Positions 1-64,000 of a stretch of 64,000 bases of DNA are shown here, piece by piece (position 1 is the first letter of the stretch; each line of letters starts with the position of its first letter). This DNA is from Schizochytrium sp. TIO01. Taxonomy: Eukaryota; Protista; Bigyra: Labyrinthulomycetes. The notes under the pieces are model-generated. The model did not search any database. It was given only the letters and a program-made list of their open reading frames with translations, and was not told the DNA's origin. Location: assembly GCA_004764695.1 (NCBI GenBank), contig SMSO01000014.1:491648-555647 (forward strand), in the 5' to 3' direction. The position numbers and the translations under genes are program-made.

Positions 1-1349
1 CACGAGAAAGCGAGCATATGCGCAAGCTAAATGACTTGAGGATGGAGTTCGAGGTTCGTGAAAAAGACCTCTGTACTGAAATTCAACAGGTCAAATCAGA
101 ACTTGCGAATGCTCAGAAAGCTGCCAGCGAATCTTTGATAAGGCAAGCTGAGGAACTCACTGCCACATTCGAAAAGAATCTTCAGGCTGCCTTGGCAGAT
201 GCTGTTGAACAACAATCTTCTAGCGAAGAAGTACTACGCGAAAATCATAACAAGGTGCTAGCTGAGTCTAAGAACCAGTTAGAACATAAAATCAAAACCC
301 TTTCTACAGAGCTTTCAAAGGTACACGCTGAATACGAAGAGACAATTCAAAATGTCGATTCGACATATAAGAATCAAATATCGGAACTCAAAGAGTCCCT
401 TGAGAAGACAACCCAGGCGCATCAGCAAGACCTAGAAGACCAAGCACAGAAGTTTAAGCAAGAAAAACAGCGTCAGACGGTAGCGCATGAAGCTGCCCTC
501 AAGGCTTTTTGCATGTCACATGATGTCGAAAGGCGCTTAGAAATTGAAGAACTTTGTGAAAGCCATGACGCTACCATGGATGTTTTTCGGCAGCAACATG
601 AACAAGAGCTGGACCGGCTTCATGGAGAACATGACCTGTTGAAATCGCGTCTCGGCCCTGAGCCTAATGAGGAAAATGAAAGATTCTCAACTGCACATCC
701 GGAACAAGCAACACTGGGATATGAAGATTGCAATGGAGAGTCTCGCGAAGAGTTTAGCCATGAAAAAGATGAGATCGATCAGTACGAGAAACTTTCAGAA
801 TTTGAACCAGGAGAAGCTCCACGCATGACCTCCAAGATGAGTAATAACGAGCAGGGCCATACTGGATATGCCATGGATCTCGAAGCCTACGATGATGATT
901 ACATCTTCGAAAGTAAAAGCTCAGATGCTGTGAAGGAAGTCAAAGAAAGCGATGACTCAACGTTGACTAAACGTGAGATGAAACAAACTACGAAGAAAGG
1001 CAAACACCATTTCTTAAAAACTTCGCGTAGCAAACTGTCCAGCTTTGGTGCTGGACCTGCTAAGAAGACAGCACCTCTTTCAAGTGAAGAGAGACGAAGT
1101 TCTACGCATGCTAAAAACAAATGTCATCCCGAAGGAGAATGCCACCTTGATTCTGTGGATGATGCTGTCGAGACAGAGGAAAACAATGAATCGGATGAGG
1201 ATGAAGATATTGAAGAGGATGGATCAAATAACTCATCTAAGCCTATTAGAAGACGCCGGTATAGCTTACTTCTCCAAGCTGACCTTCGTCACCACTTAGC
1301 TGCTAAGCGTCAGTACGCATTTGATATGATCATGGGTCACCGAAAATGA
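1..1349 (+). CDS. Long coiled-coil protein, 5'-truncated by the window edge
   Basis: The frame is open from position 3 through ATG18. An E/K/Q/L-rich heptad-like region is followed by an acidic/basic low-complexity tail; stop TGA at 1347-1349. Confidence 0.75.
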   Translation, partial: RESEHMRKLNDLRMEFEVREKDLCTEIQQVKSELANAQKAASESLIRQAEELTATFEKNLQAALADAVEQQSSSEEVLRENHNKVLAESKNQLEHKIKTLSTELSKVHAEYEETIQNVDSTYKNQISELKESLEKTTQAHQQDLEDQAQKFKQEKQRQTVAHEAALKAFCMSHDVERRLEIEELCESHDATMDVFRQQHEQELDRLHGEHDLLKSRLGPEPNEENERFSTAHPEQATLGYEDCNGESREEFSHEKDEIDQYEKLSEFEPGEAPRMTSKMSNNEQGHTGYAMDLEAYDDDYIFESKSSDAVKEVKESDDSTLTKREMKQTTKKGKHHFLKTSRSKLSSFGAGPAKKTAPLSSEERRSSTHAKNKCHPEGECHLDSVDDAVETEENNESDEDEDIEEDGSNNSSKPIRRRRYSLLLQADLRHHLAAKRQYAFDMIMGHRK

Positions 1350-1505
1350 AGTATTTCTCAAGAGCTAGTTATGGAAAGGAAAAGTAATTGAAAATTTGAT
1401 GTGAAACTAATTTAAAACCCAGGCCGATACACGAGACTATGTTTATGAAAATACTATTATTCTAAATTGTTGCTAAATGATTCTTATAACCGCTTTTTAT
1501 TAAAT

Positions 1506-3024
1506 CTAAGATGAGTGATGCATTGCCTTTCGATAGGCCCAAAGGCCAAGGGTACAATATAAAGCAACCCGGCCGATTTCTCGAAAACGGTTACGATGCT
1601 CGACGCCAACGATTGTGTACCATTCTCTGTTGATGGATGATTTGTCAGGATTGGGAACGATCAGTGGGCGACCAGCTGGATCTAATTTTCCATCAAGAGC
1701 CGACGGGATGACTTTATAGTCGAAACGAGAATGCTCAAATGGTCCAGTTGACCGCATATGCTCATACCGCTTCCATCCCATGATATCATGACCGGTTTCC
1801 TGGTCATCTGAGCAAATTTGATGGCATCCAGTCGATATATGCTTGCGAGGGTTGCCAAAAAGACTGATGCCAAATTGCAACACAAAATATGCTACAATGT
1901 ACCTAAAGAGAGGTTTGTCCGCAGCTGAACGGTTTACCACTGGGACATCAGGTAGGAGTGGCTTTTTTTCTAGCACGTTGGGGCCAAAAACTCCGCATGC
2001 ATATACTAGCAATAAGAAGCGGTAGGTGCGGAAGCCTGGAATACCGAGTTTGTCGAATGATGCAAGTGAGGCCATCCCCATCATCGACATGAACAGCGGC
2101 GTGCATGCAAACCCACAGAAGATAATTTTAGCGAGAGCTGGTGCTTTCAGTAAAGATGCATGAAGCTTATCGATGATTCCAATCAACTTCAAGGCGTGTG
2201 TGCGAATAGCATTATTGCTGGTTACTTCTACAATTTTGTTTAGTAGCGGAGTGAGAGCTTGCTCAAGATTCGCCACTGGATCGTTCACCCAACGACTCAA
2301 TGCGGCGTGAATTGCGCAATATGTCAGTATCCACACAGAGCTTGCCGTAGGGCAGTTCTCTTGTCGTGGTGACACACTTTGGTCACCATCATGCCACGTC
2401 CACCACAAAAACCTAGGGCCATTGACATCATAAATGTGATAGAACTACAATCGATTATACAAACACGAGCATCGCAATTGAAGAATAAGTTAGTTATCAA
2501 AGCCGAGTAAAGCTTCGGTTTTCTCGCGCCCTCTCGGTGAAGCAGCGGTGTATCTCTTTTGCAATTAGAGGATATCGCAAGGAAATCATTCAGTGGAACT
2601 GTAAACCTACGAAGTGTGCCAAAAGTCCTGTGAGTGCAGCTTCCTGCAAGTAGGGGAGTTTGAACTTGCGCGCTGCTGTAATACTCACGTAAGTGAACAC
2701 CCCATAAACCTCCATAATGTACAAGGGTAGGCGTGGCGTAATCATGACACAGGCCTGGGCTTGCCAAAAAGTATCTACAAACGGCAAGAACATGAAAAGA
2801 GTGTCGTTCGCCGTACCGCACATCCATGAGTAAAACCAGAGCTGGAGATTATTCGTTTTCTTCGCATGCACCAACGTTGCCAGTGACATGGCACGGTACA
2901 TCCATTCGCATAGAACAAACGTTGGCAAGACCCGAGATTGCTCCAGTGGGCTTTTCCACACTCGCCAGGGCATGCGCTGCCAATCTTCGTTGCCAACGCC
3001 TAGTTTGGACAAAATAGCGCCCAT
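1506..3024 (-). CDS. Two-exon conserved multi-pass membrane protein of unknown function; intron 2445..2610
   Basis: The ORFs 2590..3039 and 1506..2408 join in frame through a GTAGGT...ACTAAC...TTGTAG intron, giving LLAHF|FYHIYDVNGPRFLWWTWHDGD. The WWTWHD.D and FWQAQ..MITPRLPLYI motifs resemble an uncharacterised eukaryotic membrane family. It starts MGAILSK (possible N-myristoylation). Confidence 0.75.
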
Positions 3025-3664
3025 CCTGACACGACACAAAATACTACAATGTCCTTTCCTAGGGTATCAGATGAAGTTCTAAAAGCGCGCACGGCTGCTC
3101 GATCCAAGGATCTCAAGGATGTTAGCTTCTACTAACTTACGTTTTGAGTGCTTTTAGATGATGCCAGGATCAGCGGGTCCTCTTTTACTTGCAAACTAGA
3201 GGGGTATTTTGGGCAATTACGAGGTTTAGAACATTAAGAGTATTTCACAACACTACAGTTCGGCCTCATCATATCTCCGAGAGACTCGTAGTATAACCCA
3301 CTTAATTAGTCTAAACTAACCTACTTCCTAGGTTAGCAGGTAGTACGTATGTAGTAGTAGTATATCTATATTCTAAAATTGCGAATGAAATGAACTTTAG
3401 AAGGGTAGTGAAAGTTGAGAACAAGTGAGAAAATATAGGCATTACACTATGAATACCAAAAAAAAAGGACATCTTTGACAGAAAAACCAGGGCTATCTTG
3501 TGGAGTGCGATGCTCTGGTTGGGGCTTGCTTTGCTGGCGATTGACAAAACGGCGCAAGATACAAGAGACAGGACATATTTTTGAGACATGAGAGAATAAA
3601 ACATCAACTAGCACTAATAATACACCGAGAGACATATATCCGCAGCAGACACAGGGAGGTCCAA

Positions 3665-4585
3665 TCACGATGTAGCGTTGGTGGCTAAATCTATGACATC
3701 CTTTGACTTCAGCTTGACTCCAGAGAAGGGACAAATCATCTCAGGTTTGACAAGTTCATCATAGACAGACTTCAGAATTACCTTACGTGAAGGTTTGATT
3801 AGTACGGCGGGGTGAATGGAAATTCGTTTATGAGTGAGGGAGCAAAGAGCCTGTCCAGAATCCTTGTCATCCACCTCAACATCAAAGGGCACAAGGTCCT
3901 TGGAGCGCAGAGGCTGGCCTGTAATTGGGCTCGGTGGTCTCTTAGGTGGCTCCTTGAGTTCATTTGCCTCAGCTTCTGGAGCAAATTGCGCGAGCCACGG
4001 ACTGGACTTGCTGAGTTCCACTAATTTCTGCTGCTTGCTACGGAGATCAACCTTTTTACGCTTGTGTGAGACGTCCTGTGCATCTACAAGCTCCCTTCTC
4101 CGCTTTTCCATTTTACCACCCTGGTCAAGAGGTTCAAAAGACTCTTGATCTTTTCCGTCTGGTTTTTCCATGTCATCTCCATTTGCAGCTGTTTCTGCAG
4201 ATCCAAGTCTTGCAACGCCGGCCTTGCCTTCGATCATCTCACGAGCTTCTTCTTCGAGCTGACGAGCCTTTTGACGTGCCTCCAGCGTCTCCTGAATTCG
4301 AGCATTCTCTTGCTGTTCGTCAAAGGCCGCCTGGAGGGTCTTGATTTCCTGTTTTTTGGTCAAGATGTGCTGTAAAATACTCTCGCGGCTGTACCAATGT
4401 CCAGAAGGTGAAGCCACCGCATTCCTTAAAGGCGCCAAGCTTAGCCAGCAGGTCCCGAAGGCTACCGAGGCCTCCTTGGATCTTTTCGTGCGCGCATTTT
4501 GCGCCTGCGAGCGTCGCGACGACCCAGATTCCAGGTCCGCCCGATCCAAGAAACCCCTTGACGCTGCGGGTTTGTTCTTCGGCAT
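3665..4585 (-). CDS. NOSIP: Nitric oxide synthase-interacting protein homologue (split U-box/RING-like)
   Basis: N-terminal FGTCWLSLAPLRNAVASPSGHWYSRESILQHILTKK and C-terminal SPITGQPLRSKDL...CSLT...LVKPEMICPFSGVKLKSKDVIDL. The start is probably MPKNK at 4585; the ORF extends to 4696. Confidence 0.85.
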   Translation of the reverse strand: MPKNKPAASRGFLDRADLESGSSRRSQAQNARTKRSKEASVAFGTCWLSLAPLRNAVASPSGHWYSRESILQHILTKKQEIKTLQAAFDEQQENARIQETLEARQKARQLEEEAREMIEGKAGVARLGSAETAANGDDMEKPDGKDQESFEPLDQGGKMEKRRRELVDAQDVSHKRKKVDLRSKQQKLVELSKSSPWLAQFAPEAEANELKEPPKRPPSPITGQPLRSKDLVPFDVEVDDKDSGQALCSLTHKRISIHPAVLIKPSRKVILKSVYDELVKPEMICPFSGVKLKSKDVIDLATNATS

Positions 4586-5247
4586 CCTACCTCTCCTGGT
4601 CGATAGCGATTCTCGCAACTCAATCGCAGTTGGTTTGATTGCGATTTCCGCTCTTGACGCCTCAAAATCGCCAAACCTTCGGATAATCTTTCGCATTTAC
4701 GGAGAAACAATTTGTATCACATGTTCCCACAGTACCCCCTCGAACCTATGCATAGTCGTATAGTAAAGGTGTATAGTGTATCTCAGGGGGAGACCCCTCC
4801 AAGTCACTTTCCCCGAAAACCAAGTACCTCGAACAAAACAAACAACCTCATCGCCAGAACTTTTAGGTACAGATGACGTACAAACTCCAAGATAGACGGA
4901 CGCACTGTCACGACTACTCAGAGACAACCCCTCAAAAGCTTTGAGCTTGGATAAAACCTCAAGCCAAAGCAAAACCCCCACTACGACAGGCAGAGACAGG
5001 CATACATCCAGCTAGTTCCGTACCCTCGTAACTCGATAGATGCAGAGCTGTTCGTTCGTCCAAAGCTTTCAAGATGGCGAAGGAAGGCTCTTACCCAAAC
5101 CCAAAAGAGTCTTTTCCTGAGACGAGAAGGTATATGTATGTATGTATGTATGAATGAATGAATATATAGATGCACCTGTGCACTAGGCGCCTAGCTGCCT
5201 GGAGATATAATAACTCTTGACTTCATTCCCCTATTCTATGCCCTCAG

Positions 5248-5290
5248 TCCACTCCATTCCACTCCATTCCATTCCATTCCTTCCCATTCC
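5248..5290. repeat. (CCAYT)n pentanucleotide microsatellite
   Basis: ccactccattccactccattccattccattcc visible directly. Confidence 0.8.
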
Positions 5291-5772
5291 TTCGTGATCG
5301 ATAGGATATATGTGCCCACAATATTTTAGCAGATACGTAAACACGAATCGATGCAGGTCTTCACTTTGATTTCCACAACGACGACGTAAACACAATTCGA
5401 TGAGGTCTTCAATGTTGTCCACAACAACGACGGTCTTTGGTCCTTCCTAGGAGCGTAAGTAAGCGCGTAAGTAAGAATGTGCATACCTGCGAACATCAGA
5501 CCACGGCGAGATCAATCTTGAAAAGGCGCAGCGCTGCTTCAGGGCAATGTGAGAGACAACAAAGCAAAGCATCGGTAGGTTCGGAGCTCCGTGTCGGAGT
5601 CGGCGCCCGTCGAGGTCCTCGGCAGGATATGCGTAGTTGAAGTCTTGGTCACATCAAGTGCCACTGCTCGTGTCCCGAGTTCATTCGGCTTTTGAGGAGA
5701 ATGGAAGTCCTTCGAGTCCTTCCTTCCTTTCCCTCTTCCATTCGTAACACTAATTTACTCCAAGTTATTAAA

Positions 5773-5785
5773 ATAGATAGATAAG

Positions 5786-5816
<31 letters not shown>

Positions 5817-5830
5817 GCAGATAAATAGAT
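5773..5830. repeat. (GATA)n microsatellite
   Basis: Run of atag/gata units. Confidence 0.9.
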
Positions 5831-6590
5831 ACGCCCTCAGCACTTTTAAGCACTAAAAAGAAAGATTTTCGTTGATAACTTCGATAGAACAAAAGTTTAT
5901 TCTCTCATTAGCTGCTACTTTTGAGTCAACTTTCTTCGCTTATGATGGTTACTGATCTCCTTAGTTTTGGATAGATTGGCGAAGTAGTCGAAGTTCTTTC
6001 TAGCTATCCAGGTGGTTGATGGATCTTCAAACTCGTTTCTTCTACGTGGACTTGGACAACTCCGCCTGTGAGGGAGACCTCAACGCAGGGCAGCTCTTGG
6101 ACTGCTCTCGTAAGCTGTGGAGGCAGACACTCACTCGACGCAAGAGTTTCCTCGTTGGAAGGTTTCCGCGTAGGTGGACTGGTTGGTGAAAGAGAATCGG
6201 GACGCGATTGTTTACCTTGACACGGGCCTTGCAAGAAAAGGTCAGACTCTGCGAAGAGGACTGCGTAACGAACTTCGTGCTAGATACTAAGCCGGGTTGC
6301 TACCATCTGTGGCAGTACCAAATCAAATCACAAGTCTCTCCAGTGCTGTGTTTTGTTTTTGTTTTCACTCCAAGGCTTAAGATTGACAACCAGCGTGCAA
6401 TTGCTTCCGAGCGCGAACGAATCGAATTCTGCATTTGCCTTTCTTTATATTTGTCCTTTTTGTGGTGCTACTGGCTGCTAGATCTTTGGGTTAATCTTGG
6501 GGCTTTTAAGGCACGATTCCTGCTCCTACTAACAGCTCGCTAAAGGACGACAGCGCTGCTCCGTGGTTTTGCTGTGCAGTCCCAGAATCC

Positions 6591-7556
6591 ATGCCGCACC
6601 AAAAAGACCTACTCAGCCGCCATGGTACCCTCAGTGATGATGATACACTTGACGCAGTAGCTGTGGACACAATTCAAGTGCTCAAGCACTGCGCAACGGA
6701 TAACACCAAGGACTATTTTGGTGCAACCGGCAAGCTCCCGCCCAAGTCGGCGCAAATTGTGGAGCCCCACTATGTTCCCTACCACACATTTCGTGACGAT
6801 AAGGATGACACAGACTGGATTGGCCTAAAGATGAGCACAAATGCTCTCAAGGGCAGACCGGACCCTGTGTTACTGAGTCCTGGAGAATACAAACTGGAGC
6901 TCAAGCTACCCAAAGCATTAAACCGTAACGTCGCTTATGACACTGCAGGTGCTATAATTGGCAGCATCTCAACCCTCACGGCAGCGGACGAAGATGCAGC
7001 AAATGAAGCATATATGCGCGGCTTACCAACCGCATACGTGGATGTCCAGATAATCGTGCGGACAAAAAAATACTCTCTACTTTCAACACGTGGCATGTTG
7101 GACCTCGGGGTTCACTCACATTTTGTTCGCACATGGGCTGTGCAACCACATGAGGGAAATGTTGAGCTCGAGCTCAAAATGCATAGTCACTCCGTACTGA
7201 AACGCCTGAAGGTTGAGGCAGTTCTTTATCGTCGCGACTTTCGCCAAGAGGAAGAAAATGCCGCGGAAGCCCGGCGGAAGATGCAAGCTGAGCGCGGTAA
7301 GGCTATTTTGCAAAAGGCGCTGTCTGTTCCAAAGACCAAGGGAAGACGCCGCCTTGATCCTGATGTAAAGATTCAAGATGTTGTATACACCTTCTACCAC
7401 CATGTTGCTCCTGAACGGTTGCCGAACCTCGACTTTGTATTCCAACATTTTGCTGAAAGAGACGACGATCTCATCAATACGTTAGAGGCAAAGTATCACG
7501 TTCGCTTCGACAACCGCGGCAATTTCGTACTTGCAGATGATCATCCGCCGTATTAG
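6591..7556 (+). CDS. Hypothetical protein with a C-terminal FY....PE.L..(L/V)......L...LE.KY helical motif
   Basis: 321-aa ORF, preceded by a branch point/acceptor (TACTAAC...GTGCAG at about 6527-6579) that suggests a 5'UTR intron. The C-terminal motif type is one I recall from stramenopile proteins. Confidence 0.65.
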   Translation: MPHQKDLLSRHGTLSDDDTLDAVAVDTIQVLKHCATDNTKDYFGATGKLPPKSAQIVEPHYVPYHTFRDDKDDTDWIGLKMSTNALKGRPDPVLLSPGEYKLELKLPKALNRNVAYDTAGAIIGSISTLTAADEDAANEAYMRGLPTAYVDVQIIVRTKKYSLLSTRGMLDLGVHSHFVRTWAVQPHEGNVELELKMHSHSVLKRLKVEAVLYRRDFRQEEENAAEARRKMQAERGKAILQKALSVPKTKGRRRLDPDVKIQDVVYTFYHHVAPERLPNLDFVFQHFAERDDDLINTLEAKYHVRFDNRGNFVLADDHPPY

Positions 7557-7998
7557 GTCAATGTTGTTAACAAACTTTAAGTAATAATACAAAGGCTTCT
7601 GGCTCAAAGCCACTCTTTTCTCCTTTTAAAAACTCTGATGATCGAAAGTTTCTTCATTAAGCAGCTGACTTCATGCAGTCTAAGTAAATTGTCCCTTGGT
7701 TACTTCACATTTCTTGCTTGACACAAGGATTTTGAAAGCATGTCGCTCGGACAATATATTTTCAAGTAACCATGTCTCGCAAGAGAAGAGCCTATTTGGA
7801 TTGAAAGTTGAATTGAAGAATTATTACTCTTAACTTTGGACATTCCTCTGTTTTGGAAAGAGATGACATTCTTTGTACATCACCATTGGTTCAAATCCTC
7901 GTATAAAAAGAACTGATTGCGACGCTATGATATCAGATATCATACTTTTGTTCATCAACGCTGGTCTCGCGCATGTGTATATTTTTCACCTTTTGTGC

Positions 7999-9556
7999 CT
8001 AAGTTGCAGCATCTAGCTGATGGAGTAGTTTCGAAAGAACCGCCCGGGTTCCATCATAGCGGGTGGCAAATATGTTCTCATTGACAGAGTCAAGAACCAA
8101 AACTTGTTCACTGGCTTCTGCATTTTCACTATCATCAGGCATTTGCATGAAACCCAGAGTCTCAAGTACTCGCACTGGTGCACCTGACGCAAAGGTCACA
8201 AACATGTTCTTAATAGCAGGGTTATTGAGCCGCAGCTTGCGGAACTTCATCTCATCTGGGTTATTCTTCACATTATCCATAACTTTGATGAGGTTTTTCA
8301 GGGTTTTGAGGCTTCCTGTGCGGTCTAGGACTGCCGCACTCTCGAGCTCGCCCATCGCATCGGTTAGAGAAAGGACGGCTTCCTCACTCGATGACATGGA
8401 CGCAATGGGGGCTGGCTCGGGAGGTGAAATATCATTATCGCCTGAAGCATTATCGGTGGACGCTAGCAACGCATCTCGTAATGTAACTGCAGCCTCGTAC
8501 TTATGCATTAGCTCAGGGTCAACGTCTTCGCTATCAATAACTCCTGAGGAGACTGCACGATTGGCTGCCTCGATCGCAGAATTTAGTTTGCTCAAATTAG
8601 CCATTTCAGCAGCATTGTCAAGGTCCACACTAAGCTGCTGCATCATCTCTACAATAGCTGCCGCTTGTTCATCAGCTTGAGTGTGAGGCACTCTCGCTCT
8701 GTCGGATGCCGCTGACGAAGAGGAGGAAGATGAAGTTATGTGTTGTACCCCATCCTCGGGAGCCTCCATCCCAACGAGATTTATGGCAGCACGGCCTGCA
8801 GCTGCACTGTGCGAGGATGATTCATACGGATTGAAGCCGCTTTGCTCTAATGCACGTGCATGTTTTTCATACTGAGCGCTAATTTTGCCATCTTTATCGA
8901 GATCTTTAAGGCTTTCCTTTTCAGAATTCGCTGCGGTACCACCTCCTACGCTCTCGCCGTCCGTAAGTGTAGAGCTATCCCGCATCTGTTGATTTTCCTG
9001 AGCTCGCTTCTGACGTTGACGATTCAGTCTTTCATCCCATTCACGATTCCGCCGCGCAGCTGCTTCTTCTTGGCGAGCACGTTGCGCAGCGAGTTCTTCA
9101 GTAGACTTTGCCTTAGGCGCAGAAGCCTTTGTCTTGCCAAACCCTAGACCGCTTCTGCCGGTTTTCCCCGTTTTAGTACTTGGAGCTCTTGCTTGCGACG
9201 CTGGAGGTGGCCCATTCGAATCCCTGAGTGAATGGCCTTCACCTTGGAAAGATTTGTTGGTGTTTCCCTGTTGAAGTAGATATGTGCACGCAAGAAGTCG
9301 ATTGCAAAATATGAAAACATAACCTCCAAAGATGCAGGGTTAAAACGAATGGGTGGAATGGCGAGAAACAGTGTCATGAGTGTCACAGGAGAAGACGACG
9401 ACAGAGTTGCGATATATAGTTCACGTGGAGTGTGGTCATCGTGAGTCCATCTTGATAACTATTGTTCAGCTATCCTTTCTTCTTCATACGGGCAGAAGTT
9501 AGGAAGACAAACTTTGTGAAGGGTCTTGGTCCTTCTCGCGCATACTAACTTACCAT
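7999..9556 (-). CDS. PUB-domain p97/Cdc48 cofactor with SHP box and VIM; exon 1 codes only ATG, intron 9268..9553
   Basis: C-terminal PUB domain (SLKTLKNLIKVMDNVKNNPDEMKFRKLRLNNPAIK...LETLGF). The frame stays open upstream of M8985 to a CAG acceptor at 9268. ATG|GTAAGT at 9556-9548 gives MGNTNKSFQGEGHSL...RARQEEAAARR. Confidence 0.75.
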
Positions 9557-11219
9557 CGTCCCAGAACTGAGCGCTCTTCAGAATAAATCGCCTGCGAATG
9601 ATCTTTTCGAGTCTGTCTTCTTCATTACATTATGCTGCGTAACAATGCTGGTGTTCCTAAGCCTTTTAGCTAGAGAGACACTTACCTACGCCTCCATTTT
9701 CTCTTTCCTATTCTTTTAGTAGTATGTGCGATAGGTATTCCTAGCTTACTAGTACTGTTCTTCTATTTCGCGCTTATTGTGCTGGAACTCCTCAGCATAC
9801 CTTGAAAGTTGGTTTGCATCGTACTTGTATAGTGGACATTTCTTGAAACCAATTTAACTATGTTTTTTGTAGTCTGGAGGACATCACTTGTTAAGTCTGA
9901 CTTCAAGATGATAGAAGTAGTTGAATTAGGTCTTGTTACCCTTGGCAAAGATACTCCTATGAGCGAACCTTGAGTACGTAAGTTCTAGTATTTTGACAAG
10001 AGTAGCATCTGATGCAGCTCAATGGCAGGATTTTCTTGTCAGTGTTATAGTGAAGGGTTTACATGACTTGTACGTAAATGCATACCAGAGCCCAAAGGCA
10101 GGGGTGCCAAGCAATAACTCTTTAGTTAGTGCCAACATGTTAAGATTTCAGCTGCACGCTTCCATGTAAATGGAATAAGACAGTCCAAACTCCACTTTGC
10201 CAGATACGCCTACAGCTGCTTTTAAGGTTGAAAGGCTAAGAGCAAGACTTGCGTATTTCGATTTTCGGACTTGATTTAAACGAGGCTAATACTTCTTGTG
10301 TTGTTATGGAAACATCGAATACTGGTGTTGCAATCGGGGTTGTACTTGGGATTTTACTGGTGAATGCAGGTGCCTATCTGTACTGAGGGAGCAACATCAA
10401 GTCGCAAGCAAATGGTTTACCAACGCGAAATATTTCCACGATGCACATTGGAGACGCGACGGGGGCTCCCAATTTGCAGGACAGTAGAAATCCTATTGCA
10501 AAAGATACGGCTGAGGACAAGGTATAAATCGTCAATATGTGTTTGTTGCGTGTGCTAAGTACACAATCCTTCAGTTGAATTGGAGAAGATGACGAAGGAA
10601 TCCTTCGTTTCAGCATTTTAACTACTTTGGCCTCATATTTGAAGTCAAGCTGCTTTGAAAAATGCTGTTCATGTTTGCTTGGCTGTAACTTGTCAAAATC
10701 TACTCATCTTCCTTGGAGTGTCAAGCGAGCTCTGCTGCGAATCATATCATCGTAGAAGAAAGCATTTCTCAGATTATGAAGTTATGTCTTACCTGGGCAG
10801 CCCATGGTCTTGTGTCGAATTTGTCAGTGTTGCTTCTACGAAGCGCAGCCATTTGTAACGGGTGTTACATGGAATACTTTTGTAATCTCAAAAGAAAAAG
10901 TTAATTTAGTTACTAGGTACTTCTAGGCCACCAGTAAACTTTAAAAAAAAATGTCTCAAATCATCATTGTCAATTTTAGAAATAATGTTGCATGCAGCCA
11001 CAGTGTCCAAATCAAGCATGTCAGCTCAAATTTGTTCGAGTGGATTAGTCTTCCAGACCGTAGAACAATCGAGCTTGATCTCAATTTTCAAGAATCGTAT
11101 CGCAGTGGTAAGTTTGAAAAGCAACATCTTTTGTTCGACTTTCCGAATAAAAGATAGAAAAGAAAAAAGAGATCCAAGCCGCAAATTCAAAATCGATCGC
11201 CTCTGGCACCCTTCACGGC

Positions 11220-14200
11220 ATGATGATGCGTAGCGGCGTTGCTAACGCTTCCCGCGACGCTCGCCGCCGTCGACGTCGTCCACCCGATGGACCTCCTTCT
11301 CCTCCTTCATCTTCTTCAGCTTCCGTTGCTCCCTCGGCTCCTCTTTCCTCTTCCTCTTCAAATCCCGCTTTACCATCTTCATCCGGAACTATCCCCGCCA
11401 CTTTCTATGCAGGCAGCGCCGGCGTCACTTCTCGCGACACCTCTGGTGCTCCTGGTCTATCATCATCGTCAGCCCGTGGCTTTGCGGACTCTGATCGCGA
11501 TGTAGAGAACCGTAGCGAGAGTCCCATTGTTGCCTTGGACCGCCATGGCGTCAACATGAGCGACGCTGCTTCGATTGCGTCCTCGAGTACCTTCGTTTCG
11601 TCATCTACATCCGGACGTAAAGGACGGAAGGCTGCCACTTTGTCCTCCTCGGGCCCTGTTTTTGCAAAGGAGGTGCTGGTGATGGTGGATTCTTTCGAGG
11701 CAAGCGAGGCTGCCTGCAGAGCTCTCGTGCAGATCAGATACCTTAATGAGCCGTGCACTGCTGTGGATCAGGAGAAGAACATGCGACTTCTTTCCGTTAC
11801 ACTCGCCGATGGTACTGTCATGCATCACATCGCCTCCAGAACCGCCGTTCCTATCATCGTCAAGTCCACGCGCTTCTGCTTCGTGTACAGAAGGTATCAT
11901 GTGGTCTTTGCCATTGATGCCACGAGTTCTATGTATACAGTGGCACTTCTTGGATCTTTGAGGAGACCAGAGCCAGTTTACGCTCTACCTGGAGCTCAAG
12001 TTGTGCCGATTCTCTCAGTTATGCTTCAGGCGCTTCTGCACCCAATTCCACTTATGACAAATGGAACTGTGCTACGGCCATGTATCAAGGTCTCGGTGGT
12101 TGTCAGATCCTCCATTAAAGAGGTCACGACAGGAAGCGCAACGCTCGTGTCAGCTGCTCTTCTGACAGCGGATTCCATTCCAGACATCATGGCTAAGACA
12201 AGACGCGGTTTGCAGATGCTTACGAGGCCAGTGATTGCGAATAGTCCAAATGGAAATGGCAATATTGCAATTAACGCTGGCATAGGAGGCAATATGGGAA
12301 ATGAGCCGAGACGACATTTACGAACGAGCTCGAGTACATCTTCGGTATCAATTTCATCAGGTGTGCAACCTACATCGAGGCCGCGTGTACATGGTTCACT
12401 GGATTCAGTGGATACAATGGAGTCCCTTGGCCCTGTGAGCTACAGAGATGCACTGGAGGCAGGCCCAGGAGGTTTCGAGAGTCCGATAGCGTCTGGATTC
12501 TCCAGAAGACATGGCATAGACCGTATGCACGCCATGCCATCGTTATCTCTCACGAATGCATCCTCATCGCATGCGAACCTTGAGTCAAAACGGGATCCAT
12601 TCGATGTATCGGACGATGAGTATGACGATGGTGAGCCTCCGAAACAGGTTTCGCTCCTTGAATTCTTAGCTGACGCAATTGCTGCAGTCCAACTCCTTGA
12701 ACCAACTGCATGTCCGTGCGTTGTAGTTGTTTCTGATGGTGCCCTTCCTTCACGACAAACTCTTCACGACGAGTCGTGCAATCCGGGCCTCGCAGAGTTA
12801 CGGCGACTGGACATTCCAGTACATTTCTCTCTCATTACGTCTGTGGAACGCATAAGCTCTGCTTTTGGTACGTTGCCAGACCTGTCAGAACTTCACTTTG
12901 TGGCAGCTCAGGCAGGTGGTGTCTGCTTAGATATGAATTTCCTCCGCTGTATCCGGGAAGAATTGGCAAATCAGCAACAAGCAGATCCGAGTGTACCCTA
13001 ACCCTCCATCCCGTGCTGCTCGGCGCGAACTTCGACGTTTGCGGCGAAAGACGAAAAGCCGCTCTGCATCCGGAATGAATGTGGTCTTTTCAGAAGGAGT
13101 TGCAGAAGAACTCTCTGTAAGTTCTGCACAAAAACTTCTTTCTACTGTCAACACTGGAAAATTTGTTGTGGCATTACTTTGTCGCTTTAATCAACTTGAT
13201 GATACCCAAACTGTCTCTCAAAGTGGAGCTTCCGGACCACGCACTGCCGCATCAGCTGCTTCCTCTCGTACCCATGGGCCTAACCCAATGACAAGTACTG
13301 CAAGCTCTTCTGGTCTTGGCCGTCGTCGCTTTTCCTTTTCTGCCAATTCTGTCAGCTCTGGACTCGGAAGGCCAACAGCGACCCATCGTGTACCCTTGCA
13401 ACACTCACAGACCCAGACAGTGCGTGGAGCAGAAGGACTTATGAGCTTATTTGATCATGATTTACCAAGTCCTGTCCTAGACCGCAATCAACAAGCGATA
13501 CATAGTGCCGGTGCAATGACAGTCAACCCTATGCTGGCGTCTTCATCGAATGGAGCAACTTCGACGAGCGATTACAACGATAAACCTGCAGCTTCGCGCT
13601 TGGTACACCAGGTATCAAGCTCAGCTAGCACGCCACCACCCGAACCTGTGCCTCTAGGTAAAGGCCCTTTCAAGGATAGCGCAGCCTTGAGGGCGCAGAC
13701 TGACTCCCCTGAAACTATTGCTGCTAGTACGGACGGACACCAATCCACTGTCACTGCAGATTCTAATCAAATTGGAGCACATACAAGTAGTTTAGGACCA
13801 AGTGGTGTGCTGGGGCCCACTTTGGGCGAGCAGCGCCGGGACTCCTCTATCATGAATGTAACATTGGTTCCATTTTTTTCCAGTGAAACTTTCCAACCGG
13901 CTTTGGAGCCTCGCTCGCAACGGCTTCAAACGTCACGCGCACTCAAAGCAATCGCTCATCCTTTCCCTTGGGTTGGTAAACCACCCGCATCTCCAGTCAT
14001 TGTTCGTGAGATATTGGAGTACCGCATGACCGGTTTGCGACCTACAGAAGTATTCTCTTGTAGGTTGAAGGATGGCTTCCTCATTAAACAAGCTATTTAC
14101 GACAATCATGTGCTCTGCGTTCGTTTTGCTCTCAACTACACGCCTCATATTACGATAATTTACATTCTCAAGGTTGCGCGGGGTATGGACAACAGCCATC

Positions 14201-17200
14201 GTGTTGCTGTTGTCAATCTACGATTAGTTGCAAGCGATTGCTTTCACAAACGCTTTTCCGAATTGCGCAACCGCTTAGAAGGCGCCCTTACTGAAGTAGA
14301 TCGCCAATATGCATCTGATTCACTCGAGCTTCGCCTACATCACTTTGTGAACTCATTGATTGAAGGAGATCGGGCCCTTGTATATATTGCTGCATCTCTT
14401 CGGGACCCTAAGCAGGGCTCCCGGGCGCTTCTAGAGTCTTTCGCGCTTGAGCCGTTGAGCCGTTGGCATCGCTGGTTTCATGTCAACTCCTTTGACATCC
14501 TTCTCACCCCACCCTGTGTTATGTCCTATATTGTTGAAAATGTATTGATGAAATGGGCGACGTTTATTATTCGTTCTCCTTCACAAGAGGGCGGAATTGT
14601 GCATATGTCTAAGATAGTTCCTCCCGATTCTTTATCACCCGAAGGTATGCAGCAGAATGGACATGTGGAAAAGCTAGCCCCGACTGCGCAGCCTTATGTC
14701 ATTTTGTGTAGATTTGTACCTCTATCTGACTTTCTTGCCTCGGTGCATGTGGCGTTTCCCATGGCGACGTCTTGGCAACTTCGACAAGACCTTTTAGCAG
14801 AGCTCGTCCGATCATTCGATCAGGCCATGCCTGGGCATATTCGGCACTCGCGACAGGGTCATCGTTCCTTTGCTGAACTTTGCCGTGTTGCAGTCCCACC
14901 TGTTCCAACGCAATCAGCTCAGCGTGGTCTTATTCTCAGTACCACACGCATGCTTCTATCTAATTTTCTACTCATTCAGCCTCGGGCTTGGCCTGTACCA
15001 AACTTAGCTACCACTCACCACGTAGCACGAGCATTGTTTCGGGCACGCATGCGAGAGGGTTTTGCTGTCACTTCATGTTCCTTTCCTTTGTCACGTTCAG
15101 AAAAGGGTCAGTTGGATATAACCCACGATACTGCTTCAGCCTCGCTTGAACAAAATGGTTATGTGAGCTTTTGCAAATCTATTCCTGTGTTTGATCCTCA
15201 GGAATCGCGAGGAGTCAGGGAAACCTGCCTGCTGCAATATCGTATCCTCTTCAACAGCGGCTTCCAGATTCGAACTGAGGTGATTCTGGAGAACACGAAT
15301 GTGATGTTTAAACCTCAAGATGGCCCAGTTATGCATGCTGAAGAACTTCAACTTAGTTTGCGTGACCACTTTGATCAGGTTGATTCCTTTTTTGTTTCTA
15401 CCTCAATTGCGTTCGTAGCTATTAAAGAGTGCACTTCTGCGGATATCCCCACATTCCAAGGCAAGCTTTTAGCTAAAACAGAAAGTGGGTCAAACGAGAA
15501 TCCACAGAATCTACACGATGTTGATATATGGAATCTTCAATGCGTTGAAGTTCAGGACGGCGTGCAATCACTACTGCAATTTTCTCCGCCGTCAATAGAG
15601 TCCTTTGAGGTTTTTCGTGCTAAAAATAGGACAATTGCTAATGAGGAGTATTTTAACCTGATGGTTGCATCCCTTGCTGCTATCTCTGACGTGAGACTGT
15701 TGGATGCAGCACACATTCAAGATCGTAGCAACTTGTCGGGCCCGACTCAGAAGAACCTGTATTTTGCCAAGGTTCTCAGTCCTGAGCGCATTTTGGTTGT
15801 ATCAGTACCAGCGTTGATGTCTCAGGCGTTTGAAAAGGGACCAACACCTGCCGAGGTGGCGAGAAACCCCATTTATGCGCACCAGTCCCCTCGCTCTCAT
15901 TCGCCAACAGAAGCAAAGGAGGACGATGGGTGGGAGAAACGCGCCTTTGAAATGTCCTTTTATGAGGTTAATTACCGCAATCTTTTCTACCCTGGTGAGC
16001 TCGTTCGCGAGGAACTTAAAACTAACCTCAACTATCGGGCTCCTGTAAAAGGCTCCAGCGTCGATCTAGGAATTGAAGAAGTTGCATCCTCTGCTCTCGA
16101 CTCGGCAGAAGCGAAAAGTTTCCTTAAGCAAGTTCGTGAAGCTCACTTTTATAACATGGTTCTCACTATTCATCGTATATTTGGCGCTCGGGATATTACT
16201 GAAGAGGAACGACCTGAAGTTCTACACACTGGTGACATTGAGACGATTCTTCGCAAGTGTCGCTTTACTACGGGTTCTGTGAATGCTTCATTGTTACGCG
16301 CTATCCTTTCTGCAACCTTGCGACAAGTTGTACCAGTGCAAGCTTCCGACGTGATGCTCCCCGACGGCGCTCCACCGTCTCCAGAGCAAACCTTGAGCGA
16401 GGTAGATGCTCGTTTTGATTCTATTCTCAACGAGTTTTTTGAGCCCATTAGCAATACGTCATTTTACATTTTAGAGCCTGAGAAAGCTGCTATCCTTCTT
16501 GCATCTGATGACGTTGATCATGGAGAGGATGAAGATGAGGAAGAAAACCCTGATAGAGATGGTCGACAGCAAGCGCAGCAACAGCAAAACCACCAACAAC
16601 AACCACCTTTGCACCAACAAAATCAACAACAGAACCAGCAACGATCACGTGGCCTACGAGGGTTCTCATCAGAAGACGAAGGAGATCTACGAGGGTCATT
16701 GAAACCTAATACAGATAGTAGTAGTCGGGCATCAGAATCTGGCAGTGCACGCGACTTACCAAGTACTACTCTGCCAATCGCACAGGATCCTTCACTCATC
16801 CCTCCATTCTTTTTTAGGATCTGTTGTACATCTCAACCTCCCAAACCCTTGGCTTCGGCAAGTGAGCTCGATAGTGAACCCAAGAATATCATGGAGCAAG
16901 CTGATTCAGCCCCCACTGAATATACATTCGAGATCGAGAAGGGGCGTATTTGTGAAACTATCATGGCTACAAGCCGTTCATCTCTTGCGAGCAAGGTGCT
17001 CATAAATTTAATCTTTTGCACTTTGCCTCCACACCCGAAGCCTGTGCGCAGTGGCCAAGTAAACTCTCAGATTTATAGTCAAGATGCTCATATTGTTGCT
17101 GCGTCAGTTTGGAAGAATATTGCAGCAGAGCTTCAAAAGAAGGTCAAGAGTCGTGTACAAGCTATGGTATCTTCAGCTGTTCTTACATCCCTTCAACGTG

Positions 17201-20200
17201 TGTATCCAGTGACAGAGCGTAACGTATTGCTTGTGCAGCAACTGCTGAACCGCGGCAGCCTTCCAATCAAGGATATCACTCGACTTTCAATACCTCTTCG
17301 CTTCGTCGATACTGACATGGGTGTAAAACTCTTCGCGAAGACTCTTGGCCAAACCCCGTACCTCTCACTTCGTCGTGTTGGCACTACAGACACATACTTC
17401 GTGGTCGAGCCTCTTGTTGCAGACTCGCCTCTGCCTAAAGAGAAAACACCCTCAGATCCAACTCCTTCGAAAATAAACTTGGGCCCACCAACTAGTACTT
17501 CGAATTCCTTTTTGTTCGCGCAAACAGGCGTAAGACGCTGGTCAGCGTCAAGCCTCGGGGATGTGCAAGGAAAGGTAGGTACTAAATCGTTGAGTATTGC
17601 AGCGCCAACGACATCTCTAAGGTCTGAGTGGAATACTCGAGAGTATGTAGTACCCTACTGGGCTATTTTCACTGCCGCAGGGCCGTCTGTAACTTTGGAA
17701 TTTCATCATCCTGGGCTTCATGATGATGGGCGCGCGCAGGTTATTGTAGAGAGCCTTCGAAGAGGTATTCTACAAACCGTGGATCGTGTCAATAGGCTCA
17801 TTCTTCTACACCAACTTCATGATAGTCGCTGGGCAAGCCCACTCCTGATTAAGCCTGACCCTGCAACCCAGAACCCTAAAGAATTAGACTCTGCACGGAA
17901 TCGTGGTATCTTGGGAAGGCGAAGCCAAGACCCGCAGGCTCAGCGAAATTCTACAGGGTTTGTCAACCGGCAAAGGTTTTCTACTTCAAAGCCGGTTTAT
18001 ATAGCAGCCGCTGAAATGGATGTTTGGGATCCTCAAAACCTTCCTGATGGAACGTTTGCATGTCAGTGCTTCCATCGCGAGCGTTTCGAGGTTCCTGAGC
18101 GACTTCACATCAACGTGGCAATGAATGAAGTTCGTCAGAGTCTGAGTATGTTTTCAGTGGCAAATCACAAGAATACATATGTTTATCAATATGCTGGGAC
18201 AGGCCAAATTTTCATTCTTAAGCTTCGTCAGGAAGGGTCAGATAGCGATGTAAATTTGGGCCTTACAATGCGCCAGCGCTCTCGACGTGGCAGCACAATG
18301 GCCACTGAAGCATCCTTCACTTCTTCTGCGGCAAGTGTTGCCTCCTCAGCCTCAAACCCCAATCAGGCCATCATCTTGGAAGTTTATGGCGTTGACCTTC
18401 CTCCTGAGGTCATGTTAAAGGACTTGCGGGAGATGCTAGAATCAAAATTGTCGAACAGTACACTCTCAGCGCTAACTTTGCTACTTCGACGTTACCTTAC
18501 TTTCAAGATTCAACCGTATGACCTTTACTTTTTGCAGGGAGGTAAACACCCCGTCCCAACGCTGCGTAAGGAGCTCATCATCCCACAAAGCATAGGAGAT
18601 ATTGCCTTACTTTTATTCTTCTTCAAGCAGAACCTTTTGCGGTTCACGACAGCATGCAACTTCGCCTCTCCTCCTGACCTCACTATGTACAAGTACTCTG
18701 AAGACTCTGACATGGAGAGCATAAGTGAATCTGAGCATTCGCTTGTTCATGATGAAGACGACAACACAACATATGGGGCCATGACTCCACAACAGTCTTT
18801 TGAGCGACCAGACGTTGCTGAGCATGCTTCTTATAATAGAAGTACTATGCACCCAGCAATGTCGGGGTGGAACCATAGTGATGCTCTTAATGTCGACTCT
18901 GACGCGCCAGCCATTGTTGATGTAGAACAAATTCATCCAGTCTTTGCAGGTTTTCAAGATCTCATTGACCTGGAGCAAGTTGATCCTTCAGAAGCTGGTG
19001 CAGCAACTGAGCAGGATCCAAGCTTGAGGACTTTGGATCTTCGTACGGGGGAACTTGCATTTGTCTTCAACTCCGTGCCCCCCGAAAAGGGCCCTGCTCC
19101 ACCTACCCCTTCAGCAGTGGGCTCTGGCATGTCATCATCCAGCTTGGGCTCAAGTGGATCAAATAGTAATGTGCAATCAGGCCTGACTGCATTGCCTTTG
19201 GAGCTCTCACAAAGTGAGATTGGCTCCGGTATAGCATTTTCGCTTCTACACTTGCTGCGGAATGGAAAACAGCTTTTTTCGGTGGAAACAAGGGACGATA
19301 GCTTTTCAGCAGGCTCTCGCCTACCTTCTCCACCAACCGTTGGTCTGCCATCGCAACAAGGGACTGCACCTCTCCCTGCTGGGGGTTCTGCGCCCGACGT
19401 TTCTGTTGCAGGTAGTGCGAGCGCTGGCAGTGCTCCTGCAGCAAAGGGTTTGGTGCGATACTCTAGCCAAAGGACTGTAGATGGAGAAACTCAAACATCA
19501 GCTCTTGATGCAGGTCAACGTGATACTATTCCTCCACGAGGTGCTCAACACCATCGGCGTGGATCCTCAACATCATCATTACCACTGCCGTACACAGAAA
19601 TGACTTCAGATGTGCCGCGAGCTACAGCGCGACGCAGAGATCTCGATTTACGTCAAGTAGGACAAGGCCCGCCACCAACGTTTAGTATTGTTATCGATAT
19701 GTGGCAGAAAGGTCAAGTGATACTCGAAAAGTTGGAACAGTGTTTTGAAGCCGCCTTCCAACAGAGTTTGTCGGAGTACGAATTTGAGGTTCAGCGCCTT
19801 GAACGTCCCTTACGTCTTACTATTCCATCTGAAACTGGCGAGTCTGCAATTTCTACGGAGGACATCTTGCCATTTGCCTCGCGACATGGCGCTTCTTCTA
19901 TTGTACTAGAGCAAAAGGAACGCCCTGGCACAGCAAGCAAAAGAAATTTGAAAAAGACTCAGTCTAGAGCATTCGATAGCATCCAATTAGATCTTCGTCC
20001 AGGCATCTTTCCGTGGGAAAAACAACTTTTGCTCAATGAACTCTCTCATATGGTGGCTTTTATTCAACCCGATTTATGTCATCTTGCTTTTGTTGAAGAT
20101 GCCGCAAATTCACGCGTTAAACCTGTTGCACTCGCAAAGGGCGCTTCTTCGGTGCCTCCCGAAGCACCTGCAAGTGCAGGTGCTGCTCACCCCAGTCGTA

Positions 20201-23200
20201 ATGTACGTAGTAGTGACATTCTGCCACAGCACGATGAGGCTGCGTCCCCCGACTCTGAACCCGGAAATGTGTCTCGTTACAAATCCTCTGAAAAGCAGAA
20301 CGAAGCTACGCATGCTTTTAGAAACATGTATGACCGCAATGCCGCAAAGAAGGATAAGGCTGTTGATTTTGTTGCTTCTCAGGAGCGATTCTTTCTGCTT
20401 GCGGCAGATCATTTTAATATTGAGGTTCTAGATGAACAGAACCGTTTGCAAGGAAAACCAGAGCTTGACTCTGTCGCACTACCACCTTGTGGAAGCAACG
20501 AGGACCAAATACACATTCTAGGATTAGCGCAAAGCTCACTTGAGACCTGCGTGCGCGGTGGCAATTTCTTAGTGGGCGACCCCCGAACAGGCAATGAGGT
20601 TCAGATACGAGGCGCAAGTAGTGGATTTGTCCGCAATGAAGGACTTTATTGGCAGCATGGAACATTCCGTCGAGATACTGGTTCCAGTGGAAAAGTAACA
20701 GGTGGTTCTCACCAGCCATTAAGCTCTCGCTCTGGCTCATCCGTAAGCGCCCAAACAGACTTGAGTTCAGTGTCTGCTACAACAGGTACGAACTCATACA
20801 TGACAAACACCAACAACTCTACTAATAACCCGGGTTTGCCAAGTTCATCTTCAACTGGTGATCTTTCTGTGGTCGGTAGCTCCTCCTCAGAAGATCAGTC
20901 AAAGTGGATGAAGAAAAGAAGCTGTTGCATCTCTGTGGTCGTATCGAATGAGTCTGTTCGCATCCATTTTTACAATTGGAACCCGTCTTATCGTGCTCGT
21001 CTTGAACGCGGCCTCACATTCCTTGTATCATGGGTATCCGTGCGTGGAAATTTATTGCGTAGTATTTTTCATCAACGCATGGGACTTTTCTCGCATGCTG
21101 TCCTTCCTGCATCGCTTGTACGCTATCTGATTGATGTAGATCGAGCTTTGCGTACGCGCGACTTGGAGAAAGTTGGTACAGAAACCAACACAATCCCAGA
21201 AGCAGGCCACGTGAGCCTGTCCGTCACCGAACTTAATGTTCTGTTAAGGAATAAAGTGCCTCCTTCTATTGTGCTCAAACCTCTCATTCGCGAAGCGGAT
21301 AATCGCCTTAAAAGTAAAAGTACGCCCGATGGCTCACTTTTACCTATGAAATCAGGTCGTGGTCAACATATGAGTTTGTCTGCCATGAATGCTGTCCGTG
21401 TAAGCCGCAATGCGATGCAGTCCAGACGTCGAGCATCCAACCTATCCACTACAAAATTTATGCACGCTATGCTCGGTAGTAAGCCGCCCGGGCCGTTGAG
21501 CTCTGCGGCTAGTACGGTGGGTTCAATAAGCGGAGCGACTGCACCAACCTTAGATTCTAACTCAATTCGGTCAGTTAGCCCCTCGGTGTGTGTTGAGACA
21601 CCACTTACAAAGTTAACTGCTTCTGATACCTACGGTTCATCAAAGTTTTTGCGTCTTCCTCGAGGCACGCGCCTTCGAACCTCCTTTGAAGTGCAACTAC
21701 GAGGTACGGCTCCCGGCCATGCCCTTGAATCTTCTATGCAATCTTCAGAAGACCAAGTAGAGCGCTTAGGAGAACAACTTCTCGACAATGCGCACGAGCG
21801 TGCAATGGAGCGCCAACGTAAAACTATGATTAAGTCTCTTGTCGGGCGGTGGCGTCAGCAATGGATTGGCCAGGCTTCATTAGCAAGTTCTCGATTTCCG
21901 TTTTCTGGTCTTGAAGACGGATTTCAAGATGAAGAAGACGCCATTGAATATTGTCTCGCATCACCTGCTGAAGTTAGCTTGCTTTTGGATGTGTCGCGTG
22001 TACTACATACCGTCCGTACTCCAATCTATTTTTCGGAACACCCTCACACACGCACACAAGCTGTTGCAGAATTTGCCCGAGTCGCAGTCGAGGATATGGT
22101 CCATGTTTATGTCCATTACCTTGTTCATCAACTGGGAATGCGGCATGTTGTTATGTCAGAATCTCTCAATGCCCATGGGGCATCACAGAGAAGCATGCAA
22201 GGCGGTCATTTCTCTGCAGGATCAAGTGAGGCCTATGCACAACGCCAGCTTAATGGTGCTGTAGTTATCATCCAGGTGCACGTATACAATGGCGTTTTCA
22301 AGGTGCTAATGCGCTTGATCGAGCCTGACCTCCACGATGAGGCCGACATTGCTGGTGTTTCCACAACGACTCCAGATGATTTGTTCATGATTAATACTTC
22401 AGCCTCAGCACGGTCACGAGGGCCGTATTTTACACAAGAGCTTGGTCGAATCCGTTCAGCTTTAGGAGTGCGATGGGTTATTTATGACTTCCAAATTTAC
22501 CTCTTCAAGCGAACTCTACAGCGGATTTCTGAGCGACCTGTGGGCGTCGCGTGTCAAGTGTTTGCATTTGCCAGACAATTTCCGAACCCACCAATGGGAG
22601 CCCAGTCGGCACTCATGCACCATGAATTCCAGTTTCTCCTTGGTGTGCCATTAGCAAAGGCAGACGTTCGGGATGTGTTTCAGTATGTCGTGCGAAAGGC
22701 CGATCGCTATGGCATGGTAGGTATTCGACCTTCCAAACCAGGTGGCAACAAAACATATTTGTATTTGACTTCTGATGACGGTACATTCACAAACCCATTT
22801 CACAAGAGAAAAACAGGATTCACGTATGCAGTGCTGATTGCTGTGAAGGAAGATGACGAGGATGATACTGCATCCAGACCAGACACTCTTACACCCGATC
22901 TTCATACTAGTGGTCGTAATGGAACTGATGGCAGTATCAACCTTGATAATGTTAGCAATCAGACTGTGTCGATCTCTTTTGAGGTTTGTTTGATTGCTAG
23001 CAATGACGACGAGATGCGCCGAATTCTAGAAACTGAAGAGACTGGTCCTGATGTTCGGCGGGCAAGTATCGAGTCCGGTTTGCATGGGGGCCGCGAAAGG
23101 GCAACAAGCCCAACTGTTGGAAGCGTTGGGAGCACTGAAGACGATGAAGTGGACGATGACGATGATGACGATGATGAGGATGATTTTGAAAAGCTCCGGG

Positions 23201-24039
23201 CAGAGCAAACTGGAGATTCCAGCATGGACTTTGGTGACAACGATAGCGAGCACCACTTTGACCCTTTCAGCTCCTTTACATTTTCTAGAAAGGGCTCAAT
23301 TGCTACACAGGACGAAGACAACGGAGATGATAAAGGCAAAACTAATGTTGTCTGTGGAATGGAAGAAGCTTTGGACAACATGGATGTTTTTCTACACAAG
23401 GTGTTCTCTCATGCTGTTTTGCGGTTTCGACGCAAGTTATTGTGGAAACGGTTGCGTATGACCCCGCGTCAATGCGCGGAGCCACGTCAAAATACAGAGT
23501 CTAGTTCACAACCAACCAGTAGTTCGGAGATCGTTGCAACAAATCCACACAATCCTTCTACTGCTACCCCTACACGTACGTCTACTTCATCGGACAGTAC
23601 GCAACAGGTACAGGCAAACCTCCCACCACGGTCAGGCGAGGAACCCGTGGTCACTCGACGTGTCAATGTCAACATTGAAGATCTCGAAAAATTATCCTTC
23701 AGTTGTGCATTGAGCGACGTTGATGAAGACATTGCAGAAATGCTTCCAGAGATCCCCAGCTCCAATCTGATAGAGTTTCTATCTTTCGCACATGGACCGC
23801 TGGCTCTTCGTGGGGAGGGCGATCATTTAAAGACAGACATCGTCCTCTTGCCACCGCCGCAGCTGGATTTTATTTTTGTTGTTCACGTTACAGTACCAGC
23901 TTTTGGGCCGCCAATCTATCGACTCCGATTCCCGAAACCTATTGTCTCTCAACATCGACTTGAGGATGCACAAATATTCCTGACCACTGTCATGCAAACA
24001 TTACTGGCTAAACTATGGGATGGAATCCTCGCTTTCTAA
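11220..24039 (+). CDS. SZT2: SZT2-like KICSTOR scaffold protein (~4270 aa) split into two overlapping ORFs by a +1 frame break at 12996-13001
   Basis: ORF1 has FVYRRYHVVFAIDATSSM and CVVVVSDG...LRRLDIPVHF...AFGTLPDLSELHFVAAQAGG. ORF2 has repeated R(L/M)(K/R)(D/E)GF, WHRWFH, VDRVNRLILLHQLHDSR..SPLL and FYNW...IFHQRMGLF. These are all SZT2-type motifs, and the size fits. Confidence 0.85.
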
Positions 24040-24590
24040 TATTCTAAATGCTGAAAATTTGCTATGATTCGTGTTGTATATCAATCAGCGTCTCTAAAGG
24101 AACTTTTATTTGTTTACTTTGATCACGTGGGATAGTGAAGGACTCTTTTATCATCTTGAAACAAATTTGAATTCAAAGAAAGATTCGAAGTAACATTATT
24201 TACCACATATTTTTTGAAATTCTCGATAATGTTTGAAGACTTTGCATAATAAAAGTCTAGAAGGACCTATTAACACTGATGGGCATAATATTAAATCGCA
24301 TCCTATAAATATATATAGTCCATTTATGTAGTTAACACAACTCATAGTGGCTCCTCGTGCAGAACAGAGTATCTGAATAATCTAGCCTCAGCGCATTCGT
24401 TTCTCAGGAACGAAGTGGATTTGGAGTGTATTCTACAAGTTAGTTTGATTATTATATTATTAAAAAGAAAAAGCAAAAACAAAAAAGAAAGAAGTCTCTT
24501 TTGTTTTGTATCGGGGAGTGGTGTTATCAAAATTGCAAGTGAGGCAAAGTGAGCGTGTACAAATACTTTGAGAGGGCATGGAGTTCAATT

Positions 24591-25644
24591 CTATGTATAA
24601 TGCGGTCGCTCTCCAGTTTCCACACGACACAATGGGCATGAGTTTTTCAATCTAAACCAGGCAAATGCACAAGACTTGTGAAAGATGTGAAAGTGACTGC
24701 ACTCAAGCACTACAACAACATCAGTTGGTTGAAAAGTCATCAAGCAAATCGTGCAGTCATGTTGGCGCTCATCGCCAAGAGCTGTTTCACTAAATTGCAT
24801 GGACCGAAGGTTCCGCAACACATTTGGAGGCGCACCTGAAGGCAAGCTCACAACATTGATGAAAGCAAACACACTCATGGTTACTACAAACTTTGTAAGC
24901 ATAGGAAACATGAGCATCATCCAAAGGTTTGCAGGGGTCTCCTGATCTGGATTATTTGGGGCTCCACATGCGTTTGGAGAAAACTTCTCGCCAAGCGCGA
25001 TTAATAGGAAAAATCCAAGACAGCACACAATGTACTGTAATCTGTTGAGGTTCCAATTAAAATTCCATAGAGAGTGTTCTTGAATAAATGCGAAGCGTTC
25101 CACTAAAGAAGTCGCCGAATCTCTATCCAACAATACCTGTAGACCCCAGGCCGCAAAAATGACTGTAAGTATAACATGAAGAAGTTGCGTCATGGTTGTG
25201 AGGAAGAGCAGACCCCAGTGAAGGGTGAAGAGGACATCAAATGTGCAGCCCTCGTGTATTGGATCTACAAGACTTGGCGGAGGGTTTAGTCTTAGCACTT
25301 GAATACATTTTGGTACAACCATGCCCATGAAGGTAGTCCACGAGCATGCCATGATAAAAATCAAAAGAATTCCCAAGTGGTAATCATGTCTACCTCACAC
25401 CAACAAATGTACATACGTGCTCAACATAACCATTCCAATTCATCACATGTTAACACGACATTCTCACTCACTCAGTTAGTCAATGCCGTCTTCACCTGGG
25501 CTCCTTGCTCTCCGAGTTGGTTCTGCTTGGTTGTTGTCACACTATACACGGTCAACTAGGGAGGATCGAACCGATTCTGATATCCTGGGCTCGGACGTAC
25601 CTGAGTAGTGCTGACACCGACCATGGTTGGTCTCCAGCCTCCAT
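24591..25644 (-). CDS. Multi-pass membrane RING-H2 E3 ubiquitin ligase; probable intron 25390..25600
   Basis: C-terminal CTICL...LECSHFHIFHKSC..WF...SCPLCR plus several hydrophobic segments. A GTACGT donor and TAG acceptor join MEAGDQPWSVSALLR to HDYHLGILL in frame. Confidence 0.8.
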
Positions 25645-25975
25645 CTTGATCTTATAGCAGGCTTGGGCCTCGGACCTGCCCCAGCCAGCCGGCAGTCAAC
25701 TCCGCCGCTGCTGAGTTGCAGCTGGACGGACTTGGTTCTGGAGAAATGAGACGACTCGTTGATTTTATAGTAAGGCTATTTTTTTTCTTTTGTTCTTTTA
25801 TAGGTAGATAGGTAGATGTAGGTTGGTACCTTTCTACCTACTTCAAAAGGTAGTATTAGTAAGAGGTCTCCCTCATGATGAATGTATTTGCTTGATCATG
25901 ACTTGTGAGCAATTGGCAGTAGGTACGAAACCTGTGCAGGTTCGTTCTGGTCACATCGCGATTAAGTCTTTTTCC

Positions 25976-26009
<34 letters not shown>

Positions 26010-26010
26010 G
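25976..26010. repeat. (GTT)n microsatellite
   Basis: About 12 perfect units. Confidence 0.95.
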
Positions 26011-29000
26011 CCGCAACAATACCACTTAGGTCTGTGTCGTTTATCCTCCAGCAGGATGCTACAGGATGATAGCCAAATACAATCACGGAACCTTTTGTTT
26101 ATTAAAAAGAAAAGAAATAAAAAGAATCATACGTTGGCTGTGGTACTAGTAGATCGCTACTGCTAGCTTGCACGCGATCATTCGTGACGGTACGAGACGA
26201 AATACGAGAGAGGTTTGTTTAATGATCGGTGCAGAACATGGCTTTGGGGATAAAGTCCTGTTCACGAACATTCTGGTCTGAGCAAACTGCTGGGTTTACA
26301 AAGGCCTCTCACAGGCTTTGTTCAAGTTGCATTAACTTTTAAACAAACACATTCTTCGTTGTCTGAAAAAACATTGGGTTGGAACAACTGAAAGAAAACG
26401 AGGGAAACGAATATGAATTATGATTCTTCATTTGACAATTTGTAGTAGCCGGGTGAGGAACCAAAGCGAGGAAGCAATGAAGGCAGTTTTTAACCTTCCT
26501 TGAGCTTTCATAAAGGCGCGAAAGAATAAAATTTGTCACAATACCTTTCATTTGGTAACAATGAAGAAACGCATTTTTGTGTGAGAGCTTCAGAAAGAGC
26601 ACTTATGTGTACTGAAGATAGAGAGAGGGTGCACACTATTTGTTTTGAGGTGATGGTCTCACAAGTATAGAGGCTTCGCGTCACGAAGATGATTCATTTG
26701 TCTATCACAGTCGCTGTCAGTGGAACTGATGATGGCAGGCTATCAGAATGAAAAAAATTACGGACTATAGACGAAAATATTTTTAAATGACGTTGTATGG
26801 TAGTATCGCATTAGGTTGTGTAGTGGAGCTTACAGATGTAGTCCAGAACAGGGATGGCGAACTCAGAAGACAGTGAAGGAGGGGGATATTTTTATCATTG
26901 GGGTTTTGAATCTGTATAGAGGCAGTGTAAATGTGTGGTGCTGAGCAGCAGAGGTTACTTTATTTGAGGTTAGGTGTATATTACTTCAATAGGTCGGTAT
27001 GGTCGCTTTGTCTTCATATTTGATTGTAAACAATCAGTGTTAGCGAAATATTGACTCTACCTATCGATGGCCACATAAAGCATGTCGTAAAGTCAATATT
27101 TCGCTCACATTGATTGTATACAATCATGTGTTTACAAGCCCAAAACGTCAACCTCGTTATTAATAAGAGTTGCAATATCCAATCCTGCCTAGTTCTAGAA
27201 AAGAATATATCCGTTGTTACAGAGTGTCGTATTTTTGACATTCATGTAGATGACGTTAAGAATGTGGGTGTTAACAGCAAGACGGATATACCTAGATGTG
27301 TGGGTAAAAATGTATATCTAATGAGTATAAGATAGGTTGATACTTAATTCCATGGAGTAAAAACAATATTTGGGCTTTATATATAAGTCTGTTACTTACG
27401 ATATTCTAGTAAGTACTGTAAATATAATTTTCTAAATCTCTAGTCATCAATTGCAAATTGTCGTCGTACATAAGTTCTATACAGATACCTCGTCAGTACA
27501 CACGTACATTTTCCTCTACACGTATGTACAATCATTGACCTTGTTCTTCTTTTGAATTAACGTTTACTTGAACAGGTTGGGAGAGGTAGAATACCGGCGT
27601 CGTGTGACGTCTTGAGATTGCTACTCGGTCAATTCCGTCCAACAGATAGGACGACATGAGTGTCGCTTTGTATAATTCAAAATAACTACGTTTCTCGTTG
27701 TTCTGACGTCATGACTCACCCAATCCATCTCAGTTTTTAGATATACATATGCGATATTCAAGTAGAACGAGACTAAACAAAAGAAAACGAAGTTAAGTTT
27801 ATATAACTCCATCCGTCCAAATACCCACCCATTCATTCCTTCATTCCACTGATTTCAACTAATACACCCGAACTCTATTCATACCAATCTCCAATATCGC
27901 TTCGTCAGATGTATATACGAAGTAGCATCGATATGATCTTTATAATTTACGTTAATGTCTTTATTATTTTGATTAAGCGAATCATTAAATTCTGGACCAC
28001 TACCAGCATCAACCTACTAAAGCCTATATCAACCTACTGAAACCTATATCAATGTACATTTTTCAATGCACAGCTTTTCAGATTCGGTCAGACTTTGTAG
28101 CCTACGAACTCATCTATTCTACTCCAGTGCAATGACCAGGAATAGCGAGGAACAACGATTGATTGGCAATAACAGAAAAAATTAAATTAAAAAAGCAAAA
28201 AAAAAAAAGCAAATAAGCAACCAAACCAACGACCCACCACAGAAAGCAACTAAAAAAGCAACCAAAAAGCAACCAAAAAACCAATCAGAGTTAGGCAAAC
28301 CAGCCAATTCGGGATCGGTCAAACAGCCTGACAGAAGCCTCACCGCGTGGCTGGTTGTTATAACTAGAGGTGGTTGGTTAGTCAGACTGGGTCGGTCTGC
28401 CATTGTGCATTAAAAGGCATGTGACTTTGTGCTCATTTTTACTGTCACATTGCGGCACCCCCTTTAAACCCTGCTATTGTTGCTTCTCTACATTTATCAC
28501 CAATACCCTCTTCTTCTTCTATGTCATGTAGGTGTAGGTTTTCAAAGAACAATAAGAAGAAGGCAATAGCTCCATCAGTTGCATCGCACTGCAAAAGTCG
28601 AATGGCACTCTACGTACTTCCTTTCAATCTTTTTTGTTCGCCAGAATGCAAGCCCAAATCGAATGTGTCATCCTCTGGGTATTTCAAAGTATAAATCTAC
28701 CGTCTCAATTCATAATTAATACATAGGTATACCTACTCATATACCGTCGCTTCAATTCACTTCATTTCGCTATCACAAAAAAATCGATTTAAGTCGTCAC
28801 TCCTCCAGTGTTTCACCTTGTCCACTATAATCACAGCTTGTCAGCAATGGAGCCTTGTTATATAAATGTTTACAATATAATATTATGAATGTTGACAATA
28901 GCTTATTCTATATAGTCTTATGGTTTTGGCTAATAACAAGGTGTATATCTTCTTAGTCAAAACCTCTAGGAGTTGTCATAGGACACGTTATAGCTATCAG

Positions 29001-30200
29001 TATTGTTTTCTTAGTGGAAACCTCCAGGGGAGACTAAGACTGAGAACAGCTCCGAGTAGCTCTGTTTGCTTCTTCTTCGACTAGGCAGCAGAGGGAGGAG
29101 CCTTTTAAAATGAACGTTCTGTCGATGTTTAGAACCTTCATTCAACTTTGAGGCGCCACACTAAAGCTATCATATAAAAGTTATAGCATTATTGGCATCA
29201 TTGTTGGCAAATAAGTACATTCATTCTTACATAACATGTTTTAAAATGAAGTTATAAATGTTTGTTAAAGAAAGAAGAGAAAACGGAAAAGAATGGAAAG
29301 TTACATCTCTCTATGTATTTTAGTGATCAATTATTTTTTATCTAAATAGTTCTCCAACAATGAGTTTGTTCAGATTAGTGTATTCGGCCTTATGAGCGAT
29401 CTTTGAGGCGATGAAATTGCTCTTGATAGTTTCTACTTGATATACAGGTACTCTTTAGCTTACAATAGGTGCTGTTTCGTTAGTAAATATGACCGATTCA
29501 CTTTTAGCACTAAAAGTTTTCATCAATATGAAGCTCTTCCAATTTGCCAAGTTTATTTGCTGTAACTCCCCAAAATAGACTTTGACTTGTTCGAGTTCTC
29601 ATACGTCCAAACAAACTTCGCTGGGCGACGCATAGCGGAGGCGTAGTGAACGAACCTCCGAACCTCCGTCGCAAGCAACCTTCAAACAAACTTCTCGATT
29701 TTCCTGAGCCCCTTCTCTTAAACCGCACTTTCTTCTTCAGAGAGTTAGTTCTACTTCTCTCGAATGTTCTCTTACCAGGCCGGCTTTCGCCGAGGGAAAA
29801 AACCGACGAGGCATCAGATAGGTCCAGCAAACCCAGAACGAAGCCTCGTCGTCCAAACCTTCAAGTACAAGGACGATGATTCTCTCAAACAAGCTGCACT
29901 TCATATACAGATCAACAGACAGGTAGTCTCCACCCTCGCATCAACGCACTCTACAAAAGGAAGGGATGGGGGTGGGTTGTTTACTTATTAAAGATGGATG
30001 GATGGATAGATGGATGGAGAGGAGGCCTTTTCAGCCGAATCGGAGTGCTCTTGCTGCTAGGTTACAGAGGTGCGGCTTCAGCGGACCACAGGCGCGCAAT
30101 GCATGCGGCGAACGGCTGAGTCTGCAAAACTCATACCTCCTGAGCCTAGGTAGCGGCTTTCCAAGGTCAAAGGGCGACGGTCTGGGTTGAAACGTGGCTT

Positions 30201-31337
30201 CTATCGTTGCCACTGGCGCTGCTGCGAGCGTGATTGAGCGCCTGGTGGAAAGCGGCTATAGCTCCTTTTTATAGGCGCATCATCAATGCTGCTGAGACCC
30301 CTGCTTGGCTTGGAGAAAACCAGGATTTCCTGAGCTTGCTTCGTATCAACAGACCCGTCCTTGTAGATAACGTTCACCACCAGCTGGACTTTTGTTGTTC
30401 CTGCATCGCCCTGGAGCAACGCATAGTTCTTTCGTTGCAGCGTGAGGTCGATGAAAACTTCTCGGGTACTCGAATCTTCAGGCGATTGTACCTCGTGGAA
30501 CTGACTCTTCTTCTCGCTGAAGACGCGGTGTTGCTCTTCCTGCATAGGGATCTGAGGGGCAGAGCCAGAGCCAGCAATCCAAACGATGATGTCATGGAGT
30601 ATACCATCCTTGACTATGCGATGGTTGTGGGGGCTGTTAGGTTTCTGCACACCTGTGCTGAGGCGGGCTGAACCACTGGCATAGATCTCGATTTTATCGA
30701 GTCCACCTCCACGCGAGGGTTCAACTTCAACGCGCATCAAGGCCCTGCGCAGTTCGCAGCGCAGGGTGTAGTAAAAGGGTGCTTCATATGGTTGGATGCG
30801 GGCCTGACTCGTCCCATTCTCGGGGGAAGTACGCATGGCATCGTGATGTACAGACACATTCTCCAATTGGGAGCTGCCAGAGAGGAGCTCTCCATCCTCT
30901 TCACGGGGGTATTCTGTTGCAAGCTCATCGGCGGCGTCTCCCAGTTCGGGGTCGAAAGAGACTTCTGAAAGTACAAGCTCAAGATCTGGGAATAGAACCA
31001 CATTAGAATTGCTTTGGTGGACTTCCTTGTTCAAGTCTGACAGCGATTCCATGCTGTTCGAGCGTGTGCGGGCCGACTTCCAAGCTGAAGGGTGTTCATC
31101 GTTAGGGGAGCTGCAGGTACGTTTGGCAGCTCTAGTAGATGTCGGAGCAGCATTGGGGGGAAAAGGGACTTCTTGAAAAGGAGGCTGGTCAGGTAACAGG
31201 TTATTATCATCCATGTCGTCAAAGCACTGCAGGTCAAGCTTCTCATCCATGTCGTCAAAGCACTGCAGGTCAAGCTTCTCGTTATCGTAGTCGCTATCAG
31301 GAGGGTTGCTGTCGATGTCTTGTTCATTCGTCGGCAT
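30201..31337 (-). CDS. Putative transcription factor, paralogue 1: acidic disordered N-terminus plus novel C-terminal beta-rich domain ending ILVFSKP
   Basis: Intact 378-aa ORF whose C-terminal ~185 aa align almost without gaps to 42250..44139. It has a basic KRTCS/KSARTRS patch, a 36-bp tandem duplication (EKLDLQCFDDMD x2) and a 5'UTR intron at 31377..31579. The TF function is inferred. Confidence 0.65.
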   Translation of the reverse strand: MPTNEQDIDSNPPDSDYDNEKLDLQCFDDMDEKLDLQCFDDMDDNNLLPDQPPFQEVPFPPNAAPTSTRAAKRTCSSPNDEHPSAWKSARTRSNSMESLSDLNKEVHQSNSNVVLFPDLELVLSEVSFDPELGDAADELATEYPREEDGELLSGSSQLENVSVHHDAMRTSPENGTSQARIQPYEAPFYYTLRCELRRALMRVEVEPSRGGGLDKIEIYASGSARLSTGVQKPNSPHNHRIVKDGILHDIIVWIAGSGSAPQIPMQEEQHRVFSEKKSQFHEVQSPEDSSTREVFIDLTLQRKNYALLQGDAGTTKVQLVVNVIYKDGSVDTKQAQEILVFSKPSRGLSSIDDAPIKRSYSRFPPGAQSRSQQRQWQR

Positions 31338-31719
31338 AGTCGCAGCAGTTTTGGGCTTGGATATCTTCGCGCCTTACTATAGAAGCTACTAGTACGGCGG
31401 CGGTTTGCCGTTGTATTAGTACAAACTGGGCTGCAGTGCTTTGGTTGCTTGAGTTTGGAGTTTGAGGTTTGGCATCTGCTGCACTCGGCCATAGTTGCAA
31501 GGATTCTGCTGTGGCAAAGCTTTACTCAGTGTGCAGTGTTGCAGAGAGCAGAGAGGAGAGCGACCGCGACTTGGCGTACAGAGCATTAGGGGTTTGTGGC
31601 CTCAAAGTTCCTGCTGCCCTCTCTTTTGAAGGTGAAAAGTGATTCACGATTAATGTTTACATAGCTTCTGTTAGTCTATCTACTGCTTTAAGTGCTCATA
31701 AGCTGACAGAAAGAAACTT

Positions 31720-33250
31720 CGCGGAAGCGTTGAGCGCTTGAGAGCGCGTCTGAAGGTAGCGATGTAGACGACTACGCAAGCGCAGAGAGGCGTCTGTTCC
31801 TGGAGCTTAGGCATCTGTTCCTGGAGCTTTCCTTCGCCGGACGCTAGAAGGATGCTCTGTTGGTCTGTTTGTCCGAGCTTACTTACTGTTTAACCACTCT
31901 CAAAAATTTCTTCTTTTCTTCGGCTAGAAAGATAAGAGGCGGATCCGTCTGTGGCTTGGAGAGTTAATGCGCGAAAGCGGCCGCGACGTGGGTCTGAAGT
32001 GGAAGTGGCTGCATTCCGCAAAGCTGCGGGGCATCGTGCCAAGTCGACACTTGCGCGGGGCGATCTGAATCGATCTGAGTCGGTCTGGGCGGCCTGTTTG
32101 TTTGTCTCTGCAAGCGAAAAAAGAGGTCGGCAGCTAGTGGCTAATTTCTTTTATTTATTTCTTTAATATTCGATTGGTAGAAGTAGCACACTTTGGCCGA
32201 GGCTGTAGCAGAAGTGAGTGGGTGGAGAAATAAGCACGGCCTCGTGCCCTCTCGGAGAAACTTTGAATGCTTCAAATTTGGAAAAGAAGGGTTACAACAG
32301 AAAATTGAATGACTAAAAAAAAAGAAAAAGAGAAGAATCTCTTGGTAATCTATTTAAAAATTAAAAGGGCTTTAAAAGATTAAAAATAGAAAGAAGAAGG
32401 AAAGAAAGAAAGGAAGATAAACATGTGTTGTAACGTAAACATCTCTGTGCAGAATATAAATAAGGTGATTATGGAGAAAAGCGCGGAAGAGTTGAGCACT
32501 TTAGAGCGTGTGAAGGTAGCGATGTAGACGACTACGCAAGCGCAAAGAGGCGCCCGCGCCGGTTGGTGTCTGTTCCTGGAGCTTTCCTTCAGCGCCGCCG
32601 GACGCTAGAAGGATGCTCTGTTGGTCTGTTTGTCCGAGCTCACTTACTGTTTAGCTAAGGACCTGCTGTCAGGTTTCTTCTTTTCTTCTGGAAATCCTAA
32701 TTCTTTTCTTCTAGAAAGATAAGAGGTGGATCCGTCTGTGGCTTTGAGAGTTCATTCGCTTGGAGAGCCGATGTGGATCTTAAGTGGCTGCGTCACGCGA
32801 ATCGCGCCAAGTCGACACTTGGCGAGGCGACCTGAGTCGATCAGAGTCAGTCTGGGAGGCCTGTTTGTTGGTTGGTCTGTGCTGCGGCAGCTATTTTTTT
32901 TTTTTTTTTAAATGTTTTCTCCTTTTTTGAAGTGTTTGATTGCTTGACACTCTTGGCCATTAAAATAAAAGCCGCCTTAGTCCTATTTTTCTCTATTGCC
33001 ATTTCTGTATCTCGCTTCTTCTTTTTCTTTTGCATTTATAAATCACCAAGAAATTCTTCTCTTCATTTAAAATTCGATTGATTAATTTGTGTTTTTACCC
33101 TTCTTCTCCAAAGTTTCCCCGAGAGGATCGTGTCACGAGACCCTGCTTCTTTCTCTGGCCAAGAGCGTTATTTGTTAAGAAGGAGAAAAGAAAGGAAGAT
33201 AAACATGTGTTCTAGCGGACTCTGTGCAAAATATAAAAATAAGTCGGTTT
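31720..33250. repeat. Tandem duplication of a ~750-bp upstream non-coding block (copies ~31720-32470 and ~32475-33250; third diverged copy ~39990-40760)
   Basis: gaaggtagcgatgtagacgactacgcaagcgca and cggacgctagaaggatgctctgttggtctgtttgtccgagct each occur twice; ggaagataaac.tgtgtt occurs three times. Confidence 0.85.
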
Positions 33251-33494
33251 GACTCCTAAATGAAAAGGCTTCTGATCACTTCGACCTCTAAAAAGCTCGC
33301 TCATCTCTCAAATACTATTGATTTTTGTTTGTTTGTTGAAATTATTAAAAGTTTTAAAGAAGATTCTTCTGTAAGAGTTGAAAGACAGAGGAGTCTGTTC
33401 ATTCACACAACCATTGAGAAAGAAGCTTTTCTGCTGGCGAGGATGAACACAGTATCTATGTGCCTTGAGCAGCTTAGTCAATGTTGGCTCAGAG

Positions 33495-34169
33495 CTATCT
33501 GATAACGCTGACAGCCGAGTCGCTGTCAATTTCTCCAGGGCAGTCGAGTAGGCCGCTTCCAGAGATGCTTCGACGAATGAGGTCACCAAGGTCGTCGTAG
33601 GAGTCGGATGCGTTGACGAGCAGGCGCCCGTCTTGCTCCGTGGCGGGGTAATAGCCAGTATGCAGACCTTCGTGCGTGGTACACACCTCCACAATGGGGT
33701 GCGAGACCACACTGTCACAGCATGTTCGCGCTCGCTTTGGAGCACTCTCGTAGCGATGGTCTTCACGAACAGAAGAAGGAGAAGAAGAAGAAGAAGAAGT
33801 GGAGGCTTCAACAGAAGCACGGCGATGCTCGTCTCCGTGGAGGTGGTGGCGAGAAGCGTGGGCACCCAGAAAAGCTGAGGTTGAGGAGGAGGAAGGTTCA
33901 TCGGAATCGAAGAAGACTGAGTCGAAAGAAAGGGTCCTCTGACGTTTTATCGATTCCAATTTTTCAAGGTTGGAAGGCGAAAGACAAGACAACTCGGCCG
34001 GGTAGCTGGTGGCAGCGCTGTCGGCGTCGATGATGCCGGAGTAGGCGTCGCCAATGCTGGAGGAAGAGGAGGAGTCTGGAGAAAGGGGGACAGGAATGGC
34101 CTCGAAATGTGCAGACAGAGCTCCCTCAAAAACAGATTGAATCATCTCGTTGACCGCGGCATCGTCCAT
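33495..34169 (-). CDS. Acidic Ser-rich disordered protein (partner gene) with KRQRTLS/KRART motifs; 5'UTR intron 34218..34340
   Basis: 224-aa ORF from ATG 34169 with GC-rich coding-like composition. A GTAAGG...ACTAAT...TATAG intron lies upstream, and a degenerate copy sits at about 40900-41150. Confidence 0.6.
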   Translation of the reverse strand: MDDAAVNEMIQSVFEGALSAHFEAIPVPLSPDSSSSSSIGDAYSGIIDADSAATSYPAELSCLSPSNLEKLESIKRQRTLSFDSVFFDSDEPSSSSTSAFLGAHASRHHLHGDEHRRASVEASTSSSSSSPSSVREDHRYESAPKRARTCCDSVVSHPIVEVCTTHEGLHTGYYPATEQDGRLLVNASDSYDDLGDLIRRSISGSGLLDCPGEIDSDSAVSVIR

Positions 34170-34831
34170 TGGCACACACAGTCGAGGCTGCTTATTGTTG
34201 CTGCTGCTGATGGTGTACTATAATTGGTTTATCGCAAGAGACGATTGGAATTGTTGTTGATGTTGCTTGTCATACGACATTAGTTATGGACTGAGCTTGC
34301 TCGCTTTTGTGAACTGAGTTTCTACATTTGTTCTCCTTACCTTGACAAGAAAGAACCTTAGTTTGGGTTTTGCTTGCTTGCTTGCTCGGCACTCGGATTT
34401 AGTATTTGGTCAGAGCAATAAGTATACCGCTGATTTCCGATGCACGTGGGATCTTAAAGGCGAGCAAACATTGGCGAACATGGCTTTCTATATCTTTTGG
34501 ATACTCTAGCTAGAGATCATTATAATATCTATATTAGTTTTGGTTTTTAATTTAAACTAAATGAAAGGGTTTTATTTTCATTCAACATGCAAAGTGAAAA
34601 CAACAAACTACAAGCAGTCCTATGCATCGGAGAAACCATGACAGCGTTTTGCCGACTTAACTTTTTGTTTTATAAACAAAACAAAAGAAAACAAAAAGAA
34701 AGGAAAAGAGATTTCATTTTACAGTTATTATACATCTAATTATTTATTTGTGATTCAGTGGCAGAGCTTTGGCAGAGGTTCCGGTTTCCGCAACCCAACC
34801 TATCTTCAAATCTGCGGAATGTTCCTCACTC

Positions 34832-35430
<599 letters not shown>

Positions 35431-37944
35431 GGCTTTGCTATTAAGGGGCCATCCATCCAAATGCCACGAAGGAGAATACTAAATTGACAAGGGCATTCTT
35501 GGAGTCAATGACGCCAAAAGAAAATGGGTAACTCTACTCGCTAGGGGGTTATATTCTATGGAAATTCTAGGGCGCAGCCCCAGAATTGTGAAGCGTGCAA
35601 AAAGAATAGGCCCTCTAAATTGCTCCCGAAATGCGAGGTTAGATACAGTGTTTTTTGTTTTGTTAAATTGGTATTTTCTATTTTGTTAAAAAAAATATAA
35701 TAAGGAATCAAAGAATATTATATTGAATTGTAATCCTCTTCTTCACCATCTTCGCTCTGGTTGGTCTCTTTATTAATAAAACTCAGGCTGGTGCTTCGAA
35801 TAGAATAGTTTGGTTTATCCTCACGCTGTTCATCTTCATCACCAATGAAACAAGTGTCATCTATTCAATCCTGGGAGCTTGTATTCACTTGCCTTTGAAC
35901 TTTTGGAGCTTCCTCTTCCTTTATGGGTGGTGGGGTTGATCTGCTTGTTCTGTGTAGGCATCTTTTCCATAAAGTGAGCTCGCAGAGCATTGTGCACGAT
36001 GTCACCTATGCGAGTGAAATCTTTATCTAAGCCCTTCTTATTAGGGAGCCAACGGGAAATTCAAGCAATATGTTTATCGAATAAGTCGATACAGTGTTAT
36101 GGGGGAAAGTAGAGTTTTCTCTCTCTCTTTAAATTTTGCCTCAGAATGGCATTTACCCAGAACAAATTAAACCATAGCTAAGCTAGTCGTTTTCGAGAGA
36201 CACACTTGGAAAAACTTCGATCGACAGTCTTTTCCAGCATGATAAAGATGTTGTATTGCCCATGTCATAACAAGCTCTGTATATAGCTTACTCTTATGAG
36301 AATCAGACATCAACCCAGGATCATGATTTTCCTTGACAGGTAAGGTAAGGTAATATGCAGGTGTATATTATATTTGAGCCTTAAGAACCCCAAGGAATTA
36401 CAATAATGGAATGTTATTCTTTGAAGCGCCCATTTCAGGTCAATGTATCTTTGGCAATAAACTGGATATAGGAATACCATTCGCGTCTCGCATAGTCCCT
36501 GACCTAGGGAGTCAAAATCTTTTTGGCCTAGAGGGATATTACAAATTATTGGAGTATGTATGTGTGAGGACTTTTTGCAAAGGAGCTTGTCAGGTGTAGC
36601 TATCTCATCAGCCTGGTGCTTCCGTTTTGGATTTCTATCTGAGAATTTAAAGTATTCGAAGAATAGCTCTCAGCCGTAGCACTGCCTCAGTTACCTACTG
36701 CAATTAGAACGAAAACTCGCTGACAAAAACTTAGCTGATTATAAAAAGTCTCTTTCCTACAGAACGGGCCACAAAGGTCGCCCAGTCAACCTTGAAGTAC
36801 AAGCATTGATATGGGTGCAAAGTCCGCTGCCGGTTGTACGGCATTGATTGGTATGTGAATTACAAAAATATAATACTTCTAAAAGATACGAGCACGGAAA
36901 TGTAGCGTGATTCAAATGATCGTAGTAGACGGCAATTGACAGCGAAAGTTGACAGCGAAAGAGGAAAAGCACAGTTTGCAAGCAGCGCATTCTTCAAGAA
37001 CAAAGTCTAGCTACCTAGAGGGTTTTGCTGTTGAAATCAGAGAGATTGCTAATGGAAGTAAAGAGTTTTACTCTAATCCGTGCAATTTTTATAGGTCCCT
37101 GAAAGTCACCTAAATCGCAGGTGGGGGTGGACAACCCATTTCGAGAGTCGTACCCCTCGAACTTCAAAGTTACCCCATTTGGGGATTCTCTGACGGCTCA
37201 TTGAAATCTTGAAATTGTATTAGAAGATATGTATATGTAGTTCTTCTTCATACTTACTATTGTTTTAGTTATACCCTTCTATCTCGTGGTATCCTAAAGT
37301 TAATGTTCTGTTCTGTTGAATATTTATTCTTATGAAAAGAACGCAAGTAATCTTGTATTGTAGATAAGTTTATTTAGTTCTACTTTACATCTATTAGTAT
37401 TTAGCTATATACATCTAGCTCATATTAGCTCGCAAGTAGACTTGACTTGTTCGAGTTCCCCTACGCAAAAACAAACTTCACCAAGATGGATGAGTGAGGT
37501 GATGCTTAGTAGAGGCGTGGTGAACGAACCTTCTGTCGCACGCAAACTTCAAACCAACTTCTCAAATTCTCCGCACCCCACCTTCGAACTACACTTTCTT
37601 AGGCAGCGAATCAGGTTCTACTTCTCTAGATTGTTCGCTCGCCAGATTGGCTTTCACTATGGGAAAAAAGCGACAAGGCGTCCAAAAGGTCGAGTAAACC
37701 CAGAGCCAAACCCTCAAGTACAAGGACGATGATTCTCTCAAACAAACAAGCTGCACTTCATATACAGATCAACAGGCAGGTAGTCTCCACCCTCGCATCA
37801 ACGCACTCTACAAAAGGAAGGGGTGGGGGTGGGTTGTTTATTTGTTAAAGATGGATGGATGGATGGATAGATAGATGGAGGAAGAGGCTCTTTCGTCCGA
37901 ATCGGAATGCTTGCAAGGTCAAAGGGCGACGGTCTGGGTTGAAG

Positions 37945-39599
37945 CGTTGCCGCTGGTGCTGCTGCAAGCGTGATGGAACGCCTGGTGGAAAGTGGCTGCA
38001 GCTTCTCTTATAGGTGTCTCACCAATGCTGCTAAGACCCCTGCTCGGCTTGGAGAAAACCGGGATTTCCTGAGCTTGCTTTGTATCAACCGTCCTTGTAG
38101 ATAACGTTCACCACCAGCTGGACTTTTGTTGTTCCTGCATCGCCCTGGCGCAACGCAAAGTTCTTTCGTTGCAGCGTGAGGTCAATGAAAACGTATCGGG
38201 TACTCAAATCTCCAGGCGAGCGCACCTCGTGGAACTAACTCTTCTTCTCGCTGAGGATGCGGTGTTCCTCCTGCTGCATGGGGATCTGAGGCGCAGCGCC
38301 AGAGCCGGCAATCCAAAGCATGCTGTCTTCGAGTACACCATCGCTTAGAATGAGCCCACCTCCATGCGAGGGTTCAACTTCAACGCTTATCAAGGCCCTG
38401 CGCAGTTCGCAGCGCAGGGTGTAGTAAAAGGGTGCTTCATATGCATGAATGCGGGCCTGGTTCGTCCCATTCTCGGGGGAAGTACGCACGGCATCGTGTA
38501 AACATGGGAAAGACACATTCTCCCATTGGGAGCTGCCAGAGAGGAGCTCTCCAATCTCATCGGGGGGGTCTTCTGCAATCTCATTGGCGGCGGCGTCTCC
38601 CAGTTCGGGGTCGAAAGAGAGTTCTGCAGTCTCGACGGCGGCATGCAAGTCATGAAAGAGTTCTGCGGTCTCATTGGCGGCGGCGTCTCCCAGTTCGAGG
38701 TCGAAAGAGAGTTCTGCAGGCTCGATGACGGCATGGAAGCCATGAAAGAGTTCTGGGGTCTCATCGGCGGCGGCGTCTCCCAGTTCGGGGTCGAAAGAGA
38801 GTTCTGCAGGCTCGACGGCGGCATGCAAGTCATGAAAGAGTTCTGCGGTCTCATTGGCGGCGGCGTCTCCCAGTTCGAGGTCGAAAGAGAGTTCTGCAGG
38901 CTCGATGACGGCATGAAAGCCATGAAAGAGTTCTGGGGTCTCATCGGCGGCGGCGTCTCCCAGTTCGGGGTCGAAAGAGAGTTCTGCAGGCTCGACGGCG
39001 GCATGCAAGTCATGAAAGAGTTCTGCGGTCTCATTGGCGGCGGCGTCTCCCAGTTCGGGGTCGAAAGAGAGTTCTGCAGGCTCGACGGCGGCATGCAAGT
39101 CGTAAGTAAGCTCTGCAATCTCATCGGCGGCATTAGCGGCATCGGTGGCATCTCTCATTGGGGAGTCGCACAAACATGCACCATCTACGGTCTGCCAATT
39201 CACATCACAATTGATTAGGTGATCTCCGATGGAGTCTGGCAGCGTTTCCATGCTGTTCGAGCGCGTGCGGGCCAACTTCCAAGCTGAAGGGTTAGGGTGT
39301 TCATCGTTAGGGGAGCTGCAGGTACGTTTGGCAGCTCGAGTAGATGTCGGAGCAGCATTAAGTTGGGAGCAAAGAGGGGCATGCTGACCATCTTTAGCGC
39401 TGTCCAAAGAGCATGAAGTGGAGGGCTGACTGGAATCGATCTTCACATCTTTGTCTCCTTTTAGAGTAAGACACAGGCTGCCGCTGTCAGCGTAGTCGCT
39501 ATGAGGAGTGTTGCTCTCAATGTCTTGCACACTCGTCGGCACAGTCTCAGTAGTGTTGGGCTGCGGTCTTGCGTTCTTGGACATGTCATGCTTAGGCAT
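37945..39599 (-). pseudogene. TF-like paralogue 2 with a disrupted C-terminal domain (may still encode a 454-aa truncated protein)
   Basis: Compared with paralogue 1: an in-frame deletion of about 27 codons after GGGL, a CAG->TAG stop after EKKS (38235-38237) and a 5-nt deletion near 38090. Homology continues through VFSKP to about 37945. The 5'UTR intron (39612..39826) is retained. Confidence 0.75.
38581..39120 (-). repeat. Six tandem 90-bp coding repeats (30 aa: HAA/VVEPAELSFDP/LELGDAAAN/DETA/PELFHD/G) with 180-bp higher-order alternation
   Basis: tcat(t/c)ggcggcggcgtctcccagttcg recurs at 38581, 38671, 38761, 38851, 38941 and 39031. Confidence 0.95.
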
Positions 39600-40899
39600 C
39601 TGCGCGACTTACTGTATAAAAGCTACCAGTGCGGCGGCGGTTTGCCGTTGTACTAGTACAGACTGAGCTATGATGCTTTGGTTTGTTGAGTTTGGGGTTT
39701 GGGGTTTGGGTTTTTTGGTTTGATGTCTGCACTCGACGCCATAGTCGAAATGAACCTGCCGCGGCGAGGCCGCAGGCAAGCCCCATTCAGTGTCGCAGAG
39801 AGGAGACCGAGAGCGCCTGGGCTTACAGAGCAGTAGGCGGTTTTATGCTCGAAGTATTTACAGATACAGATACATTGTGTCTCTCTTTTCGAGAGCGGCA
39901 GCGGCATATAAAGCACTGGTCTGTTCTATTACCTTTTGCCTTAGCTGCTGTTAGTCTCTCTATGTAACGTATAAGTACTCGTAAAGTGGTCCTTAAAGGT
40001 TCCGGGAAGGAACCGAGGAATTGAGAGCGAAAGATCGCTACGAAGGCGCGCGATGTGCAGGACGATGATTCGCCTCTGGGCAAATGCAGAGAGGCGCCCA
40101 CCCCAAGAGGTTTCCAGCGCTGCCGGACGGCTAAGAAGGAAGCTTTGTCTATCTGTCCGCGGATCCATCAGTCGTTCTTCCTGTTTAGCTACTAGCTAGC
40201 TAGCTGCTGAGCGCTCTCGTCGCGCTCTCGCTTCATTCTTCTTCCCCTTGATATTCCGACTGTGGAGCCAGCCTTTGGAGCGAACAGCGATGCGATTCTT
40301 GAGCGGCTAAGCTTCTTGCGCCAGGCCGCAAGGGGGCGATCGAAAGGCTGGTGGCTCGACGTGTCTGCGGGCGTCGGCCTGTCGGTCTGTTTGTTGTCTG
40401 CGCAAGTGAAGTTGGTGGGCTAGCTCACTGTTTTTTTTTTGTTTTTTGTTTTTTTTTGTTCGAAGAAAGCAACCCTCTCGGGGAAACTCTTTAGAATTGG
40501 AGTGTAAAGTTGAATCATTAAATTAAATAAGAAAGTATTTTGAATTAAAAAGAGCTTTCAAAGGTTTGATTTATTTAATTTAAATTAAAAAAAGAAAAGC
40601 GAAGAAGGTGAAAGGTACATGAATGGAGGCTTTTGTTGAAGCTTCAGAAGAAAATATCATTCAACGAGATATTATTATATTTTGTTGAGCAGAAGAAAAG
40701 CAAGGAAGATAAACTTGTGTTGTAACGTAAACTTGGGCGCTCTGAGCAAAAAGAAAAGAGAAGTTGTTTTGCCTCCATAGAATGCTTCTTTCTGATCGCT
40801 TTGAACATTAAAAAGCTCATCTATAATAAAAGATTCTTTAATATCAGAAGATAACTCCGTAAGATGAAAGATGAGTTTGTTCACTATAAAAGAATATTG

Positions 40900-41150
40900 T
40901 GGCGAGAACTGAGAAGTATGCGCTTGAGCAACCTGGTTAACTGAAGATGACGCTGCCAGCGCTGCCATTGTCGATTACTTCGGGGCAATTAATTGAGAAG
41001 GTCGCTTTCAGGCATGGTTCGACGAACGACGTGGCTCCTAAAAGATGGTCGCAGGAGTTGGGGCGTTGGTTGAATCATTTCGTTATCCACGGCATCGTCT
41101 ATTGACACGCACAGCAAAGGCTGATTAATCTTGCTGTTAATGCTGCAATC
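40900..41150 (-). pseudogene. Internally deleted, degenerate remnant of the partner gene 33495..34169
   Basis: ttgaatcatttcgttatccacggcatcgtctattgacacgcacag matches 34137-34181. ttcgacgaacga and ggtcgcaggagt match about 33570-33605. About 500 bp between these matches is missing and the start ATG is lost. Confidence 0.7.
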
Positions 41151-41957
41151 TTGCTGTTAATGTTGCAATATACATTTTAAATTATATATTAAAAAATACA
41201 CATTTAAATTTAATTCAAGGCATTGATTATGTTCAAACAATGTGTTTAAAGAAGCATTTAGAAAAAGAAAACTAAAAAAAGAAAAACTGTTTCTAAAACA
41301 TTGTATTTAAAGAAGAAGAAATACAGATAAAATTCCTCTTTATATTTAAGAAGACAAGCCTGGAAGACAAGAAAAGAAGATGAAAAAACAAAAACATAAA
41401 CAACTTTAAAGTGTACTAGTTCGAAAAGAAAAGAAAGCAAGATTGTTTCAATGCTGATTATTATATATCTACTAGTATTGCATATTTGATTGATTGTTTT
41501 GACCTATAAAAATTGAGTTACTGAGTAACGCTTATGATATCTGAAGAGACCCTCTTCGCCCATCCATCTACAGCTAAAGCTCGAGCCTGGCGGGCATCAG
41601 CGGAAGAGAGCCGTGGAAGACAAGAAAAGAAAAGAAGTATTCAGAGGTTGTATGTCTTTTCCTGGCAGAGGGGTAGCAAACGTTCCGGGGTAGCAAACGT
41701 TCCTCATTCGATCGGTAATGATAAGATGAACCGCAACACAACATAGATATTAAATAGCCTTCCCCTAAAGGCACCATGGTGAACGAAGGCGATATCTCTC
41801 AATATTTTTATATCTTGCAGCTGTACCTTCAAGCGATGCTTGCGGCTTCTATAGCTCAGGCTGTGAGGAAAGAGTAGATTTCTAAAAAACGAGACTTCGA
41901 AGAGTGTATACAATACCTCCTTTGATTGCATTTAATTTGAAAAGGTGTGCTCTATAC

Positions 41958-41976
41958 GATTAGGTAGGCACATATA

Positions 41977-42008
<32 letters not shown>

Positions 42009-42150
42009 ATATATTATATGAGAGCGAATGATTAGGTAGGCACATATAATATATATAATTATATATATATATATATATATGAGAGCGAATGATTAGGTAG
42101 GCACATATAATATATATAATATATATATATATATAATATGAGAGCGAATG
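41958..42150. repeat. Three-copy minisatellite GATTAGGTAGGCACATATAAT-(AT)n-GAGAGCGAAT just upstream of paralogue 3
   Basis: Three ~60-70-bp units with variable AT tracts, ending 100 bp before ATG 42250. Confidence 0.9.
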
Positions 42151-42249
42151 GTTTTTTAAAGTAGAAACTCAAGAAGCCCAAACCAAATCTGAAACTCAAG
42201 AAAGCTCAAGCAAAGGGAGAATAAGCCCACTCATTGTTCAAAGTAAACC

Positions 42250-44139
42250 ATGGGCGATGAACTCTACTGTAGTAATACTTGGGATTTAGATCTTCTTGAC
42301 GGATATCCTTTACAATCCACCTCCGATGACAATCATGATTCGGGTTGGATTAGTAACATTCCTTTGGTACCGACCACTCCCAAAGACGACAATCTTTCTG
42401 AAGAGCTTCTTCTAGTATCATGCTGTACTTCTTCCCCGCCAGCCCCCATTCACAATCACAAGAATCTTGGGAACCTTCTCAGGTCTTCTCAGGGTTTGGA
42501 ATCCAGTCGTCCTGTTACCCCCACCTTCGATTCTTCCTGTGCTTCGGATCCGGGATTGTCTAATGTCATTCATGGTCCGCAAGAACATCAAAACGATCCC
42601 CCATCTCCTCTTCCCGAACCCGTCGCTGCTGCTAGTCCTGCGCTTACACTTGTTTGCAACAACACCAAGCGTAAGAGCGCGAGCATTCATTGTGGCTTGG
42701 AGAACCAGAGTCACATTACGCTCAAGCAGCCCCGCTCAAGCTTAGAAAGAAGCTCTGTAGGCGTCGACAAGGCTCATCAGAATACAGAAAATGAGGAGAG
42801 CGATGAAGTTACCACAAGTAAATGTGTTATAGGAAGTGATTCCCAGGATTTTGTAGGCCCTGACCATGACCAGGATGGGACTGCCCGAAGCTACGATGAG
42901 GAAAGCATTGGCCAAGATAAAAGTGCTTTAAGCTGCGAAGCGGAAGACGATTTCCACAAAGATCTAGGACTGGCTCTAAGTTGTGTTCGCTTGCCTGACT
43001 CTCCTTCCAATGGCGGGCACCAGGTATCCCCAGAATCCAAGCAAACTTCCATTGCCTTGACTGATGAGTCTACGGTATCCACAGACACAAGCTCTCTTGC
43101 ATGGGAAGACGCAGGCTCTCTTGCAAACGTCCATGCAAGTAATCATAATAGCAGCAATGCTACTTCAGCGAATACTCACTTACGCATGGTAGCTTCGTAT
43201 GTGCACGTCAGCTATCAAAACCATACGCCTGCAGGAACTGTCTCTGATCGCCTTCAACCTTGCCGTGAGAAAGTTCAAAATCCTTCATGCAATAGCCTTG
43301 AAATAGATGAAGCCATCGTGAACGGCAACATCGATGATGAGTGTAGCCCCAAGACCCTGTCTGCTTGTTCCACTGCTGCTTGTTCCACATCCTCCACTTC
43401 CTCCACGGCGTCTAGCACATTCTTCTCGAGTCCATGCGAAAACGTTTCGTATCCTCAGACTAGCAATCCCAAGGTTGCTCATGTCTTCAACTCTGTTGGC
43501 TCGTTGCAATGTACAAGAGCGTTATTCAGTTCAGCCTATGTCGAAACGTATATGACACCCTTTTACTACGCACAGAAAAGGGGACTGCGCAGAGCTTTCT
43601 TACGCATGGATGTGAATGGTTTGCGTGGAGGTGGACTCAAGAAGATTGTAGTCAAAGCTGAAGCCTTCGTTCGCCTCAGCACCTTCAAGAAGGTTGCAAA
43701 TTGTAAGCAAAAACACAATCACACTAAGGAAGGAGCCCTTCAAGACGAAATGCATTGGGAAGTTGGTCCTTGTCTTGAGCCGTATAGACGTAACCAGACG
43801 AGGATCCACGGCATCCTGCTGGAGAAGAAGAGCGAGTTTCACAATGTGCCGCACACTCAACACACCCATTTGCACTCGGTCTTTATGAACCTCACATTGG
43901 AACGCCAGAACTTTTCATTGCTGCTGGATCAGGGAGTGACCGAGGTCCACTTGAAGGTATGTGCCATCTACAACGATGGCACAAAGGATATCGTCCCTGC
44001 ACAAACGATTCCGGTCTTCTCGAAGCCACACTGCGGGCTCCATGGAATCAAGTCAGAACCCTTTAATGAAGCCTCAAAAAAATTTCACGCTGAGTTAGAG
44101 ATGGCCAAGGCACACGCGCGCGGCGAAAGCTTTGCTTGA
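42250..44139 (+). CDS. Putative transcription factor, paralogue 3: long Ser/Asp-rich N-terminus plus the same C-terminal domain ending IPVFSKP
   Basis: Intact 629-aa ORF sharing PFYY, LRRA, RGGGL.KI, RLST, EKKS.FH, VF..LTL.R.N, IY.DG and AQ.I.VFSKP..GL with paralogue 1; it has an NLS-like TKRKS. Confidence 0.65.
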   Translation: MGDELYCSNTWDLDLLDGYPLQSTSDDNHDSGWISNIPLVPTTPKDDNLSEELLLVSCCTSSPPAPIHNHKNLGNLLRSSQGLESSRPVTPTFDSSCASDPGLSNVIHGPQEHQNDPPSPLPEPVAAASPALTLVCNNTKRKSASIHCGLENQSHITLKQPRSSLERSSVGVDKAHQNTENEESDEVTTSKCVIGSDSQDFVGPDHDQDGTARSYDEESIGQDKSALSCEAEDDFHKDLGLALSCVRLPDSPSNGGHQVSPESKQTSIALTDESTVSTDTSSLAWEDAGSLANVHASNHNSSNATSANTHLRMVASYVHVSYQNHTPAGTVSDRLQPCREKVQNPSCNSLEIDEAIVNGNIDDECSPKTLSACSTAACSTSSTSSTASSTFFSSPCENVSYPQTSNPKVAHVFNSVGSLQCTRALFSSAYVETYMTPFYYAQKRGLRRAFLRMDVNGLRGGGLKKIVVKAEAFVRLSTFKKVANCKQKHNHTKEGALQDEMHWEVGPCLEPYRRNQTRIHGILLEKKSEFHNVPHTQHTHLHSVFMNLTLERQNFSLLLDQGVTEVHLKVCAIYNDGTKDIVPAQTIPVFSKPHCGLHGIKSEPFNEASKKFHAELEMAKAHARGESFA

Positions 44140-47100
44140 CGGCACAGAACCAATTGTGAACAGTCTGCATAAAGTGATAGACAAGTAACCGCCCTAGATG
44201 ATTGATTACCTTCCTCATAGGCCCTAATGCAAAATAGAACACATACCTCAAATTAACTTCATATTAACTCCATGATTTCAACCAGGTCAGCAAATAGGTA
44301 GGTGTTTGTGATGCTATGTCCTTTTAAATGCTTCATTTTAAAAGAGGAGGGAACCGAAAGAAGGAATGGAGATCATTAACTTGTGTGTTAAATTGACTGG
44401 AAAATGCAGCAACGCTGACGGCTGATCCACTCCACCAGAACAAGATGATTTGTGGTTGTGGAAGCGCTGCAATGTCTTCACGGAGAGAACATCACACTCC
44501 AGGGTTGGATACCACCTCTAAGGACTTTCAAAGATGCCAAAACTTTGATGAGGTACCTGATTGCCAATAATGTCTAACTTTTCATATTCCCACCACGCCT
44601 TCATAAGACCAATATCTTCATTTCTAAAAACAAAATATTGGATCAAGGTCGATTAATCATTCCTGAAAGAAACCGTGACATCGTGACCACCTACATGAAG
44701 CTATCCACAGCAAACTACTTTTCACTCTCACGCCACCTTTGCCCACTCAATATTGTCGCCGCCACTCATCTTGGGACAGTCCACAAATCCTGTTTCCTCA
44801 TCCAGTGTTTGAGTTCCATGCTTCACTACCTCAGCGCCTGATACAATTCGCAGCCACGATTGCTCCGCCTCCGCTGCATTCGAATAATTGTCTCATGCTC
44901 GCTGTAGCTTTTGATCCTTATCCTTGTTGAGCCCGTCTGTACTGAAGAAGGAATGTTGGTCGATATCAGCCGGATTCGAGCCAACTTGGTCTCGCCAACA
45001 CATCCATGATATAGCTAAGTAGATGTGACGGTAGGAATCCACATATCATGGCTTGGTAAACCGTGTCTGGAATCTTCTGGCGTCCCAACACTTGCAATTT
45101 TAAGATCTTCAGCAGTAAGGACCCCGGCCTGGGTGAGAGCAATAAAAACACAAACAACACGTGAAGGCAGAGCTTTTCTATCCAGAAACATGGTACAACT
45201 TCTTGGCCAAGAAAGCCGCCCCATACGATGTTCCAGTCAGTCGTTGGTACTCTTTCCATCCTTCTTCTGAAGGATCTTTTGGGTAAATTATCAGTCTGAT
45301 TTCCCAGGCGTTTAGCTGGTCTTCTGACTAGTTGCTTGGCCCGTCTTCATTTCACGATTAGCGGTGCTTGGTTGCCGTGCAAAGATACTTTGTGTCCCTG
45401 TTCAGTATTGTACTTCTGGCAGTGGAGTTGCCCTCAAGAAGAGGAGCAAGTTTAAAGTAAAGCAACACCTATCCGTCGTCAACTATATCTGCTGTGACTT
45501 CGCAGAAGTCATGTTAAATGGTGCTACGCAGCAGATGCCCCAATTGTGCAAGCCTAGTGAAGTTTTCCTTGACATTTTGTAGAGAGATCCGCTTGTGAAC
45601 GATGAGGGAAGACCTCTCAAAAGCGGCAGAGAGTTTACAGCATTATTGAACAGGTAAATTCTCAAGAAGGAGCCCAATCTCCTGAGTTGGAGACGGCAGG
45701 GCAAAAGGTAGACTGGGGACGAGGAGGGCGTGTAGGCATGGGCGCTCGAGCAGGATCTTACACTCCCGACTTGCCCAACAACCAGTAGAGTCCATCGCGT
45801 TTCACAGACCAGATTCTTTATTCAAGGTTTGCTCTAATTAGGTAATTCCCTAGTCCTTGTACTAGTAGACTTGCTGTAATAGGTGCCTAACTAACTACCT
45901 ACCTACTAATTTCAAGTGACAAACAAACCAAAGTATTTAGTTTGGTTACGTTAAGAAATCATTTTTCGATTTCACATGTACTGCGTTTGCGTTTTTTTCT
46001 TTTTTAACCATATTAGCCTCAGCAAGCTGGCTTGAAATCAGAACAAAGTAGCACGTATGCTTAGTAAAACTGAATGAGTTTCCAATATTTGAAGGCTCCA
46101 GGAGCAGAGATGTGAGTGCTTCGTTGAAAGATATTTTGGGATCTAATTTGGGATGACCTTTCTTTTGGTGGGACCAGAAAATAACTATTATATATTCTAG
46201 GTATACTTGACTGCAGAAAGGGGAGAGAAGTAAGATACTGAATAGTGAGTTCAGTGTGAGTGATGTGTCTGGAGTATTGTGGAAATCTATGGTGAAATAT
46301 CCGCGACTACCTCATCCAAGATGCGGCTGCTCTCGAGGACCCTGCACCCTTGACTCATACAAATGCGGATTTACATGTAAACTTTGTGATGCGTGCAAAT
46401 GATCAATCAATTCAAAGCAAGGATGGGGAACACCTTCAACGAGTGAGCAATCTTGCCGTAGTATCACGATATCATGCGCTTGAGGAAATTTGGATGCTCA
46501 CCTTTAAGTAAGAAAAAAAAAAAGAGAAAACTTTGGAGTTGCTTTCTTTTATGCAAAGTTAAAAGGGAACGGGGAACAAAACATTCAACACTGGGCTTCC
46601 CATACAGTCTACTATCAAATTACTGACCCCTACGCTGTCTTTTCGCGTTTTTAGTTTCATTCATTCTAAGGGGAGTTTTGAATTAGGGAAACGCAAAACT
46701 CAACCAAAGGTTCGAATCTGAAATCTCCATTTGTTGGACACAAGCAACATCAATAGGCGCCACAGGGATCTAGTTTCTGAATGATCTTCACGACTTGGTA
46801 TAGAAGAAACGATTGATATCATACGAATTGAGTTGCTCGTGATACTCATGATCTCATTATGTAACTTGTAATAGTGCCATTGAAGCAAATGACCTTCATT
46901 AAGAATTTTGTTGACCTTCGGTTTCTTCCGCATGCAATGGTTCAACTATGAGTTACCTGCTTGAGTGCCATATTCTTATCATATTCTCAAGCCGTGCTTG
47001 TCAAGCAAAAAACCGTTAGATACGAATTTCTTGCTTTAAAATGATTGGTTCTGTAAATAATATAACATTCGAATTGTCTCTCGTCGCGTTAAAGTTCGGG

Positions 47101-48340
47101 AAGCCGTAGGATCTGTACATTTAAAAGGCAGTCAATATTTGAATATGAGGCAAATATTGTAGGAATTTATTTACCCAACTAAACTTTTCGTAAAAGTCTA
47201 AACATAGCTTCACTCATTTCAAAATAGAATTTAAAGCTCATGAGGGGAAATTTTGCAATACAAAGGAGCAACGGTATTGACGAATGTGATCGAGAAACAC
47301 TGTATTCAATCAATTTACTGATGTCGATGAATAAGACATTCTTGGGTTTCTTCTAACTTGGGCTACAATCGCGAGTTCACTGAAGCTCATATTGAATATC
47401 AGTGCTTTGCCAATCGAAATCCCGCACAGTTGATAATTAATCGCTTGTTTCAGAACATCCGACCTATAAAACGCATTGAAAGAACTCGAGCAGTTAGATC
47501 GAGAATCGATTTTGCAATAAGAGATTCTAGAGAAAGATCCCGTTATCGCATTAATTCCCATTATGAGCGAACGAAAGGGAAATAAACCAAGAGAACCATA
47601 TATATATATAGGTTAGCAGCGGGACCTCGATAGCAGATAAAAGAAAGGAAAGGATAGTTTAGCTGGCCAAAAAATGGGTTGCGCTGCCTGCTCAGGACCA
47701 ACCAGAAAACACTGCCTAAGGGTACATACTGTTAATGATAGAAGTGGGTATACCTTAGTGAAAATATTAGCTGGGTGTTACTAGAGAAAAGTCCTTTCTC
47801 AATGGCTTAAGCCATTTAATAGGTCAGTTATGAACTGGTTGGTAATGAACGCGAGCGCGGAAGAGCAGAGCCAACCAATCAACCACTCATCTGCAGAACA
47901 CGAGTGATAGTGAAATGTAAATGATAGGTAGAGGTTATATAGTGCAGCGAATACGTAGATTTTATTTAGCAAGTGCTGTGAAAATATGTAGCGTAGTATA
48001 GCTTATCAAAGAAAAGGCAAAGCGCAGCGAAGGGATCAAATAAACTTATGCACTAGGAGTACAGATAGGGTTATTGGTAGGATAACTGAAAGCTGCATAT
48101 CTATTTGTCCATAGATATGACTAGGGATTATCTAGACATATCTATAGAAAGGAGTAAGCGGAGAGCGTAAAGAAACAGAAACAGACACAGACCTTGATTG
48201 GCTTGGACTCGCAACTACACCAGTTGCGGCGCCGGAGCAGAGCAGCGCAGTCGACTCGCGAAGACTCGACCGCCAGTTTCCTTCGTTCTTGAGCGAGGAA
48301 GCACAGTAGAACGCGAAGTTTTTGACTCTCACTCAGCAAG

Positions 48341-50083
48341 ATGGCTGACGTTGACATGGACGTCGAGGACGTTGAGGTCGTTGAGGACCTCACCAACCAG
48401 GACTCCCTTGGCAAGTACCAGGCTGCTGCCGAGATTGTGAACAAGACCCTCAGTGGTCTCCTCGGATACGCTGATGCTGGCAAGAGCGCCGCTGAGGTCT
48501 GCAAGTTTGGAGACCTCCTCCTCACCCAGCAGTGCAGCCTCATCTTCAAGACCAAGAAGATCGAGAAGGGCATTGCTTTCCCTACCTGTGTCTCTGTTAA
48601 TGAATGTGTCTGCCACTACACTCCCCTCGCCACCGAGAAGGATATTCCCATCCTCAAGGAGGGCGATGTCGTTAAGGTTGACCTTGGTGTCCACATTGAC
48701 GGCTACCCCGTTGTTGCCGCCCACACCTTTGTGGTGGGACCCAAGGAGGGTGCACCGACTGCTCCTTCTGGACGCAAAGCAGATGTCATCGCTGCTGCCT
48801 ACACGGCCGCGCAAGCCGCTGTCAAGTGCATCCGCGAGGGCCAGAGCAACGGAGATGTCACCAAGGTCATCAAGATGGTTGCTGAGGACTTTGGCGTGAA
48901 CCCCGTCCAGGGTGTGCTCATGCACCAGATGAAGAGGTAAGTAATTGAATGGTTCTGGTTATTATTATGGGACTCTAGGATAGGAATCCTTTTGAGGTAT
49001 AAATTTGTGTGGAGGGTGGGTGTATCTAAGGAATCGCCTACTTTGTGGCTGTGGCTCTTGGTCCACAGCACATGGATTAGGAATGTCTTCCGAACCGCTT
49101 TCTTTGCCCCTCACTGTGCTGGTTCAGAGCGTCTTGACCGATGCCTGTGTGCGCACGTGAGGCTTCCTTACAGGAGCGAATATAAAATGTCTGCGTCTCA
49201 ATAGATCATACCCCTCCATCGTTGACTTTTGTCCAGATGGCGGGGCTCGGACGAGTCGCAACAATCAAATTGCACTGTTTTATTTGTTAATGCAGTGTTA
49301 GTGCTCTGTTGAGATCTCAAACCCTCATGCGTGTGCCCATGATGGATATGCAGTGGATCCTTCGTCATAATATAAATGTGATGGATAAGAGTCGAATTGG
49401 ATGGGTGTGACGGTAGTATGGTTCAACAAACTTTTGGGAGACAAGGTTTACTAACACTAGAAATATGACTTACTTGAAACAAAAATAACAGATTCGTGAT
49501 TGATGCTAACGAGGTCATCATTGGCCGCGAGGAGCTTGACCAGAAGGTTGAGCCCTTCGCATTTGAGAAGGGTCAGGTCTACACCGTCGATGTTGTAATG
49601 AGCACTGGTGAGGGTAAGCCCACCCAGCGCGAGTCCCGTACCACTGTGTTCAAGCGCGCAGCAGACCAGAAGTACATGCTCAAGATGAAGGCTTCCCGCC
49701 AGGTCATGAGCGTCATTGACAAGCAGCACAGCACTTTCCCGTTTACCATCGGCTCCTTTAATGACGAGAAGACCGCTCGTATGGGTGTGGTCGAGTGCGT
49801 CAAGCACGACCTCCTCCACCAGTACCCTGTTCTTCACGAGAGGCCCGGTGATATTGTCGCACACTTCAAGTACACTGTTTTCCTCCTTGCCTCTGGCCCT
49901 TCCAAGGCCTCTGGTCTTGAGCTTGATGTGTCTCAACTTCAGACCGACAAAAAGCCTTGCCAGGAGGTTCAGGATCTTCTTGCCCTCGAGGTCAGGAAGA
50001 AGAAGAACAAGAAGAAGGGCGGTGCCTCTGCTGCCCCCGCAAACCCGCCTGCCGCCCCGGGTGGCATGGACACGTCCGACTAA
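48341..50083 (+). CDS. PA2G4: Proliferation-associated protein 2G4 / EBP1 (M24 fold); intron 48937..49491
   Basis: KYQAAAEIVNK, KGIAFPTCVSVN, GDVVKVDLGVHIDGY, GVLMHQMKR|FVID, YMLKMKASR, FPFT, ARMGVVEC, PVLHERPG. GTAAGT...TACTAAC...CAG intron; strong C/G third-codon bias. Confidence 0.95.
49095..49266 (+). ncRNA. Intronic box H/ACA snoRNA (two hairpins)
   Basis: Hairpin 1 has stems gctt(t)ct/aggagc and cctcac(t)gtgc/gcacgtgagg, followed by H box ATATAA at 49180-49185. Hairpin 2 has stems tgcg.ctc/gag.cgca and cccc.ccatc/gatgg.gggg, followed by ACA at 49261-49263 plus 3 nt. Confidence 0.75.
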
Positions 50084-50730
50084 ATTTTACAATCACATAT
50101 CCATGAAACTTTTTGTTATCTACTCTCACACCCTTTTTTTCTTTTTCTTTTATTGCTTTTCTTTTCTTTGTTTCCTGTCTTCATACACAAGTTTCCTTTT
50201 GTTGCCTATCACCACTTGCTCTTTCTGATCTCATTTCCTGATAGGTTTCAAGTTTTACCAGTTCATTCGAATGATATTTTGAGCAAGTTAGATGTACCAA
50301 CCAGGGTTTACAAGTGTGCATAGAAGAAATAAAATAGAAAATTTTACTGTAGAGCTTTGGTTCATGATTTATGGTTCGTTAAGGTTTGTTTCGTTTGTTT
50401 TGTTTACACACAGACGCACATGTTTGCGAGCTTCAGGTGCGCCGTGTACAAGTTTTCATGTTGTGTAGATGCATCAACTTGGAAAAAAGTTAAAGCTAAG
50501 AGAAGGAGTAGCTCTGCGTGCTGCAGATAGACAGAGCTAACTCTGATAAAAGGATATAGGTATGTTCTACTGCTTGAAATAGGAGCAGAAGACTATCGCT
50601 TTCGTGTTTCTGTTTTTAGCGGGAAATAGCGCAGACAGACTACTGGCGTAAGGTCGCAGTCGAGAGACTAATGAAAGCGAGTTGTAGATCTCCATGAAAT
50701 GTTTGCCCGGCCTCGCCTGTACATTTTTAT

Positions 50731-51735
50731 TTAGGCAGAAGACTTCTTCTTCTTCTCCTTCTTTTCCTTCTTCTCCTTCTTTTCTTTTTTCTCTTTCTTG
50801 GACTTCTTGGCGGCAGCCTCTACCGCGGGCTCCTCCTCAACCTCTGCAGAAAGCTTGGCCTTCTTATCCTTCTTCTTCTTGGGTTTCTTCTCCGCACTAG
50901 CCTCCTCCACATTCTCATCCTGAGAAGGCTTTTTGCGCTTCTTTGAAGAGACCTCAGAGTCCTCGTCTTCTCCAAGTGCCTTGGTCTTCTTCTCCTTTTT
51001 GGCCTTCTTCTTTTTATCTTTCTTCTCCTCCTTCTTGACCTCTTCTACAACCGTAAGAATATCTTCCTCAGAGATTACTTCAGTCAGTACAGTGGTCTCT
51101 TCAGAGACTACCTCACCATTCTCTTCAGTCTTCTTCAGGGTAACGATAGTGGACTGTGCGATCTTATGGAATTCCTCGCGAGCGCGAGAGGGATCTACAG
51201 AGGCAAGCTTAGCGCGGAAGCTCTTGTCCGCAAGGTGCTCACGAATGATCTTGCCAGTCTGAAGACGACCAGCGCGCTGACCAGGACGACGACCTCCACA
51301 GGCCACAAAGAGCTTCCGGTCTGCCTCAGAGTATGTAGACATATCACGAAGCTGGATGGAAAGCTTGGCATCTTCCTCGAGGTCATCATCGGAGTCGGAG
51401 TCAGAGTCGGAGTCGGAGTCAGAGTTAGAAGAAGAGGGGATGTTGAGGTTTGCGAGAGCGTTATCGAAACCCTGGTTCCACCAAGCTGCAGCTCCGGAGA
51501 AGTCTTCCTTGGACTCGTCTTTGCATCCGATACCTCGGACATCGTCTTTCATGTCGACCTTCACGTGCGTGGTGCGGCCGGCACGTTCCTTACCGAGACC
51601 ATCACCTTCCTGCCATCCGAGGCGCTTCATAAAGTTAGAAGCGAAGGCAGAAGGGGCGGCAGAAGCACGCTCGTTGCTCATACCAGCGAGCTTGCGCAGG
51701 GTCTTCTTCTGCACGATCTCTCCATTGTGAACCAT
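50731..51735 (-). CDS. GPATCH4: Nucleolar G-patch protein, GPATCH4-like, with KKE-rich tail
   Basis: G-patch FASNFMKRLGWQEGDGLGKERAG...RGIG, then WWNQGFDNALANL, KLFVACGGR...RAG...GK and a lysine-rich C-terminus. PINX1 is the alternative assignment. Start probably MVHNG at 51735. Confidence 0.7.
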   Translation of the reverse strand: MVHNGEIVQKKTLRKLAGMSNERASAAPSAFASNFMKRLGWQEGDGLGKERAGRTTHVKVDMKDDVRGIGCKDESKEDFSGAAAWWNQGFDNALANLNIPSSSNSDSDSDSDSDSDDDLEEDAKLSIQLRDMSTYSEADRKLFVACGGRRPGQRAGRLQTGKIIREHLADKSFRAKLASVDPSRAREEFHKIAQSTIVTLKKTEENGEVVSEETTVLTEVISEEDILTVVEEVKKEEKKDKKKKAKKEKKTKALGEDEDSEVSSKKRKKPSQDENVEEASAEKKPKKKKDKKAKLSAEVEEEPAVEAAAKKSKKEKKEKKEKKEKKEKKKKSSA

Positions 51736-52311
51736 GATGCAAGAAGAAACGGAACGAGGCGGATGAACCGGACGACAAGTTGCCTCGAAAGTAAGGGGAA
51801 GAGGAGACTGCGAAACCGCGCAGAGACAAAGAACAAGCGAAGGCGAGCGGTCTCGAGCAGTCTGGTTTTGCAGAGTGGAGAACTGGAAGAGACAGACTAT
51901 TAAAAAGAGTGAAATTGAAAGAGAAAGGAAAGAAGGAGAAGAACGAGTGGTGGTCCTAGCCAACGCAGAGTGTGTGCTTTTTTATAGAGTAGCAACTCCA
52001 GGGCGGAACCACCATAACTCTAGAGTGTAAAAGGGTACAACAGTTCTGAGATGGGGAAGAGAAAGTGGGGGTGATAGCTTCAATTGAGAGGTAGAGTTAA
52101 CAAGAAGGAGTGTGAACATGAAGGTGAATTATAAATTTTGAAGATTACCTGTTAATCTGCTCATGGTGATGAAACAATAAATAAAGTTTGGTGCTATGGA
52201 ATGCATGCAGAAGAATGGAAACGAGGTCAAAGAATGTGTAGAAGGGCTGAAACAGGAAACGGAGCGAAGGTCACAGAATAGATAAACTAAGTAGCAGTAA
52301 CCAAATAGTTT

Positions 52312-53178
52312 TTACTTGCGAAACATTCGTGTGATGTGGGCGATGCTGGGCGAAAGAGCAGCGCCTGCTGCGATTGTACAAGGGTAAAGGATTGCACTAG
52401 TATTAACAGCTGCTGCCCAGGTTCCAATGACGCTTCCAAAGTTCTGGATTCCATATTGTGCAAGAAATCCGGTCACATCAAAGCCCTGAAGAATTGCAGC
52501 GTAAAATGCCCAGACCACAGCTACACCAAGATATCGAGCTGAGATGAAGTACGCTGCTCCATATTTGTCAATCACTTTACCAAGAGCTTCTCCAGAAGAA
52601 CGTAGCGTACTATTGTTGGAGCTACTTGACCACTTCTCCCTAAACGAGGCTGGAACTGCCTCAGATACTGCTTCGGTAATTTTCACTCGCTTCAAAGCTG
52701 GTACTAAGCGACTTAAAGCTCCAGCACCGAGGATTTCTACTGGAAAGCGTAAGCGGCGCAAAGGACGCCCCATGGCAAAGGCAAGTGCGTATTCTGCAGG
52801 AATTTGCACTCCAGAGAGTACCATCATCTTATGAACTCCATAGATACTAATGATCTCCATGCAAAGGATGCCTGCCAAGGCTTCGCGAGGGTGCTTTGTA
52901 ATTCTATCATTAATCATGTCTACAGCACGGTCCATGAATGTTGCAGTGGTAGCCTTGACGCTTTCTTGTTGCTTCTCGGGACTCTTAGGTAACTCAGAAG
53001 ACAACCTACGCAGATTTATACTGCCAACAGAAGGCTGCATCGCTCCAACAGTTTTTCGCCAAGCATTCTGCTTATCCTGTATTGTTAAATACCTCCCCCC
53101 ACGCACGCTGTTTCTATGCAGTAGGCCAACAGGGTTACCCTGCCGTGCCAGCGGGGCGAAAGAGCGTAAAGAAGCCAT
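52312..53178 (-). CDS. Probable mitochondrial membrane protein, FAM210/DUF1279-like
   Basis: Arg/Ser-rich presequence-like N-terminus. EYALAFAMGRPLRRLRFPV and KYGAAYF...FYAAILQGFDV resemble DUF1279 motifs. Confidence 0.5.
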   Translation of the reverse strand: MASLRSFAPLARQGNPVGLLHRNSVRGGRYLTIQDKQNAWRKTVGAMQPSVGSINLRRLSSELPKSPEKQQESVKATTATFMDRAVDMINDRITKHPREALAGILCMEIISIYGVHKMMVLSGVQIPAEYALAFAMGRPLRRLRFPVEILGAGALSRLVPALKRVKITEAVSEAVPASFREKWSSSSNNSTLRSSGEALGKVIDKYGAAYFISARYLGVAVVWAFYAAILQGFDVTGFLAQYGIQNFGSVIGTWAAAVNTSAILYPCTIAAGAALSPSIAHITRMFRK

Positions 53179-54162
53179 GGCGATGGTGATTCTTCAAAGC
53201 AGCAACCACAACAACAACCACAATAGGGACCACAATGAAAAGAGATAAGAGGACTATAGCGTTTGATGGATGCCTCTTTGTCGTTGCTTTGCAGTACTTT
53301 GCCTTGTGACTTCTCTTTTACCTAACTGCTGGGCGTAGAAGAAGACTTAACCTTGCTTGCAATCATAATACCTTGGTCTTGTCTGACATTTTTGTCAAGG
53401 AGAACGGAACAGAGCAAAGTAGAACACACATCGCGCGAAGTAATGAACATGATGTTTTCTGTTTAAAACAAGCGACGATAATGACTTGCCTTGCTAGTTC
53501 AGATCTAATGATTGAAAAACTGACATTCTTGGAGAAAGCTTCAATGGATTGGATTTGAGCAGTTACTGTAAGTAAACATTGGCTGTAATGAACGTTGATG
53601 ATAAAATAAAAACAAAAACTAAATGACAATTCTTAGCGCTAAACAAGGTTGCTACAGTGACACAATTACCAGGAAAAGCTTTCCACTCTTTTACTAAGTT
53701 GAGATAGACCTCTTTCCTAAAGAATCTCTCTACTGTTTTACTCTTTTCCTTCGGATTTGCGAAAAACTAATCTAAACCATTTGTTAATGTACCAAACTTT
53801 GGTAGTTTGAGATCCGCTCCAGTACTACAGGTGTATTAGTCGTAGGTAATACCTTTGAGCTAAGCAAACGATCGCGCATGCGTTCGTTGCCTAGACAATA
53901 TTGATATTTTGTTGCAGATTTCAGACATGCCTAGTTCTTTTATTAACTTTAACTTTTCCTGCAATGGTACTATATTACCTAATCCATCTTTCGTTTGTTC
54001 GGATTACTCAATCAAGCATTAGTAAGAACTTTTTCTTAATTATATTTGGTGTAGTCTACACATTAAGGCCCGTTATTTATTCATGGTCTTCGATGATCTT
54101 CAAAATTAGACTATTATACTTCTTTCTTAATTACTAAATTAGGCAAATGAGTAAAATCTTAA

Positions 54163-55603
54163 TTACGACGGGCTGATAGGATAATAGATTTGATTGCCCA
54201 GAGTGATTTCGGCACATGAAGATATCATGACAACTTGCAAGCACGCGGCAATAATGAGGAGACATGAGCAAAGGGTAAATGTTGCTGACACAGAAAGGTC
54301 CACAATAAGAATTGATGCAACAAATGCATTCAACGGAATGCGAAAAAAATTATATAAAGTAGCACGGAAACGCTCAGGAATGAATGCACTACGCAAAAAT
54401 CCAATAGTTGGGTAGAATGCACCAACACATACTTCAAAGACAAAAAAACCAATGGTCTGAGCAACAATGTGAGTATGCGTTGAAAGAAGTAAAACACTGC
54501 AAATTGGTCCGACTGCCAAAGCAAGAGCTGATACTATGCAGATTACAACCAAATTTCGTTGAAAGGAGTACTGGACCACCACATCTGAGTTACTAAGGTC
54601 TAGTGTAGAATGTATTTTCGCTGAAAAGTGTGGAAGCTGGGAGCCCACCATAGAAGCAAACATGAATATAGAAAAGATGATTCCATGTGGCGGTGGCGTT
54701 TCTGATGTCAGCGCTGGAGTCCACATAAAAACAAAACTGTACATAGCCGCCTCGAACAGAGATTGTACTGTACCTAGCAAAAGTACTGGAGAATGCGTGA
54801 AAAGATAGGCGAAAGCCTGTTTGCTTGAAAGCCACCACGCTGACAAAGACGGTTCTAAGACATTCTCGATACCTTCATTGCTGACCCCATAATTCTCTTT
54901 CCAAAGGGCAAAGAGAAGGATGCTACCTACGACTAATATTACAATCGTTAGGTCAAATGCAAAAAGGTACCCACCAGCATAAATGAGAGGGGTCACTGGA
55001 GTTAGGGGAGCAATCTGCGTCAGTTGTTCAGCAGCAAGACCAGACACAACTGCAACAGCAGAATTCACAAGCATCGCACTGGAAAGTAGCTGTCTTAGAG
55101 CAGCTGTGGACATTTGCTGTTGCAAATGTTCGCAAACTGCCCATGCTTCAAATACAGAAAAAAGAAGTGAAGTTGCCATGCCACCAAGGATGCGGCCGAG
55201 TAAGAGCCACCAATACGAACGGAGGTGCTTGGTTAGGCATGAAGCAATATACAATAATGCATATATGAAAACAAAGCGACGACGTCCTAAGCGGTCCGCA
55301 AGAGATCCTACAAGAGTTCCAGCAAGCATTGAAGACACAAAACCTGCCACGAAGAGTACGGCAATTGATTGTCGAGAATAACCATACGCATCATAGAGAG
55401 CATATATATAGGGACCTTGAAGCCAATCGCCAGCGACCATAAAGCCATAAACTGTAAGGTATATCTTTTGCAATCTGTAAACCTCAGCTCTTTCACCTTC
55501 AAGCAAAATGTTACTTGAATCTTCTTCCTGGTCAGACTCTCTACTGACCAAAATTATTTCATTATCTGCGCGAATATTTTCTTCTGGAATTTCCTTCCAC
55601 CAT
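54163..55603 (-). CDS. MFSD5: MFS molybdate-anion transporter (MOT2/MFSD5); start region has a 1-nt frame discrepancy
   Basis: YLTVY..MVAGDWLQGPYIYALY..YG, LLGRILGGMATSLLFSVFEAW, QSLFEAAMYSFVFMWTPAL, RATLYNFFRIPLN. The nearest upstream ATG (55603) is one base out of frame. Confidence 0.9.
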
Positions 55604-55915
55604 CCTTAGGTGCTACACACGCAAAACTCCAAGCCCGTTGACAAAATACTTGGCAAACTTCTGACGCAAGGAAAGAGTTAGATATCTGCTCCTTTTTGTA
55701 TAATTCTTAATTCATCTAGCACGTATTACTATACATGAGAAAAGAAGATTACTTTGTAAAAGCTAGGTGTCTTCGAACGCAAACAAACTTTACTTCAACG
55801 CAGGGCCTGCCTTGCAGCAGCGCGCGAGGACGCAGCTGGAGAGCGCCCGGGCGTCTTTAGTACCTCAAGATCCTACTAAGACGGAGCTCTTGAAGAGCAG
55901 TTAGTGCAACACAAA

Positions 55916-58411
55916 ATGGATGTCGCTTCTCTCGATGTGGAGCTTCTGGGTTTGTCTTCTGCTGCAGCAGCGTCGCCGCGTGGAGCAGATGGTACCAATA
56001 GTATAAATGATTTCATGGATGAAGATCTCGCAGATGCGCTGGAGGCATCTTTTGCTAAAGGGAAATTGCAACAGCTTGTTCAAGAAATGATAGACAAGAG
56101 ATCTGCGCTTGAAATCGATCTTCAACGTCAAAACGAGGAGTATGAGCTGCGGATGCAAAGCGCTATGGAACGATCTCTCGGCACAATCAACAAACTCGAA
56201 AAGACAGAAGTTAAAGCTAGAACACTAATCGATAAGGTGGATAAGGAAACAGCACGCGTACAGCCTCTAGCAAAACAAGTTGAACACTCTTTGGTGGAAT
56301 TGCAGGCATTATCTAATGCACGCGCTTATGCACAAAGCATGATTCTCATTAAACGACTTGATGCTACTAATGAGCCAACAGAAGAGCAGATTGTAAAGGT
56401 TTGCGAAGCGCTTAAAGACTATCGTGCGTTTATGGCACACCTTCGGCAGAGCGATCTGCGCATTGCAGAGGTTTTTGCTGCATCGATTGATCGAGCAGCG
56501 AAAGCACGCCGTACCTACCTACAGAATGCAATTAAAGACTCGCTAACCAAGCTTCGTTGGCCTATAACTGCCTCTAACACGGATTTAAGAGCTAATGTAG
56601 AAAACAACCAGGCACTGCAAGCAGCTCTGCGATCTATGATCTCTTTACAAATACTGTATCTGGACCAACATCGAACACCCTATCTTGATGTGACCGGGGA
56701 ATTTGAGCATGAACTTTGGGCTGTCAAAGCTCTGGCCAAACCAATCTTGCAACGTTTTAAATACCACTTCAGTGGCTCACGAGCAACCAATCGAATTGAT
56801 AAACCAGACTGGTATCATCAATTTATTCTTGATGCTGCAAAGGATCATGCAGGATACCTTGCAGATGTTGTTCAACCAGTTGGCGAGCAATGTATGCCAT
56901 CGGGGGCTTACATTGATGTGGTCGTTCATTTTGTTAGGTTTCTGGTTCAGGGCTTGCACCATCATTATGCTGCCATTTGGCCTATTGTTGAACAGTCCAA
57001 CGCCCTTATCTGTAGTACGTTAGACGAAACGATCACCTTACATGAACAATTAAGGACTTTGTTTGGGTATAGGGGTGGCTCAACAGCTTGGCCAAGTGTG
57101 CCCAGCTTTTTTTCTAATGACGAATCACGCTTTATTCGGTGGATGTCAGCGGATTTGGAGTACAGCCGCCGAAGACTGCAAAGCATTATCAATGCTGACT
57201 CGGCATGGAATACGATTCATGACATAATCAACTCGCACACCGCCGTGGAGGCTAGCCTTTCGCAGTTCGCTGGGAAGGCAGCAGAGCGCGCTTTCCTGCC
57301 TGAATGTGCTGATATGGTATTGACCTTAGTTGATAGTGTTGGTTCACGAGGTGAAGCATTAGAAGAGGCGCATTCACGTGGCCTTTTCTTTCGCATGACT
57401 CAACTTCCACTTTTAGAGGACTTTGTTGTGGCCCTCGAACAAAAGACTCAAAGTGTTGACTTGCAAGAGTCTGTTCTTGCAAACACGTTCGAAGAAATTC
57501 CGGCAGTATGCGAGTGGTGCCGTGCGCTGAATGCAGCCTCACATGTCGATAAAACTCTAGCATCTTGGGAGGAAGGAACACGTTACATAGAGACCTCGGA
57601 GGCTCAACATGACTTGGAAGGAATTTCTTCTTTAGATAGCAATCTCGCTGGACAAATGCTTCATGACACAGCCAAAGGTAAAACGAATGCACTGCGTGGA
57701 ATGATGGCTGGTTTTCTCGGTAGGGTGCGCCGAAGTCGACAACAACAGAATAATGCCTCAGGTGGTAATTCTAAAAGTCAGAGCAGCATCGCAGAGAGTA
57801 TTAGCATGTTTGCGAACCAGCGCTCTCGATATTCTACTCTTGTAAATACAGAAGCTGGACGATTCATTGACTTATGCGTGCGGCATTTTGTTTACTTAGC
57901 CAAAAGTTACTTTCGCAGTGTACGAGAAGGTTCTATGAATGGTACGCAAGTGCCAGTGCAACATCCTGGCTGGGCGGAGGCTTTAGAATTTCTTTCCAAA
58001 GTGCTGTTGGAGACTCAGAAACAGTTACTGCCTGTTGTGCACCAACAAGTAGTGTCTCGTATTGCTATGGGTATTAACTCTTCTTTTCAGCATGAGTTAC
58101 TTGATATGAGTCGCTTTTCAGGTGTGGGTGCCCAGGCTCTTGCTCGAGATGCACAGTCCCTCTTCCAATTATTTTCACTATTTGCAAGACGACCTGAAAA
58201 TCGGTTCTTTCGTGCGATAAAAGATCGTGTTCGCTTGTTGACCTTACCGTCACATGCGATGCAGTCTTTGCTTAAAGCTTTGCGGGCACTCTCTAGCGAG
58301 CCCAAAGAAGCAGCACGACTTTTGGAGGAAGGCCATGGTGTGGCAACGCTCTCTGTCAATGATGTGGAATTCATTGCAGCAGTCCGCTCAGATTTATCTC
58401 ATCACAAGTAA
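55916..58411 (+). CDS. RINT1: RINT1/Tip20 family tethering-complex subunit (NRZ/Dsl1)
   Basis: PILQRFKYHFSGSRATNRIDKPDWY signature, FSGVGAQALARD near the C-terminus, and an N-terminal coiled coil. Confidence 0.9.
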   Translation: MDVASLDVELLGLSSAAAASPRGADGTNSINDFMDEDLADALEASFAKGKLQQLVQEMIDKRSALEIDLQRQNEEYELRMQSAMERSLGTINKLEKTEVKARTLIDKVDKETARVQPLAKQVEHSLVELQALSNARAYAQSMILIKRLDATNEPTEEQIVKVCEALKDYRAFMAHLRQSDLRIAEVFAASIDRAAKARRTYLQNAIKDSLTKLRWPITASNTDLRANVENNQALQAALRSMISLQILYLDQHRTPYLDVTGEFEHELWAVKALAKPILQRFKYHFSGSRATNRIDKPDWYHQFILDAAKDHAGYLADVVQPVGEQCMPSGAYIDVVVHFVRFLVQGLHHHYAAIWPIVEQSNALICSTLDETITLHEQLRTLFGYRGGSTAWPSVPSFFSNDESRFIRWMSADLEYSRRRLQSIINADSAWNTIHDIINSHTAVEASLSQFAGKAAERAFLPECADMVLTLVDSVGSRGEALEEAHSRGLFFRMTQLPLLEDFVVALEQKTQSVDLQESVLANTFEEIPAVCEWCRALNAASHVDKTLASWEEGTRYIETSEAQHDLEGISSLDSNLAGQMLHDTAKGKTNALRGMMAGFLGRVRRSRQQQNNASGGNSKSQSSIAESISMFANQRSRYSTLVNTEAGRFIDLCVRHFVYLAKSYFRSVREGSMNGTQVPVQHPGWAEALEFLSKVLLETQKQLLPVVHQQVVSRIAMGINSSFQHELLDMSRFSGVGAQALARDAQSLFQLFSLFARRPENRFFRAIKDRVRLLTLPSHAMQSLLKALRALSSEPKEAARLLEEGHGVATLSVNDVEFIAAVRSDLSHHK

Positions 58412-58657
58412 AGTATTCAATAGATTTTCTGTCTTCTCCACATCTATCCAATTCTTTGAGCGAAGCTCTGTTGTTACTGTTAGTAATGAACCACCGATGG
58501 TAGTCGCTTGAAGGCAAGCAAGGCGGAAATGAGTTAATAAGCCCGACACTCATACGACCGCTGCTCTGAAAATTGTAAAGTCCTTCTCTATTTGTTATCA
58601 TCAGGTGCAATGTTCCTACTTGCAAGTTGAAAGCCAGCAAGACAGCCATGAGACTGT

Positions 58658-60695
58658 CTATAGCAGGGTCGTTCGATAAACATTGAAGACTGCGGTGCGC
58701 AAAAATTGGCGGAACAGCGTCGGTTGTACGATTAGAGGCAAAAGCTTGATGTTATCTAGCGTTTGAAAGTTGCTAATTTGGTCTACGATGGGTAAACTGC
58801 TGGTCCCCACAGCGCCCATGTGCCTAATGAGCAATTTAAAGGTGTCAGCGTGAATGGTAAAGCCGTGGTTGCGCAGCATTCGCACTCTACCTGAATAAAG
58901 ACCATTCTTAGGCGTAAATTCAAATGGCTTGGCTTGTTGAAGTGCCTGGTTAACTCTTGTGCGATACTGTAAGTCTGGAATTGTGACGAAGGGTAACATC
59001 AATGTATGCACAAGCTGAAAGAAAACTCCTGCTTGCACTCATTTCTGTGCGTCATCCATTTGTTGTAAGTAGCCTTCTTTCCAGCCAAAATGTGACTGAA
59101 TATTAGCAGCAAAGCTGATGGCCTTACTTCTCGTGTAAGCGCCTAAAGTCCCAATTAAGTTAGATACTCCATGGAGTGGGCGGCAAAGGTGCTCATGTAA
59201 TTCAATCCGCCCAAATCCGCCCAGCACAGCACCCTGCAGGAAAACGTTTGCCCAGCTTGTGAAAAACCACGCACTCTTAGGCACTGTGGCATTCCAAAGA
59301 GCTGCCTCAGCATAAATACCAGCGCGAGAAGCGGTGTTTTCACCAATATGGGAGCCATCGAAGGGTTCAAAAGAGGGCACAGGTGGGCTCTGGTCAGAGC
59401 CATCAAAGTTGTTGGTTGTGAAAGGTCTATTTTCTGGGTTTTGCGCAGAGTTTCTGAGTGAGAAGTAAGTGCTATAAACATCATTTGAAAAGATCTCTTC
59501 TCCTTTGATTTCCTTTGCAATGCGCATGGTTGTATCAATCACCTCGTGGATTGCTGTGACAATCAGATTAAAGATGGATGCCAACACGGTAAGGTAAACC
59601 AATAGAGCTGCAATATAAATAAGCACAGGAATGAACGTTCCAGGCAGCTCTCTTGCAATTATCCGAGAAGCCTGGAAAAAGTAGCTACTGATCAGATTAG
59701 CAAGGGTGAGCATGACGCAAAGCTCTACGAGTCCACCGAAGATTTGACCAGCTATCTTAAGCTTGTCTTCAGGACGAAAACAGCCATTCATGGCCTTGCA
59801 AGCAGCTATAATAGAGGAGGCAAGAATAAGACGACAGAGAAGTCGCAATGAAGATTTAATTGTTTCTGTTACTGAGAGCATTGGAGAAGTCTGCGAGGGC
59901 ATTTCTCTGGCTTTCTGTAAGTCTTTCACTTTCAGGGCCCGAGAATATTTCCACGTAGTTTTTGACCATTCGGATTTGTGGAGTAGTTGCATCTTTGTCT
60001 TCCTGAATGTTTACGGGCTCAAAGTCGTTTTCGTCGTCGCTTTCACTTCCACTTTCGCTTTCGCTTTCGCTTTCACATTTACTGAAGCCTTCTTCTTCTT
60101 CAAGCTCAATGAGCTTTTCAGCGAGGATGGTTGCAAGAATTCCTTCATCAATCGGAGTAGCTGCGCGAGCTCGTCGATGCGCTTCCTGAATCAAATGTAA
60201 ACGCAAACTGAATGCAGAGCCGTCGCATTTGTAGGTATTATCTTCCACCTCCACGGGTTCACCCTCTTCTGCTTGTTTCTGGAAAGCTTCGTAATCCTGC
60301 GCATACTTTTTAAGAAACTGTGAGGTCAAGCCGGTATAATTGGAGTTTGTAATTGTGACCGAGCCACTTTCGCTACTCTGTGACCCTTCATCGTCCTCAT
60401 GAATAGTTTCGGGGAGACTATGGCGGTGTGAATTCTTAGAAGTTTTAGAGCCGGTTCGTTTCTTTTTGCTGCTACTGCCTCTGCCGCTTCTGCTGCTTTT
60501 GCTGCTTTTGTCGACCTCGTCACTTTGCTCAAGGTGCTCTTCATTATCACCAAGCGGAGGGGCATCCGAACTGACATCTTCAGACTGTGGAGTAGATTTT
60601 CGACTATCAAAAGCCATGGCCATGCTGAAAGCAAGGCTTCCCACGCCCAGCGTGAGCAGAAGACTATTTCCTGAAAATTTACTTTTGTCCAGCAT
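58658..60695 (-). CDS. Multi-exon hypothetical membrane protein; probable introns 59806..59872 and 58975..59127; 3' end uncertain
   Basis: Three consecutive ORFs are joined in frame by GTAACA...TTATAG (67 nt) and GTAAGG...TTCCAG (153 nt). N-terminal hydrophobic anchor, acidic region and two TM-like segments. Confidence 0.5.
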
Positions 60696-60763
60696 GTTTG
60701 GCAATACAACAATTGTTTTTTTTGATTTAATTGGGAGACAGCGAAAAAATATTCTGATGTTTT

Positions 60764-61339
60764 TTACTTGCTGGCAGGGTAATAAAATGGCTGGCGACCA
60801 CCACGACCATCAGGAGCGCCATACCAAACCGGAATGTCATGATCCATGCGAACATTAGCAGGCAAAAGCAAGTCCGGGCGATGGTAAGCGTCCATGCGCC
60901 CTAAAACAACATGCGTGTTCCTCCATATATGCTGCTTATTCGATCGAGGCAGAGAAATACCACCTCTGTACTGATTCATACGCGCAATAAATTTATTCGG
61001 GGACTCTTTCATTCGAGACTTCCACAATCGGTCGTGCGATGACTTAATTTGTTGCAACTCTGCATCAGGATTGCACAGAAGAGGCGTTCTCAGGTTTTCC
61101 GGGGAGACCTTAGTGCGCGACTCCAAACGCTGCGCCTCTCTTGCAAGAATTTCATCACTCCTTTGAATGTAAGAATGATCAATGTGCGCACGGCGGTGGC
61201 GATCCCGTAGAATCATTGTTCGCATTAAGAGATCTGAGTCTTCCTTCAATAAAGGAGCGCGTTGAATCGAGTCCTCTGCTTCTATCATTTCACGCATGCT
61301 CTGGGCGGCGTCAAGGTGCTGTGTAATAACTTTATGCAT
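60764..61339 (-). CDS. Hypothetical protein
   Basis: 191-aa ATG-initiated ORF with protein-like composition; no recognised motif. Confidence 0.5.
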   Translation of the reverse strand: MHKVITQHLDAAQSMREMIEAEDSIQRAPLLKEDSDLLMRTMILRDRHRRAHIDHSYIQRSDEILAREAQRLESRTKVSPENLRTPLLCNPDAELQQIKSSHDRLWKSRMKESPNKFIARMNQYRGGISLPRSNKQHIWRNTHVVLGRMDAYHRPDLLLPANVRMDHDIPVWYGAPDGRGGRQPFYYPASK

Positions 61340-61440
61340 TTTAAGAACAAATTGCTTCTACTCAAGTGCAGAGATAAGTTTTTTATTTGGTTTCCTGCTA
61401 GGTACAAACTAGATTCATTGAAAACAAAATAATTACAAGG

Positions 61441-61845
61441 ATGCAAGCCGATTTAGATTTTTACATGGACTACGCTGACTCTCTTACATCCCACGGAGAG
61501 CCATACAGGCCACTGGACACCGGAAACGCATTCGGAAAGATGCTCAAGGATAATCACAGCTCGTTCGCGCAGCACAATCGGTCTAGGGCTCTCGAAAATA
61601 AGGTGCGCCCTCCAGGAGGTGAGGGTTCGGTAGCCCAAAACTTACAAATGATGAAGTACGAAATGGGTGGAAACTCGATGGGCAGTCGCTTAATCCCGCC
61701 AAACTTCGAGCGCTACATTGAGTCAGCAGGAAATGTAACTGCACAGGGGCCAGCGGACGAGATATCTTGGGTCGATGAACTAGAAGGTAACTTTAATCTA
61801 CAGTTAGACGACCACACCGGAGGAGTCGCGCAAGTCAAATCATGA
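61441..61845 (+). CDS. Hypothetical protein
   Basis: 134-aa ATG ORF after an A-rich leader, divergent from 61339 across 100 bp. Confidence 0.5.
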   Translation: MQADLDFYMDYADSLTSHGEPYRPLDTGNAFGKMLKDNHSSFAQHNRSRALENKVRPPGGEGSVAQNLQMMKYEMGGNSMGSRLIPPNFERYIESAGNVTAQGPADEISWVDELEGNFNLQLDDHTGGVAQVKS

Positions 61846-61907
61846 ACGCTAGCATGTTTAACTCCCGCAACCCTGCACCTAATCTGAATCGCAACTTGCT
61901 CTATCCT

Positions 61908-62381
61908 TCAAATTATAGTAACTTTCAGCGTGATAATGATCAACTCACTGATGAAGACCATGCTCTGCAAGACACTCATAGGAATCGCACCTGTTGCATT
62001 AGCGGCTATTTCTGCCTGTAGCACGCTTGTATTAAAACCAAGGCGAGACATGTCATTCGAGCGTGCAAATTCATAAGTTGAAAGACCGCCTGAGCCGTAG
62101 AGTTTTTCGACAAGGTTAAGAAATTCTGCTTTGATGGCTGCATCTGTTTCTTCTTTCTTCTCTTTTGAAACGTAGTAGAGCCCGCACGTGAAACGTGTTT
62201 CCTCATCCATATGAGCAAGCCAAGGAGAGGTCAATTTAAGTAATGCAGGCACTTCCGGGAAAGCAGAACCCTGCAGCGGGATCAATTCTGGGGTAAGTTT
62301 TGCATAGATCCCCGTCAGGGGGGTGTTTTTTGTATAGGGAAGGGGGACAAGAACAGAGAAAGGACAGGCGATGCACGGCAT
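61908..62381 (-). CDS. Hypothetical protein or gene fragment
   Basis: 157-aa ORF with a protein-like core; the gene boundaries are unclear. Confidence 0.3.
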   Translation of the reverse strand: MPCIACPFSVLVPLPYTKNTPLTGIYAKLTPELIPLQGSAFPEVPALLKLTSPWLAHMDEETRFTCGLYYVSKEKKEETDAAIKAEFLNLVEKLYGSGGLSTYEFARSNDMSRLGFNTSVLQAEIAANATGAIPMSVLQSMVFISELIIITLKVTII

Positions 62382-63565
62382 ACAAAAAGTTGCTACTCCT
62401 ACTGGAGTCAGAGAGTACCAGAGAGTCTAACCAGGTAGGTCCTGTTTGTAAAAAAGTAATCATTGCAGAACAAATTATGGGGGCACGAAGTCCATTCCAT
62501 CTCTCAGCACCCGACTTCCTTCTTATTACTCCAACTTCATGGCAACGAAACCAGGCCTCGCTTAAATGCGGATAACAAGTTCCTCAAGCAGCTTGAAAGT
62601 ATCTTGAACGCAGGCCTCGGTTTACGCTGCGCTGTAAAGCCATTCACAATTCCCGACGGCTTTCGCCTCCAGCAGTTCCGAGTTCCGTCGCGGTACCGAA
62701 ACAGTTCTGCACTATTTCTATAGAGAGAAAGACGGCGGCACTCGCTCTCTGCCCCGAAGCAGAACACTTGTAGAACGATACGCAAACGTTCTGCCCTTGG
62801 TTTCATCCCCCGAGGCTGGAGCTGCGATACTCTCGGTTGTGAAAGAAAAGTCAACTCTCAGCAGAGCTTGAGGAGGCCGAGGTCTCTAAGCGGCCTTCAG
62901 TGAAGCGTTTGCGATAACAACCGATCGGCTCGTCGGCTAAACAGTTGGCAATTGTTTGTGAATTTCTTTGTAAAAGGAAAAGAGCGAGTGGAGGCGAATA
63001 AGAATTCTCTTGAAAGTATTTTTGTTTTTTTGTTTTTTCTCTCCACTTTTATTTGTTCATAAATAAACTCTGAAAAGTGAAGATAAATGAGGCTTACAGT
63101 AGAACAAAGGTTGAAAGCCGACTTACGGAAATCGAAAATCGACACCAAAGAAAAGAAAAGAAATAATGAAAGTTAGCAATGAATGTCCCGTCGCGAGTAT
63201 TCTGCTCATCCGTGGAAGCATACATATGCGAAGCAAAGGAGATAAAGTCTAAAGTGGACTCCGAAGAGGAGAGGTGAACTAATCCCTCCCTCCCTCGCTC
63301 GATCGCATCGCTGGCAGATTATAAGGCAGGCAAACCCGAAATAAGAGTCTCCGGAAAGTATTATTTTTTATTGTTTTAGTTTGAACAGGCCAATTGATTG
63401 ATTAATTGATAATTAATTAGGACAAAGGAGAAAGAATAAACTATTTATTCTAAGTTATTCTTCTTCTTTTGAGTCCTCTTCGTTGAGCACCAGTGGATTC
63501 CAATTCCAAAGCCATCGCGAAATTGGCGGCGGCGGCAAAGCAGTTTGGAGAAGCGAGAGAGCAAG

Positions 63566-64000
63566 ATGCAGGCGAGCGAAGGCGCAGTGACGGGCCTGAA
63601 GTGCTTCACGGCACCGGGCGTGGTGTTCACGACCCGCGAGGAGCTCCATGCGCACTACAAGTCGGAATGGCACAGGTACAACTTGAAGCGCAAGGTGGCT
63701 CAGCTGCCGCCCATTCCGAAGGAGATGTTCGACAAACTGCAGCTCATCGCGGCAGAACGCGAGCGTCAGAAGAACAGTGAGGTGAAGAAACGCGATCACG
63801 TGAAGGTGAGCAAACGTAGCGCAGAGAGCGAAACAGCAAGCACCAGTAATGCAAGCGCCAACCCCGGTGCGAATGCCTTGGAGGATGACGCCGACGAGGA
63901 TGCAGCAGAGCCGCAAAACCCCTATGAAATCGATGAGGAGGAGCTCCGCAAGAAGGTTGACCCGAAAGAGTGCTTCATGGATGGTAAAGTCAGTGAAGAC
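63566..64000 (+). CDS. ZNF622: ZNF622/Rei1-like pre-60S maturation zinc-finger protein, 3'-truncated by the window edge
   Basis: Not in the ORF track because it has no stop in the window. Translates MQASEGAVTGLKCFTAPGVVFTTREELHAHYKSEWHRYNLKRKVAQLPPI...DPKECFMDG. Confidence 0.9.
   Translation, partial: MQASEGAVTGLKCFTAPGVVFTTREELHAHYKSEWHRYNLKRKVAQLPPIPKEMFDKLQLIAAERERQKNSEVKKRDHVKVSKRSAESETASTSNASANPGANALEDDADEDAAEPQNPYEIDEEELRKKVDPKECFMDGKVSED

Follow-up and report, generated by a model that had tools for sequence, protein, structure and literature searches.

Three clustered thraustochytrid genes define an orphan, fast-evolving domain family with a predicted Ig-like fold

We analyzed a window of 64,000 nucleotides from Schizochytrium sp. 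TIO01 (contig SMSO01000014.1, positions 491,648 to 555,647), in which three related genes sit within one 14-kb cluster; all three stretches proposed by the initial annotation are present where it had placed them. Gene 1 (30201..31337, minus strand) is an open reading frame of 378 aa. Its acidic N-terminus (residues 1-176, net charge -29) contains a 36-nt repeat present 2.1 times (31207-31280), and the shared domain occupies residues from about 177 to 345 and beyond. Gene 2 (37922..39599, minus strand) is a degenerate tandem duplicate of gene 1 and comprises a TAG-terminated ORF of 454 aa (38235-39599, minus) and two remnant pieces (38088-38225 and 37922-38086, minus). Its N-terminus has a net charge of -64, and an in-frame acidic repeat with a 90-nt (30-aa) unit extends over 38571..39101 (minus strand) in 5.9 copies with 92% matches and the motif ELSFDPELGDAA. 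Gene 3 (42250..44139, plus strand) is an ORF of 629 aa, with an acidic, Ser/Thr/Pro-rich N-terminus (residues 1-426, net -32) followed by the shared domain and tail (residues about 427-629); an identical protein, P0005, is found in a public assembly.

The domain likeness between genes 1 and 3 is far beyond chance. BLASTP aligned residues 177-363 of gene 1 with residues 427-612 of gene 3, with 76 of 187 positions identical (41%), one gap and an E-value of 2e-40, which bears out the proposed C-terminal domain of ~185 aa and its near-gapless alignment, estimated by hand at 35-40% identity. The N-termini of the two genes yielded nothing alignable by BLASTP, as had also been claimed. Conservation continues for about 25 residues past the VFSKP motif, into a helix-like tail. 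The dN/dS between genes 1 and 3 is about 0.35, at a saturated dS of about 1.6, and supports the initial annotation in that the domain is folded and subject to some constraint; for the pair of genes 1 and 2 it reaches 0.6-0.9. Taken together, such ratios (0.35 to 0.9) indicate rapid evolution. An additional ORF located between genes 1 and 2 (33495-34175) bears no relation to the family.

Gene 2 arose from gene 1 by a recent tandem duplication. The duplicated unit (29748..31608) extends beyond gene 1 by about 450 bp on the 3' side and about 270 bp on the 5' side and recurs at 37615-39855 with 77-98% identity; the two copies share about 90% DNA identity in the domain. The initial annotation counted gene 2 among the carriers of the domain; it does resemble gene 1 closely, but three lesions disrupt it, namely an 81-nt in-frame deletion in the domain (junction near 38352/38353), a CAG-to-TAG stop at 38235-38237 that ends the 454-aa ORF, and a 5-nt deletion near 38089 that moves the last part to another frame. 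Truncated public transcripts (P0002-P0004) show that gene 2 is still transcribed, and we regard it as a truncated copy or one in decay. The 30-aa repeat of the gene 2 type is present in one or two copies in public transcripts, compared with 5.9 here.

In the assembly, the tail of gene 1 is also out of frame. Compared with gene 2 and with transcript P0007, the A5 run at 30266-30270 is longer by one A, and the conserved C-terminal tail of gene 1 is readable only in the shifted frame (30170..30271, minus strand), where it matches the family profile with an E-value of 0.003. The extra A is either a true indel or an assembly homopolymer error. Public transcripts exist for genes 1 and 2, and gene 3 is represented in public data only by contigs of unknown library type.

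No other copies of the domain were found in the genome beyond these three genes. Similarly, single-sequence and profile searches covering 1.8 to 5.8 billion proteins returned no relatives outside Aurantiochytrium limacinum. A phmmer search with the gene 3 domain against 1.84 billion representatives retrieved itself and one spurious match, and word-indexed searches with gene 1 and searches with the family profile recovered only the family's own A. limacinum sequences. The proteome of a relative, Hondaea fermentalgiana, was present in the searched database and still contributed no homologue. On these searches, the family is restricted to A. limacinum, which is consistent with the lineage specificity proposed at the outset. 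Two candidates were rejected: P0006, a six-fold methyltransferase-like protein considered as a relative of gene 3, whose spurious match is inflated by internal repeats, and a 1039-aa protein at C13:2380500-2387000 (L012), which is unrelated to the trio because the hhalign probability is 0.2% and the registers differ between two runs. The latter has a Hondaea orthologue, P0010.

Few genes surround the trio, and long AT-rich spacers separate them. On either side lie ordinary cellular genes, including a RING finger protein, a G-patch protein, an MFS transporter and RINT1, identified by Pfam, as well as SZT2 and PA2G4, whose labels were read from the sequence alone. The RING finger gene at 24591-25376 and PA2G4, from about 48341 on, lie on opposite sides of the trio. 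There is also a short dispersed repeat near the gene cluster. No stretch was flagged as resembling human sequence.

Scanned against Pfam, the whole proteins, the domains and the half-domains produced only sub-threshold noise. The statement that the domain belongs to no named family stands for the Pfam copy searched, which does not contain PF28397 (DG1062_N), a family included in Pfam 38.1. Neither profiles nor P0007 retrieved a significant match when searched against PDB sequences. The initial annotation had compared the end of the domain with that of CSL, and a weak signal of this kind exists: LAG1-DNAbind (PF09271, gathering cut-off 25 bits) matched P0007 at 15.7 bits (E 0.025, profile positions 89-148 of 152), as its only match, and the C-terminal half of gene 1 at 14.2 bits (E 0.073, positions 77-148 of 152). 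However, these matches are at noise level, no better than a spurious match to Med16_N (E 0.004); gene 3 and the full-length gene 1 domain had no LAG1-DNAbind match in the Pfam scan, and none was found in a six-frame search of the genome. Because they depend on the very motif that prompted the comparison, they are not independent of it.

In a protein-language-model search of the ESM Atlas, the nearest neighbors of the P0007 domain were DG1062_N clusters, with scores of 0.92 (194/256 shared features) and 0.90, followed by four Ig-fold DNA-binding domain families, LAG1 (0.86), SPT23/MGA2 (0.81), p53 (0.81) and COE1 (0.76), the scores for SPT23/MGA2, p53 and COE1 being below the level that the tool counts as more than a lead. 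The gene 3 domain gave no usable match as a query. Since this search places a gene 1-type domain nearest to DG1062_N, the description of the family as undescribed may be too strong.

The domain is predicted to be an Ig-like beta sandwich and fits the two-sheet Greek-key arrangement of seven to nine strands that defines this fold. AlphaFold2 models were obtained for 196 aa of gene 1 (30243..30830, minus strand; nine strands, pLDDT 63.4) and 179 aa of gene 3 (43522..44058, plus strand; eight strands, pLDDT 63.8), both with pTM 0.61-0.63 and built on shallow alignments of four to six near-redundant sequences. Both are all-beta, as the alternating hydrophobic pattern had suggested, and the eight strands of gene 3 coincide in register with eight of the nine in gene 1. 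Both models superpose best on V-set Ig domains (Z 8.4-8.8, rmsd 3.0-3.3 Å), covering about 113 of 117 target residues and thus nearly the whole target, with best Z values at or just above the level for models without a true relative, that is, near background. Strand parity in the models would place the PFYY and KNY..LL loops and the SKP tail at one end of the sandwich.

The proposed structural likeness to p53, CSL, STAT, NDT80 or Rel proteins did not materialize in any specific form. The best 50 rows of each of four VIA-align lists consist of Ig-like or other beta sandwiches from proteins that are not transcription factors, V-set domains for the most part, with p53, Rel, CSL, STAT, NDT80 and velvet absent among them. 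In Foldseek, p53 (rank 31) and the velvet protein VosA (rank 6) occur in the list of model 1 only, with TM-scores of about 0.3 and rmsd values of 10-15 Å. Solved CSL chains do not appear through rank 50 of two Foldseek PDB lists either; because the models are of modest confidence, their absence is weak evidence against a match. The list of model 2 is led by Spo0M, TXNIP/VDUP-1 and ARRDC3, with E-values of 3e-3 to 1e-2.

The N-termini are strongly acidic, as claimed, with computed net charges of -29 to -64, and contain acidic-hydrophobic motifs such as LDLQCFDDMD (gene 1), ELSFDPELGD (genes 1 and 2) and WDLDLLDGY (gene 3). The domains carry net charges of +1 and +9, that of gene 1 being nearly neutral. 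The basic NLS-like patch described earlier could not be recovered, since neither a K-K/R-x-K/R nor a bipartite NLS pattern was found.

These findings indicate that the trio is a real, orphan, fast-evolving Ig-like domain family. Our best guess, with a probability of roughly 0.4, is that its members are lineage-specific Ig-fold transcription factors; the features that agree with this proposal of the initial annotation are a folded, all-beta domain and acidic N-termini, but specific likeness to a transcription factor fold and an NLS pattern were not found. The sub-threshold LAG1-DNAbind matches of the gene 1 lineage, the language-model neighbors and the very acidic N-termini with their acidic-hydrophobic motifs lend this reading weak, indirect support, and the nearly neutral domain of gene 1 and the fast evolution count against it. 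Each protein would consist of a long acidic, probably disordered N-terminus, an Ig-like sandwich of ~170 residues and a helix-like tail, and would most likely work in the nucleus as a regulator that is specific to this lineage and belongs structurally to the p53/Rel/CSL class. The sandwich would contact DNA through the end that holds the PFYY loop, the KNY..LL loop and the VFSKP tail, and the acidic-hydrophobic motifs may serve as activation regions. The analysis shows the homology, the confinement to one species, transcription, the predicted beta-sandwich fold and the acidity; nuclear location, DNA binding and activation are inferred. More tentatively still, an Ig-like DNA-binding domain of the p53/Rel/CSL class may have arisen, or diverged beyond HMM recognition, in one thraustochytrid lineage and been joined to a different acidic activation region in each of two old paralogues. 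The outcome would be a private transcription factor family in which duplication and decay continue.

Alternatively, the Ig-like sandwich could be a protein-binding module, and the proteins acidic adaptors or chaperones, for example a chaperone of histones or basic proteins, or an arrestin-like adaptor; we consider this somewhat less likely. Structurally, the domain comes closest to generic V-set and other Ig-like binding domains, and the arrestin-like N lobes at the head of the model 2 list point in the same direction. The net charge of the N-termini exceeds what an activation region needs, and both the missing NLS pattern and a domain without strong positive charge would suit such a role. ASF1 and nucleoplasmin, for instance, combine a beta sandwich with acidic tracts. 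However, the TM-scores of the arrestin lobes are just 0.3-0.36, the ASF1, nucleoplasmin and arrestin families had no Pfam match, and the named language-model neighbors are DNA-binding domains rather than chaperones.

It is improbable, in our judgment, that these genes form a young, fast-evolving orphan family that has little or no conserved molecular function, is now partly decaying, and either originated in the Aurantiochytrium lineage or diverged there until it could no longer be recognized. Such an origin would account for the confinement of just three copies to one cluster, the lack of homologues among billions of proteins (the H. fermentalgiana proteome included), the three lesions of gene 2 and the frameshifted tail of gene 1 in the assembly, the elevated dN/dS between genes 1 and 2, and the repeat numbers that vary between this genome and public transcripts. 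Yet genes 1 and 3 hold 41% identity over 187 residues despite saturated silent sites, the reading frames of both remain open over long distances, public transcripts exist for genes 1 and 2, with only contigs of unknown library type for gene 3, and the two models reach one fold. Derivation from a virus or mobile element resident in the host is very improbable indeed: the orphan distribution, the AT-rich, gene-poor setting, the short dispersed repeat nearby and the mirusvirus-like elements carried by Aurantiochytrium (PMC12606086) would suit it, but the cluster has no terminal repeats and no integrase or transposase ORFs, its neighbors are cellular genes, and Foldseek against predicted viral structures gave nothing significant (best E 2.5e-3, TM 0.36).

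The result is a well-defined orphan family together with a hypothesis, and not a new mechanism. Omega-3 oils are produced industrially with thraustochytrids, and, to our knowledge, very few of their regulators have been described. If the transcription factor reading is true, a private family of this kind would be a target for strain engineering and an example of Ig-fold DNA-binding domains diversifying outside animals and fungi. If the proteins do not bind DNA, the cluster would still show, in compact form, a folded domain restricted to one species in the midst of duplication, repeat expansion and decay.

Compared with known systems, the trio domain shows several partial likenesses. The arrestin-like N lobes are approached by model 2 only, and no second lobe is present. 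The V-set Ig domains (CTLA-4, camelid VHH) resemble the trio in fold only, with sequence identities of 4-11%; the trio strands span 11-19 residues in a domain of about 170 residues, whereas a V-set domain has about 115 residues and much shorter strands. Unlike V-set proteins, the trio has neither a signal peptide nor the disulphide pattern, and its members are predicted to be cytoplasmic or nuclear and carry acidic tails. With p53, SPT23/MGA2, COE1 and velvet, the trio has in common an Ig-like sandwich of 150-200 residues and language-model scores of 0.76-0.81; against the p53-like transcription factor families there was no significant sequence or structure match, that is, none above the generic Ig-like level, and no Pfam match.

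DG1062_N (PF28397), named after Dictyostelium developmental gene 1062, is represented by ESM Atlas clusters from haptophytes and oomycetes, with a similar length of 181-214 aa. The likeness consists solely of language-model features, with no alignment or E-value, and HMMER searches with the family returned no relative of this type; we found no paper on DG1062_N. The CSL N-terminal Rel-like domain (PF09271) is, like the trio domain, a beta sandwich of similar size, but the N-terminal two thirds of its profile are unmatched. CSL combines Rel-like, beta-trefoil and TIG domains, whereas the trio domain is C-terminal, behind an acidic region, and no member matches BTD (PF09270) or TIG; neither the 25-bit score of PF09271, nor the three-domain architecture, nor a structural match to CSL was found. 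What the two have in common lies in the last 60-72 positions of PF09271, where two strands are followed by an ending of the form hydrophobic-x-V-x-SKP-S-(K/R), and in CSL this SKP ending leads into the DNA-contacting linker.

Genes 1 (30201-31337, minus strand, 378 aa) and 3 (42250-44139, plus strand, 629 aa) share a C-terminal domain that aligns at 41% identity over 187 residues with a single gap (BLASTP, E 2e-40), and their N-termini do not align with each other, as the initial annotation had described. The family is real, expressed and species-restricted, and its fold is predicted to be Ig-like; the best single explanation is, in our estimate, a transcription factor of the p53/Rel/CSL structural class, at a probability of about 0.4. 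Genome-wide protein and profile searches returned no further copies beyond genes 1-3. The window lies at G000:C13:491648-555647 of a eukaryotic assembly (64 Mb, 37 contigs). Public proteins matching the cluster come from Logan assemblies and from MMETSP/EukProt samples that carry the label Aurantiochytrium (MMETSP0958, MMETSP0961), which makes the host Aurantiochytrium limacinum or a very near relative, a thraustochytrid stramenopile.

Conservation does not stop at VFSKP but extends through a tail of the form P-(I/F)-x-E-A-x-x-x-F-x-x-A. Gene 3 has this tail, as do the last remaining piece of gene 2 and P0007, a full-length transcript of gene 1 type (393 aa, MMETSP0958). Relative to gene 2 and P0007, gene 1 of this assembly has an additional A in its A5 run at 30266-30270 (minus strand), so that its conserved tail reads in another frame (30170-30271, minus strand), where the family profile matches it (E 0.003). 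The extra A may be a homopolymer error, in which case the annotated stop at 30201 may be an artefact, or a real strain-specific frameshift.

Gene 2 (37945-39599, minus strand) is a recent tandem duplicate of gene 1. The duplication takes in both flanks (29748-31608 versus 37615-39855), and the two domains are about 90% identical at the DNA level. The copy carries three lesions: an in-frame deletion of 81 nt, a CAG-to-TAG change at 38235-38237 and a 5-nt deletion near 38089. The public transcripts P0002-P0004 share this stop and the same deletion, which indicates that the truncation is real and that gene 2 is transcribed. In gene 2 the acidic 30-aa unit forms an in-frame array of 5.9 copies (38571-39101). 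P0002-P0004 have only one or two units, perhaps through differences between strains or through collapse during short-read assembly. Two public sequences from MMETSP A. limacinum are mosaics: P0007 combines a gene 1-like N-terminus and first domain half with a tail like the gene 2 remnant, and in P0001 the truncated domain of gene 2 follows an N-terminus like that of gene 1. These point to gene conversion between paralogues, to another haplotype or strain, or to chimeras formed in transcript assembly.

The genes flanking the cluster are ordinary cellular ones, encoding a RING-finger protein, a G-patch protein, an MFS transporter and RINT1 (by Pfam), together with SZT2 and PA2G4 (labels given from sequence alone). 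Few genes occur at about 25.4-48 kb, where GC content is 50-58% in coding islands versus 27-42% in spacers. Between genes 1 and 2 lies a 226-aa ORF (33495-34175, minus strand), rich in Ser and acidic residues and GC-rich like a genuine coding island; it matches nothing in Pfam and does not resemble the family. A dispersed repeat of about 180 bp at about 26800-27000, possibly a small non-autonomous element, has >40 copies at 69-77% identity on many contigs, some near contig ends. A (GATA)n microsatellite of 148 units spans 34832-35429, with comparable arrays elsewhere in the genome, and AT-dinucleotide runs with a 61-bp tandem unit (41958-42150) lie immediately upstream of the gene 3 start, within the 2.65-kb divergent spacer separating genes 2 and 3.

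AlphaFold2 models of the gene 1 domain (four input sequences; pLDDT 63.4, pTM 0.61) and the gene 3 domain (six sequences; pLDDT 63.8, pTM 0.63; four of five models above 60) are both all-beta, with strands that coincide through the sequence alignment, bearing out the beta-strand pattern noted earlier. A structure search of 48,161 PDB representatives, made without Foldseek, gave only Ig-like or other beta sandwiches in its top rows, the best Z of 7.7 being the tool's level for models lacking a true relative. Re-comparison of Foldseek's top 1000 matches yielded V-set domains (CTLA-4, nanobodies) at Z 8.4 and 8.8, with about 113 of 117 target residues superposed at about 3.1 Å. Foldseek E-values were weak for both models; the gene 1 list placed velvet VosA at rank 6 and p53 at rank 31, both at a TM of about 0.3, and the gene 3 list included arrestin-like lobes. 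Together these results support an Ig-like sandwich as a predicted fold, but not kinship with any one family of transcription factors.

Two weak hints from sequence suggest a DNA-binding family. The sole Pfam match of P0007 is LAG1-DNAbind, the CSL N-terminal domain (E 0.025, 15.7 bits; residues 295-355 on profile positions 89-148 of 152), and the C-terminal half of gene 1 matches positions 77-148 (E 0.073). The register is sensible, since the domain end coincides with the profile end, but the scores fall under the 25-bit cut-off, where spurious families score equally, and the signal is not independent because the same motif had suggested the CSL idea. The proposed CSL-like ending stands as a weak signal for P0007 and gene 1; gene 3 gives no LAG1-DNAbind match. 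Queried with the P0007 domain, the ESM Atlas feature search returned DG1062_N (PF28397) clusters of haptophyte and oomycete origin at 0.92 (194/256 shared features) and 0.90. By the tool's calibration, which does not extend to parts of proteins, a first match at 0.92 with >170 shared features is true more often than false. Further neighbours were LAG1 (0.86), the SPT23/MGA2 DBD and p53 (both 0.81), and fungal cbf11 and the COE1 DBD (both 0.76). The gene 3 domain gave no usable match there, and a literature search on PF28397 found no paper.

The N-termini are acidic, as first proposed (net charges -29, -64 and -32), and bear acidic-hydrophobic motifs that would resemble those of acidic activation domains; the domains have +1 and +9. 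The suggested NLS-like patch was not borne out: no K-K/R-x-K/R or bipartite pattern is present. An acidic protein-binding adaptor or chaperone is a serious rival, if in itself rather unlikely.

A phmmer search of 1.84 billion cluster representatives with the gene 3 domain recovered only gene 3 itself and one spurious match inflated by repeats. Gene 1 and a family profile (E up to 1), run as word-indexed queries against 5.8 billion proteins, recovered only the family's own A. limacinum sequences. As an unrelated query showed, the searched database includes the proteome of Hondaea fermentalgiana, a related thraustochytrid, so absence there is informative within the tool's length limits. The family is thus confined to this lineage or has diverged beyond recognition. 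Outside the window, locus L012 (L012:889-4008; G000:C13:2381388-2384507) encodes a protein of 1039 aa, beta-rich in its middle part and conserved in its C-terminal part, unrelated to the family; it lacks a Pfam match and matches only itself and an H. fermentalgiana orthologue (58% identity in the searched region).

Purifying selection, claimed for the domain at the outset, stands in part: between genes 1 and 3, dN is 0.55, dS 1.56 and dN/dS about 0.35, a rough value with silent sites saturated, and the domain is constrained yet fast-evolving. Between genes 1 and 2 the ratio is 0.6-0.9. A drifting orphan gene family is another, improbable, rival. Viral origin is very unlikely, and the viral structure models searched gave no significant match.

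Strand parity in the models would place the conserved PFYY loop, the KNY..LL loop and the SKP tail at one end of the sandwich, and the conserved RGGG loop and the KDG turn at the opposite end. Rel and CSL domains put an N-terminal loop and a C-terminal linker to use, and a functional surface at the PFYY/KNY..LL/SKP end would resemble that arrangement.
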